UHGV virus genome: UHGV-0102749
DNA from: a virus
Reading direction: 5' to 3' (one strand)
Length of the DNA stretch: 18,456 bases
Shown here: in pieces, positions 1 to 18,456 of the stretch
Layout: every line of letters starts with the position of its first letter
Numbering within the stretch: the first letter of the stretch is position 1
Program-made: the position numbers and the translations under genes
Notes under the pieces: generated by a model
Told to the model about the DNA's origin: nothing
The model's database searches: none
What the model saw: only the letters and a program-made list of their open reading frames with translations

Positions 1-334
1 TGTTGCGACGGGCCAGTTGCTTAATGCGTGGGTGGGGCGCATCGTAAGAATCCGGCAGCGGCATTCCCTCACCATATGACATGGCATTGGATTGACCAGC
101 AAGTACCACCACGTAATACCACTCCGGCACGCTGCCGTGCTGGGGGGAATCAGGTGAGATGTCTGTAGTGCCATCGGCCACCATTGCCTGCATTAGATAC
201 CACGGGGTGCCGGGTTCGTAGGCAACCCGCGTCTCCCCCTGAAGATGCCACCCTTTCGCAAGATGTTCATTCACCTTTTGAGTCAGTTCAGCCTGTGTCA
301 TGGCTGTAATCAGTGCAAAGTTCTTACTGGTCAT
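1..334 (-). CDS. DUF1737-like N-terminal domain + SGNH/sialate-O-acetylesterase-like protein (5' part only; gene continues past window start)
   Basis: Minus-strand ORF from ATG at 334 (SD GGGAG ~10 nt upstream; ATGA overlap with stop of upstream ORF 331..642) with no stop before position 1. Translation MTSKNFALITAMTQAELTQKVNEHLAKGWHLQGETRVAYEPGTPWYLMQAMVADG...VVVLAGQSNAMSYGEGMPLPDSYDAPHPRIKQLARR; the GQSN block is the catalytic-serine motif of SGNH/SASA esterases. Missing from the ORF track because it is truncated. Confidence 0.55.
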   Translation of the reverse strand, partial: MTSKNFALITAMTQAELTQKVNEHLAKGWHLQGETRVAYEPGTPWYLMQAMVADGTTDISPDSPQHGSVPEWYYVVVLAGQSNAMSYGEGMPLPDSYDAPHPRIKQLARRN

Positions 335-642
335 TGTGTTACTCCCGTCTGGTGTGTCAGTTCGGCTATTCTCTTATCCAGTTCAGCAATGGCCCGTTTA
401 TCCGCGTTACAGGTTTCCAGTGCATCCAGAAGGCGGTCGCCCCATATTCCGAGGTTTCCCCATGTGGGTGGGTCAGGGAAGGGGGGAGGCGTTACCGGCA
501 TGGTCAGCGTCTGCGGTATAAGCCGGACTGACGGCGCTGGCCCTGGCGCGTTCTGCGTGCCTGCGCAACCTGTCAGTAAAACGAGCGTCAGGCAAAGCGT
601 GGGCGCATTCATCTTTTGCAATATCGTTGCGTAGCTGTTCAC
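331..642 (-). CDS. Rz1/LysC-like outer-membrane spanin lipoprotein
   Basis: Overlaps the 3' end of the Rz-like gene in another frame. Signal peptide with lipobox LTGC (…TLCLTLVLLTGCAG), then a proline-rich segment (PVTPPPFPDPPTW). Start is GTG at 642 (SD GGAGAGG) or ATG at 612. Confidence 0.55.
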   Translation of the reverse strand: MNSYATILQKMNAPTLCLTLVLLTGCAGTQNAPGPAPSVRLIPQTLTMPVTPPPFPDPPTWGNLGIWGDRLLDALETCNADKRAIAELDKRIAELTHQTGVTQ

Positions 643-868
643 GTCTTACCTCTCCGTCCTGATTGCGTTGCTGATTTTCCGCGCGGAGCTGAGCCAGCAC
701 CTGCTGCATATCCTGTACCCCGGCGCTGATGATATTCAGTGTGTCGACGGTACTTTTCAGGGTGCTGGCCTGCGCTTCGTTTCTGGCGTTCTCCCGGCCC
801 AGCGACCACGACAGACGCATGGATGTAATCAGAAGGAAAGCGACGCCAAGCGTGGGCCAGAGCTTCAT
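473..868 (-). CDS. Rz/LysB-like inner-membrane spanin
   Basis: ATG at 868 overlaps the endolysin stop (ATGA). N-terminal TM segment (LWPTLGVAFLLITSM) followed by a charged, Q/R/E-rich probable coiled-coil region. Position right after the endolysin fits. The ORF-track start at 1012 lies inside the endolysin gene and is rejected. Confidence 0.6.
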   Translation of the reverse strand: MKLWPTLGVAFLLITSMRLSWSLGRENARNEAQASTLKSTVDTLNIISAGVQDMQQVLAQLRAENQQRNQDGEVRREQLRNDIAKDECAHALPDARFTDRLRRHAERARASAVSPAYTADADHAGNASPLP

Positions 869-1257
869 GCCGGATAGGCTCCGTGTGGTAACTGAAAATG
901 CGGTCCGTCTTTCAGGGGCTTCCAGTCGCCGCCCCATTCCACCGGAATATTCAGTTCCTGGCTGGCCTGTCTGAATGCTGCTGCGATTTTTTCGTACAGC
1001 GGCCATTCCCATGACACCTGGTTGCCGACATAAGCCACAACATCCACGGCATGCCCTGTGAGATGGCGACTGTTCATGGTCTGGCTCTTGCCTGTGGTCA
1101 CGAGCTGCTTCTGACGATAACGACTGCGCAATCCTTCGGTGATACCAAAATCCACTTCCGAGATTTCCAGCGCCCGTCGGGTCACTTTCACCAGATCAGG
1201 ATTTACACCCTGCAAATTCTTTTCGCTCCGGCTGCTGAATTTAAATGTGTTGCTCAT
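865..1257 (-). CDS. Endolysin, peptidase M15 (zinc D-Ala-D-Ala carboxypeptidase-like) family
   Basis: 130 aa; motifs SRHLTGHAVDV and a downstream His are typical of the M15 metallopeptidase fold; flanked by holin and spanins; ATGA coupling at both ends. Confidence 0.8.
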   Translation of the reverse strand: MSNTFKFSSRSEKNLQGVNPDLVKVTRRALEISEVDFGITEGLRSRYRQKQLVTTGKSQTMNSRHLTGHAVDVVAYVGNQVSWEWPLYEKIAAAFRQASQELNIPVEWGGDWKPLKDGPHFQLPHGAYPA

Positions 1258-1577
1258 TCGTTCCTCTCCTTCACCCTGCGATCAAATATTGCAATAACCT
1301 TGTCGCGTGCTTTCTCTGCGCCCATAAAACCGATTGAGGCACCAAAAAACGTCACTGCATCCTCAGGGATCCCGAAGAAGCGCAGCGACCCGGCCACGGC
1401 CATGGCAAGAACGCCGCACGCCAGCGATCCCGTTACGGTCTGAACCAGTGTTCGTCCGTCATAAAGACTCATCAGCGCGGAAATGCTGACCGCCGCGCCT
1501 ACTGCATACACCGTTGGCAGGTGGTCAAAGAGCCACGCAATAACCTGCTCTGTGATCCCTGTTTGAATGGTGCTCAC
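1254..1577 (-). CDS. Holin (P2 gpY position)
   Basis: GTG start at 1577 with SD GGGGGGAG directly after the gpX stop. About 108 aa with three hydrophobic segments (VIAWLFDHLPTVYAVGAAVSISALMSL; VTGSLACGVLAMAVAGSL; AVTFFGASIGFMGA) and a charged C-terminus. The longer ORF-track start at 1796 overlaps gpX and gpL and is rejected. Confidence 0.55.
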   Translation of the reverse strand: MSTIQTGITEQVIAWLFDHLPTVYAVGAAVSISALMSLYDGRTLVQTVTGSLACGVLAMAVAGSLRFFGIPEDAVTFFGASIGFMGAEKARDKVIAIFDRRVKERNE

Positions 1578-1579
1578 TG

Positions 1580-1780
1580 CTACTCCCCCCACAACTGAAT
1601 CATTTCTCGTTTCTTCTTCTCCGGCTCCGGCATCTCCACTTCCTGCCCGGCGTCCAGAAATACCTGCTGACAGAGTCCGGGGTTGGCATCCAGCACCTTT
1701 TCGGTGACGCCCTGTGTCGTGCCGTAGTACCGGAAACAGAGCGAATCCACGGTGTCGCCTTCCAGTGCCTTCACTTTCAT
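1580..1780 (-). CDS. X: Tail protein X (LysM-like), P2 gpX homologue
   Basis: 66 aa, MKVKALEGDTVDSLCFRYYGTTQGVTEKVLDANPGL… matches P2 gpX as I recall it (MKTFALQGDTLDAICVRYYGRTEGVVETVLAANPGL…). ATG at 1780 shares one base with the gpL stop (TGATG). Confidence 0.8.
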   Translation of the reverse strand: MKVKALEGDTVDSLCFRYYGTTQGVTEKVLDANPGLCQQVFLDAGQEVEMPEPEKKKREMIQLWGE

Positions 1781-2274
1781 CAGCACAGCTCCGCAAACAT
1801 TCGCGGTCGTCCCAGAATGTCAGAGATGGCCCAGCTCACATCGCGCCACAAATCCGATGTCTGTATATCCAGTGCGTCCGCCCGGCGGTCGCCCTTGTCC
1901 GTTGTGTCCGCATCGCGGTAACGCTCCAGAATCAGGGCGCGTGTGGCGGTATAAACAGCATTGCGCCAGTGCCAGAGATTGACGCTTTCTCCGTTAATTA
2001 CAGGGGCCGGAACATCGGCCAGCGTCTGATAGCCAGCCGCCTGTTGTTCCTGCTGCCATGCTTCCAGCTCGCGGGTAACGTGTGCTATGGCCCCGGTGGC
2101 GGTATGCAGCAGGCGGGAGGTGGTCACGCGGCCCGGCAGTCGTACCGCCAGACGCAGCTCGCGCAGCACAATATCCGGCCAGAATGCACCCGCTGAAATA
2201 CGGGTATCGCCATCATCGGTGTCGGTGATGTCGTCCTCTGCGGGGCCGGGGTTAGTTCTGGCAACCATACTCAT
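1780..2274 (-). CDS. L: Head completion/stabilisation protein, P2 gpL homologue
   Basis: Conserved blocks LADVPA…INGES and DLWRDVSWAISDILGRPR match P2 gpL; ATG at 2274 with SD AGGAG. Confidence 0.75.
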   Translation of the reverse strand: MSMVARTNPGPAEDDITDTDDGDTRISAGAFWPDIVLRELRLAVRLPGRVTTSRLLHTATGAIAHVTRELEAWQQEQQAAGYQTLADVPAPVINGESVNLWHWRNAVYTATRALILERYRDADTTDKGDRRADALDIQTSDLWRDVSWAISDILGRPRMFAELC

Positions 2275-2375
2275 GGGGTTCACTCCTGAAAAAATCGGGC
2301 GGTGGGTGCGCGGTGTAAACGGTCACGGAGTCAAACCGGAACACCGCGCACGCCGCCCGCTGACGGGGTCAGTCG

Positions 2376-3176
2376 TTAACCGCGCTTTGCCTTCTGCGTC
2401 GCGGTGGTTTTTCGTGTTGCAGGCTTCTGCGTTGTCTTTTTACTTTTGCTGCTTTCGTCCTGCGTCTGCTGTGCGCTGGCGTCTTCTGGTGCGGCTGCGG
2501 AATCGGCTTTTTTCAGGGCGCGGGAAAGGGTTGCAATCTCGCGTTTCACACCTGCGTTCGGGTTCAGGTGCATCGCTTCGCGCAGCAGCTTCAGTGATGA
2601 GGCCATGTTGTCTGCATCGGTCAGGCCACGACGGGCAAAGGCACACGCCTTGCATAATTTGGCGCGCACTTCGTCCGGCATGTCCTGGTTGGCGACAATT
2701 TCCCAAAGTGTGTCCAGTGGTTCGATAAAGGCGGATAAATCCGCGTCGGCATCCGTCCCGGCCTGCGTCAGTACCGGGTTGCAGATTTCTTCGGTCAGTA
2801 CCGTGGCAGCAGTACGGCCAAAGTTATCCGGCATGATGAGGTTGTGACGGACCACATATGCACCAATACGCAGCGCCAGCGGAAGATCGCCGCAGTCAAT
2901 CGCCCACACCATCAGCGTGGCAATTACTTCGTCCTGTTGCCCGCCGTCAGTCTCCAGCGTTCCCTCAATCCAGCCGGAAAAGTCCGGCAACAACTCTTTT
3001 TTGATGGCGGCTTTCGCGCTTCTGGCCTGTACGCCCTTTAGCCTGGCCTGTGCCAGACGCAGACGATACAGCACCTCTTCATGCGCGGTACGCGCGGCGT
3101 GGTCCACACCTTCATTCGCCCGGCCTGCGCGCTGTGCCATCACGTTCTGCCAGTGTTGTTGTGCAGGAGTAATCAT
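2376..3176 (-). CDS. M: Terminase small (endonuclease) subunit, P2 gpM position
   Basis: 266 aa ORF between gpN and gpL; SD GGAGAG; basic Lys/Thr-rich C-terminal tail. Called from synteny and size. Confidence 0.65.
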   Translation of the reverse strand: MITPAQQHWQNVMAQRAGRANEGVDHAARTAHEEVLYRLRLAQARLKGVQARSAKAAIKKELLPDFSGWIEGTLETDGGQQDEVIATLMVWAIDCGDLPLALRIGAYVVRHNLIMPDNFGRTAATVLTEEICNPVLTQAGTDADADLSAFIEPLDTLWEIVANQDMPDEVRAKLCKACAFARRGLTDADNMASSLKLLREAMHLNPNAGVKREIATLSRALKKADSAAAPEDASAQQTQDESSKSKKTTQKPATRKTTATQKAKRG

Positions 3177-3221
3177 TTTTTCTCTCCGTTACAGGCGGGC
3201 ATGATGCCCGCCGTGAGTTGA

Positions 3222-4274
3222 TTAGCTGTCGGCGAACTTCAGGCCAGTGATCATCGCGCACTTGCCATAGTCTTCAACGACATAAGCGTCATTGATGGAC
3301 TGGTAGGTGGCGATGCGGTTGTATTCCGGCTCGTCTTTCATCAGGCGACGCATTGAACCTTTCTGCCAGTAAATCGACAGGTTGTTGAACGAGGTGATAA
3401 GCATCGTTGCATCCGGGAAGAACGGCGCAAGGAACACGCCCAGCCCGCCAATGGTGCGCGATGACAGGATGAGCTGCCCGGCAAGTAATTCCGCATTGGG
3501 ATTCTGGCCGCTGATGCTGTTCAGCACGGGCAGACGCAGCGAGTTAAACAGGTTGCGCCCCATAATCACCGCGAGGTCGTCAGCTTCCTTGTGCCATTCA
3601 TCCAGCAGGGATGAGCGCGCATCCTGTACCAGAGCATCGGCATTCGCATACTTACCCACGTGCGCCACAGTGTTGTCCATGTTGCGGGAGGTCAGCGTCA
3701 CGTCATTCATTACGCGCTCGCTGGCATCGGTTCTGATGTGCTCCAGCCAGCCCACGTTAACGTCCTGAAGCAGCTTGTTGGTGTGAAAATCAGACTCGTA
3801 GGCGTGGGATGTGCCGTTAAAGCCAATCATGATGCGATCAAGCGCTACCTGCCGGGCGATCTGTGTACTGATACGGGACTGAAAATCGCTGTGGGCCGCC
3901 CAGGTATCAAGCTGTGGGTACGAAATAAAGGTATCGTAGTTCACCTGTTCGCACTGGTACTGACGAGACTTCATATCGATCACGTTATTCGGGTTACGGC
4001 GTTTGATGCCGTCATAACTGCTATTCGTGCGCGCAATTGGCCCGGTGGTGTCCAGGAGGATTTTTTCGCCTTTCTGGTCGGTCACGCCGATCACGTTAAT
4101 TCTTTTCGTAAATTCGGTACTTTCCTTTGAGGCGTTTTCAAAACGCTGCTGCACCGCGGGTTCCACGGTAAATCGCGATACCAGTGCAGATACCGGGATA
4201 TTGTTAAGCGACGCCTGCTGCGCCATATAGCAACCCAGCTTGTTGCGGGTAATATCTGACATCACCAGATTCAT
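3222..4274 (-). CDS. N: Major capsid protein, P2 gpN homologue
   Basis: 350 aa; blocks FTVEP, IMIGFNGT, VGWL, YVVEDY and LITSFNNLSIYW match P2 gpN; SD AAGGAG before ATG 4274. Confidence 0.9.
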   Translation of the reverse strand: MNLVMSDITRNKLGCYMAQQASLNNIPVSALVSRFTVEPAVQQRFENASKESTEFTKRINVIGVTDQKGEKILLDTTGPIARTNSSYDGIKRRNPNNVIDMKSRQYQCEQVNYDTFISYPQLDTWAAHSDFQSRISTQIARQVALDRIMIGFNGTSHAYESDFHTNKLLQDVNVGWLEHIRTDASERVMNDVTLTSRNMDNTVAHVGKYANADALVQDARSSLLDEWHKEADDLAVIMGRNLFNSLRLPVLNSISGQNPNAELLAGQLILSSRTIGGLGVFLAPFFPDATMLITSFNNLSIYWQKGSMRRLMKDEPEYNRIATYQSINDAYVVEDYGKCAMITGLKFADS

Positions 4275-4297
4275 AAAAAATTTGCTCCTTTGTCTTA

Positions 4298-5134
4298 TCA
4301 GAAGTCAGCCAGCTGGTCGGAGGCTGCGCCCGTTGCGGTGAAGCGGTTCTGCGGATCGCCGTCCTGCGTGCGCAGTTTTTCCTTCAATGCTGTCAGCTCT
4401 GTGGTCAGTGACGTGATTTTCTGGCGGTCCTGCTGATGGCGGGTTTCCAGCACATTAAAACGGTCGATAATGTCGGCCTGTGACGTTGCAACGCCTTCCA
4501 CCGCTTCCTGAATTCGGGAGAAACTGGCGTCATCCGCTTTGCGGCCACGACCAATAATCCCCATTACGCGGTTAAACCACTGGGTGCCTTCTTCCTGGCG
4601 TTGTTCTGCCATTTCGATGATTTCAGACTCGATGGCTTCGGAGATAAGCGGTGCTTCACCCTGGATACTGTTGAACGTCATCACCGCCTGACGTTGCTGT
4701 GCCGTGAATTTCAGGCGCTCAGTGCCCAGGCTTGCCGGGGTGTCGGTCATCGCCAGCCCGACCAGATAGGCGCGCCCGTTAACGGAGAACTGCGGGTGCA
4801 GTTCGATACTGGAATAGATTTTCTTGCCGTCCGCGACAAGCTGCTTCATGCGTTCGGTAGGTTCGATTTCTGCATACAGCGCAGTACGTCCGGCCAGCGG
4901 ACCTTCCGTAATGTCTTCCGTACTCAGTGCGGTGACATCGCCCATTGCGGAAAATTCGCTTGACGGGCATGGCGAGAGATAGTGCTCAACGTTCACACGG
5001 GCAGCGTAAACATCCGGGTTGAAGTTCTCGGCGGCTTCACGCAGATGCACCGGGCTGATTTCGCGGCCATCAACAGTTGATCCGGAGACAGCCACGCGAA
5101 ACTTTTTGCGGGATGTCTTTTTTTCATTAGCCAT
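4298..5134 (-). CDS. O: Capsid scaffolding protein, P2 gpO homologue
   Basis: FRVAVSGSTVDGREISPVHL and YLVGLAMTDTPASLGTE match P2 gpO (FRIGVEGDTCDGRVIS…, YLVGLAVTDDPASLGTE). Start taken at ATG 5134 (SD GAGGGG); the ORF track extends to 5167. Confidence 0.85.
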   Translation of the reverse strand: MANEKKTSRKKFRVAVSGSTVDGREISPVHLREAAENFNPDVYAARVNVEHYLSPCPSSEFSAMGDVTALSTEDITEGPLAGRTALYAEIEPTERMKQLVADGKKIYSSIELHPQFSVNGRAYLVGLAMTDTPASLGTERLKFTAQQRQAVMTFNSIQGEAPLISEAIESEIIEMAEQRQEEGTQWFNRVMGIIGRGRKADDASFSRIQEAVEGVATSQADIIDRFNVLETRHQQDRQKITSLTTELTALKEKLRTQDGDPQNRFTATGAASDQLADF

Positions 5135-5288
5135 AGTTTTTGCCCCTCTGACTGGTTCTTCAGTCATGATGGCAAAGCGTAACAGGCTGATACAAAGGGC
5201 TTTTGTTGTAAGAAAACGGCCAGAACAGGGGGTTAAGGAGAACGGTTTCGCGCGCGGGTAATCTTCCTGTAATTACTCAGGGGGAGCA
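5135..5288. promoter_or_regulatory. Divergent late-promoter region between O and P operons; contains dyad ACAAA-N5-TTTGT near 5192..5206
   Basis: Intergenic region between divergent gene starts. P2 late promoters here are Ogr-dependent and carry a dyad element; an imperfect dyad is visible, but no exact promoter was mapped. Confidence 0.35.
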
Positions 5289-7040
5289 ATGATTCAGGAC
5301 GCTTTTGTGCGCCAGCGTGCGCGGCAACTTTACTGGCAGGGTTATCCGCCCGCAGAAATATCACGTCTGATGGGAATAAACCCGAACACGATTTATGCGT
5401 GGAAAAAACGCGACCAGTGGGATGAAACGCCACCCGTGCAGCGTGTCACGCAATCCATCGATGCGCGCCTCATCCAGCTTACTGAAAAACAGAATAAAAC
5501 AGGCGGTGACTTTAAGGAAATAGACCTGCTGACCCGGCAGCTTAAAAAGCTGCATGATGGCCAGCCGGATGTGATGGCCGCAGGAAAGAAAGGCCGGGCG
5601 AAAAAACTCAAAAATCATTTCACGCCGGAACAGATTGCCGCACTGCGGGAAAAAATCATCAGCAGGCTGGAGTGGCATCAGCGAGGCTGGTTTGACTCCC
5701 TGACCCTTTGCAGGGAAGCCGGGATACGTAACAGGATGATCCTGAAATCCCGACAGATTGGGGCGACCTGGTATTTTGCGCAGGAAGCGCTGCTGATGGC
5801 GCTGCGTGACGATGTGGCGCAACCTTACCAGCGTAACCAGATTTTTTTGTCTGCGTCGCGTCGTCAGGCGTTCCAGTTTAAAAGCATTATTCAGAAGGCC
5901 GCGGCTGAAGTTGATGTGGAGCTGAAAGGGGGCGATAAAATCATCCTCTCCAACGGCGCAGAGCTGCATTTTCTCGGCACTTCTGCTGCGTCGGCACAGT
6001 CCTATACGGGCAATTTTTATTTTGATGAATTTTTCTGGGTCAGTCGCTTTGCTGAACTGCGCAAGGTGGCTGGCGCGATGGCAACCCTCAGCGGACTGCG
6101 GCGCACCTACTTCTCCACGCCATCCACCGAAACGCACGAGGCATACGCCTACTGGAACGGCGACCGCTGGAATGAGAAAAAGGCCACGCATAAACGCCAG
6201 CGTTTTTCTGTGGACTGGAAAACGCTGCATAACGGGCTTATCTGTCCTGACCGGACGTGGCGGCAAATTGTCACGCTGGAAGATGTGGTTAATCACGGCT
6301 GGAAACACACCGATATCGACGAAATTCGTGATGAAAACACCGAAGACGAGTTCCGCAATCTCTATATGTGTGAGTTTGTCCGCGAAGGGGAATCGGCATT
6401 TAACCTGAATATCCTGATTGGCTGCGGCGTTGACGGGTACGACGACTGGAAAGACTGGAAACCTTTTGCTCCCCGCCCGATGGGGAATCGTCCGGTATGG
6501 ATTGGGTATGACGCAAACGGCAGCAGCGGCAACGGCGACAGCGGCGCTGTGTCCGTGGTGGTTCCTCCGGCTGTGCCTGGTGGCCGTTTTCGAACGGTGG
6601 AGACGCGACGCGTTCAGGGGCTGGAGTTTGAAGAACAGGCCAGAGTCATTGAAGAGTTCACGTATCGCTACAACGTGGAACACATCGGCATTGATGTGAC
6701 GGGCGGGAACGGGGAGGCTGTTTATCAGATAGTGAAACGGTTTTTCCCTGCTGCTATTCCGTACACCTTCACGCTGTCATCAAAACGGTCGCTGGTACTG
6801 AAAATGCTGCAAATAATGCGTGCCGGGCGGTGGGAATACGATCGCGCCGAACGCGAGCTGGTCGCGGCCTTTAACGCCGTGCGTAAGGTGAAAACACCGG
6901 GCGGCTTTATCACTTACGAAACGGACCGTGCGAGGGGGATCAGCCACGGCGACCTTGCGTGGGCAACCATGCTTGCTGTCATTAACGAACCGATTGGCGG
7001 CGAAGGAGAAAACGAGCGTTTCACGGTTATGGAGTTCTGA
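5289..7040 (+). CDS. P: Terminase large (ATPase) subunit, P2 gpP position
   Basis: 583 aa (P2 gpP is ~590 aa as I recall); SD GGGGAG; divergent from the capsid operon and one-base-coupled to the portal gene (TGATG). Confidence 0.85.
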   Translation: MIQDAFVRQRARQLYWQGYPPAEISRLMGINPNTIYAWKKRDQWDETPPVQRVTQSIDARLIQLTEKQNKTGGDFKEIDLLTRQLKKLHDGQPDVMAAGKKGRAKKLKNHFTPEQIAALREKIISRLEWHQRGWFDSLTLCREAGIRNRMILKSRQIGATWYFAQEALLMALRDDVAQPYQRNQIFLSASRRQAFQFKSIIQKAAAEVDVELKGGDKIILSNGAELHFLGTSAASAQSYTGNFYFDEFFWVSRFAELRKVAGAMATLSGLRRTYFSTPSTETHEAYAYWNGDRWNEKKATHKRQRFSVDWKTLHNGLICPDRTWRQIVTLEDVVNHGWKHTDIDEIRDENTEDEFRNLYMCEFVREGESAFNLNILIGCGVDGYDDWKDWKPFAPRPMGNRPVWIGYDANGSSGNGDSGAVSVVVPPAVPGGRFRTVETRRVQGLEFEEQARVIEEFTYRYNVEHIGIDVTGGNGEAVYQIVKRFFPAAIPYTFTLSSKRSLVLKMLQIMRAGRWEYDRAERELVAAFNAVRKVKTPGGFITYETDRARGISHGDLAWATMLAVINEPIGGEGENERFTVMEF

Positions 7041-8086
7041 TGAGCAGAAAAAATAAAAAAGTGCGCATGAGTTCACGCATTGATCTCGCTGATGCGCTCA
7101 GGAAAGAATCATCGCTCAGTGCATTCACATTTGATGGTCCTTATCGCCTGACCGGGCATGACCTGCTGGACAATATGTACTGTGCTGATAACGGGCGGTG
7201 GTATGAAACCCCGGTAGACTGGTACGGTCTGGCAAGAGCTGCCCGGCAAACGTCCTGGCATCAGTCTGCGCTTTACTTTAAGCGCAATGTATTACTCGGT
7301 TGCTACATCCCGCACCCGCTGCTTTCCCGGCAGGATTTCTCGGCGCTGGCGCTGGACTGGTTTGTGTTCGGTAATGCATTCCTTGAGCTTCGAAGCAATA
7401 TGCTCGGCGAACCGCTTAAATTACGGCACGCCCTGGCGAAATACATGCGACGCGGAAGCGATCTTGAATCATGGTGGTATGTGCAGGATGGTAAGGACGC
7501 GTTTCAGTTTCGCCCTGGCAAAGTGTGCCACCTGATGAATCCGGATATTAACCAGGAAATCTACGGCATGCCGGAATATCTCGGCGCATTACTCTCGGCC
7601 AGCCTGTCTCATTCGGCGGACATGTTCAGAAAACTGTACTACGACAACGGATCCCACGCCGGGTGCATCATCTACATCGGTGCAGCGCAGGTAAACCGCG
7701 AAAGCATGGACTCCCTGAAAGAAACGCTACAGGGGGCACGTGGTGGTGGTGCGTTTAAAAACGTGCTCATTCATGCGCCCAACGGGGGCAAAGAGGGGGT
7801 GCAAATTTTGCCGTTCCAGCAGATCACCGCAAAAGATGAATTCATGAATGTTAAGGCGGCATCCCGTGATGATGTGCTGGCTGCGCACCGCGTTCCGCCG
7901 CAACTGATGGGGGCGATGCCGGGCGAAAAAAGTGCGTTTGGCGATGTGGAGAAGGCAGCGCGGGTTTACGCAATTAACGAGCTGATGCCCGTCATGGAGG
8001 CTATGAAGCACATCAATGGCTGGCTTGGCGAAGAGGTGATCCGTTTTAACTCTTATGCTCTTCTTGATGAAAAAACAGCCCCGTGA
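7040..8086 (+). CDS. Q: Portal protein, P2 gpQ position
   Basis: 348 aa (P2 gpQ ~344 aa); directly follows the terminase ATPase gene as in P2. Confidence 0.8.
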   Translation: MSRKNKKVRMSSRIDLADALRKESSLSAFTFDGPYRLTGHDLLDNMYCADNGRWYETPVDWYGLARAARQTSWHQSALYFKRNVLLGCYIPHPLLSRQDFSALALDWFVFGNAFLELRSNMLGEPLKLRHALAKYMRRGSDLESWWYVQDGKDAFQFRPGKVCHLMNPDINQEIYGMPEYLGALLSASLSHSADMFRKLYYDNGSHAGCIIYIGAAQVNRESMDSLKETLQGARGGGAFKNVLIHAPNGGKEGVQILPFQQITAKDEFMNVKAASRDDVLAAHRVPPQLMGAMPGEKSAFGDVEKAARVYAINELMPVMEAMKHINGWLGEEVIRFNSYALLDEKTAP

Positions 8087-8102
8087 TGGGGCTGTCCTTT
8101 TT
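8075..8102. terminator. Bidirectional intrinsic terminator shared by convergent genes Q and 8101..8625
   Basis: Stem ACAGCCCC (8075..8082) / GGGGCTGT (8088..8095), 5-nt loop, then CCTTTTT on the plus strand and an A-run (T-run on minus) on the other side. The Q stop codon lies in the loop. Confidence 0.6.
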
Positions 8103-8625
8103 ACCAGAGTTGAACCATTTTCTGGGTGCCGTCAGGCTTGAGATTATCAATTTCAGAGAGAACGTAATATTGAATGGCTTCACAAACGGTGGTGTAGGGT
8201 GAATTACCTTCTTTAAGTGGCACGATATTATTATTAACGCGAACCTGTATTTCATCGTTATACATTGCGATCGAAACAGGAGTGTGCACGAACGCGACTT
8301 CGCCAGGTGTGTCGTCAACCACCGTTTCAATACTAAAAGTCAGTTTTCGCTCATCATTGCTGCCCCGTGCTTTGGGGGTAGCGGCAGGGATCTGGGATAA
8401 AGGCATTCTGCGAAATCCTTCGGCTGCTTCCAGTCCGCATGAAACGTAATGCTGGCGATTACCGTCGCTATCTGTCCAGGTCTGTGATGGCAGCTCCAGC
8501 GAGATTTCATAAGCATCAACAATGCCCTGGGCAAGGCGCACAAGCGGGGTCAGATCTTCATTGCGGCGAAAGCTCTCCTTTACCTGCTCCCGTTTTTCTC
8601 TTAACTGCTTGTAATTAATGACCAT
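8101..8625 (-). CDS. Hypothetical protein (orphan cargo gene, convergent on portal gene)
   Basis: 174 aa from ATG 8625 with SD GGAGG 7 nt upstream (MVINYKQLREKREQ…). I see no recognisable motif. GC content looks lower than the structural genes. Confidence 0.6.
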   Translation of the reverse strand: MVINYKQLREKREQVKESFRRNEDLTPLVRLAQGIVDAYEISLELPSQTWTDSDGNRQHYVSCGLEAAEGFRRMPLSQIPAATPKARGSNDERKLTFSIETVVDDTPGEVAFVHTPVSIAMYNDEIQVRVNNNIVPLKEGNSPYTTVCEAIQYYVLSEIDNLKPDGTQKMVQLW

Positions 8626-8724
8626 AAGACAGCCTCCATTGATTTCTTTGCTCGTATTTTGCACTTATGAAGTATGGTCGGCAAGGTGCCGTATCGCTGA
8701 CGCGCTTCGCTTGTCTGCTGCTTC

Positions 8725-8753
8725 GCCGGGGCATAAAAAATTTATGCCCCGGC
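8725..8753. repeat. Perfect 13-bp-stem inverted repeat GCCGGGGCATAAA-AAA-TTTATGCCCCGGC
   Basis: Read directly from the sequence; no U-tract on either side, so it is not a canonical terminator. Confidence 0.7.
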
Positions 8754-9030
8754 TCTCCAGCTCCTGTATCAATCAGATAATTTCACGACGCCTTCCAGTT
8801 TATCGCCACCATCGACGGTCAGACTCTTACGCAATTCCACCGCGTTGACTGTATGTTCTCGCTGCCTCAGTGCGATTTTGACGGCCTTACCTTTCACCCC
8901 ATCAAATCAAAAGCCCTCACGCCTTTTTCATGCTCAGCGTGAGAAATATGGCCATTCTGTTGTGTCTCTGCGACATCGTTCAGGGAATGCTATTTACCCC
9001 CTGAAACGCGGGCTGTTCCCCCGTCACCTG

Positions 9031-9054
9031 CGCGCAGAAAAAGCGCGTTTTTTT
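9031..9054 (+). terminator. Terminator-like hairpin CGCGC-AGAAAAA-GCGCG followed by T7
   Basis: GC stem plus TTTTTTT run on the plus strand, with no annotated upstream plus-strand gene; it may end a small transcript or insulate the cos region. Confidence 0.35.
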
Positions 9055-9124
9055 GTGCACGCACGGATCCCTGACGGATCCAGCCGCCACGCGGGCCAGA
9101 AGGGCAAAAATTCGTTCAAAAAAA

Positions 9125-9150
9125 TTGTGCAAATTTGTGCACTATTGTGC
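9125..9150. promoter_or_regulatory. Three direct TTGTGC repeats at exact 10-bp spacing upstream of the ATPase operon
   Basis: ATTGTGCAAATTTGTGCACTATTGTGCGC; hexamers at 9125, 9135 and 9145, about 90 bp upstream of ATG 9237. Confidence 0.4.
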
Positions 9151-9236
9151 GCTAAATCGAATCCCTGTATTGCTTACCAGCTCATTACATGTAAACTCAA
9201 CAGGTAGCAATATTTACTTCCAAAAGGTGGAACAAA

Positions 9237-10436
9237 ATGGCTTTTACAAAAATCAGAATCGATAATCTGTTTTGCTTTGAAAATAGCATCCTTGACTTAA
9301 GCTTCTCCAGACCCCCGATCAACAGCTCACTGGAAGGTGAGTACATTGATGGATTTGAAAAGTTCTACTTCAAAAAGGTTTGCATCGTTTCTGGTGCTAA
9401 TGCATCTGGTAAAACATCTCTTGGTCGCGTGATGCTTTCTGTGTTGCGTTTTCTCAGTAGTGGTGTTTTCAATCCAGAACCGTTAAAAATTACTGACAAA
9501 AGAAAACCTGCATATATAGAGGTTGACTTTTTCCAGAGTCATTTAAAATGTTTGTTTAGGGCAGGTGTCTGGCTTAGGGCTATGGATGAGTCTGTTGTTG
9601 TAGAAAAAATTGCAATGGCATCTGTTGATTTAAGAAGCTCGGAATCATGCGCAAAGACGACCAAAAGACTGGATGCTGTGTGGGATGCGCAAAAGTTTGA
9701 ATTAAATGGTCAAAATAGATTTTTTTCAACCGAAAACGCTAACTCAAAAGAATTTTCCCAATATTTAGAGGATTTGGACTTTGTTCTTGGTTGGCATTTC
9801 ATTCTATCTGAAAACCAAGAGAACACGGATAAAATATCACGAATTAAGAAGAATGTGCTTAATAGCATATTAAAAACCTTTGACAATACTGTTAAATCTG
9901 TCTCAGGACTCACTCTTAAAGATGATGAGGGAAAGGAGGATTTGCAGGGTTATTCAGTAGTCTTCAATAATGGAGATAGAGTTATTATTGATATGGAAGG
10001 TGATATAACAAATAAAGATAGACTGTCTCGTGGTACTTATGAGGCAGTAAAAATATCCCATCTCCTGTCAGGAGTGCTTGAAGATAAAATAGAAGAGCGA
10101 GAGTTCAATTTCCCTTGCAGTGGGGTATACTTTTTGGATGAGAAAATGGCCTTCACTCATACTGAATTAGAAAAAATGATGGTCACGCTGATTATATCTA
10201 AGCTTTGCAGATATGGTCAATTTATATACACCACACATAATTATGATATCTTGAGCTTAGATCTGCCTACGCATTCATATACTTTTACTAAAAAAGTAGA
10301 TGGTGTAACCACTTTTGTTGAAGCTACCACACATCATAAAAAGAATGATCGCAATCTTTTAAATAAAGTAAAAAATGACTGTTTTGCAACAATACCTGAC
10401 GTTTCATTAATCGAAGAGATGCTATTTGAGGATTGA
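9237..10436 (+). CDS. ABC/AAA_21-type ATPase (OLD/AbiL/PARIS-like ATPase component)
   Basis: 399 aa; SD AAAGGTGG. Walker A GANASGKTS, Walker B-like VYFLDE, H-loop-like TTHN near the C-terminus. Strongly AT-rich relative to the flanking phage genes. Confidence 0.8.
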   Translation: MAFTKIRIDNLFCFENSILDLSFSRPPINSSLEGEYIDGFEKFYFKKVCIVSGANASGKTSLGRVMLSVLRFLSSGVFNPEPLKITDKRKPAYIEVDFFQSHLKCLFRAGVWLRAMDESVVVEKIAMASVDLRSSESCAKTTKRLDAVWDAQKFELNGQNRFFSTENANSKEFSQYLEDLDFVLGWHFILSENQENTDKISRIKKNVLNSILKTFDNTVKSVSGLTLKDDEGKEDLQGYSVVFNNGDRVIIDMEGDITNKDRLSRGTYEAVKISHLLSGVLEDKIEEREFNFPCSGVYFLDEKMAFTHTELEKMMVTLIISKLCRYGQFIYTTHNYDILSLDLPTHSYTFTKKVDGVTTFVEATTHHKKNDRNLLNKVKNDCFATIPDVSLIEEMLFED

Positions 10437-10438
10437 TT

Positions 10439-10957
10439 ATGGCAGTTAAGAAATTTGCTATTATTCTTGTTGAGGGAGATACGGAAAAAGCATTGTTTCA
10501 GGATTTCAAAACATTGCTAGGCTATCCTATTAAGAAAATAGTAATTGCTAATTTATGGAATGTTAATATAAATAAATACATGCCAGCATTAACCGAAAAT
10601 AGCGAAATCATAGTGGTTTTTGATACGGATAGGATTGAGAATCTTGATAGATTTAAGAATAATCTCAATCTATTAAAGGCGAAAAAACACACAATCCACC
10701 TATTTCAACAAACAAGCAATTTTGAGGATGAGCTTGCCAATGCTTGTGGTGTAAGTAATAGAAAGTTGTATTCTTGTTTTTGCCCAAAGATCATCTCTGC
10801 AGATAACTTCAAGAATGAATTCATTGCGCTGCGCAACAGGATGATGAAATTAGATGGACTTGGACTAAATAAAACGTTGCTTTGGAGTAGAGGGATTATC
10901 CCCCAATTGAGAGATTATAATTTTCATGTTTCCTCTCATGATGATTATTTTTTATAA
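10439..10957 (+). CDS. Small RloB/DUF4435-like (Toprim-like) protein, partner of the ATPase
   Basis: ATG at 10439, 2 nt after the ATPase stop (the ORF-track start at 10433 is TTG); SD GAGGA. N-terminal AIILVEGDTEKALF resembles the conserved EGxxE block of RloB/OLD-type Toprim-like proteins, followed by an acidic VVFDTDR motif. AT-rich. Confidence 0.65.
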   Translation: MAVKKFAIILVEGDTEKALFQDFKTLLGYPIKKIVIANLWNVNINKYMPALTENSEIIVVFDTDRIENLDRFKNNLNLLKAKKHTIHLFQQTSNFEDELANACGVSNRKLYSCFCPKIISADNFKNEFIALRNRMMKLDGLGLNKTLLWSRGIIPQLRDYNFHVSSHDDYFL

Positions 10958-11087
10958 AAATAATAGTCCTCATTAAGATAAACATATTTTAAGACACAAG
11001 ACCGCCAGCTAGGCGGCCTTATATCTTTGACGTTCGACTCCTTATTTGTTGATTGTTTTCAGAACTGGAAACCTCCCGTGCAAAGTT

Positions 11088-11399
11088 CTAATCGGGAAAT
11101 AACGCCCGGATATTTCCGGCCATCTGACTGGTTATCTGTGCGGTGGGGGCTGTCTGTAACATGTGGCGTTCTGCCCTGGTTTGTGTCACTGATAACGCCT
11201 CATCGTCAGCCCATGCAGCCAGTCGGTAAGCCTCTGCCGGATTCATTTTCAGAAGTGCCAGCCCGGCCAGAAAAGCCACGCGTTGGCCGCTTTTGCGGGC
11301 TTCTGGTGTAAGGCTGTCCAGCCAGGCGCATGCTTCGCCTTCGTTCTTGACGGCGGCTGGCTTCAGATAGAAACTTATCCGTCTGGTTGGAGTCGTCAT
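11088..11399 (-). CDS. parR: ParR-like centromere-binding protein
   Basis: 103 aa from ATG 11399, 5 nt after the parM stop. RRISFYLKP…ACAWLDSLTPEARKSGQRVAFLAGLAL aligns with plasmid R1 ParR as I recall it (RRTIAFKLNP…DTLDSIPQGERSRLNRAALTAGLAL). The ORF-track start at 11534 overlaps parM and is rejected. Confidence 0.7.
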   Translation of the reverse strand: MTTPTRRISFYLKPAAVKNEGEACAWLDSLTPEARKSGQRVAFLAGLALLKMNPAEAYRLAAWADDEALSVTQTRAERHMLQTAPTAQITSQMAGNIRALFPD

Positions 11400-11403
11400 T
11401 GGT

Positions 11404-12363
11404 TTACTCCTTGTCCATTGCGTACAGCCCATTAACCAGAGCAAACTGTGGCACCCCGTCCGCGATGAAAGTCGCATTAACTCCGCAGGCTTCGCGGATA
11501 GCGGGTGCCACAATCTCCGCCCCTCCACCGACAACCATCACCCGCCCGTAACCCGAAAAACCCGCCAGCGCGCGGATCACGCGTTGTTTCAGTGTTTCTT
11601 CCTTTTCACGAATAACCGCCATCAGGCTGGCGTAATGCGCGTCATTGTGGATGTGCTGGCGCAGCCAGGCTTCATCATGGCGATGTTCGATAATGGTATT
11701 GGCGATGTGGTGACTGGTGCGCATACCGTTAGTGGCCATCACCGACAGTACGGCATCGGCCATCAGAGAAACGCCTACGTGTGGATCGCAAAACACCTGG
11801 CTGATACCTGCCAGTTGCCCCTGAACCTTTGCCACATCCAGCGTGGTTCCGCCCAAATCCACAATCAGCAGGGATTCAAACGGACTCATGTCAGCCAGTG
11901 CCTTAAAGCCTGCCGGAATGGATTCAGGCATAACCCGCACGTTACGGATAGTGAATGCCTCACCGTTCTGGTACTCCACCGGGCGCATGACGTTCGCTTT
12001 TTTGCGGTTGATGTTGGTCATATCCGGCTGTGCGTTTGTGTCGAAATACTCGCTCAGTGGCAGGGTGACAACCACATCCACCTCCTGTGGCGTGATGCCT
12101 GATTTGAGCAGCGCGTGATGAATGGCAATGACATTCACATCGCTGTACTGGTATTGCGTGTCGGTCGTCTGGACAAAGCGATCGCTGACCGGATCAAAAC
12201 CATAGCGCACGCCATCAAGCATGTAGTTCGCGGGCTGCGTGCCACCGAACGGCGCAGACCATTCCGACTTGAAGCTGTTCGGGCTGATGGCGTTGCGGCG
12301 TTCGCCGTTCTCAGTCCATGCCAGCTTGATGTTGGTGGAGCCGTCGTCGATACAAATTTTCAT
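11404..12363 (-). CDS. parM: ParM/StbA-family actin-like segregation ATPase
   Basis: 319 aa. MKICIDDGSTNIKLAW…SPNSFK…YQYSDVNVIAIHHALL…VMPESIPAG…LIVDLGGTTLD…VMVVGGGAE tracks R1 ParM block by block (phosphate-1 DDGSTN, connect/phosphate-2 DLGGTT, adenosine GGGAE); SD AAGGAA. Confidence 0.85.
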   Translation of the reverse strand: MKICIDDGSTNIKLAWTENGERRNAISPNSFKSEWSAPFGGTQPANYMLDGVRYGFDPVSDRFVQTTDTQYQYSDVNVIAIHHALLKSGITPQEVDVVVTLPLSEYFDTNAQPDMTNINRKKANVMRPVEYQNGEAFTIRNVRVMPESIPAGFKALADMSPFESLLIVDLGGTTLDVAKVQGQLAGISQVFCDPHVGVSLMADAVLSVMATNGMRTSHHIANTIIEHRHDEAWLRQHIHNDAHYASLMAVIREKEETLKQRVIRALAGFSGYGRVMVVGGGAEIVAPAIREACGVNATFIADGVPQFALVNGLYAMDKE

Positions 12364-12394
12364 GTCGCTTTTCCTTATGTTGATTAATTAATCG

Positions 12395-12503
12395 TTTACG
12401 GGATTCTGAAATCCCGTTTTTGCCTGTTTTGTGCGCGCTTCATATATCGCTGCGCGTTTTTTGCTCATTTACGGGATTCGTGAGTCCCGTTTCTGTCTGT
12501 TTT
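12395..12503. repeat. Two ~36-bp direct repeats, each with an internal dyad (ACGGGATT…AATCCCGT) and a T-run, straddling the A stop codon upstream of parM
   Basis: Copy 1 (12395..12430) TTTACGGGATTCTGAAATCCCGTTTTTGCCTGTTTT; copy 2 (12468..12503) TTTACGGGATTCGTGAGTCCCGTTTCTGTCTGTTTT. Candidate parC-like centromere/operator or tandem terminator-like hairpins. Confidence 0.5.
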
Positions 12504-15262
12504 TTGTTTCCACTGGTCAGGCCACCCCGCAGCAGGTCTGCTTTGCGGCGGGCGCGTTCAGTGGTTTCACTGATTCTCTGTGCGTGCTCTGCGTCGCGGA
12601 TGGCGCGCAGCATGTCAGAAAGCACGGTAACGGGTGTTTTCATGGTGTTCTGGTCCTGCTGAAGTGTGGATGCCAGGCGTGCGGCGGCTTCAGGGTCTGA
12701 TGCCCCCAGCTGTGCCAGATAGCTGGCGACCGGGTTATGGCGGATCTCCGTGCTGCTTACGCCGTGATTACGGCTCAGGCGCTGCCAGAGCTGCGTGATT
12801 CGGCTGTCCGGGCGGGTATCCGGTTTGCGTACAATTTCAAATCCCTGCGGTGAAATGATGCTGCCGTCAACGTACAGACTGCCGCCCCGTAACAGGTGCT
12901 GCATCTGCTGTTCACCAATATGCAGGCCGAGAGATTCAGCAGACTCCCGCCATTCTTTAGCGAGTAATTCGTGGTTATCAGGCAAAGGCCGCTGCTGTTT
13001 GCGGCTCTGTGTCCAGCTCTGCATTTCATCACTGCTGTTTTTTGCCTGTTTGTCACGCAGCGAACGCATCAGCGCCCGGCGTTCGTGCCGTTTCAGTGAG
13101 CGCATCCATTCATCCACATCAACGCCGTCAGGAAGCTGCGGCCACGGTGCTGGCCGTTCTTCCGGCTGTTCTGTCCCGTTGTTGTCCGTTTCCTGTACAC
13201 GGGGACAGTTATTGCCACGAGTCCAAGGGGCGGCAGGGCCGCCCTGAAGGTCAAAACCATTTTCGCGGGCGCTGTCTTCCGCTTCCGGTTTACGTCTTAT
13301 CAGCTTCCAGTTATCCGGATGTGTGCACACACGGGAAGACTCCCCGATGAGTGGTGACCAGATCCCGTAAATCTGTACGCTCTGTTCGCCGTAATCGTTC
13401 GGCTCATCTGCGAGGTCGTAGGCGGTGCGAATCAGGTAGTCTTTGCGTGGAACAAGTACGCCGCCCTGTTTTTCAATGTAGGAGGCAAAACACCCGGCAT
13501 CAGCGGCAGCGAGCACTGCATCCATTGCGTCATCCTTCAGCCGTTGCGGGCCTTCCGGGTTGCGTGCCATCTGGTTGGCAAGGCGGCGCAGTTCACGCCA
13601 CACCTGACGGGAGGGGATGCCAAAGAACTGGAACTGGCGGACCCGGTGAAGGCGCGCCCAGCCGATGGCGCGCTCCACGCTCTCGGCCATTGATTTTCCG
13701 GTTTCGTGGTCAACGCGTGGCTTGCCCGTTTTCGGGTCGATACCATCCACGGCGCGGCTGTCCAGGTTCTTTCCGATGTAGGTGGCGATGTAGCTGGTTG
13801 GCGTGCCTTTTGAGCCGTCGACATACTCCACCTTAAAGCGCGGAGTAATATCATTGCCCAGCTCGTGGCGGTCTTCCTGAATGGCAATATCGCGGGTATG
13901 GGACACAATGGTGTCGATTTCTTCCGGATGTGCAAAGACCATCATATGCCAGTGCACGGTGCCGTCATGATGAGGCTCCACCGTGCGGATGCCATACCAG
14001 CGCAGGCCGTCGCGGTTCAGTTTTTTGCGGACCGCCGCAAAAAACGTGTTAACCAGGTAATCGCTGGAGTCGCGCATTGTGGCCCCGTTCCATTTGGGAT
14101 TTGGATGACCGTTCTCCGTTGTGGCGTGGTATTTTGACGGGCAGGTGACAGTCAGAAACACCGCTTTGTCGCCACGGGCTTCGGCCAGAAGTTCCAGCCC
14201 CTTCATGGTGGCCATCATTTCTGCCTTACGGTGAACCGGGTTACTTACTCCCGCGTAATACACCGTCTCGAGATCAATCGTGAACCCGTCTTCATTTTCC
14301 AGCATGAAACTTTTCAGGAAATCGCGTGTTTTCTCGCGCTGTGCGCGAAACTCGCTTAACGCGTCCTGGCTCAGATAGGGTGATGTTTTTCTGGAAACCA
14401 GACAGGCGGCGCGGAGTTGTTCTTCCCGCCACTCGCAACGTAACAGCCACAGTTTGCGTTTCCACCATTCCGCACAGGTCAGGCGAAGGATTGCGCCCGG
14501 CAGCAGCTCCGTGTCCGGTTCGTTCCTCCGGTCTTTGTCTGTTGTCAGAGCGTCATAATGTGGAGGCATGGCGTGCAGGTGTAACGCCATGCGGGCCAGC
14601 ATCTGATACGCCTTCAGCGTTACATCCATGGTCAGCTCGCCATCGGTCGCGCCAAAGCCATCGCAGAGTTTTTCAAAAGTGCCACTGAACATCGCCGCCG
14701 TCATGGTGGCCAGCGTCTGTATCTGGTGTTTGTTGAGCTGCGGCAGGTAAAGCAAATCGTCCAGGCGTTCGCGTCCGGCAAGGGAGCGATAACCCGGTGT
14801 CAGCCAGCGGTGATCGGTGCGCTCCAGACGTTCGAATATTTTGCGCAGGGTCCCACGCGCATAGCGTTCTGCCTGCCTGGCGTTTTTTCCTTTCTGACGA
14901 TCGGCTTCCTGTTTTTTGCGCAGGAAGGAGAGGTGGCGAATAAGCGGATCGCGCAGATAGGACGGCAGCAGGCGCAGCGAGGCCATGGCTTCATCCACCG
15001 CGCCGCGTGCCTGTTTTCTGGCGTCTCCTGCCAGTGTGATGGTTTTGTCCTGTTTTTCCTGTGCGTCCAGGCTTTTATTAATCAGGTTGCCCAGCGGCGT
15101 GGCGGAGAACGCCGCATCAGCCATTTCCTGGCGGCGCTCGTTCTCTGCCCGGTAGGCATCCAGCCAGGAGGAAAGCGCGGATTCAGGAGCGGGGATCCCC
15201 GTTCCTTCACGCCCCACTGCGTGGCGCGGTTGTTGCCAGTCCCTGATGTACTCTGCCGTCAT
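12440..15262 (-). CDS. A: Rolling-circle replication initiator, P2 gpA-like (HUH endonuclease)
   Basis: 940 aa. HUH motif VHWHMMVF and paired catalytic tyrosines in SYIATYIGKNLD (YxxxY), as in P2 A. Last gene of the leftward early operon. Confidence 0.8.
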   Translation of the reverse strand: MTAEYIRDWQQPRHAVGREGTGIPAPESALSSWLDAYRAENERRQEMADAAFSATPLGNLINKSLDAQEKQDKTITLAGDARKQARGAVDEAMASLRLLPSYLRDPLIRHLSFLRKKQEADRQKGKNARQAERYARGTLRKIFERLERTDHRWLTPGYRSLAGRERLDDLLYLPQLNKHQIQTLATMTAAMFSGTFEKLCDGFGATDGELTMDVTLKAYQMLARMALHLHAMPPHYDALTTDKDRRNEPDTELLPGAILRLTCAEWWKRKLWLLRCEWREEQLRAACLVSRKTSPYLSQDALSEFRAQREKTRDFLKSFMLENEDGFTIDLETVYYAGVSNPVHRKAEMMATMKGLELLAEARGDKAVFLTVTCPSKYHATTENGHPNPKWNGATMRDSSDYLVNTFFAAVRKKLNRDGLRWYGIRTVEPHHDGTVHWHMMVFAHPEEIDTIVSHTRDIAIQEDRHELGNDITPRFKVEYVDGSKGTPTSYIATYIGKNLDSRAVDGIDPKTGKPRVDHETGKSMAESVERAIGWARLHRVRQFQFFGIPSRQVWRELRRLANQMARNPEGPQRLKDDAMDAVLAAADAGCFASYIEKQGGVLVPRKDYLIRTAYDLADEPNDYGEQSVQIYGIWSPLIGESSRVCTHPDNWKLIRRKPEAEDSARENGFDLQGGPAAPWTRGNNCPRVQETDNNGTEQPEERPAPWPQLPDGVDVDEWMRSLKRHERRALMRSLRDKQAKNSSDEMQSWTQSRKQQRPLPDNHELLAKEWRESAESLGLHIGEQQMQHLLRGGSLYVDGSIISPQGFEIVRKPDTRPDSRITQLWQRLSRNHGVSSTEIRHNPVASYLAQLGASDPEAAARLASTLQQDQNTMKTPVTVLSDMLRAIRDAEHAQRISETTERARRKADLLRGGLTSGNKKQTETGLTNPVNEQKTRSDI

Positions 15263-15268
15263 AGTGAT

Positions 15269-15634
15269 TTACTTCGTCATGCCATTCAGGGGGTCGCGGC
15301 AGACTGTAGCCAGCCGCTGAATTTCCAGCACGGTGTCTTCTGTGTCGGCATGGCGATGTGTGATGCGGATGCTGTCGGCAATCACATCGACGATTGCAGA
15401 GGATGGGCGCTGGTAAATGCCAATAACGGACGGGGTGCCACCTTCAATGCGGTAAAGCCTGTAATTTCCCTCGTGGCTGTCAATCATGTAGCGACCATCA
15501 ATAACAATCTTTCCGTCAGCGAGCTGCGGTACAGGCAGGGATTTCAGGTACATGTCATAACGTTCACGCACGCGAACGGCAAGATCACGCTCTGTGTTGA
15601 GCAGGTATTCAAGAAAGTCGTTGGCGAGAATCAT
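15269..15634 (-). CDS. Hypothetical early protein
   Basis: 121 aa; SD AGAGGA; immediately upstream of A in the early operon. Confidence 0.5.
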   Translation of the reverse strand: MILANDFLEYLLNTERDLAVRVRERYDMYLKSLPVPQLADGKIVIDGRYMIDSHEGNYRLYRIEGGTPSVIGIYQRPSSAIVDVIADSIRITHRHADTEDTVLEIQRLATVCRDPLNGMTK

Positions 15635-15647
15635 TGCGGCAATCCTC

Positions 15648-15779
15648 TTGTTACAGATGTGCGAAGGCCTCCCGCCACAAGGTGCAGGAAAGGCCCGGAA
15701 CAGGAATTAATGGAGTTTGTTTTGCTGCCGGATGAGCTGCTGAAGCCCGACGTGGTTTCCGGCAGTTGGAGGTGCTCAT
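15648..15779 (-). CDS. Possible small ORF (43 aa) filling a 140-bp gap in the early operon
   Basis: ATG at 15779 overlaps the stop of the upstream gene (ATGA). Translation MSTSNCRKPRRASAAHPAAKQTPLIPVPGLSCTLWREAFAHL. Support is weak and it may be non-coding. Confidence 0.2.
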
Positions 15780-16021
15780 GCTCTGATTTCCCTCAGTAGC
15801 TGGTTGAACATCTGGGTTAGTGGGTTGCTACACCCAAACGGCATCGGGTTTACCAGATAAGAAAAGCGACCGCCTGTTTTGCGCTCTTTTCTTATGACTG
15901 AACCGCTGCGCCAGAGACGGCGTAGCTCCACATTAATGGTTGTGGTTGGTGTATTCAGTGCTGCGGCGATTTCTCCACCGCTACAACCCGGATTGGCAGC
16001 GATGTAGTCCAGAATGGTCAT
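15776..16021 (-). CDS. Small probable winged-helix DNA-binding protein (early operon)
   Basis: 81 aa; MTILDYIAANPGCSGGEIAAAL…ELRRLWRSGSVIRKERKTGGRFSYLV has the pattern of a winged-helix/MarR-like fold; ATGA-coupled to the upstream gene. Confidence 0.5.
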   Translation of the reverse strand: MTILDYIAANPGCSGGEIAAALNTPTTTINVELRRLWRSGSVIRKERKTGGRFSYLVNPMPFGCSNPLTQMFNQLLREIRA

Positions 16022-16221
16022 CTGCGTGACTCCTGTACCTGTCTGATAAGATTCACCTGCACCACGTTGGTGGCGCAGAAGTAAGTGCCGTCAGTGAGAT
16101 AGATGTGATGTGCATCCTTTTCTGAACGGTGTTTGTCGATTGTGGTAATCAGGCGTTCGTCAACTTCGTATTCACGTCCTCTGGAGGTGAAACGAACGAC
16201 AGGAAAATGCTTAATTGCCAT
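16018..16221 (-). CDS. Hypothetical early protein
   Basis: 67 aa; strong SD AAGGAGG 5 nt upstream of ATG 16221. Confidence 0.5.
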   Translation of the reverse strand: MAIKHFPVVRFTSRGREYEVDERLITTIDKHRSEKDAHHIYLTDGTYFCATNVVQVNLIRQVQESRR

Positions 16222-16308
16222 TACGCCTCCTTGGCGTGTGCGAATACCTCCGCGAATGCGGATTGTTTTTACATTTTCTTATTTAACCTAGGGTTTTTAT
16301 TTGCGCTG

Positions 16309-16422
16309 TTATTCGCCAGTGAAAATGCGTTCAATCTTTTTTACTGAATGAATAATTTGCATAATCCCAATGGCGCAGACCACCGAAATAATCAGGACAA
16401 GCCATGAGATAAATATACTCAT
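16309..16422 (-). CDS. Small hydrophobic membrane peptide (37 aa)
   Basis: ATG 16422 overlaps the stop of the upstream gene (ATGA). Translation MSIFISWLVLIISVVCAIGIMQIIHSVKKIERIFTGE is one TM helix plus a basic tail. Below the ORF-track length cutoff. Confidence 0.45.
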   Translation of the reverse strand: MSIFISWLVLIISVVCAIGIMQIIHSVKKIERIFTGE

Positions 16423-16661
16423 GCAATATTCCCCAGCTTATACGGTTCAATATGCTCCCCGCATTCTGCGGCACAGATCAGCTCGGAAAGTTCGTTAAGT
16501 GCATCCAGATCATCAGCGTAAAAAGCCACGTCATACAGACTCCGGATTGCCCTGGTCAATGAGTCACGGGCTGCACGTTCAGCATGAGCACCTGATGCAC
16601 TTAAGCGAAAATAAAAACGCTCAAGTGCTTTGTTAATGAGAGTTTTATATTCTTTGCCCAT
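16419..16661 (-). CDS. Hypothetical early protein
   Basis: 80 aa; SD AAGGG; same operon and strand. Confidence 0.5.
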   Translation of the reverse strand: MGKEYKTLINKALERFYFRLSASGAHAERAARDSLTRAIRSLYDVAFYADDLDALNELSELICAAECGEHIEPYKLGNIA

Positions 16662-16672
16662 CGCAACGCCCT

Positions 16673-16951
16673 TTAATCTGCTTTCTGAATTTCAGCTTCT
16701 GAATCCATACAAATAATTTCGATATAGGGTTCATCGCCATTAATCTTACGTGCTTTTTCAGCTTCGCTAATGATTCCGTGTACAGTCTGGTACGGAAGTT
16801 CTACGGTCAGGCGCGTGCCGTTCAGATAAACGTAAGTAGCTGCATTTTTTTCTGATGGGACAACTCCATCAATAGCTGATGCGCGCAATAACAGTTCACC
16901 GCGAAAATCAATAAAACGGATAAATACACCTTGTGCATGCTCTTTGGTCAT
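16673..16951 (-). CDS. Hypothetical early protein
   Basis: Start taken at internal ATG 16951 (MTKEHAQGVF…) so it does not overlap the upstream gene; the ORF-track start at 17050 overlaps 16962..17300. Confidence 0.45.
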   Translation of the reverse strand: MTKEHAQGVFIRFIDFRGELLLRASAIDGVVPSEKNAATYVYLNGTRLTVELPYQTVHGIISEAEKARKINGDEPYIEIICMDSEAEIQKAD

Positions 16952-16961
16952 AACGCACCTG

Positions 16962-17300
16962 TTATAAATCAGTCTGTTTAATAAAACTTTGCCCGCGAAG
17001 CAGACGATCAACCGTGCGAAGTGCTTCGTATAATGTGAAATCCTGTCCAAACTGAGTGTCGCCGTTGCTCAGAGCAAAAATGCGGTTTCCGGTAAATGGG
17101 TTGCGTTGGCATCTGTGAACCACGATTCCAGCTTTTTCAATCAGCCAGGTGTGTTCGCCAATTTGTTTTACTGTATGGCCATCTGGCGTTGCGTGCGTCT
17201 CGCTCAGGCTGTAGCGGATGTTGCTGCGTGATGCGCTGGTAGCGAAACGGTTAGCTTGGCGTTCCGTTTCGGTGCGAAAATTACGGCGTTGCTTCAGCAT
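16962..17300 (-). CDS. Hypothetical early protein
   Basis: 112 aa; SD GAGGTG 7 nt upstream of ATG 17300. Confidence 0.5.
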   Translation of the reverse strand: MLKQRRNFRTETERQANRFATSASRSNIRYSLSETHATPDGHTVKQIGEHTWLIEKAGIVVHRCQRNPFTGNRIFALSNGDTQFGQDFTLYEALRTVDRLLRGQSFIKQTDL

Positions 17301-17314
17301 AAAATGACACCTCG

Positions 17315-17593
17315 TTATTTTGTCATCTGCACGTATTTCTCTGCGTTTCTGATGGTTTTCAGGAAAATTGCGAAGAGATTTACTGTACGTTTTGAGTTTT
17401 TTTCTTCTTGGTTGATGGGAAGGGCTGCTCTGTCAGCCTGCCTTTTCACTGCATTAACAGTTTGATTGGTACGCTTCGCGTAATCTTTCAGGCTTTCTTC
17501 GAGTACCGGTAATCCATGCTCATCGCGGTATGGGTAGAACGCCGCCAAACGCTCAAAATCCGCTTGCTCGTATGTGTTCAAGAGCTTTGTCAT
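17315..17593 (-). CDS. cox: Cox/Apl-like excisionase-repressor (first gene of early operon)
   Basis: 92 aa, divergent from the C repressor. DYAKRTNQTVNAVKRQADRAALPI parallels the P2 Cox helix-turn-helix (FAKLIGKSTGAVRRMIDKGKLPV, recalled). Position matches P2 cox. Confidence 0.55.
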   Translation of the reverse strand: MTKLLNTYEQADFERLAAFYPYRDEHGLPVLEESLKDYAKRTNQTVNAVKRQADRAALPINQEEKNSKRTVNLFAIFLKTIRNAEKYVQMTK

Positions 17594-17684
17594 GATGTGA
17601 TAACCTGTTCAGTCTGTGGTTATTTGTTGCTAAAAGTCGTCTCTAGGCGACTTTTAGGGTTAATTTAGTCGTCTGGAGACCACC
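17594..17684. promoter_or_regulatory. Lysis-lysogeny switch region (face-to-face Pe/Pc promoters and operators)
   Basis: 91-bp region between the divergent cox-like and C genes. Perfect dyad AAAAGTCG-N8-CGACTTTT (17632..17655) and direct repeat AGTCGTCT at 17635 and 17667 (32 bp apart). Confidence 0.5.
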
Positions 17685-17996
17685 ATGTCAAGTGGGTACG
17701 AAAAAAAACTGAAAGAGATACGGAAAAGTGAAGGGTTAACTCAAGCTGAGTTTGCAGATGTTACTGGGATAAATCTCGGAACTATAAAGAATTATGAGAG
17801 CGGTAAAAGAGAGGTTGGTTTAAGCGTTGTTGATCGCGTAATTAATTCTAAGGATTTCGAAAAATACACTATATGGCTTATGACGGGAAAAACAAATGAG
17901 GCTGCTGGGCAGATCAGTCCCTCTCTCTCCCCTGATGGGCCAGAAAACACATCGTCTTCTCAAAAATCCCGCAAGACTGGTACACAGCCCGGCTAA
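17685..17996 (+). CDS. C: Immunity repressor, P2 C-like (HTH)
   Basis: 103 aa. LTQAEFADVTGINLGTIKNYESGKR is a typical HTH, and KYTIWLMTGKTNEAAGQISPSL parallels P2 C (KYTLWFMTNQIAPESGQIAPAL, recalled). Located immediately upstream of int as in P2. Confidence 0.75.
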   Translation: MSSGYEKKLKEIRKSEGLTQAEFADVTGINLGTIKNYESGKREVGLSVVDRVINSKDFEKYTIWLMTGKTNEAAGQISPSLSPDGPENTSSSQKSRKTGTQPG

Positions 17997-18045
17997 TCAT
18001 GGAACGCTGGGGGCATGGTGGTCTTGTAACGCTGGGGTTTCACGA

Positions 18046-18456
18046 ATGAGCATAAAATCAATTCCGGGAGGGTATCTTCTTGACATGCGCCCTGAGGGGC
18101 GTAAAGGCAAACGCATTCGCAAAAAATTTAAAACGAAATCGGATGCAGTTTTATATGAGCGGTGGGTGCTGGCGCAACAGCATAACAATGAGTGGAAAGG
18201 AAACTCCATTGATCGCCGTCCGCTGTCGGTGCTTATTGACTTGTGGTGGAAATACCACGGCCAGCTAATGAAGTCAGGGCATAACACGCGCCTTAAATTG
18301 CTGCGCTTGAGTGAGGCAATGGATGACCCGTGTGTGCATAAACTTAATACAACGATGCTCACCGAGCTACGTGTGTCCAGGATAGAGCAGGGGATACAGC
18401 CCATAAGCGCTAACTTAAGGGTTGAACCATCTGAAGAATGCGACGCCTCGGTGCCT
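18046..18456 (+). CDS. int: Tyrosine integrase, P2 Int-like (N-terminal part; continues past window end)
   Basis: Translation from ATG 18046 (MSIKSIPGGYLLDMRPEGRKGKRIRKKFKTKSDAVLYERWVLAQQHNNEW…) matches the P2 Int N-terminus (MAIKKLDDGRYEVDIRPTGRNGKRIRRKFDKKSEAVAFEK…); open to the window end. Absent from the ORF track because it is truncated. Confidence 0.8.
   Translation, partial: MSIKSIPGGYLLDMRPEGRKGKRIRKKFKTKSDAVLYERWVLAQQHNNEWKGNSIDRRPLSVLIDLWWKYHGQLMKSGHNTRLKLLRLSEAMDDPCVHKLNTTMLTELRVSRIEQGIQPISANLRVEPSEECDASVP

Follow-up and report, generated by a model that had tools for sequence, protein, structure and literature searches.

A probable NanS-p-family sialate O-acetylesterase gene beside the lysis cassette of a P88-like prophage

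The late operon of phage P2 continues from the lysis genes into the tail-completion genes R and S. At this place another gene begins in the viral DNA studied here (UHGV-0102749), a stretch of 18,456 nucleotides that we call the window. We asked what this gene encodes, how its locus is built and what its product could do for the phage or its host. An initial annotation, made from the sequence alone, had proposed a late-expressed moron encoding a NanS-p-type esterase. We determined how the gene is built, what it is homologous to, which catalytic residues it encodes, where it lies, how widely it is distributed and how mosaic it is. It most probably encodes a NanS-p-family sialate 9-O-acetylesterase of a P88-like (Xuanwuvirus, Peduoviridae) prophage.

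Gene structure, domains and catalytic residues

The open reading frame lies on the minus strand, starts with an ATG at 334-332 and, by translation, runs off the window edge at base 1 after 111 codons. Positions 1-334 hold codons 1-111 of 625, the 5' part of a nanS-p-type sialate O-acetylesterase gene. As stated initially for the Rz1-like gene, nanS-p is translationally coupled to lysC; its start codon overlaps the lysC TGA (333-331) as ATGA, and a GGGAG Shine-Dalgarno sequence lies within the 3' end of lysC (342-346, minus strand), 7 nt before the ATG.

The 111-aa fragment matched DUF1737 (PF08410) in Pfam with E=9e-8 and 32.3 bits, above the cut-off of 24, in agreement with the DUF1737 likeness first noticed. 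SASA was not detected by Pfam in the fragment alone, as opposed to the full-length orthologue; of this domain, just the initial 43 residues lie in the window, and the rest was read from the orthologue. The N-terminal DUF1737 domain, of a P2-specific type that we call D-type, comprises residues 1-55 (170-334, minus strand) according to the Pfam match (residues 4-53), AF2, BFVD and the distribution of subtypes. It is followed by a disordered linker of 13 aa rich in Ser, Pro and Asp (residues 56-68, TTDISPDSPQHGS; 131-169, minus strand), with an AF2 pLDDT below 50 for residues 56-66. The SASA/SGNH esterase domain starts at residue 69 (PEWYYV), with its first part at 1-130 (minus strand), a boundary set by alignment to the E. 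coli NanS structure (PDB 3PT5) and by the onset of nucleotide similarity to lambdoid genes. The GQSN block I motif at residues 80-83 (86-97, minus strand) aligned to AGQSN of NanS and contains the catalytic nucleophile Ser82 (91-89). The first reading, GQSN after an N-terminal domain of about 50 aa, was therefore close to the actual arrangement.

Three phage records (vB_EcoM-569R5, vB_EcoM-705R2 and a P88-like prophage of ST131) share 99.8-99.9% identity with the leftmost 1.3 kb of the window, as do prophages of several hundred E. coli chromosomes, among which ST131 is the most prominent. Through these 99.9%-identical prophages the gene could be completed. The orthologue in JJ1887 (L001 12967-14844; 1878 nt) encodes a protein of 625 aa, WP_000202148.1, which RefSeq names only 'DUF6645 domain-containing protein'. 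In Pfam, the 625-aa protein matched DUF1737 (residues 4-53, E=1e-6), SASA (PF03629; residues 75-271, E=2e-11) and DUF6645 (PF20350; residues 476-586, E=2e-19), the last of which lies outside the window and was seen in the orthologue only. Residues 69-388 matched E. coli NanS/YjhS (3PT5) with E=1.7e-125 and 58% identity over 316 aa, and residues 430-622 matched the C-terminal lectin-like domain of NanS-p (PDB 6YP6) with E=1.7e-29. The order of domains is DUF1737 (1-55), flexible linker (56-68), SASA/SGNH (about 69-390), a Pro/Ser linker and the jelly-roll, lectin-like DUF6645 domain (about 430-622). The assignment to NanS-p-type esterases made from the fragment is thus upheld by the full-length protein. 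The lectin-like domain, situated beyond the window, had not been in view at that time.

Ser82 (GQSN) and His368 (THFSS; read from the orthologue) align with the Ser and His of NanS. Ser82 pairs with chain index 30 of 3PT5, corresponding to Ser19, and the chain offsets agree with the Ser19/His301 numbering of NanS. Both residues are invariant across 4 aligned homologues and conserved in at least 90% across 26. The canonical DxxH of SGNH enzymes is absent, with R-Q-T-H in its place as in NanS. Mutagenesis showed that the Ser and His of NanS are catalytic, and an acidic triad partner was not identified (review, PMC10017367). The catalytic Ser and His are both kept in the full-length protein. PHROG 143 spans the 625-aa protein from end to end. 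A tblastn search found the protein in 353 phage records, almost all of Stx or other lambdoid phages; 350 records of lambdoid and Stx phages have yjhS/nanS-p genes with an end-to-end identity of 48-80%. As far as sequence can tell, all features of NanS-p are present, i.e. SASA, the catalytic Ser and His, DUF1737, DUF6645 and a location in a prophage late region.

The copy in the window itself is probably intact, judging from its relatives; a search of complete E. coli genomes with the whole window gave no end-to-end match. Complete copies in IMG/VR are mostly intact and encode 625-656 aa.

Late operon context, distribution and release of the enzyme

The genes from lysC to the gpO scaffold gene lie on the minus strand. 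lysC (331-612 by translation; the RefSeq lysC starts at 591) encodes an Rz1-like outer-membrane lipoprotein spanin with an LLTGC lipobox, a proline-rich lipoprotein starting MNAPTLCLTLVLLTGC. It is nested (612-331) in the gene for LysB, the Rz-like i-spanin with DUF2570 (473-868). The genes upstream, which make up the P2 late unit, encode the endolysin, an M15 metallopeptidase (865-1257), the holin (1254-1577), gpX (1580-1780), gpL (1780-2274), gpM (2376-3176), the P2-family major capsid protein (3222-4274) and the gpO scaffold (4298-5134). The terminase and portal genes are also among the surrounding prophage genes. This gene set belongs to a P88-like (Xuanwuvirus, Peduoviridae) prophage. In JJ1887, gpR (annotated as 'phage tail protein') follows 23 nt downstream of nanS-p, and then gpS. 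The gene was thus rightly said to stand where P2 continues into R and S. It is not one of these tail-completion genes itself: it had no such Pfam match, and gpR (PF06891) and gpS (PF05069) are the next two genes. Compared with the late operon of P2 and P88 (O-N-M-L-X-lysis-R-S), the gene order is the same and the genes are homologous, and the nanS-p segment is extra.

P88 and its relatives are without nanS-p, and P88-type phages matched the query only at 1-914. By blastn, homology to P88 breaks off inside lysC at window position 387, which is 53 nt short of the nanS-p start; it returns 42 nt inside gpR, and identity is 94-95% on both sides. The interval between the shared part of lysC and gpR is 93 nt in P88 versus 1995 nt here; it carries nanS-p, a new 3' end of lysC (331-386, minus strand; part of the inserted or replaced segment in the comparison of P88 with the ST131 prophage) and a new 5' end of gpR. 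Among 5426 complete E. coli genomes, 373-376 (∼7%) have the arrangement lysC-nanS-p-gpR, which makes about one third of the 1101 genomes with the same type of lysis cassette; the carriers include ST131, O104:H4 and O26 STEC. It is common rather than exceptional in E. coli. A second P2-like lineage also has nanS-p at the LysC/gpR site, and the major capsid proteins of the two lineages are 62% identical.

In consensus scans, sigma-70-like and terminator-like sites around nanS-p were not above shuffle expectation (promoter-like sites near the gene, 3 found versus 4.4 expected). From the promoter-like site nearest the gene start (L001 12941-12968), transcription would begin after the ATG. A plus-strand terminator after nanS-p was not found in L001, and terminator-like sites on the same strand between the genes at 1580-5134 of the window and nanS-p were not above chance. 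The G+C content of nanS-p (0.52-0.58) is not distinctive relative to its flanks. We therefore rejected an autonomous moron with its own promoter and terminator, since no such signals exceeded chance and the gene is embedded in the operon. What stands of the late-expressed moron suggested by the initial annotation is a gene embedded in the operon and probably expressed late. Co-transcription with the late genes is likely, as R and S, which are essential, are located downstream and no terminator intervenes. The late promoter would be expected from synteny rather than from an identified site: the terminase/gpO intergenic region contains no TGT-N12-ACA, only TGT-N15-ACA at about 5225-5205.

From this context we infer how the gene would be used, that is, its co-transcription, the release of its product by lysis, its substrate and its benefit. 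The enzyme would be produced only once the prophage enters late gene expression. No signal peptide was seen by inspection, so that the protein probably leaves the cell through phage lysis, and the lysis cassette immediately before nanS-p would free it. Outside the cell it may take O-acetyl groups off free and mucin-bound sialic acids, with the lectin-like DUF6645 domain probably targeting glycans, and Neu5Ac would become usable by the surviving lysogen population, by analogy with lambdoid NanS-p. P2-family prophages often induce rarely, and a benefit that depends on release by lysis would be limited for this reason. According to reviews (PMC8065619), NanS-p of EDL933 and five NanS-p of O104:H4 C227-11 are all active esterases that remove acetyl groups from mucin glycans and enable growth on Neu5,9Ac2, and induction strongly raises nanS-p expression together with that of the late genes. 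The enzymatic and growth-benefit steps are documented for lambdoid and O104:H4 alleles in review summaries (PMC8065619; PMC8319020). For the P2-like allele, esterase activity on Neu5,9Ac2 and on O-acetylated sialic acids of mucin is presumed by analogy.

N-terminal domain subtype and exchange of the esterase-lectin part

We sorted about 100 homologues by their N-terminus and found several DUF1737 types. The D-type has the signature ...LITAM...GW-LQG...A(Y/S)EPG(T/V)PWYLMQ. Apart from the protein studied here (P0011), it recurs at 50-61% identity in P0082, P0049, P0068 and P0098, the genes of which all lie between LysC and gpR of the second P2-like lineage, a lineage with a lysozyme-type endolysin and a PF05125 capsid protein. 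Compared with these other P2-borne copies, identity of the P0011 N-domain to the lambdoid type-A is 31-37%, and 22-37% across all lambdoid-type N-domains compared. The segment containing the lysC 3' end, DUF1737 and linker is present in 376 E. coli genomes and was never seen there outside the lysC/DUF6645 context; in 367 of these genomes its identity is at least 99%. A P2-family capsid gene lies ∼4 kb upstream of all 34 D-type loci in IMG/VR and is likewise linked to the D-type at four of four loci of the second lineage. gpR is downstream in most D-type IMG/VR loci whose contig extends that far, and three run into a lambdoid holin. None of the 80 type-A loci in IMG/VR has a P2 capsid gene upstream, and 59 of them have a lambdoid holin downstream.

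Searches with the N-domain gave few relatives. In a homologue search, the 68-aa N-domain matched nothing but fragments of its own gene, phmmer with the 56-aa domain against 1.84 billion representatives gave only 10 matches, stand-alone DUF1737-like proteins of 54-74 aa, and tblastn against phage records (E<0.01) hit three P88-like records only. The D-type was not found in the genome contigs of one genome per species. The N-domain is a distinct subtype, found only in P2-like contexts, and the likeness to the lambdoid architecture proposed in the initial annotation needs amending in that the N-domain is not the lambdoid one. In the AF2 model of residues 1-68, the N-domain has a strand (3-11), a helix (14-26) and two further strands (30-40 and 43-55), with a core pLDDT of about 90. 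In BFVD, its fold was matched by free-standing DUF1737 proteins from many phages; a Foldseek search of the PDB yielded nothing significant for this domain, and we found no solved DUF1737 structure. Within the D-type the pattern of hairpin and strand 3, A-x-EPG-x-P-W/F-YLMQ, does not vary, and the hairpin segment is the most variable in length and sequence across N-domain types.

The remainder of the protein has a different relationship. Lambdoid nanS-p genes match at 85-89% nucleotide identity only from codon 69 (query nt 507) to the stop codon. The SASA domain of P0011 is 67-70% identical to those of other P2-borne copies versus 87-93% to the closest two type-A proteins (P0018 and P0028), and its C-terminal domain is 34-67% versus 80-95% identical in the same comparison. 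In the P2-like copy of O104:H4, WP_000202135, sliding-window identity showed a flank and N-domain of P2-type (100%), a SASA domain and most of the C-terminal domain 99-100% identical to a lambdoid allele, and P2-type sequence again in the last ∼200 nt. This pattern is one of gene conversion, and the esterase and lectin part is exchanged with lambdoid copies. Five contigs have hybrid junctions inside nanS-p, with P2 on the left and lambdoid sequence on the right in three (L026, L034 and L037) and the reciprocal order in two (L074 and L097). Other N-termini are joined to the esterase-lectin cassette as well: that of a tail fibre in P0094, and a further one in a Mu-like prophage. nanS-p paralogues can thus serve as recombination sites between unrelated prophages.

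A purely soluble enzyme does not explain the conserved P2-specific N-domain. A possible alternative, which we put forward tentatively and which is compatible with release of the enzyme by lysis, is that the D-type DUF1737 docks the esterase onto the hexons of P2-family (gpN) capsids. P88-like virions would then, at least transiently, carry an esterase and a lectin aiding passage through mucus or adhesion, and the N-domain would be a head-type-specific address label. The precedent, reported in a preprint that is not peer-reviewed (10.64898/2026.04.10.717836), is NanS-p of phi24B (gp84), a virion protein. Its DUF1737 forms a hexamer that plugs the pores of facet-centre hexons in a T=9 capsid, with Tyr42 of a beta-hairpin loop as anchor; cleavage at Ser/Pro-rich linkers subsequently removes the catalytic and lectin domains, and an SISSP linker is proposed as the processing site. 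The N-terminal DUF1737 folds are homologous and a Ser/Pro-rich linker follows in both proteins; our model predicts the layout of gp84, one helix and three strands with a hairpin at residues 40-42, and linker residues 56-68 resemble the SISSP linker. The exclusive association of the D-type with P2-family capsid genes in all 34 IMG/VR loci, the four loci of the second lineage and, by lysC context, all 376 E. coli genomes, compared with none of the 80 type-A loci, would fit such docking. So would the retention of the N-domain while SASA and the C-terminal domain are swapped, even in the O104:H4 gene conversion, and the occurrence of the cassette on the tail-fibre and Mu-like-prophage N-termini. 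A hairpin invariant within the D-type and most variable across types fits a specificity-determining contact surface. However, there is a simpler account of the linkage, in which the N-domains, too divergent to recombine, remain attached to the backbone upstream of them. Neither Tyr42 nor the loop sequence of phi24B is conserved, the hairpin tip here being E-P-G, and the precedent comes from a podovirus with a T=9 capsid rather than from a P2-family head. P2-type heads are T=7 and are not known to have a facet-centre hexon, the only kind of hexon to which gp84 binds, and the phi24B work is a preprint. We therefore consider it plausible, but less likely than not, that DUF1737 is tuned to gpN hexons, with NanS-p N-termini as virion address labels and the cassette as a recombination bridge.

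It is improbable that the enzyme modifies phage receptors, i.e. that it de-O-acetylates sialic-acid glycans of the bacterial surface, such as O-acetylated K1 polysialic acid or O-antigens with sialic acid, and thereby exposes or destroys a receptor, a possibility raised for NanS-p in a review (PMC8065619). P0094, in which a tail-fibre N-terminal domain precedes SASA and DUF6645, has the layout of a tail-borne receptor-modifying enzyme, and the same P2-like arrangement is found in O104:H4. The O-antigen of O104:H4 contains O-acetylated sialic acid. But the protein studied here lacks a module for tail attachment, its gene is not part of the tail-fibre cluster and occurs in many serotypes without sialylated surface glycans, and its catalytic domain is close to NanS, the substrate of which is host-type Neu5,9Ac2.

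A functionless passenger, either a decaying remnant or a P2 tail gene with a coincidental GQSN, is hardly credible: although a few copies have an in-frame deletion of 339 aa or frameshifts (L018, L019, L028 and L035) and the JJ1887 prophage is defective too, having IS1 among its tail-fibre genes and a frameshifted tape measure gene, most complete copies are intact, all catalytic and near-invariant residues are kept, two P2-like lineages with capsid proteins of 62% identity keep the gene at the same site, and the tail-gene and chance reading is refuted by the homology to NanS, with E values down to 1e-125, and by the separate gpR and gpS downstream.

Comparison with known NanS proteins and implications

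We compared the probable NanS-p-family esterase with the known members. Lambdoid NanS-p of 933W (L0105/z1466) and phi24B (vb_24B_21, i.e. gp84) have the same order DUF1737-SASA-DUF6645 and the same catalytic Ser and His. Identity to the protein here is 48-53% for the 933W/phi24B-type and up to 80-84% for the JLK-2012, Stx1a and L006 types. A late-operon position beside the lysis cassette is another common trait, and a small DUF1378 gene follows nanS-p in the second P2-like lineage as it does in lambdoid loci. In contrast to lambdoid phages, the host of the gene here is a P2-like myovirus, and the gene lies after the lysis genes (lysC-nanS-p-gpR) and not between Q/stx and the holin. Its DUF1737 is a separate subtype, with 22-37% identity and another hairpin loop. 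Chromosomal NanS (YjhS, 3PT5) shares the Ser and His over the 58%-identical region of 316 aa and likewise has no obvious acidic triad residue; it differs as a single-domain protein encoded in the nanCMS operon, whereas the phage-encoded protein adds DUF1737 and DUF6645. Chromosomal NanS has a signal peptide.

In Shiga-toxin phages, a role of NanS-p esterases in fitness and virulence has been discussed, and nanS-p has been mentioned in 'non-Stx prophages' (PMC10462455). The literature that we searched contained no mention of nanS-p in P2-like phages, nor of an association between N-domain and head type, and nothing relevant on acetylesterases of ST131 prophages. The enzyme family is well known from Stx phages; what differs here is the P2-like host, the position and the P2-specific DUF1737 subtype.

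Overall, P2-like prophages regularly carry this enzyme, in ∼7% of complete E. coli genomes including pandemic ST131. This wider pool of nanS-p has to be counted when gene dosage is related to growth on O-acetylated sialic acids, and the uninformative annotation as 'DUF6645 domain-containing protein' can be corrected in clinically important lineages. The combination of a P2-specific N-domain with free exchange of the catalytic part provides a natural test system for the claim that DUF1737 binds capsids. If the docking of the D-type onto gpN hexons were true, virions of P88-like and related Peduoviridae would be decorated with a sialate esterase and a lectin, and the DUF1737 types A, B, C and D as well as the Mu-like-prophage and tail-fibre N-termini would be head- or virion-specific address labels. 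One esterase-lectin cassette would then be shared, via recombination in the conserved SASA region, by unrelated families of temperate E. coli phages, and this sharing would yield the P2-lambdoid hybrid junctions.

Mixed ancestry and disruption of nanS-p

The P2-like copy of the sialate O-acetylesterase gene nanS-p in E. coli O104:H4 FDAARGOS_348 (L007 9301-11181) combines two sources. Its N-domain and final ~200 nt are P2-type, at 100% identity. A lambdoid allele, that of locus L006, matches it at 99-100% identity across the SASA domain and over most of the C-terminal DUF6645 domain. Judged from this distribution of identities, the O104:H4 gene is a gene-conversion mosaic. We also found five IMG/VR contigs in which the phage type switches within nanS-p. 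In contigs L026, L034 and L037 (nanS-p at 9001, 9001 and 4806, respectively), the upstream genes are those of a P2 capsid and lysis cassette, and the holin downstream is lambdoid. Contig L074 (position 10001) has a lambdoid Q gene upstream and gpR/gpS downstream, and L097 (position 2769) has the same identity profile, lambdoid on the left and P2 on the right, with gpR/gpS again downstream. These hybrid contigs may be genuine products of recombination or inversion in which the nanS-p paralogues of different prophages took part; alternatively, they may be assembly chimeras.

Several P2-like copies of nanS-p are broken. Loci L018 and L019 each retain an ORF of 286 aa after the in-frame loss of 339 aa, which fused ...SAFTQ to TTDGKL... 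and removed the catalytic histidine, and frameshifts interrupt the gene in L028 (218 aa) and L035 (273 aa).

The esterase cassette in other phages

The cassette of SASA and DUF6645 domains is also present in two proteins, P0125 and P0094, that do not contain DUF1737. P0125 (689 aa; L016 10001-12070) has a different N-terminus of ~190 aa in place of DUF1737, and its gene is located at the end of a Mu-like prophage, directly after a gin-like resolvase gene and followed by DUF1378 and DUF826 genes. P0094 (917 aa) begins with an N-terminal domain of the prophage tail-fibre type (PF08400). The classical lambdoid Escherichia phage 434 encodes a SASA-family esterase with a type-A DUF1737 N-terminus (OL657226.1 43456-43659), inside the '434B nonhomology' region.

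A small DUF1378 gene accompanies nanS-p in the second, more distant lineage of P2-like prophages, where it lies between nanS-p and gpR (L008 12036-12200, L012 12046-12213 and L013 12105-12257). The same gene follows nanS-p in the lambdoid prophages L014 and L015. It appears to be a hitch-hiker, a trace of the cassette having moved between phage families.

Mosaic composition and accessory genes of the window

A search of complete E. coli genomes did not identify an end-to-end match to the window. The best whole-window match in these genomes had 93% coverage and 96.5% identity, and the prophages giving the best matches lacked nanS-p. The left 1.3 kb of the window is of the ST131 type, with 99.9% identity to sequences including the JJ1887 prophage (L001). 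The prophage in the window looks like a mosaic. The JJ1887 prophage itself is probably defective because, in a region outside the window (L001 20864-25300), IS1A has inserted among its tail-fibre sequences and its tape-measure gene is frameshifted.

The two prophages carry different cargo in the slot on the downstream side of the portal gene. In the window, this variable slot is bordered on its other side by ParM/partition genes and holds an AbiLi-like AAA ATPase gene (9237-10436, + strand; PADLOC AbiLi, E=1e-27; Pfam AAA_15) followed by a gene for an AbiLii/OLD-TOPRIM/RloB-like protein (10433-10957, + strand; E about 5e-5), whereas the corresponding slot in JJ1887 contains DUF4760 and a hypothetical protein. 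The pair at 9237-10957 is a candidate two-gene anti-phage defence system. The genes annotated as plasmid-type ParM and 'partitioning/stability' (11088-12363 and 12440-15262, - strand) adjoin the gpA-like replication endonuclease gene of this P88-like prophage, and their presence suggests that the prophage could possibly be maintained as an episome.

Follow-up and report, generated by a model that had tools for sequence, protein, structure and literature searches.

The cos sites of P2, 186, PSP3 and P4 (NC_001895, NC_001317, NC_005340 and NC_001609) lie just past the portal gene, 168–177 nt beyond its stop codon in P2 and 186, and adjoin an accessory hotspot. Each has a G/C-rich core of ~19 nt, the G-rich strand of which is antisense to Q. 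Directly next to it are a 19-nt hairpin, a T-run and a TGCA box, and three more TGCA boxes lie ~100–120 nt off. Ziermann and Calendar reportedly described, in 1990, a conserved '55-bp core' around cos in this family (cited in PMC3931495 and PMC5694545). A comparable plan is known from lambda (cosQ-cosN-cosB, with its R sites), where a nicking site has short repeats on one side that are presumed to be read by the small terminase subunit. The lambda cos differs in its 12-nt overhang, its unrelated sequences and its unrelated small subunit, and is cited here as an analogy, not as a member of the same group. In the P2 family, an accessory-gene hotspot between gpA and gpQ adjoins cos, and P2 and its satellite P4 share the core cos signal (PMC9122126). 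The interval between cos and Q is an insertion hotspot as well, occupied by retrons Ec67 and Ec86 in 186-like prophages and by ORF1-4 in phiRSY1 (PMC5694545).

The window, by which we mean the whole 18,456-nt stretch of DNA analysed, is a P88-like (Xuanwuvirus) prophage of the P2 family. Its genes are arranged N, O (minus strand), P, Q, the gene-free region at 8626–9236, cargo, ParM and gpA, which is the P2-type prophage order. We estimate a probability of about 85% that the gene-free stretch is the cos packaging region of this P88-type, P2-like prophage together with two neighbours that do not belong to cos. A cos region at this place is an ordinary, expected feature and not a new kind of element. 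The predicted site lies between the portal gene Q and the accessory region preceding gpA, as on the P2 and 186 maps, and Pfam matches and identity to the P2 proteins identify a cognate gpM/gpP-type terminase on the same element (Table 1). The gpM homologue is presumed to be the trans-acting reader of the cos boxes, and the gpP homologue the nuclease that cuts cos. Of 5426 complete E. coli genomes, 1149 carry this type of prophage. All four features listed in the sequence-only reading are present at the positions given there, to within 1 nt. That reading had suggested a cos site in this region, a location that is supported by conservation, box geometry, boundaries and sharing with a satellite-like element, as described below.

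Table 1. Features of the window in and around the predicted cos region (positions in the window; '.', no strand assigned).
Feature	Position	Strand	Basis or remark
Small terminase subunit gene, gpM homologue	2376..3176	-	Pfam Phage_term_smal, E 1.4e-36; 36% identity to P2 gpM
Large terminase subunit gene, gpP homologue	5289..7040	+	Pfam Terminase_6N/6C, Terminase_5; 44% identity to P2 gpP
Portal gene, gpQ homologue	7040..8086	+	Pfam Phage_portal; portal annotation in matching phage records
Inserted moron-like module relative to P88, ~630 bp, borders approximate	8067..8696		P88 match resumes at 8693-8697, at the P88 portal stop codon
Bidirectional intrinsic terminator common to portal gene and convergent orphan gene, overlapping portal stop codon	8075..8095	both	Terminator scan; fold z -4.7 (+), -5.9 (-); T-runs on both strands
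Orphan gene, 174 aa	8101..8625	-	phrog_5091 (family of unknown function)
GC-rich palindrome hairpin without U-tract	8725..8753	.	Conserved; z -8.0 (+), -6.5 (-)
Non-coding spacer, portal-side hairpin to cos	8754..8985	.	6-10% divergence and indels among P88-like sequences
Predicted cos module (packaging signal), ~166 bp	8986..9151	.	Shared with satellite-like element L134; colinear with P2, P4 and 186 cos
Predicted cos core and ~19-nt 5' cohesive end	9010..9030	-	Minus strand of 9010-9028 is GGTGACGGGGGAACAGCCC; predicted cut sites, +/- 2 nt
Cos-adjacent hairpin (GCGCGC / GCGCGT), then T7	9030..9054	+	Terminator scan (listed as 9030-9048); resembles an intrinsic terminator for transcription coming from the portal gene
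Proximal TTGTGCA box, TGCA at +28 from core	9053..9059	+	T-run plus (G/A)TGC in all true relatives
Direct repeat ACGGATCC x2, one GATC per copy	9063..9081	+	Lineage-specific part of inter-box spacer
Three TTGTGCR boxes, 10 bp apart (+100, +110, +120)	9125..9151	+	Last conserved element before variable cargo
Leader of downstream defence operon, cargo-specific, outside cos	9152..9236	+	Similarity of all relatives ends at 9150-9151; each differs beyond
Hotspot cargo, AbiL-like pair (ATPase and OLD-type TOPRIM genes)	9237..10957	+	PADLOC AbiLi E 1.1e-27, AbiLii 6.2e-5; Pfam AAA_15, OLD-like_TOPRIM
ParM	11404-12363		Encoded in the window

The predicted cos module and its core

The predicted module presents, in order, the G/C-rich core, the 19-nt hairpin, the T-run and a TGCA box, and ~70 nt later the three TTGTGCR boxes. 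The segment 8693–9150, which starts at what is the portal stop codon in P88, was conserved at 92–99% in all P88-like phages, and 9007–9150 was common to the window and Novemvirus phiT5282H. In 82 unique viral-contig sequences, as in 1139 E. coli records, similarity ended at 9150; it stops exactly behind the third box, where the hotspot cargo begins. Among 41 P88-like sequences, the least variable 30-nt block was 9009–9038 (mean difference 0.007). In P88_4B11 the core has lost 5 nt at its portal-side edge.

A motif near ~9011 had been likened to the reverse complement of the P2-type cohesive end. The motif itself, GCTGTTCCCCCGTCACCTGCGCGCAG, is present at 9012–9037, but taken alone its 13/19 likeness to the P2 cohesive end is no better than chance: eight sites in the window match the P2 19-mer GGCGAGGCGGGGAAAGCAC at 13/19 or better, compared with a mean of 4.5 in random sequences of matched composition. 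Relatives with the same flanks matched at 14/19 (the satellite-like element) and 15/19 (L012), the 13/19 of the window being its best register, which is ambiguous by 2 nt against P2. The G-rich strand of the core is antisense to Q, as in P2, so the orientation proposed for the motif was correct. The TGCGCGC next to it had been taken for a P2-type flank, a reading that was not supported; with respect to Q it lies on the far side of the core, in contrast to P2, where it is on the Q side, and forms the 5' arm of the cos-adjacent hairpin. We regard the motif as real, together with the T7 hairpin and the direct repeat discussed below, because of conservation and context and not because of chance statistics alone.

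Similarity to known P2-family cos sites came out in layout more than in letters. Alignment with P2, P4 and 186 was colinear and almost gap-free, but identity was 39–49% over 164 columns, which is below BLAST detection; the terminase proteins likewise are only 36–44% identical to those of P2. In the colinear alignment, TCAGACCGCGCCG in the spacer was common to P4 and three relatives. When a family profile was run with nhmmer on the P2, 186 and P4 junctions, it gave a weak match to P4 (E 0.33) and a non-significant one to 186 (E 30), both colinear with cos, and did not detect the P2 junction. Since the profile hits were only marginal, homology with the P2-type cos rests on architecture and not on sequence statistics. 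A BLAST search of 50,697 phage records with two cos variants gave no mapped ends for a P88-type cos, the matches being prophage-numbered or arbitrarily opened; a full-text literature search for the core sequence returned nothing relevant, and the P88 and Citrobacter phiSM papers are silent on cos. The cut sites given for the window are thus predicted ones, in contrast to the mapped cos ends of P2-type phages.

We considered whether a cos at this locus might be cut elsewhere, either near 9106 or at a 186-like GCGTGGCGG on the minus strand at ~9084–9092. The linear P88_4B11 record (LR595891/NC_049391) does open at window position 9106 and not at the predicted nick; however, its ends abut without terminal overlap, as they would for an arbitrarily opened circle. 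The minus strand of 9081–9098 holds GCGTGGCGG, a 9-mer of the 186 cohesive end, but 9069–9098 is among the most variable blocks (0.104) and is unconserved in the other lineages and in the satellite-like element. A cut at these places would, moreover, break the box geometry common to five phages with mapped cos. We consider a displaced cut very unlikely and retain the core at 9010–9030 as the predicted nicking site.

Geometry of the TGCA boxes

The positions of the boxes relative to the core were compared with those in P2, P4, 186, PSP3 and phiCTX, the records of which start or end at cos, with cos annotated in those of P2, 186 and phiCTX. The window and 12 divergent relatives have their boxes at +28, +100, +110 and +120. 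The corresponding positions are +26/+98/+108/+120 in P2, +26/+98/+108/+121 in P4, +26/+98/+108/+117 in 186 and PSP3 and +25/+96/+106/+117 in phiCTX, so that the boxes of the window fall within about 3 nt of those in all five. The box consensus differs, being TTGTGCA in the window and (A/G)TGCA(T/A/C) in the P2-type cos. The Pseudomonas phage phiCTX (NC_003278) is akin to the window in having a T-run plus TGCA at the proximal position and TGC boxes at the three distal ones, and its G-rich end AGGCGTGGCGGGGGGACGACT resembles GGTGACGGGGGAACAGCCC of the window. It differs in having a 21-nt cohesive end against the presumed 19-nt overhang, and similarity was undetectable outside the motifs. The phiCTX GenBank record annotates repeats R3–R6 and an IHF site around cos. 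A candidate IHF site in the window, in TCAAAAAAATTG before the distal boxes, was rejected, as its spacing is 1 nt off the consensus.

The geometry used here (hairpin, T-run, TGCA at ~+26 and three TGCA at ~+98/+108/+118–121) is a criterion of our own, derived from the mapped-cos records and not a published one. The sole anchors with the P2 box geometry in the 18.4-kb window were at 9028–9030. A match to the geometry alone was found somewhere in 33% of random windows, and its weight therefore comes only from its coincidence with the core, with conservation and with the position adjoining Q.

The three distal boxes are presumed to be a binding array for the small terminase subunit. They could instead act, with their surroundings, mainly as a promoter or operator of the adjacent defence cargo: the mapped old-tin transcript starts of P2 (33424 and 33426) are just past its TGCA boxes, the -35 element of the P2 old promoter lies over the third box by our own reading of the sequence, and in the window, too, the boxes directly precede the cargo. 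However, the boxes are invariant while cargo and leader differ wholly between phages, their spacing is the same in P4 and in the satellite-like element despite different neighbour genes and orientation, and no sigma-70-like site was found on them. A role mainly in cargo expression is therefore very improbable, although the boxes may serve as both packaging signal and cargo promoter/operator.

Arrays of short phased repeats also make up centromeres, and the 10-bp phasing of the boxes could be read as a parC-type centromere of a phage ParM/ParR system, all the more as ParM is encoded in the window and P88 annotates a partition protein beside its own ParM. Against this, the repeats are ~2 kb from parM with variable cargo between, and they are found at the same spacing in P2, P4, 186, PSP3, phiCTX and the satellite-like element, the whole annotated gene set of which includes no partition gene. 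We regard a centromere as extremely unlikely, and the terminase-binding array as the preferred reading of the boxes.

Between the proximal and distal boxes, the direct repeat ACGGATCC reported earlier was confirmed, with copies at 9063–9070 and 9074–9081. By itself it is marginal (chance would give an estimated ~0.2 8-mer pairs of this kind over 611 nt), and it was conserved in P88-like sequences only; the other lineages have a single GATCC or none.

Hairpins, spacer and inserted module on the portal side

The element abutting the core has the form of an intrinsic terminator, with a 6-bp stem, a 7-nt loop and T7 at 9030–9054. The sequence-only reading had recognised it as an orphan terminator; its parts are as described (CGCGC at 9031–9035, AGAAAAA at 9036–9042, GCGCG at 9043–9047 and T7 at 9048–9054), but it is no orphan, as P2, P4 and 186 have a cos-adjacent equivalent, a 19-nt hairpin with T-run at the same place (-13.6, -13.6 and -8.3 kcal/mol, respectively). 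The hairpin is unexceptional alone (energy z -0.8), and the scan gave four terminator-like sites where 2.0 ± 1.5 were expected. Of 82 unique relatives, 46 have a stem of -5.4 kcal/mol or better at 9030–9048; a single compensatory change, from C-G to U-A, was seen, and in 17 sequences the top pair is a C.A mismatch. In the Klebsiella and Enterobacter lineages and in the satellite-like element the stem is weak or missing, and it therefore cannot be essential for packaging.

It had also been suggested that this terminator ends a small RNA. The fit of 9030–9054 to the plus-strand intrinsic-terminator pattern agrees with a small regulatory RNA from the non-coding region, as does the lack of a plus-strand gene directly upstream, Q having its own terminator at 8075–8095. 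However, no Rfam match at E ≤ 1 and no plus-strand promoter-like site were found in 7900–9500, and 8754–9056 folded no better than shuffled sequences (z -0.56). The upstream spacer is the most variable part of the region, with indels; several lineages retain the T-run plus TGCA but have lost the stem; and the same hairpin and T-run adjoin cos in P2, P4 and 186. The suggestion was thus not upheld, and we consider such an RNA very improbable and the hairpin a companion of cos.

The spacer at 8754–8985 was not shared with Novemvirus or with the satellite-like element. Substitutions in the mechanical ORFs of 8626–9236 showed no codon periodicity in 41 related sequences (chi-square p 0.59–0.99). 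The small CDSs annotated in P88, mapped to the window by a fixed coordinate offset, showed none either, and their frames are broken in the window. As substitutions in both spacer and cos are without codon periodicity, we conclude that the region is non-coding.

The second hairpin, at 8725–8753, is far beyond chance on both strands (Table 1). It is a perfect 13-bp stem as first read, GCCGGGGCATAAA (8725–8737) and TTTATGCCCCGGC (8741–8753) around AAA, and a repeat search agreed. Forty of 41 P88-like sequences keep it, with stems of 10–17 bp, and none of the 40 variants has a U-tract after it. In P88 and P884B11 the same hairpin is 17–45 nt past the portal stop codon, the post-portal position at which tQ of P2 and tW of 186 are annotated. 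In P2, 186 and P88 the portal stop is thus followed, at a distance of no more than a few tens of nt, by a GC-rich hairpin, the P88-like one differing in its lack of a U-tract. In the window, ~640 nt separate it from the portal gene because of the inserted orphan module. The hairpin is an ancestral element just 3' of the portal gene that was displaced by this insertion.

The inserted module comprises a new portal 3' end, a terminator, the orphan gene and the region upstream of that gene, and 8087–8692 was found in 397 of 5426 complete E. coli genomes. An orphan gene had been noted between Q and cos, and its position was confirmed. Its supposed rarity was not, given these 397 genomes and an interval known as an insertion hotspot (PMC5694545). 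The protein had no match in Pfam, PADLOC or NCBIfam, and its homologues are restricted to Enterobacteriaceae; a fold search with its AlphaFold2 model (pLDDT 78) gave no convincing match. As in the known cos-gpQ insertions, a foreign gene has come with its own signals, leaving portal gene and cos both undisturbed; unlike the retrons and the phiRSY1 genes, the cargo here is a single 174-aa phrog_5091 protein.

A shared, predicted packaging signal and its meaning

A satellite-like element (L134, from E. coli DLI.6n) shares only 8986–9150 with the window, at 79.8% identity over 168 nt. It encodes a capsid homologue, Ogr/Delta, an integrase and a Toprim primase but lacks genes for terminase, portal and tail; this gene content suggests a working satellite. 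Sharing of cos alone between element and phage mirrors the sharing of cos between P2 and P4. Terminase-less elements of ~12 kb with a P2-family capsid homologue and Ogr/Delta, which have only this cos in common with P88-like phages, their presumed helpers, were present in about 56 complete E. coli genomes. Tentatively, the 166-bp module might represent a second packaging-specificity class among the P2-like phages of E. coli, with core and boxes unlike those of P2, 186 and P4 and with dedicated satellites, although we think this rather doubtful.

The following course of packaging is proposed. After induction, the terminase, composed of the gpM and gpP homologues, would assemble on the ~166-bp module at 8986–9151. 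Four TGCA-type boxes, all on the far side of the core from the portal gene, would presumably be recognised by the small subunit. One comes after the T-run, ~28 nt from the core; the other three, at +100, +110 and +120, are one helical turn apart. The large subunit would presumably make staggered nicks in the G/C-rich core at ~9010–9030, leaving a ~19-nt 5' overhang, GGTGACGGGGGAACAGCCC, on the minus strand, with nick positions predicted to ± 2 nt. The hairpin and T7 at 9030–9054, which would abut this core as in P2, P4 and 186, probably also keep, in this lineage, plus-strand transcription of the late P-Q operon from running on into the defence cargo. The palindrome at 8725–8753 would be the conserved post-portal hairpin, cut off by the ~630-bp moron-like insertion.

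For a prophage type that is very common in E. coli, these results locate the predicted packaging signal to within about 20 nt and give exact boundaries for the two accessory-gene slots flanking cos, which helps in annotating prophages, setting genome termini and delimiting defence hotspots. If a second specificity class does exist, divergence of cos would set which satellite parasitises which helper, and the hairpin and T-run embedded in cos would have a second function, insulating the defence cargo from late transcription. The geometry of the cos boxes is kept from Pseudomonas phiCTX to the P88-like phages of E. coli even where sequence similarity is gone, and it offers a practical way to locate cos in unmapped P2-like phages and their satellites.

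Gene order and the insertion beside the portal gene

The order of genes, read from ORFs and Pfam matches (table), indicates that the window is the interior of a P2-type prophage. The packaging and head proteins were 36% (gpM), 44% (gpP) and 41% (gpN) identical to those of P2, and the nearest phage records were P88-like Peduoviridae of the genus Xuanwuvirus. Also present in the prophage, with a small ORF next to it, is a ParM-type gene for actin-like segregation; a partition protein is annotated beside its counterpart in P88. Such a gene is unusual in an integrating P2-like phage.

Features of the window and the related E. coli island
Feature	Position	Strand	Basis or remark
Small terminase gpM	2376-3176	-	ORF list + Pfam
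Capsid N	3222-4274	-	ORF list + Pfam
Scaffold O	4298-5167	-	ORF list + Pfam
Large terminase P	5289-7040	+	ORF list + Pfam
Portal Q	7040-8086	+	ORF list + Pfam; region under study comes next
Bidirectional terminator of inserted module	8075-8095	both	z -4.7 and -5.9
Perfect 13-bp palindrome	8725-8737 / 8741-8753		
Cos-like motif	9012-9037		read from sequence
CGCGC-AGAAAAA-GCGCG-T7 element	9031-9054	+	
Direct repeat ACGGATCC x2	9063-9070 and 9074-9081		
Two-gene cargo	9237-10957	+	ORF list + Pfam
ParM	11404-12363	-	ORF list + Pfam
Replication protein gpA	12440-15262	-	ORF list + Pfam
Island L134 of strain DLI.6n	L134 668-12560; NZ_CP103974.1 ~4031167-4043059		cos at L134 3504-3668

The match of the window to P88 started at the P88 portal stop codon (window 8693); compared with P88, window ~8067-8696 has therefore been inserted. 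This module replaces about five last codons of Q and supplies a bidirectional terminator, a gene for a 174-aa protein (8101-8625, minus strand) and the leader of that gene. Of 5426 complete E. coli genomes, 1149 have this cos type and 397 have the module, with the orphan gene at the same position in all 397; four phage records also have it. A gene between Q and cos had been called unusual for P2, a view that gains no support from this frequency or from the description of the cos-gpQ interval as an insertion hotspot of P2-like phages (PMC5694545). The orphan protein belongs to phrog_5091, with homologues in Enterobacteriaceae only; its structural model (pLDDT 78; two helices, a beta-sheet and a C-terminal helix) had no convincing fold match among structural neighbours. 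On the other side of cos, in the slot that belongs to old and tin in P2, the cargo comprises two AbiL-like genes, one for an ATPase (399 aa; PADLOC AbiLi, E 1.1e-27) and one for an OLD-type TOPRIM protein (174 aa; AbiLii 6.2e-5; Pfam OLD-like_TOPRIM). The gpA-gpQ interval beside cos is a defence-gene hotspot (Rousset et al., PMC9122126).

Evidence for cos and its register

The four features listed in the sequence-only reading (a cos-like motif, a palindrome, an orphan terminator and a direct repeat) were all recovered by inspection and repeat search, at most one base off. Codon periodicity of substitutions was absent from every part of the stretch among 41 distinct P88-like sequences (p = 0.59-0.99), indels were present in the spacer in the same set, and the small CDSs annotated in P88, placed on the window by a fixed coordinate offset, were interrupted by stop codons. 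By these measures the stretch is non-coding. Folding of the palindrome was far beyond chance (z = -8.0 and -6.5); the terminator-like element had an ordinary folding energy (z = -0.8), and the motif's 13/19 identity with the P2 cohesive end was at chance level (eight window sites of at least 13/19 vs a mean of 4.5 in random sequence).

Comparison with relatives identifies the stretch as the predicted cos region of this P88-like prophage, divergent within a known kind; next to it are a portal-side hairpin, now displaced, and a moron insertion that is common. In viral contigs, CCCCGTCACCTGCGC gave many chance matches and ~90 true relatives, which belong to several lineages of enterobacteria. These relatives all have the same order of elements: first a core, GGGCT..CCCCCGTCACCTGCGC, then 13 variable nt, TTTT(T/C)GTGCA, a spacer of ~60 nt that is conserved in part, and AAAAAAATTGTGCAAATTTGTGCACTATTGTGCA. 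Counted from the end of the 19-mer distal to the portal gene, TGC(A/G) boxes lay at +28, +100, +110 and +120 in the window and 12 divergent relatives, at +26, +98 and +108 in P2, P4, 186 and PSP3 with a fourth at +120, +121, +117/121 and +117, respectively, and at +25, +96, +106 and +117 in phiCTX. The records of these five phages have the cohesive end at the record start or end; cos is annotated in those of P2, 186 and phiCTX, the last also with repeats and an IHF site around it. The 19 nt adjoining the core fold as a hairpin in P2 and P4 (-13.6 kcal/mol each), 186 (-8.3) and the window (-9.6), and in all four a T-run and then the first TGCA box lie beyond it. Boxes placed as in P2, to within 2 nt, were found somewhere in one third of random windows; across this window the geometry occurred at 9028-9030 only, and it carries weight because it coincides with the conserved core beside Q. 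When the family was aligned with P2, P4 and 186 (L-INS-i), the result was colinear and almost free of gaps, at 39-49% identity, and TCAGACCGCGCCG was found at the same spacer position in P4 (right arm) and three relatives. Intermediate cores occur among the relatives; that of one divergent relative (L012), GGTGACGGGGGGAAAGCCC, matched P2 at 15/19. The mapped end of phiRSA1 starts GGTGAGGCGGGG (PMC5694545).

The cos-like motif is upheld as the cos core, with its G-rich strand antisense to Q as in P2. The TGCGCGC taken for its P2-type flank is not such a flank: P2 has this sequence on the Q side, but in the window it stands on the opposite side of the core and forms the 5' arm of the cos-adjacent hairpin. 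By analogy, we infer that the small terminase subunit binds the boxes.

Phage records and the literature apparently contain no mapped ends for a phage with this cos type. Two registers relative to P2, 2 nt apart, are possible: the 19-mer ends at 9028 by the best core match, but box geometry and global alignment favour 9030. The linear record of P88_4B11 (NC_049391, Xuanwuvirus) opens at window 9106 and its ends simply abut, and we therefore read it as a circle opened arbitrarily. In the record of this phage, GCGGG is missing from the edge of the core nearer the portal gene (GAAAC-CTGTCCCCCCGTCACC; its locus L003, ~2810-2825), a deletion found in 0 of 41 other P88-like sequences. If the deletion is real and P88_4B11 viable, the left nick cannot depend on GCGGG.

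Hairpins and the inter-box spacer

P88-like phages have the palindrome as a conserved hairpin downstream of the portal gene. In P88 and P884B11 it is found 17-45 nt past the portal stop codon, at the place of P2 tQ and 186 tW as annotated, and was present in 40 of 41 P88-like sequences (stems of 10 to 17 bp), none of which had a U-tract after it. By our own reading, the corresponding place in two more distant lineages has another GC hairpin, then TCTCC. TCTCC stands in place of a T-run after the post-portal hairpin in three divergent lineages (window 8754-8760 and the relatives' loci L008 ~2284-2292 and L012 ~5845-5853), which suggests a shared non-canonical 3'-end element of the late P-Q transcript.

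The supposed orphan terminator is instead a cos-adjacent hairpin plus T-run, and Rfam, promoter-like sites and folding gave no support for the small RNA that it might have marked. The T-run and TGCA box are present throughout the family. The stem, with one compensatory C-G to U-A change, is strong in P88-like phages and two other lineages only; it is lost in the lineages of Klebsiella and Enterobacter and in a satellite-like element (below), and is therefore not essential for packaging. In the window's lineage, hairpin and T-run plausibly stop plus-strand transcription from the P-Q operon. The direct repeat is real as a P88-lineage trait of the inter-box spacer, other lineages having a single GATCC or none at its position. 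A further spacer block, GACCGCGCC...GGGCGGAAAGGG.A.AAA (window 9083-9110 and relatives), is conserved in part and is often a short inverted repeat.

Limits of the module and a satellite-like element

Every P88-like phage record was 92-99% identical to the window over 8693-9150, within which 9009-9038 was the least variable 30-nt block of the P88-like set (mean difference 0.007) and spacer 8769-8978 diverged by 6-10%. Similarity stopped at 9150 in 1139 E. coli records and 82 distinct viral-contig sequences, and past this point the cargo was different in each phage. Less is shared by more distant relatives: Enterobacter phage phiT5282H (Novemvirus) has only 9007-9150 in common with the window.

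The weakest full-length match in E. coli genomes lay in a ~12-kb island of strain DLI.6n, between mazEF/hpt and gcd. Its products include a 423-aa homologue of P2-family major capsid proteins, a zinc finger of the Ogr/Delta type, two integrases, an Icd-like protein and a Toprim primase; no terminase, portal or tail genes were found in it. Of the 18.4-kb window, the island shares at the DNA level only 8986-9150 (79.8% identity), and its capsid and integrase are just ~35% identical as proteins; the functional cos module is therefore placed at ~8986-9151, and roughly 24 nt beyond the core toward the portal gene would be required. The same cos flank occurs in ~56 complete E. coli genomes. P2 and P4 are reported to have a core cos signal in common (PMC9122126). 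The island fits this pattern and may be a satellite of the P4 type that encodes a capsid and has P88-type helpers. This capsid-carrying, terminase-less element sharing cos is one of the two by-products of most interest; the other is the conserved box geometry, a usable means of locating cos.

Follow-up and report, generated by a model that had tools for sequence, protein, structure and literature searches.

The AbiL system (AbiLi/AbiLii) of Lactococcus lactis pND861 is a two-gene operon in which an ABC (AAA_15/21) ATPase precedes a small Toprim/OLD-like protein, and it is said to block phages "after transcription" (PMC13064643, Table 1). PARIS consists of AriA and of AriB, a tRNase (PMC11464382), and P2 Old was described as a tRNase that is opened by destabilisation of its oligomer (preprint 10.64898/2026.07.10.737580). 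Pairs of AAA and TOPRIM_OLD proteins were validated as toxin-antitoxin pairs in neutralisation assays (PMC10440598). In P2-like phages, the gpA-gpQ region is a hotspot (Rousset 2022, PMC9122126). The pair studied here is entered in the hotspot table of that work as "hypothetical + hypothetical", and is absent from its tested systems.

We analysed a window of 18,456 nucleotides, the whole stretch of DNA available for the UHGV virus genome UHGV-0102749. It contains a cassette that we regard, with a probability of about 0.72, as a two-gene anti-phage module made of an ABC ATPase and an OLD-type Toprim nuclease, nearest to AbiL. Earlier work had already described the architecture, the hotspot and the likely logic, and the pair is not a new kind of system. 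An initial sequence-only reading of this DNA, which proposed that it may be a new variant, was generous in this respect, since the architecture is of a known kind and the pair is already listed, unnamed, in a published table.

A variable cassette in a P2-like prophage

The module occupies the gpA-gpQ hotspot of P2-like phages. Using blastn, we compared the locus with three other P2-like prophages: homology in the left flank stops at position 9150 and restarts on the right at 11089 (11254 in one of the three, L012). These breakpoints delimit a cassette of 1.94 kb (9151-11088, + strand) with two genes only. It is flanked by the portal gene Q (7040-8086) and by the StbB/ParM/gpA genes (11088-15262, minus strand). 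The ParM/StbB partition pair directly adjoins the module, and because it lies in between, gpA is not the immediate neighbour.

The GC content dips to 0.32-0.39 across 9250-11000. It is 35.0% over both coding sequences (36.0% in gene 1, 32.8% in gene 2), compared with 54.5% in all the sequence on the left and 52.5% in all that on the right. The flanks of the cassette were found in 1,437 of 5,426 complete E. coli genomes, only six of which carry the cassette itself. Being present in six out of 1,437 otherwise similar prophages, it is dispensable cargo. Other genomes with matching flanks have Phd/Doc, YafO, DUF4760 or Ea22-like genes in the same slot. The cassette is low-GC, horizontally acquired DNA, exchangeable cargo that a P2-like prophage of E. 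coli has at its cos-proximal hotspot. Several proposals of the sequence-only reading are borne out by these data: the GC contrast judged by eye was confirmed by measurement, the low-GC block taken for an acquired moron coincides with the cassette as defined by the homology breakpoints, and the placement at the variable locus of P2 was right, with the added detail of ParM/StbB between gpA and the module.

A megablast search of deposited phage genomes with the cassette gave no match, and no Rfam family was found within the window. The P2 cos sequence (GGCGAGGCGGGGAAAGCAC) had no match with up to three mismatches, and the cos site was not located. The repeats in and around the cassette resemble chance matches.

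Organisation of the operon

Gene 1 (9237-10436, + strand) starts with ATG and encodes 399 aa. Gene 2 was listed as an open reading frame at 10433-10957 (+ strand) starting from TTG, and an in-frame ATG at 10439 gives a protein of 172 aa (10439-10957). The stop codon of gene 1 (10434-10436) and this start are separated by 2 nt, as had been noticed from the letters, and the two genes are translationally coupled. A Shine-Dalgarno motif (AGGTGG) lies 7 nt upstream of the ATG of gene 1, at 9237, and GAGGA lies 6 nt upstream of the ATG of gene 2.

The region upstream of gene 1 (9151-9236, + strand), which includes the ribosome-binding site, is specific to the cassette and is where a promoter of the module itself probably lies. 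On the + strand, the promoter scan gave no sigma-70 site upstream of gene 1, and so lends no support to the native promoter that had been placed from about 9100. By eye, a weak TTGCTT-16 nt-TAAACT can be read at 9170-9197, scoring under the threshold of the scan. The consensus scan gave, on the + strand, a terminator-like hairpin with a T-run upstream of the cassette genes (9030-9048), and another terminator-like hairpin at the end of the operon (11002-11025, CCGCCAGCTAGGCGG then CCTTATATCT), which is a pattern match only.

Gene 1 encodes an ABC-type ATPase

We classed gene 1 as an ABC-type (AAA_15/AbiLi-like) ATPase, the presumed sensor or regulator of the module, using Pfam, PADLOC, motifs and structural models. 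It passes the Pfam cutoff for AAA_15 (34.1 bits for a cutoff of 32.1), and its best match among defence systems is the AbiLi profile of PADLOC (PDLC02335, E-value 1.1e-27, 95 bits, residues 3-392). This profile also matched all of the 50 homologues of gene 1 that were scanned (best E-value 6e-32). The AriA models matched 25 of these 50, and they matched gene 1 with E-values of 5.3e-8 and 8e-4, AbiLi scoring better by around 20 orders of magnitude. The match to mad3 was intermediate (2.7e-11).

The motifs of this protein are those expected from the sequence-only reading: a Walker A (GANASGKTS, residues 53-61), FLDE (299-302) and TTHN (332-335). Among the 50 homologues, the residues G53, N55, G58 and K59 of the Walker A are invariant, as are S264 and G266 of the signature, D301 and E302 of the Walker B, and H334 of the H-loop. 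Judging from these motifs, the ABC ATPase site is complete, signature motif included, which implies that the protein would undergo ATP-driven head-to-head dimerisation. The secondary structure of the AlphaFold2 (AF2) model (pLDDT 89) lacks a long helical or coiled-coil insertion. AriA, GajA and PtuA use such an insertion for assembly, and regulation may therefore differ in this system.

Gene 1 belongs to PHROG 5836, labelled "unknown function". A sequence search of the PDB with this protein gave nothing significant. Using tblastn against the plasmid and phage collections (E ≤ 0.01), we retrieved only one plasmid, of Acinetobacter, and two phages, with 27-33% identity, and no match in Lactococcus.

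Gene 2 encodes a compact OLD-type Toprim protein

From Pfam, residue conservation and structural models, we identified gene 2, the presumed nuclease effector, as a compact Toprim protein of the OLD type. Its family assignments by sequence profiles are all marginal. It passes the Pfam cutoff for OLD-like_TOPRIM by 1 bit (24.2 for 23.2), remains under that of RloB (17.7 for 31.5), and matches the PADLOC profiles of GajA (5.9e-5) and of AbiLii (PDLC02337, 7e-5, 21.5 bits, over an odd range of the profile), as well as mad4 (2.3e-4). OLD-like_TOPRIM matched 17 of 28 relatives of gene 2, whereas AbiLii matched 23 of 45 weakly (E ≤ 0.01, best 1e-5). The DUF4435 profile (PF14491) was absent from gene 2 at E ≤ 1, from 28 relatives at E ≤ 0.1, and from 45 relatives at E ≤ 0.01. 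PADLOC AriB matched neither gene 2 nor the relatives scanned. NCBIfam returned just sub-threshold noise (retron Eco8 effector, EcnA, CcmA).

The initial proposal of an ATPase followed by a Toprim-like nuclease thus holds for both genes, narrowly so for the second. Its AbiL-like option agrees with the best defence match of gene 1, and with the weak AbiLii match of gene 2. Within the RloB/DUF4435/OLD pattern that had been recognised in gene 2, the OLD part is supported narrowly, the RloB part by a weak match under the cutoff, and DUF4435 has no match. The PARIS-like option is not supported, with neither DUF4435 nor AriB matching gene 2 or any of 73 relatives.

Gene 2 has the two motifs that had been read in it, ILVEGDTEKALF at residues 9-20 and VVFDTDR at 59-65. 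Conservation is nearly complete among 176 relatives for E12 (175), G13 (175), E16 (173) and K125 (175), and complete for D62, D64, E96 and E98 (176 each). The order of E12, E16, D62, D64, E96, E98 and K125 corresponds to that of the active site of BpOLD (E400/E404/D455/D457/T506-x-E508/K562; PMC6755086), with identical spacing of the E-x3-E; this equivalence is drawn from the order of the motifs and the predicted secondary structure rather than from a residue-level superposition. Gene 2 thereby appears to keep the full two-metal catalytic set of the OLD family (E-x3-E, DxD, E-x-E, K), as in class 2 OLD nucleases. In its AF2 model (pLDDT 93), strands 1 and 3 have E12 and D62-x-D64 at their C-terminal ends.

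Both proteins were compared by Foldseek, as the sequence-only reading had suggested. The top PDB match of gene 2 is the C-terminal region of BpOLD (6nk8), and gene 1 matches PtuA, retron PtuA and the Rad50/SbcC heads (E-values of 1e-10 to 1e-7). Sequence searches of the PDB with gene 2, and with the profile of its family, gave nothing significant. Gene 2 is in PHROG 10204, also labelled "unknown function". Each of the best 150 relatives of gene 2 is a standalone protein (116-195 aa), and the small Toprim protein has at least 824 representatives at 50% identity.

The pair is a conserved operon

We collected related loci with the alignment of gene 1, and 75 of them have room downstream of it. 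A homologue of gene 2 lies directly 3' of gene 1 on the same strand in 70 of these 75 loci. The paired loci span four phyla (Gamma- and Betaproteobacteria, Firmicutes, Fusobacteria, Treponema), and divergence of one gene tracks that of the other (mirror-tree r=0.76; Mantel, 0 of 2,000). The pair is a conserved operon.

The contexts of the relatives are diverse. One lies inside a type I R-M operon (L010), another next to a Cap4 nuclease within a prophage (L004), and others at the edge of a lambdoid prophage (L002), between IS elements (L008), or beside ToxN/AbiQ (L074). The immediate neighbours are heterogeneous, with ResIII at around 5% and few other defence genes, and guilt by association is therefore modest.

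Proposed mechanism and alternatives

Most likely, the pair is a system of the AbiL/PARIS kind that works by abortive infection. If PARIS, P2 Old and the AAA/TOPRIM_OLD pairs are taken as analogues, an oligomer of the ATPase would keep the small nuclease inactive in the uninfected lysogen. A signal of the infecting phage, which might be one of its proteins or some aberrant nucleic acid, would shift the state of the ATPase. The nuclease would then be released or opened and would cut an essential nucleic acid of the host, so that growth stops before the invading phage finishes its cycle. In this scheme, complex formation, trigger and substrate are assigned to the pair purely by analogy.

An ABC ATPase paired with a Toprim protein could also serve the recombination, replication or repair of the phage, with a non-catalytic Toprim and no role in conflict. 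RecF (an SMC-like ABC ATPase) and RecR (Toprim) are housekeeping partners with sizes close to those of this pair, and the module adjoins the region of the replication gene A. Yet, Pfam and NCBIfam give no RecF or RecR match, gene 2 lacks a helix-hairpin-helix or zinc-finger segment and apparently retains all the catalytic residues of OLD nucleases, and a low-GC, horizontally acquired cassette found in so few of the similar prophages is dispensable. We rejected the RecF/RecR identity on these grounds, and such an accessory function is highly improbable. The neighbourhood of the partition pair ParM/StbB, and the presence of the Phd/Doc and YafO toxin-antitoxin systems in the same slot elsewhere, are in line with an addiction module stabilising the prophage or its plasmid form, in which the Toprim protein is the toxin, the ATPase the antitoxin, and defence is secondary. 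The activity of AAA and TOPRIM_OLD proteins as toxin-antitoxin pairs (PMC10440598) fits this too. Still, addiction does not preclude abortive defence, and PARIS combines the two; relatives are also found in settings that are neither plasmid nor prophage, e.g., the type I R-M operon; and a fully catalytic ATPase would make an unusually large antitoxin, which hints at a role in sensing instead of plain neutralisation. We consider it quite unlikely that addiction is the main function.

The nucleic acid attacked by gene 2 is a matter of more balanced odds. A tRNA or another RNA is the favoured target, with slightly less than an even chance, and DNA is a less probable one. A nuclease acting like Gabija or class 2 OLD would nick or degrade the DNA of the invading phage and spare the host. 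The nearest solved relatives of gene 2, the C-terminal region of BpOLD and GajA, are DNA nucleases in vitro (PMC6755086), and the fold of gene 1 is nearest to PtuA and to Rad50/SbcC, which bind DNA ends. However, the module has no partner helicase, whereas Gabija requires GajB; P2 Old, long held to be a DNase, has now been reported to target tRNA in vivo (preprint 10.64898/2026.07.10.737580); AriB is a tRNase (PMC11464382); and AbiL reportedly acts after transcription (PMC13064643). Direct attack on phage DNA is therefore a somewhat doubtful reading, albeit clearly ahead of addiction. Slightly less probable again is that the pair represents a distinct, widespread family meriting its own name, in which a minimal OLD-type nuclease of 170 aa would be under the control of an equally minimal ABC ATPase that lacks a coiled-coil insertion. 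Its trigger or target might then differ from those of PARIS, Old and Gabija; the pair might, for example, sense rival P2-like phages, or P4 satellites, at the shared locus near cos.

Returning to an abortive-infection system of the AbiL/PARIS kind, AbiL-type systems have been detected in many genomes, and with a pair borne by an enterobacterial prophage, their mechanism could be approached in E. coli using standard phage panels. At 399 and 172 aa, the pair is very compact, and each protein has a confident AF2 model; it is therefore suited to biochemical and structural work. PHROG 5836 and 10204, and RefSeq entries named "hypothetical protein", gain a predicted functional annotation. With so many precedents for architecture, hotspot and likely logic, the gain is incremental.

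Comparison with known systems

In the RloA/RloB pairs of Campylobacter type I R-M loci and in mad3/mad4 of MADS, too, a small Toprim-like protein accompanies an ATPase. A Glaesserella relative of our pair lies between hsdR and hsdM, like the rlo genes, but gene 2 falls well short of the RloB cutoff. MADS has many genes (mad1-mad8, including a methyltransferase), and the window has no other MADS genes; we rejected this identity because the two-gene cassette has just mad3-like and mad4-like similarities. Septu was discarded because the partner of the PtuA-like gene 1 is a Toprim protein, with no match to HNH (PtuB). Gabija adds the UvrD-like helicase GajB to its OLD protein, and was set aside since no helicase gene occurs in the cassette or its flanks.

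PARIS shares with this locus the split ABC ATPase and Toprim nuclease, and carriage by the P2/P4 phage-satellite system in its cos-proximal hotspot. Its abortive logic, resembling that of toxin-antitoxin systems, is our working model for the mechanism. Yet gene 2 has 172 aa whereas AriB is of about 35 kDa, the AriA models score 5e-8 for gene 1 compared with 1e-27 for AbiLi, and the AriA and AriB structures are absent among the top 50 Foldseek matches. The identity with PARIS was rejected because gene 2 and the 73 relatives scanned have no DUF4435 or AriB match.

AbiL is closer. It has the same order of genes, AbiLi matches gene 1 and all 50 of its homologues scanned (1e-27 to 6e-32), relatives of gene 2 match AbiLii weakly (23 of 45), and the C-terminal region of class 2 OLD is the best structural match of the AbiL nuclease and of gene 2 alike. 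The differences are the absence of a Lactococcus match to gene 1 by tblastn (E ≤ 0.01), the size of the ATPase (399 aa here, 453 aa in the review's Fig. 6 legend, for the superposition of AriA and AbiLi), a gene 2 under the Pfam RloB cutoff, and the enterobacterial host and phage; the likeness was judged through the PADLOC models.

P2 Old (class 1 OLD) and GajA (class 2 OLD) have the same two modules and the same set of catalytic residues, but fused in one polypeptide of ~590 aa with a dimerisation insertion, whereas here they are divided into 399 and 172 aa. A fused OLD was rejected given the two reading frames and the standalone nature of the best 150 relatives of gene 2. In phage P2, old sits at the same locus as this pair; a minimal version of this ATPase-Toprim logic, split in two, can occupy the old/tin slot.

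The cassette and its place in the prophage

The window comprises a P2-like Escherichia coli prophage. In six complete E. coli chromosomes, e.g., that of strain 1303, the 1,861-bp stretch with both genes recurs at 99.8–99.9% identity. RefSeq annotates the matching region with genes for capsid, scaffold, terminase and portal proteins, followed by a "hypothetical protein" (gene 1) and a [quoted passage not shown] (gene 2); the opposite strand then carries genes for a plasmid stability protein, ParM and gpA. The portal gene runs up to 8086, gene 1 (9237–10436, 399 aa) and gene 2 (ATG at 10439, end at 10957, 172 aa) lie on the plus strand, and StbB, ParM and gpA occupy 11088–15262 on the minus strand. 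The coordinates confirm that 2 nt separate the stop of gene 1 from the start of gene 2, as noted in the sequence-only reading, and the motifs quoted there for both proteins are present at their places. Shine-Dalgarno sequences precede both genes. The pair had also been judged by eye to be markedly AT-rich, and the measurement agrees: gene 1 and gene 2 have a combined GC content of 35.0%, compared with 54.5% for the left side and 52.5% for the right.

This two-gene segment is a discrete, exchangeable cassette. Comparisons by blastn with three prophages carrying other cargo placed the breakpoints at 9150 (left) and 11089 (right), coinciding with the drop in GC. Using 7600–12000 as the query against 5,426 complete E. 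coli genomes, we found the flanks in 1,437, six of which carried gene 1 and gene 2; in other genomes the same slot held Ea22-like genes, a DUF4760 gene with its partner, Phd/Doc, YafO or IS1. The slot is the gpA–gpQ hotspot of P2-like phages (Rousset et al. 2022, PMC9122126). Table S5 of that study includes the exact gene 2 accession (WP_000279222), with WP_000885992 alongside, and WP_000279222 is missing from its table of tested systems. The locus had therefore been catalogued, but neither named nor tested.

Neighbouring genes and alternative cargo

The conserved flank, outside the cassette, includes a 174-aa ORF right after the portal gene (8101–8625, minus strand; the longest ORF extends to 8664). 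It belongs to PHROG 5091 ("unknown function", E = 1.8e-67) and had no Pfam or PADLOC match. The annotations of E. coli JJ1886 and ETEC1746 list it as a hypothetical protein, that of strain 1303 does not include it, and in strain E275a it is lost with the deletion of 8062–8696. Each of the three P2-like prophages used for comparison has kept the non-coding stretch 8697–9150, even beside the deleted ORF, and for this reason this stretch presumably contains cos. A search with a P2 cos sequence found no match and did not locate the site. There is a perfect 13-bp hairpin at 8725–8753, and an overlapping palindrome with repeats, TTGTGCAAATTTGTGCACTATTGTGC, lies on the cassette edge (9127–9152). A sigma-70 scan of the plus strand upstream of gene 1 did not locate the promoter of the cassette.

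On the right, the replication endonuclease gpA (12440–15262, minus strand) has 940 aa, and the gpA of P2, with about 761 aa, is shorter. Between gpA and the cassette lies a StbB and ParM partition pair (11088–12363, minus strand), whose StbB matches Plasmid_stab_B (2.4e-24). Pairs of this type occur in around one quarter of P2-like phages (Rousset et al. 2022, PMC9122126). Their presence here suggests that the prophage lineage may exist as a plasmid at some stage. The same slot in JJ1886 (1950–3329 of the prophage locus compared) encodes a DUF4760 protein and a 280-aa protein, the latter with a weak Csx27-like PADLOC match (1.1e-5). This cargo is common in ST131-type genomes and represents another uncharacterised candidate pair.

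The ATPase and the Toprim protein

Among Pfam profiles, AAA_15 matched gene 1 barely above its cutoff and AAA_21 fell below it. The best PADLOC model was AbiLi (1.1e-27), followed by mad3 (2.7e-11) and AriA (5.3e-8), and AbiLi matched all 50 diverse homologues scanned. The Walker A (G53, N55, G58, K59), ABC signature (S264, G266), Walker B (D301, E302) and H-loop (H334) residues were invariant in the family alignment. Taken together, these matches and invariant columns make gene 1 a complete ABC-type ATPase, and ATP hydrolysis is expected to take place in a head-to-head dimer. Its confident AF2 model (pLDDT 89) resembles PtuA (Septu, retrons) and the Rad50/SbcC heads (E-values of 1e-10 to 1e-7, with a TM-score of only ~0.4), and has a small mixed alpha/beta region between the lobes, with no long helical or coiled-coil insertion.

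Gene 2 matched the Pfam profile OLD-like_TOPRIM (24.2 bits, cutoff 23.2), and RloB below its cutoff (17.7 bits). PADLOC gave only weak matches, to GajA, AbiLii, an ATPase-Toprim model and mad4; neither gene 2 nor 73 relatives matched DUF4435 or AriB. Among 1.84 billion cluster representatives, a profile search retrieved 824 relatives at E ≤ 1e-3 (559 at E ≤ 1e-10), and the best 150 of the 824 were all standalone proteins of 116–195 aa. The motif columns were almost totally conserved among 176 relatives: D62, D64, E96 and E98 in all, E12, G13 and K125 in 175, and E16 in 173, the other three having D. The AF2 model (pLDDT 93) places E12 after strand 1 and D62-x-D64 at the end of strand 3, i.e., the predicted layout is the Toprim arrangement. 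The order E-x3-E...DxD...E-x-E...K is that of the Burkholderia class 2 OLD nuclease, with its two-metal site of E400, E404, D455, D457, T506/E508 and K562 (PMC6755086), the equivalence being one of motif order and secondary structure.

Conservation and genomic contexts of the pair

All five distant relatives checked by hand encode an ATPase of 385–397 aa followed immediately by a protein of 159–187 aa. We surveyed 77 loci from one-genome-per-species bacterial genomes, the five hand-checked relatives and the window. A gene 2 homologue was directly downstream on the same strand in 70 of the 75 loci with room downstream of gene 1, usually at a spacing of −13 to +30 nt. Among the hosts are Gamma- and Betaproteobacteria, Lachnospiraceae and other Firmicutes, Fusobacteria and Treponema. 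Pairwise distances for one protein correlate with those for the other (r = 0.76; none of 2,000 Mantel permutations reached the observed value), which shows that they are co-inherited; a cognate interaction is compatible with this correlation, which shared phylogeny alone could also produce.

A relative of the pair in Glaesserella parasuis (1418–8234 of its locus) lies within a type I restriction-modification operon, with hsdR/hsdS on one side and hsdM on the other, the same arrangement as that of the Campylobacter rlo ("restriction-linked ORF") genes that gave rlo its name. The copy in Psychrobacter is carried by a prophage and has a Cap4 nuclease nearby, an E. coli copy with 43% identity adjoins a lambdoid integrase, and the Thiolapillus copy is flanked by IS elements. 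Rare orphan ATPases lack the Toprim partner (L074, 6001–7625, and L080, 6001–7119, two loci of gene 1 relatives); the former has a ToxN/AbiQ toxin (Pfam, 4.7e-45) as its opposite-strand neighbour. A coarse count over the 111 closest neighbouring ORFs gave a heterogeneous set: ResIII (6), DEAD (5), integrase (3), N6_Mtase (2), restriction endonuclease (2) and UvrD (2). The relatives are therefore associated with defence and mobile DNA, but only modestly.

Proposed mechanism

Judged by their residues, the tight operon encodes a catalytically complete ABC ATPase and a catalytically complete OLD-type Toprim protein; the mechanism proposed beyond this is drawn by analogy. In PARIS, AriB is held by the AriA oligomer and set free when a phage protein acts as the trigger; AriB then cleaves tRNA (PMC11464382). 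P2 Old reportedly acts as a tRNase, its site opening upon tetramer destabilisation (preprint 10.64898/2026.07.10.737580), AAA and TOPRIM_OLD gene pairs act as antitoxin and toxin (PMC10440598), and for AbiL a published table gives a point of action after phage transcription (PMC13064643). Because of these analogies we favour a model in which the ATPase would be a sensor restraining the toxic nuclease encoded by gene 2. In infected cells this nuclease would cleave tRNA or some other RNA and thereby abort the infection. The main alternative is that the nuclease targets DNA, as Gabija and the class 2 OLD nucleases do.

Comparison with known systems

Both proteins were previously in PHROG families of "unknown function", and gene 1 was hypothetical in RefSeq. 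The analysis adds a putative function for the pair and, in E. coli, an example that is compact and tractable, rather than a new principle. In membership tests, PARIS, Gabija, Septu, MADS and fused OLD were each rejected as the identity of the pair. It is of a known kind, the split ABC ATPase with an OLD-type Toprim protein, together with AbiL, PARIS, MADS3-4 and RloAB. By the PADLOC models AbiL is the closest of the known systems, with a clear match for the ATPase and a borderline one for the nuclease.

Follow-up and report, generated by a model that had tools for sequence, protein, structure and literature searches.

The window analysed here is the whole stretch of 18,456 nucleotides of the virus genome UHGV-0102749, which carries on its minus strand an intact type II partition cassette composed of parM (11404..12363, minus strand; 319 aa), encoding an actin-like segregation ATPase, and parR (11088..11399, minus strand; 103 aa), encoding a predicted centromere-binding adaptor, with a gap of 4 nt between the parM stop codon and the parR start. 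Directly upstream of parM, and transcribed in the same direction, lies gene A (12440..15262, minus strand), the product of which is a rolling-circle replication endonuclease of 940 aa (Pfam Phage_GPA, 2.6e-130 at aa 179-503), 97.3% identical to gp16 of phage P88. On the other side, an AbiL-like ATPase and TOPRIM pair (9237..10957, plus strand) occupies the tin/old slot, and a GC-rich hairpin, T-rich on both sides, can be read in the sequence between the convergent parR and AbiL-like genes (11002..11016). A preliminary description of this DNA had placed the cassette immediately downstream of A on the same strand, between A and tin/old-type cargo, and both this position and the coordinates of the cassette proved to be exact. 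The same description had called the element integrase-bearing; the N-terminus of an integrase, 42% identical to P88 Int, is present (18046..18456, plus strand), while the gene continues beyond the window edge.

The assignment of ParM as an R1-type protein, proposed earlier from its motifs, was fully supported by the database searches. Pfam returned StbA_N (3e-82) and the ParM C-terminal domain (1.3e-68), PHROG 691, 'partition protein', was matched at 2.8e-90, and R1 ParM (PDB 1mwk) could be aligned over its full length (residues 2-316, E 3.4e-93, about 50% identity), an alignment in which the DDGSTN, MPESIPAG, DLGGTT and GGGAE motifs are kept, the nucleotide-binding motifs of a ParM/StbA-type actin-fold ATPase being intact. 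Sugar kinases and other non-partition actin-fold families scored E 5e-4 or weaker, below the Pfam gathering cut-offs, as against 1e-82 for StbA_N. In NCBIfam, ParM gave only sub-threshold matches (NF010498, with 18.5 bits where the cut-off is 417), ParR and the gene A product gave none, and the Rfam search returned nothing relevant. The protein is 99.4% identical in amino acids to P88 gp17, its 319 residues are intact in all 89 related loci, and parM shows a dN/dS of 0.02-0.10, that is, it is under strong purifying selection.

In the case of ParR, matches were obtained with Pfam PF10784, Plasmid_stab_B (2.4e-24), and with PHROG 2515 (1.7e-57). The single sequence as query gave no match in the PDB, a profile of five ParR sequences being required to reach pB171 ParR (PDB 2jd3), which was then matched over its full length (E 3e-12). 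These family and profile matches point to an N-terminal ribbon-helix-helix-type domain (aa 1-65), in agreement with the block noted earlier, followed by a variable linker and a conserved C-terminal tip, NIRALFPD, with which the C-terminus of pB171 ParR aligns. The tip is kept as N-[IA]-x-x-[LF]-F-P across 5 genera and 85 alleles, and the linker before it is hypervariable. ParR is intact in 85 of the 89 relatives, and for parR a dN/dS of 0.22-0.58 was obtained, the changes lying in the linker only and both the DNA-binding N-terminus and the C-terminal tip being preserved. In fact, the 17 N-terminal residues, including the predicted DNA-reading beta-strand, are essentially invariant. Two allele classes can be distinguished among the 89 loci, the linker allele of this window being a singleton among them, and the P88 protein is 91% identical to that of the window.

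Regarding transcription, a promoter scan located a Pe-like early promoter, TTGACA-18-TAAATT, upstream of cox (17662..17691, minus strand), which may well be the source of parMR transcription. No convincing sense-strand terminator was found between this promoter and parR; parM and parR appear to be the last two genes of the early operon, of which the hairpin at 11002..11016 is likely the end, and they would be co-transcribed with A. A simple and crude consensus scan, the result of which is weak, detected neither a sigma-70-like promoter in the interval from A to parM nor a ParR-autoregulated promoter within the candidate parC. This lowers the claim of an R1-like regulation and not that of a partition mechanism; moreover, a weak ParR-regulated promoter could exist and would allow the expression of parMR in lysogens.

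Two 42-nt repeats, 81% alike and 73 bp apart, are located upstream of parM, at 12392..12433 and 12465..12506 (both minus strand), which confirms as real the repeats previously placed at 12395..12503. Each includes a CGGGATT-N4-AATCCCG palindrome of 20 bp with 8-bp arms. In the proximal repeat it reads ACGGGATT-N4-AATCCCGT (12398-12417), its promoter-proximal edge lying 35 nt upstream of the parM start, and in the distal one, which sits within the last ~22 codons of gene A, it spans 12471-12490. The palindrome is found just twice in a whole 34-kb relative, confined to this spot of the phage genome, and among 88 relatives its GGGA/TCCC cores hardly change, the 4-nt spacer being variable. Plesiomonas has a comparable arrangement, two 26-nt repeats spaced 72 bp from each other on either side of the A stop codon, and relatives likewise have repeats upstream of parM, but of different architectures. 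The palindromes are putative ParR sites, that is, a candidate parC. Some caution as to the formation of a ParR scaffold on them is called for by their number, two palindromes (four half-sites) against the ten iterons of R1. In the sense transcript, furthermore, one palindrome pairs with the other (z -4.66), and the repeats could act as RNA instead. Their action as terminators ending A transcription was considered and rejected, since they are terminator-like on the plus (antisense) strand only and no U-tract follows on the sense strand.

The cassette DNA is 97.7% identical to that of Escherichia phage P88 (Xuanwuvirus), and A, ParM, portal and TerL show 97-99% protein identity to their P88 counterparts, with the gene order of NC_026014; the element is a Xuanwuvirus (P88-like Peduoviridae) with a colinear P2-type genome. 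In this P88 record both cassette genes are annotated in GenBank, as gp17 and gp18. P88 was placed among the candidate phage-plasmids by Pfeifer et al. (2021), who counted phage protein A replication as plasmid-like and proposed episomal and integrative states for this phage (PMC7969092), and in one paper the cassette appears as no more than a 'fitness' gene of phiSM. Both the cassette and the idea of an episome had thus been reported before, and neither is new; what is added here is the existence of a clade across genera, the purifying selection, the place in the operon and the genome data on the integrated state. As for prevalence, 1325 of the 5426 complete E. coli genomes contain the cassette. 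A tblastn search of ParM against 50,697 phage records returned just 14 P88-like records together with the phage-plasmid D6, in support of the earlier statement that P2 itself lacks such genes. When contigs were scanned with a single ParM protein, three near-identical loci only were recovered; the diverged relatives were gathered by protein search and subsequent contig look-ups.

In these relatives, deeply diverged P2-like prophages from Hafnia, Plesiomonas, Serratia and Enterobacter, parM-parR again follows gene A; in two of the four genera it comes immediately after A, and in the remaining two it is separated from A by one or two small ORFs. All ParMs found in linkage with gene A group in a single clade, apart from the plasmid and ICE ParMs sampled. 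Across these prophages ParM identity (54-63%) exceeds that of portal (30-46%), terminase (36-43%) and A (29-55%), and, since ParM is more conserved than the portal and terminase of the phage itself, selection clearly maintains this type II module in a prophage family found in ~24% of the complete E. coli genomes.

Conservation of this kind bears directly on whether the cassette could be passive cargo, a plasmid par cassette recently captured into a variable region and having no phage role; the preliminary description had allowed for a capture as cargo. Its adjacency to the tin/old defence hotspot, the homologues at about 50% identity on plasmids and ICEs, and the 'fitness' label given to phiSM would all be in keeping with such a capture. 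Nevertheless, capture is disfavoured because parMR lies inside the early operon and not in the variable slot, is syntenic, belongs to a single clade and has parM under purifying selection. Moreover, its position is fixed across phages whose portal and terminase are just 30-46% identical, no ParM was found disrupted among the 89 loci, and the adjoining slot changes between relatives while parMR stays constant. Judged from these sequence comparisons, the cassette is not recent cargo, and the passive reading, already largely refuted, is hardly credible. The adjacent defence genes, together with the two ParR allele classes and the hypervariable linker, which could reflect a diversification of specificity, might also suggest a function expressed in the lysogen and directed at other DNA, for instance to keep out plasmids or other phages of the same cell through partition incompatibility or exclusion, or to influence the chromosomal site occupied by the prophage. 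This must be regarded as very improbable, since no promoter was predicted upstream of parM, PADLOC gave no match for ParM or ParR, and no match could be detected between the window ParR and that of phage-plasmid D6. In addition, there is essentially no variation in the first 17 residues of ParR or in the palindrome cores, and the DNA specificity is therefore not diversifying.

The element combines virion genes (P2-type capsid, terminase and portal) with the plasmid maintenance genes parMR and with replication by protein A, and it could be a phage-plasmid of dual lifestyle, with P88-like phages either lysogenising stably as low-copy plasmids, by means of A replication and ParMRC, or integrating. 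Apart from the classification of Pfeifer et al., this is favoured by one phage-sized circular record in PLSDB, NZ_CP148288.1 (34,461 bp), a P88-like genome that is complete and has its attP junction intact, and that does not belong to the E. coli genome set counted here; by the Plesiomonas relative, found on a phage-sized contig of 32 kb; and by the P2-like KS14, a proven plasmid prophage, though by RepB and ParA. The genome data, however, argue against stable episomal lysogeny. In the 5426 complete E. coli genomes, 1477 of the 1479 places of the cassette are chromosomal, and an intact attP is absent from all 442 genomes that carry the tested integrase type, each match being interrupted at the core. 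The remaining plasmid-database matches are replicons of 227 kb to 1.4 Mb carrying an inserted prophage, and the lone circular record is explainable by spontaneous induction, a circular form of this origin having been described for another E. coli prophage (PMC5454188). Furthermore, replication in the repressed state would not be expected, because by analogy with P2 the immunity repressor would silence the early-operon gene A. The dual lifestyle is for these reasons unlikely, and of the earlier suggestion that the element may persist as an episome the stable form is not supported, while a transient state may occur. A role in lytic growth may also be envisaged. P2 packages monomeric circles, and many separate circles should therefore be present in the cell, where ParM filaments and ParR, rather than segregating DNA to daughter cells, might position or spread the replicating circles for replication and packaging. 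The AlpAC system of prophage CGP3 provides a precedent for it (PMC4446434), and the orientation of the cassette with gene A, directly behind it in the early operon, as well as a conservation exceeding that of core virion proteins, point in the same direction. Against this, P2, 186 and most P2-like phages replicate efficiently without ParM, and the window ParM, unlike AlpC, which is a distant actin-like protein, shares about 50% identity with ParMs that truly segregate plasmids, so that we consider a lytic role of this type possible but doubtful.

On balance, we lean towards a complete and functional ParMRC module that forms a conserved part of the early operon of a P88-like prophage of the P2 family. 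The best reading of its biological role, which we infer by analogy, is that the module would act on a transient extrachromosomal phage circle replicating by the rolling-circle mode, like srpMRC or AlpAC. Upon infection or derepression, the early promoter would transcribe cox...A-parM-parR, and protein A would start rolling-circle replication, giving rise to monomeric circles. ParR dimers would bind the two palindromic sites straddling the 3' end of gene A and, through their conserved C-terminal tip, capture the ends of ParM filaments; the polymerising ParM would then push sister circles apart. The benefit would probably consist in the distribution or retention of extrachromosomal circles in dividing cells, during the time that separates infection from integration, or excision from re-integration or lysis; a single non-replicating circle cannot be partitioned, and a benefit in lysogenisation would therefore need a few rounds of replication first. 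In the stable, integrated lysogenic state the cassette would probably be silent. A wider proposal, plausible but advanced only tentatively, is that a deep P2-family clade in Enterobacterales has ParMRC as a core module, ancestral and under selection, conferring a brief and actively partitioned plasmid phase in which the rolling-circle products of A would be pushed into both daughters before integration or after excision. The phage would then be the counterpart of the SXT/R391 ICEs, and a facultative plasmid state might be possible in hosts lacking attB.

Type II partition systems are textbook plasmid machinery and, if the cassette segregates transient phage circles, integrating phages would have, like ICEs, an actively maintained plasmid-like phase, with effects on lysogenisation efficiency, prophage stability and the boundary between prophage and phage-plasmid. 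Since P88 is inducible and engineerable, the question is directly testable. Among known systems, P88 and the other Xuanwuvirus phages (phiSM, P88_4B11, 520873, Chuche) carry these genes at the corresponding place, under the annotations 'plasmid segregation protein ParM' and 'partition protein'; the differences in parMR are only allelic, while the integrase allele and the cargo of the neighbouring slot differ. The ParMRC system of R1 (stbAB of NR1) and par1 of pB171 share with the window a full-length ParM similarity of about 50% identity, the Pfam family of ParR and the order of repeats, parM and parR. Nevertheless, they belong to low-copy plasmids of theta replication and the window cassette to an integrating rolling-circle phage. 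The parC of R1 comprises ten 11-bp iterons flanking a promoter, whereas the candidate centromere of the window is made up of two 20-bp palindromes, one of them inside a coding region, and has no detectable autoregulated promoter. As regards extrachromosomal phages, the ParM of phage-plasmid D6 (D6/P1 group) is 48% identical to that of the window, and KS14 illustrates how P2-type virion modules combine with a plasmid lifestyle, although with RepB and ParA and without gene A; both are maintained outside the chromosome and carry plasmid replication genes, while the window element encodes an integrase and is found in the integrated state in essentially every genome.

The AlpAC system of the integrated Corynebacterium glutamicum prophage CGP3 (Donovan et al. 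2015) likewise joins an actin-like filament former to a DNA-binding adaptor, both encoded by early genes, acting on excised circular phage DNA and required for efficient phage DNA replication (PMC4446434). AlpC is, however, a distant actin-like protein of an actinobacterial element, and the AlpAC phenotype is one of replication efficiency and not of segregation. In the SXT/R391 ICEs, srpMRC, expressed only on induction and having a four-repeat centromere, stabilises the excised, rolling-circle-replicating element, as demonstrated experimentally by Carraro et al. (2015) with modest effects of about 2-4 fold (PMC4489591). It has in common with the window cassette a type II module, an integrated resting state and an HUH-type rolling-circle initiator for the excised circle. 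The srpMRC host is a conjugative element and that of the window a phage, in which a corresponding function would be expected by analogy; SrpM and SrpR are only distantly related to the R1 ParMR proteins, whereas the ParM of the window is a close relative of them.

The cassette consists of two minus-strand open reading frames separated by 4 nt, parM (11404..12363, 319 aa) and parR (11088..11399, 103 aa), exactly where the preliminary description had located a ParMR system, and the identity of both parts is near certain. ParM matches the Pfam families StbA_N (3e-82) and ParM C-terminal domain (1.3e-68), its alignment with plasmid R1 ParM (PDB 1mwk) covers residues 2-316 (E 3.4e-93), and all the phosphate-binding and adenosine motifs are retained (IDDGSTNIKL, MPESIPAG, LIVDLGGTTLD and VVGGGAE). 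ParR matches Pfam PF10784 Plasmid_stab_B (2.4e-24) and PHROG 2515 'partition protein'; the single sequence found no match in the PDB, and a profile of five ParRs matched ParR of plasmid pB171 (2jd3) over its whole length (E 3e-12). The family membership originally proposed has thus been borne out by profiles and alignments alike. A sugar kinase or another actin-like protein was rejected as the identity of ParM, since the other actin-fold families gave E values of 5e-4 or weaker, under the Pfam gathering cut-offs. ParM is intact at 319 aa in all 89 related P88-like loci compared (the P88 group). As far as its sequence goes, the ParMR system is ordinary and intact.

Over 1.6 kb, the region shares 97.7% identity with Escherichia phage P88 (Xuanwuvirus, Peduoviridae), where gp17 is annotated as 'plasmid segregation protein ParM' and gp18 as 'partition protein'. 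Of 5426 complete E. coli genomes, 1325 contain it, likewise annotated in RefSeq. The phiSM homologue has been listed as a 'fitness' gene by Magaziner et al. (PMC6456863), and a literature search for a functional study of this cassette found none. The statement that P2 itself has no such system was upheld, as a tblastn search with ParM in 50,697 phage records gave hits to the phage-plasmid D6, whose ParM is 48% identical to that of the window, and otherwise just to 14 P88-like records. A ParMR system in a P2-family context is unusual but had been catalogued before, and the episome hypothesis was also already in print, Pfeifer et al. 2021 (PMC7969092) having suggested both episomal and integrative states for P88; what is new here is the deep synteny with a single ParM clade, the strength of purifying selection, the position within the operon, a candidate parC (the centromere of such systems) made of two palindromes, and the genome-scale evidence for integration as the rule. 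In addition, a 226-kb contig filed under the Firmicute genus Vagococcus ('Vagococcus sp. WN89Y', NZ_JBQPOM010000071.1) encodes a ParM that shares 98% identity with that of E. coli; the contig is most likely an enterobacterial contaminant in that assembly.

The possibility that the cassette had been captured as cargo was addressed by comparison with other P2-like genomes. Prophages of Hafnia, Plesiomonas, Serratia and Enterobacter carry a ParM of 54-63% identity downstream of replication gene A, directly after it in Plesiomonas and Serratia and with one or two small ORFs between in Hafnia and Enterobacter, and in all four parM is followed by parR, variable cargo and then the portal gene. When 107 ParMs were placed in a neighbour-joining tree, built without support values, the A-linked prophage ParMs and that of the window formed one clade. 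Sampled ParMs with 49-53% identity have plasmid or ICE genes as neighbours (Rep3, ParAB, Tra). Identity among these phages amounts to 30-46% for the portal, 36-43% for the large terminase and 29-55% for A, ParM being the best conserved of the proteins compared; judged by these values, the phages carrying an A-linked ParM are deeply diverged. Within the P88 group, dN/dS is 0.02-0.10 for parM and 0.22-0.58 for parR. The A-linked synteny in four other genera and the one ParM clade (in a tree without support values) argue that the cassette is not recent cargo.

ParR is intact in 85 of the 89 loci, with a length of 103 or 104 aa. Its residues 1-17, including the predicted beta-strand RRISFYL, are unchanged in almost every one of the 89 alleles, and its helical part divides into two classes. 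The two ParR allele classes, whose overall identity is about 52%, accompany a nearly identical ParM, and the palindromes upstream are identical. The ~25-residue linker is hypervariable, occurring as more than 40 alleles among the 89 loci (that of the window, TRAERHMLQTAPTAQ, is a singleton), and the C-terminal tip NI[QR]x[LF]FP is kept, across genera too. Such a pattern would be expected if ParR consists of a DNA-binding domain joined by a disordered tether to a peptide that binds ParM.

Upstream of parM lie two direct repeats of 42 nt (12392-12433 and 12465-12506), 81% identical and 73 bp apart start to start, each with one palindrome of 8-bp arms, ACGGGATT-N4-AATCCCGT. The stop codon of A falls between the copies and the distal copy within the last ~22 codons of A, DNA which would thus be doubly constrained, as coding sequence and as putative ParR site. 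No further copies of the palindrome were found in the window or in one complete 34-kb relative (chance expectation ~0.13). Across 88 P88-like sequences, variation falls on the 4-nt spacers and outer arm positions, and the GGGA/TCCC cores hardly change. In Plesiomonas a pair of 26-nt repeats, spaced 72 bp apart, likewise flanks the A stop codon, Serratia and Enterobacter have inverted arms of 14-20 nt spaced 26-28 nt, and Hafnia a single similar palindrome; layouts differing among diverged relatives would fit a fast-evolving ParR/parC pair. In the predicted fold of the sense transcript (12364..12520, minus strand; MFE -35.2 kcal/mol, z -4.66) the palindromes pair mutually instead of forming two local hairpins, leaving the parM Shine-Dalgarno unpaired, and a role at the RNA level is possible.

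The window is a reversed P2-type segment, running from capsid and terminase genes through portal Q (7040..8086), a variable slot, a hairpin (11002-11016), parR, parM and A to small early genes. The slot corresponds to the tin/old defence hotspot of P2, with cos/portal on one side and parR on the other, and is filled by a two-gene AbiL-like system on the plus strand (9237..10957), comprising an AbiLi-type AAA ATPase (9237..10436, 399 aa; PADLOC 1.1e-27) and an AbiLii/OLD-TOPRIM protein (10433..10957, 174 aa); relatives carry HicAB, a KAP NTPase or hypothetical genes instead. Gene A (12440..15262, minus strand, 940 aa) encodes a replication endonuclease (Phage_GPA 2.6e-130), the domain being limited to residues 179-503; the 178-aa N-terminal and ~435-aa C-terminal extensions matched no family, and nor did the cox-position ORF (17315..17593). 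Between this ORF and the C-type repressor gene (17685..17996) lies a perfect inverted repeat with a 12-bp stem, CTAAAAGTCGTC-TCTA-GGCGACTTTTAG (17630..17657), about 5 nt from a Pe-like promoter (17691..17662, 10/12 consensus matches) and probably the operator of the immunity switch. The integrase N-terminus (18046..18456, plus strand, first 137 codons) runs off the window and shares just 42% identity with P88 Int; the match to its best PHROG, a 144-position profile, stops near residue 128. A consensus scan detected no sigma-70-like promoter between A and parM, and no convincing sense-strand terminator from the early promoter to the hairpin after parR. We infer that the early operon ends with parM and parR, whose products would then appear alongside A, at the stage when the phage genome replicates outside the chromosome.

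As to the suggestion that the element may persist as an episome, the cassette is chromosomal in 1477 of 1479 places in complete E. coli genomes. The sole phage-sized circular record in PLSDB, NZ_CP148288.1 (a 34,461-bp 'plasmid'), comprises an entire P88-like phage genome, integrase and intact attP included, and represents either a genuine episome or the assembly of an excised circle. With 800 nt across its attP junction as probe, none of the 442 matching genomes had an intact attP, every match breaking at the core, and the other plasmid-database matches were replicons of 227 kb to 1.4 Mb with an inserted prophage and a fragmentary 26.8-kb linear Shigella record. Stable plasmid lysogeny is thus not the normal state, and the suggestion survives only for a transient or rare episomal state, which is conceivable.

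The place of the genes in the early operon, behind the rolling-circle initiator A, together with an integrated resting state, points to a job on the transient circle and not in the resting prophage. By homology, the palindromes on each phage circle would serve as binding sites for ParR dimers, the ends of ParM-ATP filaments would be caught by the C-terminal tips of ParR, and sister circles would be driven apart by insertional polymerisation. Overall, segregation or retention of phage circles is slightly favoured, the main rival being a role in replication efficiency such as that of AlpAC in the integrated prophage CGP3, where an early-expressed actin-like protein and its adaptor are required for efficient phage DNA replication (PMC4446434). 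The cassette offers a widespread, genetically tractable system for asking whether integrating phages use active partition. Another precedent is srpMRC of the SXT/R391 ICEs, whose resting state is integrated and whose excised form replicates by rolling circle, with induction-dependent expression, a four-repeat centromere and a modest stabilisation effect (PMC4489591). Both srpMRC and AlpAC have been studied experimentally, and both match the logic of a role on the transient circle.

Follow-up and report, generated by a model that had tools for sequence, protein, structure and literature searches.

Two dyad-containing repeats upstream of parM as a candidate parC-like ParR site in a P88-like prophage

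Introduction

The stretch of DNA analysed here, referred to as the window, comprises 18,456 bp of the virus genome UHGV-0102749 and carries two direct repeats just upstream of a parM gene. Together with the 31-bp core between them, these repeats (12392-12506, 115 bp in all) probably form a parC-like, two-block ParR site belonging to a type II (ParMRC) partition cassette, which probably also serves as the operator of the cassette. ParR binding, centromere activity and repression at this site are what we infer from comparison of sequences, and the site is most likely an unannotated, fairly ordinary member of a well-known class of elements. As an expected component of a known system, it is of limited surprise value.

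According to passages of a survey of P2-like phages (Rousset et al. 2022, PMC9122126), a putative plasmid partitioning system occupies the gpA-gpQ interval in about a fourth of them, and the window presents the same genes at the same locus. The passages of that paper matched by a term search mention the genes, and define neither a centromere nor an operator site. As far as these passages go, the partition genes of P2-like phages are already in the literature, as "putative" genes only, and no description of the site was found.

In the mechanism proposed here, ribbon-helix-helix dimers of ParR would bind each of the two blocks, the likely contacts being an invariant GGG...CCC dyad and phased AAAAC(A/G)G tracts. 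Because the blocks are 73 bp apart, that is, about seven helical turns, the two ParR-DNA complexes would be placed on one face of the DNA, as in the U-shaped, two-block parC of plasmid R1. The ParR-DNA complex would then cap ParM filaments through the conserved C-terminal tail of ParR, and ParR bound beside the parM start would also autoregulate parMR.

Organisation of the Locus

Positions 11000-13500 of the window are 95-98% identical to Escherichia phage P88 and to other members of Xuanwuvirus (Peduoviridae, P2-like), a likeness by which the window is a P88-like prophage. The minus strand carries, in this order, gene A, parM and parR, named replication endonuclease, plasmid segregation protein ParM and partition protein in annotated records. 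None of the annotated records of the locus that were examined has a feature marked over the repeats.

Gene A (12440..15262, minus strand) encodes a P2-type replication endonuclease of 940 aa (Pfam Phage_GPA, 2.6e-130; PHROG 91, "nicking at origin of replication"), and reading of the ORF places its stop codon at 12442-12440. The parM gene (11404..12363, minus strand) encodes an actin-like segregation ATPase of 319 aa (Pfam StbA_N, 3e-82; ParM C-terminal domain, 1.3e-68), which matches the R1 ParM structure 1MWK with E=3.4e-93 and is, on the strength of this match, a close homologue of R1 ParM. The product of parR (11088..11399, minus strand) is a predicted ribbon-helix-helix, centromere-binding adaptor of 103 aa (Pfam Plasmid_stab_B, 6e-24; PHROG "partition protein", 1.7e-57) that begins with PTRRISFYLKP and ends in the tail NIRALFPD. 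A search of the PDB with the single ParR sequence gave no match, and a profile made from the window ParR and nine relatives matched pB171 ParR/StbB (2JD3) over its full length with E=1.8e-19. By these assignments the two cassette proteins are a true ParM and a true ParR, the ribbon-helix-helix fold of the latter being predicted.

Convergent with parR, in the P2 gpA-gpQ hotspot, is a two-gene AbiL-like anti-phage system (9237-10957, plus strand), formed by AbiLi (1.1e-27; AAA_15 ATPase) and a protein with a weak AbiLii / OLD-type TOPRIM nuclease match. Small ORFs at 8618-9207 (plus strand) accompany the pair, and the cargo found at this position differs in P88 and its relatives.

The Two Repeats and Their Dyads

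A repeat search defined the two copies as a direct-repeat family (D1) of 42 nt, at 12392-12433 and 12465-12506, which are 81% identical and spaced by 73 bp from start to start. A previous, sequence-only reading had described repeats of about 36 bp, about 85% identical and 73 bp apart. This description holds well, the cores at 12395-12430 and 12468-12503 differing at 6 of 36 positions (83% identity) within a true repeat length of 42 nt. That reading was also right in the position of the copies relative to gene A. The distal block (copy 2; 12465..12506, minus strand), with the sense-strand sequence CAAAAAACAGACAGAAACGGGACTCACGAATCCCGTAAATGA, falls within the last ~21 codons of A, because the A stop codon is at 12442-12440, and the proximal block (copy 1; 12392..12433, minus strand), with the sense-strand sequence CACAAAACAGGCAAAAACGGGATTTCAGAATCCCGTAAACGA, lies in the 76-bp spacer between A and parM. 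The core of 31 bp that separates them (12434..12464, minus strand) includes the stop codon of A and takes, by analogy, the position of the promoter core of R1.

Each copy contains the dyad with 8-bp arms that had been noticed earlier. The proximal dyad (12398..12417) reads ACGGGATT-TCAG-AATCCCGT, also given as ACGGGATT-CTGA-AATCCCGT, and its arms are perfect. The distal dyad (12471..12490), which reads ACGGGACT-CACG-AATCCCGT on the sense strand and is also given as ACGGGATT-CGTG-AGTCCCGT, has one G.T position in its arms. Both have the form GGG-N10-CCC, with the GGG located 52 nt (proximal) and 125 nt (distal) upstream of the parM ATG, and this motif occurs in the whole window only at the two dyads. 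Likewise, the 25-nt pattern TTTACGGGATTCNNNANTCCCGTTT, with three mismatches allowed, has only two matches, which are the repeats themselves, with 0 expected from 200 shuffles. Within each 42-nt repeat, two loosely matching 10-bp AAAAC(A/G)GG sub-repeats are accompanied by an inverted half-site, and AAAAC tracts fall at helical turns 0, 1, 3, 4, 7, 8 and 10 across the site. A tandem iteron array such as those of R1 and of plasmid relatives is absent from the window site.

A consensus scan of 10800-12800 returned no sigma-70 promoter at threshold between or beside the blocks, so that transcription of parMR may come from the early operon by read-through across A. A promoter of its own, if present, would be weak at most and would lie near a conserved TTAATCAA box, which sequence reading places at 12380..12387 on the minus strand. 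This box is flanked by the proximal dyad and by the Shine-Dalgarno sequence of parM (AAGGAAAA, 12369-12376, minus strand). It is located 4-7 nt upstream of the latter, is kept in the phages of E. coli, Hafnia and Plesiomonas and is not conserved in Serratia-type phages; it could represent either a weak -10 or a leader element.

Boundaries of the parMR Cassette

As an outcome that would refute it, the sequence-only reading had named a codon-level feature conserved by A in all relatives irrespective of parMR. The comparison went against this alternative, as A homologues without parMR have no repeats. Such homologues, with 87-89% protein identity, end in ...GNSEKKK* or similar, about 20 codons earlier than the window A, their DNA homology to the window ceases at about 12526-12548, and there is no GGG-N10-CCC dyad near their A stop codon. 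What follows A in these relatives is an S8 peptidase/AAA pair or hypothetical genes. A second type of junction is provided by locus L121 (IMGVR_UViG_2547132279_000014), a P88-like phage in which the C-terminal region of A is unrelated; its homology to the window starts at 12504, where copy 2 has its outer limit. At the parR end of the cassette, P88-like phages remain homologous as far as the stop codon of parR, and the cargo beyond it varies. Three independent junctions therefore delimit a mobile unit composed of copy 2, the core, copy 1, parM and parR. Judged by these breakpoints, the repeats are part of the parR-parM cassette and not of gene A, and copy 2 is the upstream edge of that cassette.

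Two further observations concern the history of these sequences. Both dyads of L121 (3100-3360) share the same replacement of ACGGGA by ACAGGA, a sign that the copies may evolve in concert or undergo gene conversion. In loci L013-L015, A proteins that are 82-97% identical to that of the window stand beside ParM proteins that are 97.5-99% identical, so that the parMR cassette appears to have been exchanged among A alleles.

Conservation in Distant P2-like Phages and Co-variation with ParR

ParM homologues with 54-63% identity were found in other P2-like prophages, those of Hafnia and Plesiomonas being 62-63% identical; scans of viral contigs with the ParM of these two groups added almost nothing. 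The repeat sequences of the Hafnia and Plesiomonas phages differ from those of the window, and the two-dyad skeleton is kept. Relative to the parM ATG, the GGG-N10-CCC motifs lie at -125 and -52 in the window, at -128 and -55 in the Hafnia locus L008, and at -131 and -59 in the Plesiomonas locus L011, which corresponds to dyad spacings of 73, 73 and 72 bp, respectively. The gene upstream of parM in L008 is an unrelated ORF of 167 aa, and L011 has a different direct repeat of 26 nt (GCGGGACAACAAAAACCCGAAATAGC / GCGGGACAACACTAACCCACAATGGC), 72 bp apart, with its distal copy inside the end of A. Common to these phages is a skeleton of two GGG-N10-CCC dyads that are separated by about seven helical turns, keep a fixed distance to parM and have an AAA(C/T)G tract after them; inner bases and flanks have diverged. 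Another arrangement is found in the Serratia/Enterobacter types (L012, L016, L163-165, L240 and L242), where one large inverted repeat, GGGAACGAnAnAGAAAAAT...ATTTTTCTnTTTCnTnCCC (GGGAAC...GTTCCC), uses the same AAAAACGGGA half-site, and the upstream gene is variously A, a methyltransferase or a 71-aa ORF.

The type of site thus tracks parMR and the N-terminus of ParR, irrespective of the upstream gene: ParR proteins starting with TRR(I/V)SFYL go with the two-dyad layout, and those starting with NRKISFYL go with the single large inverted repeat. Ribbon-helix-helix proteins read DNA by their N-terminal strand, and the correlation would point, to a modest degree, to co-variation of protein and site. 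The P88-like phages have two allelic types of ParR that, elsewhere than at the N-terminus, are only ~50% identical; PTRRISFYLKP is unchanged in nearly all of ~48 distinct P88-like ParR sequences, one of which reads LTRRISFYLKP. Dyad haplotypes showed no association with ParR types I and II, as is expected if the reading strand is the same in both, and the constant ParR N-terminus matches the constant dyad cores across the two allelic types. Both types also keep the C-terminal tail NI(R/Q)A(L/F)FP(E/D/K/Q/G), which aligns with the C-terminus of pB171 ParR; the corresponding tail of R1 ParR is the peptide that binds ParM (structure 4A62). The DNA homology between the two ParR types breaks ~18 codons into parR (window ~11345), and the central linker of the protein is hypervariable (loci L082-L239).

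Comparison with Known Partition Systems

The class to which membership is proposed, that of the characterised type II centromeres, consists of arrays of direct 10-20-bp iterons, and the ParR proteins characterised so far bind direct repeats upstream of parM (PMC9426499). The parC of plasmid R1 has a promoter core of 39 bp with five 11-bp iterons on either side; ParR forms two distinct complexes on this site, which is strongly curved and bends into a U (PMC2241845). The window site resembles R1 parC in being directly upstream of parM and in having two blocks separated by a short core, which is 31 bp long in the window as compared with 39 bp in R1, and the two systems have closely homologous ParM proteins and ParR proteins of the same Pfam family, Plasmid_stab_B. 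In addition, the helix-phased AAAAC tracts of the window are compatible with the intrinsic curvature of R1 parC (PMC2241845). The differences lie in the 2 x 5 tandem 11-bp iterons of R1, which extend over 159 bp with a clear promoter, whereas the window has two 42-nt dyad units over 115 bp, and in the distal block of the window being inside the coding end of the upstream gene, in a host that is an integrating P2-like prophage and not a plasmid. By analogy, the window site could be regarded as a smaller version of the R1 parC plan in which each block contains a dyad.

Two 10-bp direct repeats are sufficient for the ParR of pB171 (PMC9426499), and each window block has a comparable pair, AAAACAGGCA / AAAACGGGAT. 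The sequences of pB171 par1 and of the window are nevertheless unrelated, and the element of the window, a putative ParR site, is duplicated 73 bp apart and has inverted half-sites. Plasmid relatives of the cassette (pCAVP776_2, which is L007, together with L023 and L075) have a ParM that is ~50% identical and, as in the window, repeats that flank a core upstream of parM. These plasmids carry, however, 3-5 tandem iterons of ~11 bp per side, of the TTCTCAAAT or GAAAAATACAG type, and a TTGACA/TATAAT promoter, and the phage site shares with them neither the iteron sequence nor the promoter. The ParM proteins of the D6 phage-plasmid and of IncN-like plasmids are only 48-52% identical, and their iterons are unrelated. 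When the cassette was sought beyond P2-like phages, all matches were P88-like prophages, some of which sit in plasmid records.

The assignment to parC is favoured by the position of the site in cis, directly upstream of parM-parR, and by the presence of a cognate ParM and of a cognate member of the ParR family. What counts against it is that the diversity of the blocks is not below that of synonymous sites, that no promoter is predicted, and that there are only two large units in which the dyad is the most conserved part, as opposed to the tandem direct iterons of characterised ParRs.

Variation within P88-like Phages

Population variation was assessed in 65 distinct haplotypes from 82 P88-like loci. 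Nucleotide diversity in the two blocks was 0.036 and 0.083, with a value of 0.030 at the third codon positions of parM, and an excess of conservation of the repeats over parM third positions was accordingly not found among these haplotypes. Only the GGGA/TCC cores are near-invariant, and purifying selection is visible there only. The commonest variant of the distal dyad in the population, ACGGGATTCACAAATCCCGT, has perfect arms. A look for compensatory changes in the arms of the dyads revealed nothing but transitions in a single arm, each of which one of the two strands can accommodate as a wobble pair.

A natural deletion of 73 bp between the repeats arose at least twice, in L003 (NZ_OZ039818, 3089-3130) and in L238, which have different loop haplotypes. 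In these exact deletion alleles one hybrid dyad is left and A ends in ...NPVND* or similar; their persistence implies that one block is at least tolerated in a prophage. Despite this built-in deletion route, two copies are kept in ~73 of 75 distinct P88-like upstream haplotypes. In several haplotypes the A tail is read in another frame because A6-7 runs (12492-12510 and 12455-12462) vary in length, and in two of them poly-A slippage fuses A to a 26-aa ORF.

Alternative Explanations

The sequence-only reading had offered three interpretations of the repeats, of which the centromere and the operator are supported by the comparison with relatives, while the third, a pair of terminators, was not supported as the conserved function. 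As plus-strand intrinsic terminators, the repeats would stop antisense transcription coming from the AbiL-like operon, or arising inside parMR, before it reaches A. Their terminator-like appearance in the window is genuine: both copies pass a plus-strand terminator scan, with an 8-bp stem, a 4-nt loop and a T-rich tail; the hairpins fold with about -10 kcal/mol on either strand (-10.2 to -10.4 kcal/mol, z about -2.5), and the arm mismatch of copy 2 is a G.U wobble on the plus strand. However, the nearest plus-strand operon ends at 10957, so that its terminator would be expected before parR, and the repeats are 1.4 kb away from this point, beyond the whole of parR and parM (1.3 kb of antisense). 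The units of the Hafnia and Plesiomonas phages, which keep their positions, have GGG/CCC(G) stems of 3-4 bp, loops of 10 nt and no T-run, with z-scores on the terminator strand of -0.28, -1.42, -0.09 and -2.26. Moreover, the commonest E. coli haplotype of copy 1, GCGGGATTTAAAAATCCTGT, weakens the plus-strand hairpin through two A.C mismatches, and a search of 12000-12900 against Rfam (E<=1) gave no match to a known RNA family. The strong hairpin with its T-run is, from these comparisons, specific to the E. coli lineage, where a side role as terminator is possible. As a conserved function, plus-strand termination was rejected, being absent from the orthologous elements and misplaced with respect to the plus-strand operon, and as the explanation of the repeats it is quite unlikely. 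About as improbable is that the repeats have no function and are a scar, a duplication left when parMR recombined into the end of A and hitch-hiking since then. The region is indeed a recombination junction, the blocks are as diverse as synonymous sites, and the 73-bp deletion occurs and persists. Yet the same skeleton, with the 72-73-bp spacing and the distance to parM, is found in Hafnia and Plesiomonas, where repeat sequences and upstream genes differ, and nearly all P88-like upstream haplotypes retain both copies. Such a scar seems to us improbable.

The repeats could otherwise be sites for another protein, such as a phage regulator (Cox/Apl-, Ogr- or C-type), a host factor, or A itself, for which they would be an origin or termination site. 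Dyads with a helical phasing of 73 bp would suit many DNA-looping regulators, and the site overlaps the 3' end of A, but the element always travels with parMR and its type follows the ParR N-terminus, not A or the upstream gene. The A homologues that lack the repeats are otherwise intact, meaning that A and its origin do not need them, and on account of these relatives at 87-89% identity an origin or A-protein site was discarded; the explanation as a whole is very unlikely. Least credible is a repeat at the protein level. Copy 2, translated on the minus strand as part of A, gives KQTETGLTNPVNE, and a 26-aa ORF (12468..12388, MSKKRAAIYEARTKQAKTGFQNPVND) yields KQAKTGFQNPVND from copy 1 in the same register; the two could share a functional peptide motif. 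Both copies are in the same frame relative to the repeat and the small ORF is open in most haplotypes. Against this, its polymorphism is even over the codon positions (0.055, 0.074 and 0.081), several haplotypes have frameshifts or a stop in it, its ATG is not preceded by a Shine-Dalgarno sequence, it has no counterpart in Plesiomonas and Serratia, and the 73-bp deletion removes its start, while the A tail is itself frameshifted at the poly-A run in some haplotypes and missing from A relatives. The even diversity over codon positions, the frameshifts and the shorter A homologues therefore make the peptide likeness a by-product of the DNA repeat. The peptide repeat and the 26-aa ORF were dismissed for lack of codon-position bias, for the frameshift and stop haplotypes, for the missing Shine-Dalgarno sequence and for their absence from other lineages, and it is extremely improbable that they account for the repeats.

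Distribution and Significance

Of 5426 complete E. coli genomes, about 1300 have a stretch of 321 bp that surrounds the repeats, nearly always in the chromosome; EDL933-type O157:H7 and E2348/69 are among the carriers. This frequency agrees with the "about a fourth" of P2-like phages given in the passages of the published survey referred to above (PMC9122126). If ParR binds to the parC-like site proposed here, the missing cis element would be defined for a partition system present in about a fourth of complete E. coli genomes. A family whose sites have to date been described as tandem direct iterons would gain a two-site parC that contains dyads, and in which the distal block belongs to the 3' coding part of the gene upstream.

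Knowledge of the site would also make testable the use of an actin-like segregation machine by an integrating P2-like prophage, for which the candidate roles are maintenance of a plasmid state, segregation of replicating genomes and incompatibility against competitors. In a broader proposal, which we consider unlikely, the locus would be a complete, working segregation machine of the actin type, with a non-canonical, dyad-based two-site centromere partly within a replication gene, installed in a P2-like prophage at an anti-phage "hotspot", and its role might be other than plasmid-style inheritance. It could serve to segregate excised or replicating phage genomes, or the chromosomal parC and ParR could exert partition incompatibility towards incoming plasmids, phage-plasmids and related phages, as a form of competition or defence.

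Among the genome matches to the 321-bp stretch, 22 places are plasmid-borne. One deposited sequence, NZ_CP148288.1, is a "plasmid" of 34,461 bp that corresponds to a whole P88-like genome entered as a circular, non-mobilisable E. coli plasmid. It may represent an extrachromosomal state of the phage, or the assembly of excised or replicating DNA, and it bears on whether ParMR maintains a plasmid form. Finally, a contig labelled Vagococcus sp. WN89Y (L014, NZ_JBQPOM010000071.1) carries an enterobacterial prophage region with a ParM that is 98% identical, and this occurrence on a Firmicute-labelled contig is probably due to contamination or to mislabelling of the assembly.

Follow-up and report, generated by a model that had tools for sequence, protein, structure and literature searches.

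The DNA analysed here (the window) is a stretch of 18,456 nucleotides, UHGV virus genome UHGV-0102749, and its sequence identifies it as a P88-like E. coli prophage of the P2 family (Xuanwuvirus, Peduoviridae). The family is that of the phage records whose taxonomy was checked (P88, 503458 and vB_EcoM-569R5), and the genus that of P88 and 503458. The subject of this analysis is a small gene on the minus strand, referred to below as the peptide gene. The 2-kb region around it has matches in the chromosomal prophages of 1382 of the 5426 complete E. coli genomes, the best of them in O55:H7 DEC5B (98.9% identity). It also matches 14 phage records at 90-95% identity, which include P88, P884B11, 520873, vB_EcoM-569R5 and the Citrobacter phage Shae_phiSM. 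The gene layout of this early region is that of the P2 and 186 early operons, and the peptide gene is the fifth cistron of an operon that runs from a Pe-like promoter to the gpA replication gene. This P2-like gene order confirms the location proposed in the initial annotation, within the early operon of a temperate phage. The genes and the promoter of the region are as follows.

17685-17996, divergent to the early operon: C-type repressor gene
17662-17691, minus strand: Pe-like early promoter, TTGACA-18-TAAATT, a 10/12 consensus match whose position matches P2 Pe and 186 pR
17593-17315, minus strand: Cox-like DNA-binding gene
17300-16962, minus strand: DUF4761 gene
16951-16673, minus strand: PHROG 3800 gene
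16419-16661, minus strand: DUF4754 gene (PF15946, 2.8e-54), encoding an acidic, helical protein of 80 aa, the upstream partner of the peptide gene
16309-16422, minus strand: peptide ORF, 37 codons and TAA, P88 gp07 family, WP_000021664.1-like (sequence, RefSeq CDS, P88 gp07)
16221-16018, minus strand: PHROG 3459 gene, separated from the peptide gene by an 87-nt gap
16021-15776, minus strand: MarR-type wHTH gene
15634-15269, minus strand: PHROG 3237 gene
15262-12440, minus strand: gpA-type replication endonuclease gene

The Pe-like promoter sits between the C-repressor-like gene and the Cox-like gene and is the presumed source of the transcript that bears the peptide gene. The best promoter candidate nearby, a 9/12 match about 190 nt upstream of the peptide gene, lies within chance expectation. 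Because of its position in the operon, the peptide would be made only while repression is lifted, upon induction or infection. ATGA overlaps are frequent in this early operon: another one lies at 16018-16021, and a 42-codon ORF at 15651-15779 (minus strand) begins in an ATGA overlap with the stop of the MarR-type gene. In DEC5B, the equivalent of the 15651-15779 stretch is an incomplete pseudogene according to RefSeq.

The peptide ORF reads on the minus strand from an ATG at 16422-16420 through 37 sense codons to a TAA at 16311-16309. Its product, MSIFISWLVLIISVVCAIGIMQIIHSVKKIERIFTGE, is identical to the one originally reported for 16309-16422. Several elements could be placed within the ORF and at its junction with the DUF4754 gene.

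16429-16434, minus strand: SD-like GGGGAA, 8 nt before the peptide ATG, within the last DUF4754 codons (sequence)
16419-16422, minus strand: ATGA start/stop overlap of the peptide and DUF4754 genes, a translational coupling signal (sequence; 13 junction variants)
16360-16416, minus strand: predicted transmembrane helix, codons 3-21, IFISWLVLIISVVCAIGIM (hydropathy, AF2, column conservation)
16312-16359, minus strand: predicted cytoplasmic amphipathic tail, codons 22-37, QIIHSVKKIERIFTGE (hydrophobic moment, conservation)
16337-16342, minus strand: A6 run in codons 27-29 (GTA AAA AAG), a 1-nt deletion site of 45-aa variants (sequence)

The 19-residue window of highest hydropathy covers residues 3-21, with a Kyte-Doolittle mean of 2.81 and a summed Hessa-scale value of -3.35. 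A single-sequence AlphaFold2 model of the peptide consists of one helix spanning residues 2-35 (pLDDT 93). The N-terminus is without charge, and the tail shows a hydrophobic moment of 0.68-0.77 (residues 22-35 and 23-34) and, in the window copy, a net charge of +1 (K28, K29 and R32 vs E31 and E37). This copy carries the minority residues Q22 and I33, and the 41-aa homologues found in relatives have more basic C-terminal ends (KRHK, ERRK or KRRK). The product had been described as a hydrophobic helix with a basic tail. A single transmembrane helix followed by a short polar tail is indeed present, but the tail is only weakly basic here and is better described as an amphipathic mixed-charge helix. 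A reading of the peptide as a lipoprotein or secreted protein was dropped: it has no positively charged N-region, the motif 'SVVC' does not constitute a lipobox, and homologues have M or F in place of C16. An open frame of 36 codons occurs by itself in 8-15% of shuffles, and together with an equally hydrophobic 19-residue window in 0.1% of them; it is conservation in relatives that places the ORF well past chance expectation.

The peptide had also been called unannotated, which is true only of the ORF track used at that time. RefSeq holds a 37-aa CDS at exactly the matching position in DEC5B (hypothetical protein WP_000021664.1), and O157:H7 493/89 carries an equivalent after its DUF4754 gene (WP_000021655.1). 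In phage P88, the homologue gp07 is named 'membrane protein' (YP_009113050.1) and is 92% identical to the window peptide (tblastn 9e-14); the homologue in vB_EcoM-569R5 is labelled 'putative membrane protein'. The exact peptide sequence belongs to a 19-member cluster, recorded as 'hypothetical protein' or 'Membrane protein' and present on 1000 contigs or more. In 1376 of the 5426 complete E. coli genomes (~25%) there is a match to a 151-nt probe that covers the ORF, and carriers of the gene include O157:H7 and O55:H7. When 30 E. coli rows were sampled across the match ranking, a CDS was annotated beneath the probe in 29, the single exception being a deletion that joins DUF4754 to gpA. The gene is thus already present in databases and is not new. 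A draft assembly named 'Vagococcus sp. WN89Y' (NZ_JBQPOM010000071.1, locus L004) also holds this E. coli prophage region, with a DUF4754 protein 98% identical and 96.6% identity over a 500-nt DNA segment; this occurrence is most likely due to assembly contamination.

Loci for comparison were found by way of the adjacent DUF4754 gene, through exact sequence look-up for divergent homologues, and from individual records. A scan of viral sequences gave 80 loci and a repeat scan with the DUF4754 alignment gave the same 80; further diversity came from the contigs of divergent homologues and from a scan seeded by one of them. The peptide ORF is open through at least its first 31 codons, with the ATGA overlap, in 105/105 non-redundant loci. 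A frameshifted or absent ORF in close relatives had been named as evidence that would speak against the gene; in all 105 loci the ORF is present and its first 31 codons and ATGA junction are intact. With this and with purifying selection, the gene does not fall on this ground.

For P88-type copies, the peptide frame has a pN/pS of 0.24, and the two remaining sense frames have 1.48 and 1.03. The overall in-frame value is 0.24-0.35, and values of about 0.25-0.35 indicate moderate constraint only. Pairwise comparisons were made with divergent homologues from five loci (L086, L090, L091, L182 and L184; 61-71% nucleotide identity and 54-68% amino-acid identity), for which pS was 0.58-0.82 and pN 0.18-0.26. 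These comparisons come close to saturation at synonymous sites, and stops occur in the alternative frames. Variable sites are distributed 26/13/33 over codon positions 1/2/3 (p=0.014). The invariant columns are M1, S6, W7, L10, G19, I23, I24, K28 and F34, and those from S6 to F34 are all retained in the 41-aa homologues at 54-65% identity; S2, F4, I11, A17, I18, I30 and E31 are nearly invariant. Within the helix, conservation concerns S6, W7, L10, S/A13, A17 and G19, while in the tail E31 is found in 31 of 32 variants and R22 in most relatives. An exhaustive phmmer search over 1.84 billion representatives returned only 7 clusters, all of 32-45 aa (9e-12 to 1e-3). These clusters come from Escherichia and, for a few, from Salmonella, and one copy was found in a Citrobacter phage of the phage collection. 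Since the family occurs only in prophages of Escherichia, Salmonella and Citrobacter, comparative power is limited. Judged by these alignments, the peptide ORF is a genuine conserved gene.

The C-terminal end of the peptide is more variable. Products of 45 aa were found in 7 of the first 84 loci and in two representative clusters, where one nucleotide is missing from the A6 run, or from a T5 run located at codons 33-34 in relatives, so that a polar tail takes the place of the last 5-9 residues. These variants differ from each other by substitutions, which shows that at least some of them are inherited and are not read errors. The existence of several lineages with frameshifted 45-aa tails implies that the conserved FTGE end is dispensable or that those copies are altered. 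In phage 503458 the peptide copy is disrupted; because the DUF4754 gene there also has three 1-nt deletions, we regard this record as low-quality or decaying sequence and not as counter-evidence to the gene. Codons 27-29 contain an in-frame, dnaX-like slippery heptamer, A AAA AAG (16336-16344, minus strand), at which a -1 shift would yield a 30-aa product ending KKD*. Programmed -1 frameshifting was considered and rejected, as the heptamer does not occur in the 41-aa class and would lead only to the product ending ...KKD*; its presence is probably a coincidence. In loci L179-L186 (e.g. L182:1878-1973), a second small hydrophobic ORF of 31 aa, MKNVKAILTIATVWVIFQVSALIWLALKIWE, lies directly after the 41-aa homologue.

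At the upstream junction, the peptide ATG and the DUF4754 TGA stop (16421-16419) overlap by three bases, giving ATGA. The overlap of ATG 16422 with the upstream stop, to which the initial annotation had drawn attention, is present in the window and in 105/105 loci, and all 13 junction variants among these loci terminate ...CATGA. Divergent relatives display purine-rich SD-like motifs (GAGGAG, GAGGTGG, AGGAG, GGGGAA) at equal distance from the start, despite differing C-terminal residues of DUF4754. The ATGA overlap and the SD-like site would couple translation of the peptide to that of DUF4754.

The DUF4754 gene lies directly upstream of the peptide gene in all loci, with the 4-nt overlap, and the pair remains adjacent in divergent prophages in which PHROG 3800-like and other genes shift to the other side. 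DUF4754 is acidic, with a net charge of -8 over its last 40 residues, and AF2 models it with confidence as a helical bundle (pLDDT 88.8). Foldseek comparison of this model with the PDB returned only generic or designed helical proteins at E>1, and neither profile nor sequence searches of the PDB produced a match to DUF4754, DUF4761 or the PHROG 3800 protein. At locus L092, a P88-type DUF4754, 83% identical to that of the window, occurs together with the divergent 41-aa peptide class, which elsewhere accompanies DUF4754 proteins only ~40% identical. Owing to this mixed combination, the two partners appear exchangeable and not tightly co-evolved. Proteins of 103-128 aa listed as 'DUF4754' were considered as natural DUF4754-peptide fusions and rejected. 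Most of them either run into the wrong frame (...HEYIYLMACSDYFGG...) or have a wrong-frame N-terminal extension, while the only one to return to the frame of the peptide does so through two shifts and comes from a single short Logan contig (P0039). All were treated as assembly frameshifts and not as Rosetta-stone evidence.

Downstream of the peptide gene, the 87-nt gap contains a conserved hairpin.

16249-16262, minus strand: hairpin UCCGC-N4-GCGGA then GG, in the 87-nt gap, 46 nt past the peptide stop (conservation, pairing)

An A-rich GAAAAC precedes it (16247-16270, minus strand), and the GG that follows it completes a GGAGG, after which there is no start codon. The hairpin is kept in 98 loci (25 distinct versions), including loci with 54-65% identical peptides, and is found at the same place in L086, L090, L091 and L005. 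Its loop varies, whereas pairing is maintained in 99.2% of cells, and the closing C-G pair is replaced by a compensatory U-A in five distinct versions. It scores as a weak intrinsic terminator on the plus strand and is without a U-tract on the early mRNA strand. Two variants pair only as G.U, on the sense RNA. This wobble pattern leads us to favour the early mRNA strand, where the hairpin may act in processing, RNA stability or pausing or as a boundary element, and a function as a plus-strand intrinsic terminator is disfavoured, since the G.U variants pair on the minus-strand RNA alone.

The hairpin marks the end of the conserved cox-to-peptide block. Past the hairpin and ahead of the SD of the gene at 16221, a homology breakpoint and insertion hot spot lies at ~16231-16235 (minus strand), and many relatives have insertions of 275-440 bp or different genes at this point. 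The cargo there includes a 136-aa ORF in vB_EcoM-569R5 and a 138-aa ORF in O157:H7; in L092 it comprises a 162-aa ORF, an Rv2179c-like exonuclease and a Dam-type methyltransferase. Sense-strand terminators occupy the equivalent boundary in P2, in 186 and in one related lineage. In the L182 lineage, a terminator-like sense-strand hairpin with a T-run (~2031-2066) replaces the UCCGC hairpin after the 31-aa ORF.

We then compared the peptide with known families and classes. It is similar over its full length to the P88 gp07-type family and is placed as its members are, directly after DUF4754 with the ATGA overlap, between the Cox-like gene and gpA; P88 gp07, WP_000021664.1 and WP_000021655.1 share its family and position without any difference of substance. 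Pfam gave just two weak sub-threshold matches to unrelated families (E 0.13 and 0.42), with no Kil family among them, and NCBIfam one weak sub-threshold match to an unrelated family. PHROG returned no match at E<=1, PADLOC no family and the PDB sequence search no match. Similarity to the Kil/KilR/Fil division inhibitors was thus absent from the Pfam and PHROG results, as was similarity to superinfection-exclusion or defence families (Imm, Sp, Sie) from PADLOC and PHROG. The peptide lies outside the lysis cassette and has no holin or antiholin match in Pfam, PHROG or NCBIfam. It is a small hydrophobic membrane peptide, as type I toxins are, but neither an antisense or cis-acting sRNA nor a promoter and leader of its own were found, and Rfam gave no match at E<=1 over 15000-18456, hence no toxin-antitoxin RNA family. 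With fewer than 50 residues and one TM helix it belongs with the small single-pass membrane regulators, which are a works-like class and not a homology family. Our search found no literature on the peptide family, its accessions or the neighbouring DUFs, and a UPEC Ribo-seq preprint does not mention the peptide. No sequence, family or RNA evidence was found that ties the peptide to the Kil-like, toxin or superinfection-exclusion roles suggested in the initial annotation, which stand as a reasonable analogy. With neither a matching entry in Pfam, PHROG, NCBIfam, PADLOC, PDB or Rfam nor literature to draw on, its function has to be deduced.

Among bacterial proteins, MgrB, AcrZ, MgtS, PmrR and CydX have fewer than 50 residues and a single TM helix and bind a larger inner-membrane protein. 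They are chromosomal, stress-regulated and expressed from their own promoters, whereas the peptide is phage-borne and operon-internal and has no sequence relation to them. Small membrane regulators of bacteria are partly summarised in bioRxiv 10.64898/2026.09.28.754932. In temperate phages, 186 Fil and Dhr, lambda Kil and Rac KilR are small, non-essential, host-directed proteins encoded in the first segment of a repressor-controlled early operon. The 186 fil and dhr genes lie just before the terminator tR1, a position matched by that of the peptide gene before its hairpin; however, neither Fil (75 aa) nor Dhr (66 aa) is a transmembrane protein or related in sequence to the peptide. P2 Orf78 has a comparable position but is likewise unrelated and non-transmembrane. 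The type I toxins Hok, Ldr, TisB, Ibs and Zor have length and extreme hydrophobicity in common with the peptide; unlike them, it is coupled in an operon, without a dedicated promoter or leader and with no antisense RNA family found. Gp11 of Staphylococcus phage PhiNM1 is a 53-aa membrane protein, encoded by an early gene, that binds MurG and DivIC and blocks division (PMC11237401). Like the peptide, it is a very small membrane protein among early phage genes, and we adopted it as a working model, although it has two predicted TM helices where the peptide has one, belongs to a different host and phage family and shows no sequence similarity. Gp56 of Bacillus phage SPO1 is an example similar to Gp11.

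On this model, the peptide would be a 37-residue single-pass inner-membrane protein whose residues 3-21 span the membrane. Its uncharged N-terminus of one or two residues would face the periplasm and its amphipathic K/R/E tail the cytoplasm (N-out/C-in), an orientation that we infer from the positive-inside rule and from the way in which small membrane proteins of E. coli are known to behave. With the repressor-controlled Pe-like promoter driving its transcription, it would be made with DUF4754 early in lytic growth, after induction or infection only. The small/polar face formed by S6, W7, S13, A17 and G19 may pack helix-to-helix on a larger membrane protein, and the conserved tail face K28, E31 and F34 may join in this packing. 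Binding would modulate a host envelope or division function early, so that the peptide, perhaps jointly with DUF4754, would be an accessory factor of host takeover. We assign a probability of roughly 45% to the central proposal, that the peptide has an accessory early role in which it binds a membrane protein and modulates it. A real, conserved, coupled gene for a strongly hydrophobic product is what is shown; timing of expression, topology, target and phenotype are what we infer, and purely so for a target among host proteins: the target may also be a phage protein, or the effect may be at the level of lipids.

A reading that overlaps with this one sees in the peptide the membrane anchor or partner subunit of DUF4754, the two forming a coupled effector made in fixed proportion, with the acidic C-terminal half of DUF4754 docking on the basic amphipathic tail at the inner membrane face. 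It would account for genes that are always adjacent, with their 4-nt overlap, despite the rearrangement around them, for their joint distribution in complete E. coli records (1383 match the 2-kb DUF4754 region and 1377 the peptide segment) and for the complementary charges of the last 40 residues of DUF4754 (-8) and the net-positive tail. However, L092 mixes a P88-type DUF4754 with the divergent 41-aa peptide class, the proteins of 109-116 aa that look like natural fusions arise as artefacts of out-of-frame frameshifts and the DUF4754 model offers no functional clue, and we hold this reading to be unlikely. Another view is that of a membrane-damaging toxin (type I toxin, holin or Kil-like) that oligomerises and depolarises or permeabilises the membrane for early host shutdown. 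The very hydrophobic helix with its charged C-terminus, and a size and composition like those of Hok, TisB, Ldr and Zor-type peptides, would fit such a role. Yet the gene is coupled inside a long operon without its own promoter, long leader or antisense RNA; the region 15000-18456 holds no Rfam toxin-antitoxin RNA and no convincing local promoter; and the gene stands outside the lysis cassette without a match to holin or toxin families. Early depolarisation would be costly to a phage that still needs to replicate, and the conserved S/A/G face suggests specific packing over pore formation. A toxin of this kind thus seems quite improbable.

An early superinfection-exclusion or injection-blocking factor, similar to T4 Imm or Sp and stopping the entry of secondary phage DNA during the lytic cycle, appears more doubtful still. 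Membrane Sie proteins of this sort are known, the peptide would be made early, and a hot spot for accessory genes lies just downstream; but PADLOC and PHROG show no similarity to exclusion families, a position in the repressed early operon would leave lysogens unprotected, and the gene is conserved in the core early block and not as variable cargo. It could finally be supposed that the peptide is itself functionless and that its translation serves the mRNA, for instance by bringing ribosomes up to the hairpin, averting Rho polarity or tuning the expression of downstream genes. The ORF does end close to an operon segment boundary, with the conserved hairpin 46 nt further on; P2, 186 and one related lineage carry terminators at the corresponding point, and frameshift variants of the C-terminus are tolerated. 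A pN/pS of 0.24-0.35 and residues that stay invariant at 54% identity, with synonymous sites near saturation, contradict this supposition, as does the preserved TM character; a pure spacer ORF would not keep such features, and we give it very little credence.

Very small membrane proteins are routinely missed or called 'hypothetical', while several phage examples are precise inhibitors of essential envelope machinery. In a bolder extension of the binding proposal, which we think improbable, DUF4754 and the peptide would form an unrecognised two-part, membrane-targeted host-takeover module that binds, early in the lytic cycle, an essential inner-membrane machine (the divisome, the lipid II pathway or FtsH). 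If true, this would define a new family of phage envelope or division inhibitors present in about a quarter of E. coli genomes, and the early transcript would have a regulated boundary at the hairpin after the module. A specific host target of the peptide would provide a new handle on that target and on the way in which P2-type phages prepare the cell; a peptide that does nothing measurable would be one more accessory early gene. The main gain of the present analysis is that a guess made from the sequence alone has become a well-supported gene call, for a gene not new to databases.

Two further observations concern the cargo of the window. Between the portal gene and gpA, the region 9237-10957 (plus strand) carries two overlapping genes, the first encoding a 399-aa AAA_15 ATPase (PADLOC AbiLi 1e-27, AriA 5e-8) and the second a 174-aa OLD-like TOPRIM protein (AbiLii/GajA-like). 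This pair is a candidate for an anti-phage defence system of two genes, located in the P2 old/tin hot spot. Adjoining the replication gene, 11404-12363 (minus strand) encodes a 319-aa ParM-like actin (StbA_N 3e-82, ParM C-terminal domain 1e-68), which inside a prophage is an unusual cargo for an integrated P2-like phage.

Follow-up and report, generated by a model that had tools for sequence, protein, structure and literature searches.

What do the repeats in a 91-bp gap between two divergent prophage genes bind, and in which form are they read? In its crystal structure, the C repressor of P2 forms a symmetric dimer whose spacing suits two consecutive major grooves and which resembles proteins that bind palindromes (PMC2995052). 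The published view for all characterised P2-type C proteins (P2, P2 Hy dis and WΦ) is nevertheless that non-palindromic direct repeats are recognised (PMC2995052, PMC1904268). A preliminary description of the locus had noticed a perfect dyad and a direct repeat in the gap, took the direct repeats as the prime candidates for C operators and left the dyad as either the Cox site or a second operator. Here, the gap is identified as the lysis/lysogeny switch of a P2/WΦ-type E. coli prophage, which is an ordinary kind of switch. Its repressor probably acts on the early promoter, Pe, through a pair of 16-bp inverted-repeat operators (a probability of about 0.7).

Prophage context and gene layout

The window (the whole stretch of 18,456 nucleotides that was analysed) is a P2-family prophage encoding a GPO scaffold, a P2-family capsid protein, gpM, portal, terminase, a gpA-like replication endonuclease and an integrase. 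The region surrounding the gap (17300-18050) is 100% identical to chromosomal prophages in many E. coli strains, with matches in 230 of 5426 complete genomes and at least 80% query coverage in 75. Pathogenic E. coli commonly carry the prophage, including O26:H11, O104:H4 and O145, and in E. coli O26:H11 11368 (NC_013361) the element adjoins btuC. A DNA search of the phage collection gave just a 99-bp match in a Klebsiella element, and no close phage isolate there. From the gpA-like replication gene to the portal gene, the annotation of NC_013361 has a ParM segregation ATPase and a "plasmid partitioning/stability" function encoded in between (window about 11116-12391, minus strand), an unusual accessory module in an integrated prophage of the P2 family.

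Three genes frame the switch:

17315-17593, minus strand: cox-position gene, 92 aa, a remote Cox-like winged-helix protein (open reading frame list, fold match)
17685-17996, plus strand: C immunity repressor gene, 103 aa, P2-type (open reading frame list, homology)
18046-18456, plus strand: integrase gene, 5' part, truncated by the window end (Pfam Int_N, E 1.9e-16)

The sequence and the open reading frame list confirm that 91 bp (17594-17684) separate the cox-like and C genes. C is the first gene of a C-int operon, divergent from the cox-like gene, with the -35 element of Pe at its start; the integrase gene carries the annotation "phage integrase" in NC_013361. The 92-aa cox-position reading frame is the first of the early operon, directly downstream of Pe and opposite C.

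By homology, C is a P2-type immunity repressor, a full-length homologue of P2 C. In a phmmer search of the PDB, residues 2-99 of 103 align to the P2 C structures 2XCJ/2L49 (E 7e-17), and BLASTP gives 37% identity to P2 C over 99 aa; the family assignments are Pfam HTH_3 and phrog_147 (E 1e-35). Residues 75-82, GQISPSLS, align with the P2 family motif GQIAPALA, the conserved C-terminal motif that precedes the flexible tail of P2 C (PMC3448106). The closest characterised relative is WΦ C (55.9% identity), whose recognition helix, LGTVKNYES, is nearly that of the window protein, LGTIKNYES. No C above 60% identity was found among the phage records of the collection searched, and UTI89 (class IX) belongs to a different immunity class. 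The switch is an uncharacterised newcomer to the known family of P2/WΦ-type switches, and the earlier reading of the locus as a P2-type C/cox switch is upheld.

The protein at the cox position has no Pfam or NCBIfam match, and hence no Pfam Cox match. It belongs to phrog_11533 (E 1e-56) and weakly matches phrog_575, "Cox-like excisionase and repressor" (E 4e-5). An AlphaFold2 model (pLDDT 80) has a beta-alpha-alpha-beta-beta winged helix followed by a C-terminal helix, and its top fold match in the PDB is P2 Cox itself (4LHF; probability 1.0, E 0.025, TM 0.48/0.55). From the profile match and the model, the protein would be a remote relative of Cox, for which the label "Cox-like" is reasonable.

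Early and lysogenic promoters

A consensus scan of the region returned one promoter, TTGACA-18-TAAATT on the minus strand, with 10 of 12 matches. The position-weight scan gave it 13.7 bits, compared with at most 6.5 bits for any site on the plus strand.

17686-17691, minus strand: Pe -35 element TTGACA, overlapping the C start codon (consensus scan)
17662-17667, minus strand: Pe -10 element TAAATT, after an 18-nt spacer (consensus and position-weight scans)
17587-17615, plus strand: weak candidate for the lysogenic promoter Pc, TTGTCA (17587-17592), 17-nt spacer, CAGTCT (17610-17615), 6.5 bits

Equivalents of Pe are present in all relatives (11.5-15 bits by the position-weight scan). On the plus strand its -35 element reads TGTCAA. 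This hexamer is invariant across all the sister immunity classes described below and recurs at the corresponding position in P2, in WΦ and in most other P2-type switches that were examined, with AGTCAA or CGTCAA in its stead in two of them. The -10 equivalents in the sister classes, TATATT and TAAGCT, follow the pattern TAnnnT. The overlap of the -35 element with the C start codon is likewise annotated in the P2 record, and seen in WΦ. Transcription from Pe would start near 17655.

For Pc, the plus-strand position-weight scan yielded weak and inconsistent candidates only. The top score, TTGTCA-17-CAGTCT, is the best candidate, a weak one; it has equivalents in the A24 and VG38 classes and is absent from three other loci (L021, L022 and L027). 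In the A24 class an alternative plus-strand candidate has a -10 element that overlaps the Pe -10, and in WΦ, by analogy, Pc is annotated directly next to the start codon of cox.

The dyad and the direct repeat

Both repeats of the preliminary description are present. The perfect dyad consists of AAAAGTCG (17632-17639) and CGACTTTT (17648-17655) with eight nucleotides between them, and two copies of AGTCGTCT (17635-17642 and 17667-17674) lie 32 bp apart, start to start. The perfect arms of the dyad reach 10 bp, CTAAAAGTCG (17630-17639) and CGACTTTTAG (17648-17657), and a repeat search describes the dyad as 13-nt arms, 92% complementary and 2 nt apart. The same search extends the AGTCGTCT direct repeat to 17 nt at 76% identity.

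How much of this would be expected by chance? Of 5000 dinucleotide-preserving shuffles of the 91-bp gap, 0.08% contained a perfect dyad (arms of 10 bp or more, gap up to 20), 3.9% an exact direct repeat of 8 bp or more, and none the two together (0/5000). The dyad by itself is well beyond chance. The AGTCGTCT 8-mer on its own is marginal, and draws its weight from position and comparison.

The two had been presented as separate elements, and this does not hold. The two features are not independent, since the dyad's left arm takes in the left copy of AGTCGTCT; the second copy forms the left arm of another, weaker instance of the dyad's inverted repeat, the dyad itself being the distal one. What the gap contains is therefore two copies of one inverted repeat:

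17668-17683, in the Pe spacer (about -29 to -14): promoter-proximal candidate C operator GTCGTC-TGGA-GACCAC, equivalent to P2 O1
17636-17651, about +5 to +20 of Pe: promoter-distal candidate C operator core GTCGTC-TCTA-GGCGAC, equivalent to P2 O2
17630-17657: extended dyad CTAAAAGTCG-N8-CGACTTTTAG around the distal operator (repeat search, shuffles)

In each site five of the six arm pairs are complementary. The sites are 32 bp apart and flank the Pe -10 element; elsewhere in the window the operator pattern has no match.

Conservation of the candidate operators

Which part of these repeats is kept in nature? The footprint rests on 10 distinct natural variants of the window's immunity class, two of which (L023 and L024) were recovered independently via the cox-like protein and the others with the proximal 16-mer as bait. 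A metagenome search with the 16-mer gave mostly chance matches and one contig (L102) in true context, and a contig search with the cox-like alignment gave two loci only, both of the VG38 class.

At the distal site, the left arm GTCGTC is invariant (0/6 columns variable), the right arm varies at two of its six columns (GGCGAC, GACGAC, GACTAC), and all four columns of the centre vary (TCTA, TATA, ACTA, GGTA, TGTA, GCGA, AGTT). The flanks are variable at 5/6 and 9/10 columns, 14/16 together. The difference between the arms and the rest of the site is strong (Fisher p = 5.7e-5), with the variants being related rather than independent samples. The outer A/T arms, AAAAG/CTTTT, vary within the class and are absent from L023. 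Within the class the conserved patterns are GTCGTC-N4-GRCKAC at 17636-17651 and GTCGTC-N4-GACCAC at 17668-17683. On this alignment the conserved unit is a 16-bp inverted repeat, GTCGTC-N4-GRCSAC, with 6-bp arms 10 bp apart centre to centre, and neither the AGTCGTCT 8-mer nor the AAAAG/CTTTT arms.

The proximal operator is unchanged in L023 and L024. Its conservation is confounded with translation signals, because the Shine-Dalgarno sequence of C, GGAGA (17675-17679), lies inside it; it is also confounded by the Pe spacer and, in the bait-derived variants, by the search pattern itself. A Shine-Dalgarno-like sequence is found within the proximal operator of every sister class, which places this site under a double constraint.

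Sister immunity classes and the wider family

The window, VG38 and A24 form three sister classes in which the cox-like proteins are 80-87% identical and the left half of the gap is shared. C residues 70-103 are identical between them, and the helix-turn-helix and the right half of the gap differ. The N-terminal, helix-turn-helix part of C is about 40-55% identical between the classes (window 17685-17996, L002, L003 and L004; read by eye from an alignment), and the break in DNA identity falls within the C gene. This looks like recombination that swaps the specificity module of C along with the right half of the gap.

The repeats change with the class. VG38 has GTGTACTTA/TAAGTACAC arms twice, 34 bp apart, as a perfect palindrome, GTGTACTTATAAGTACAC, and a degenerate copy, GTGTACTTATAGGAACAC; A24 has TGGTAnTC-N4-GAnTACCA twice, 23 bp apart. 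Both pairs occupy the same positions as the pair in the window. From this comparison, the repeats covary with the DNA-binding domain of C and not with the cox-like protein. Since the arms change with the helix-turn-helix of C while the cox-like protein and the left half stay conserved, the dyad is probably the promoter-distal C operator and is unlikely to be the Cox site. Of the two roles first offered for the dyad, then, the second operator stands and the Cox site falls away.

Across the wider family, 10 of 13 P2-type switches have, as their best dyad upstream of the Pe -35, one with arms of 7 bp or more and a shuffle p <0.05. In seven of these, from diverged classes (window, VG38, WΦ, SW3, P37, 705R2 and UTI89), the dyad is centred 43-44 bp from the Pe -35. 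A second copy with one shared arm is found in the Pe spacer. Phage P37 carries the shared arm in opposite orientations at its two sites. The perfect palindrome of phage Chuche is the proximal copy, upstream of the Pe start, and in a Klebsiella relative the dyad straddles the predicted Pe start.

The region just downstream of the switch varies as well. E. coli 03_3013 (L009, 634-918) and two further loci (L025 and L026) combine the VG38 C class and gap with other cox-position genes, which diverge after about 50 codons in L025 and about 30 in L026; L009 has a different protein accession. Their products are chimeric or frameshifted, which points to frequent rearrangement there. A contig labelled Vagococcus sp. 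(NZ_JBQPOM010000071.1) bears an almost unchanged enterobacterial P2-type switch of the VG38 class; the label is likely to reflect contamination or a mislabelled assembly.

Comparison with characterised switches

The mapped operators of P2-type repressors are repeats of 8 bp, 22 bp apart, in P2 and of 10 bp, 34 bp apart, in WΦ, both flanking the Pe -10, and of 8 bp, 26 bp apart, around the -35 in P2 Hy dis (PMC1904268, PMC2995052, PMC1904263). In the sequence records, P2 has GTTTAGAT twice and WΦ has GTCACCAATA twice. The window shares the P2-type trait of two repeated operator sequences that bracket the Pe -10 or -35, 2 to 3 turns apart. Its repeats, about three turns apart on either side of the Pe -10, follow the mapped WΦ/P2 layout, and their early designation as prime C-operator candidates has gained support. 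The trait stressed for P2 C, non-palindromic operator repeats, is not found here: each copy is an inverted repeat with conserved arms. This bears on the binding mode of C, not on its homology.

WΦ, a P2-type phage of immunity class III, is the nearest parallel. Its C is 56% identical, with a near-identical recognition helix; its Pe -35 is TTGACA at the C start; and one operator copy sits in the Pe spacer, with the second about three turns downstream (34 bp, compared with 32 bp in the window). The distal copy is likewise embedded in a dyad with A4/T4 arms, AAAAGGT-N12-ACCTTTT (L013 400-429) as against AAAAGTCG-N8-CGACTTTT, and the mapped half-site GTCACCAATA lies within it. The operators have the outer GTC...GAC in common and differ in the inner bases (GTCACC in WΦ, GTCGTC in the window), so the two are likely to be heteroimmune. 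WΦ also differs in its gap, which is 152 bp rather than 91 bp, and in its Cox, a recognised Cox-family protein, whereas the window protein lacks a Pfam Cox match. In the literature the WΦ sites are 10-bp direct repeats, not palindromes.

The comparisons with P2 and 186 that had been suggested for this locus were both carried out. P2 shares the int-C/cox order, a dimeric helix-turn-helix repressor of about 100 aa (PMC2995052), the overlap of the Pe -35 with the C start codon and a pair of repeated operators that brackets the Pe -10; its Pe and Pc converge (PMC2995052). In contrast to the window, its GTTTAGAT repeats (O1/O2) are 8 bp long, 22 bp apart and not palindromic, and its C is only 37% identical. 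Inspection of the P2 O1/O2 sequence found no hidden dyad with 10-bp spacing, and the P2 Cox boxes (TTAAAG/CNCA) are absent from the window's switch. Between O2 and Pc, P2 has an unannotated dyad, TTTAGTGC-N10-GCACTAAA (L006 about 1428-1453; shuffle p = 0.003), the right arm of which, GCACTAAAC, resembles the operator half-site ATCTAAAC.

The 186 switch region also has face-to-face early and lysogenic promoters, with inverted-repeat repressor sites at the early promoter and an excisionase-type second repressor, Apl, on phased direct repeats (PMC1904263, PMC7498355). It differs in its repressor, CI, which has two domains and 196 aa and is unrelated in sequence to C, and in its three sites plus distal sites and cII, none of which occur in the window. 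A likeness in binding mode may be that of the controller protein C.Esp1396I and the 434 and P22 c2 repressors, to which P2 C is structurally similar (PMC2995052). These proteins use tandem inverted repeats, with one helix-turn-helix dimer on each, a non-contacted centre and cooperativity, which is the mode proposed here; they have no common sequence family with the window's C beyond the helix-turn-helix fold, and the sites of C.Esp1396I are 15 bp apart rather than 32 bp.

How C may read its operators

Read from the sequence, Pe would fire leftward into the cox-like gene from TTGACA (17691-17686) and, after the 18-nt spacer, TAAATT (17667-17662), and C would repress it via the two copies of GTCGTC-N4-GAC(G/C)AC. 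One copy fills the Pe spacer (17668-17683) and the other covers about +5 to +20 (17636-17651). The arms, 10 bp apart centre to centre, would suit one symmetric C dimer per site, so that two dimers would occlude the Pe spacer and the initially transcribed region. One dimer per palindrome fits the structure of the P2 C dimer and the ability of WΦ C to bind a single "half-site" alone (PMC1904263). A distance of 32 bp, or about 3 turns, would put the sites on the same face of the DNA, where two dimers could plausibly bind cooperatively, as in WΦ. High levels of C would also be expected to dampen its own expression, as is known for P2 (PMC3448106), because transcription from the presumed Pc start would cross both sites before reaching the C coding sequence, and GGAGA is part of the proximal one. 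The most likely target of the Cox-like protein would be the left half of the gap, in which Pc, the weak lysogenic promoter, is also expected.

Is the symmetry of the sites really what C reads? It is possible that only the AGTCGTCT direct repeats are recognised, each by one monomer of a C dimer whose second monomer rests on non-specific DNA, and that the dyad is irrelevant to the repressor. Published work on P2, P2 Hy dis and WΦ adopts this model (PMC2995052, PMC1904268), it agrees with the lack of a usable dyad in P2's own sites, and the left arm is indeed the most invariant part of the distal site. It seems unlikely here, as the right arm is conserved too (2/6 columns variable against 9/10 in the adjacent flank), the natural change from GGCGAC to GACGAC raises the symmetry, dyads recur in 10 of 13 P2-type switches, and the arm inversion in P37 would not be tolerable for a strict reader of direct repeats. 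Alternatively, the dyad may serve mainly as RNA, either as a stabilising stem-loop right at the 5' end of the Pe transcript or, within the Pc leader, by pairing with the proximal copy and so burying the C ribosome-binding site. The dyad hairpin is predicted at -16 kcal/mol on the plus strand and -11.5 kcal/mol on the minus strand (z about -5), and the lowest-energy plus-strand fold of 17622-17690 pairs both operator copies and covers GGAGA (-23.4 kcal/mol, z -3.6). The predicted Pe start (about 17655) falls 2 nt inside the dyad, just as the annotated Pe feature of WΦ ends (L013 428) at the second base of its own; the distance of the dyad centre from the Pe -35, which seven diverged classes keep at 43-44 bp, and outer arms that span 28-34 bp in all and exceed the needs of a small helix-turn-helix dimer, point the same way, and the conservation of the distal right arm could preserve a hairpin instead. 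As the main function, however, an RNA role is doubtful. The outer arms vary within the class and are missing in L023, no compensatory changes in them were seen among the variants, and an Rfam scan of 17300-18050 gave no match. The Chuche palindrome, upstream of the Pe start, and the Klebsiella dyad, straddling it, defeat it as a general rule, and it explains neither the second copy nor the covariation with the helix-turn-helix of C. A secondary RNA role is plausible and compatible with operator function.

Two further readings of the dyad fare worse. A binding site for the Cox-like protein might be sought there, given that Cox must act in the gap and that the dyad lies between both promoters. 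This is very improbable: the dyad is replaced between classes whose cox-like proteins are 80-87% identical and tracks the helix-turn-helix of C instead, the operator copy in the Pe spacer has the same arms, the Cox/Apl-type proteins that are known recognise box arrays rather than a single palindrome (PMC3936717, PMC7498355), and the left half, which is conserved across classes and carries phased TGT boxes, is a better candidate. The least probable reading makes the dyad and the T-rich run downstream of it an intrinsic terminator or attenuator on the plus strand. A consensus scan did flag 17630-17657 plus GGTTAATTTA as terminator-like. One such match is what shuffled sequence yields (mean 0.8), the T-run is interrupted and is absent from L023, and a terminator between Pc and C would block its own operon; this reading was rejected as being at chance level and not conserved.

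Paired inverted-repeat operators thus remain the preferred reading for the window. Does it extend to other P2-type repressors? The odds seem about even that, in most P2-type classes except P2 itself and with WΦ included, each "half-site" is an inverted-repeat operator for one C dimer, and that the dyad about 43 bp from the Pe -35 may double as a 5' stem-loop of the early mRNA. Were this so, much of the paradox of a symmetric C dimer reading non-palindromic DNA would be removed, and P2 would be a degenerate exception rather than the rule for the classes examined. Palindromic operators, if borne out by binding assays, would revise the generalisation of the "non-palindromic direct repeat", a modest departure. 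GTCGTC-N4-GACSAC, present twice, offers a concrete and testable operator definition for an uncharacterised immunity class. The sister classes provide a natural specificity-swap series, useful for studying the evolution of immunity specificity, in which the C-terminal half of C, the cox-like gene and the promoter frame are the same and the helix-turn-helix and operator arms differ. Outside the field, this is an ordinary prophage switch.

The left half of the gap

Where, then, would the Cox-like protein bind? The remaining part of the gap offers one candidate:

17594-17629: the gap's left half, candidate region for Pc and for a Cox-like operator (conserved across immunity classes)

Within it, TGTGATAACCTG and ATCTGTGGTTATTTGT are kept across the three sister classes in which the right half has been replaced. 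TGT boxes begin at 17596, 17606, 17615 and 17625, with spacings of 10, 9 and 10 bp, and the known proteins of the Cox/Apl type occupy several short boxes, spaced by roughly a helical turn, and protect some 70 bp (PMC3936717, PMC7498355). The conservation and the phasing tentatively suggest this half as the more likely target. A CRP-like reading of TGTGA-N6 was rejected, since conservation between classes does not extend to the right half.

The 11-mer GTTATTTGTTG (17619-17629) recurs at the int-distal end of the prophage in NC_013361 (L001 8150-8160), both being T/G-rich sequence, and could mark sites common to the Cox-like protein as a directionality factor. The surrounding stretch (L001 8150-8190) is TGT-rich and non-coding; it is flanked by btuC and the gene that follows int, close to where the attachment site is expected.

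Some prophage remnants have lost the protein itself. In E. coli AR_0128 (L005) and TUM1887 (L010), most of the cox-like gene is deleted, with Pe, both operators, C and int retained intact; these remnants look like "grounded" prophages that have kept their immunity.
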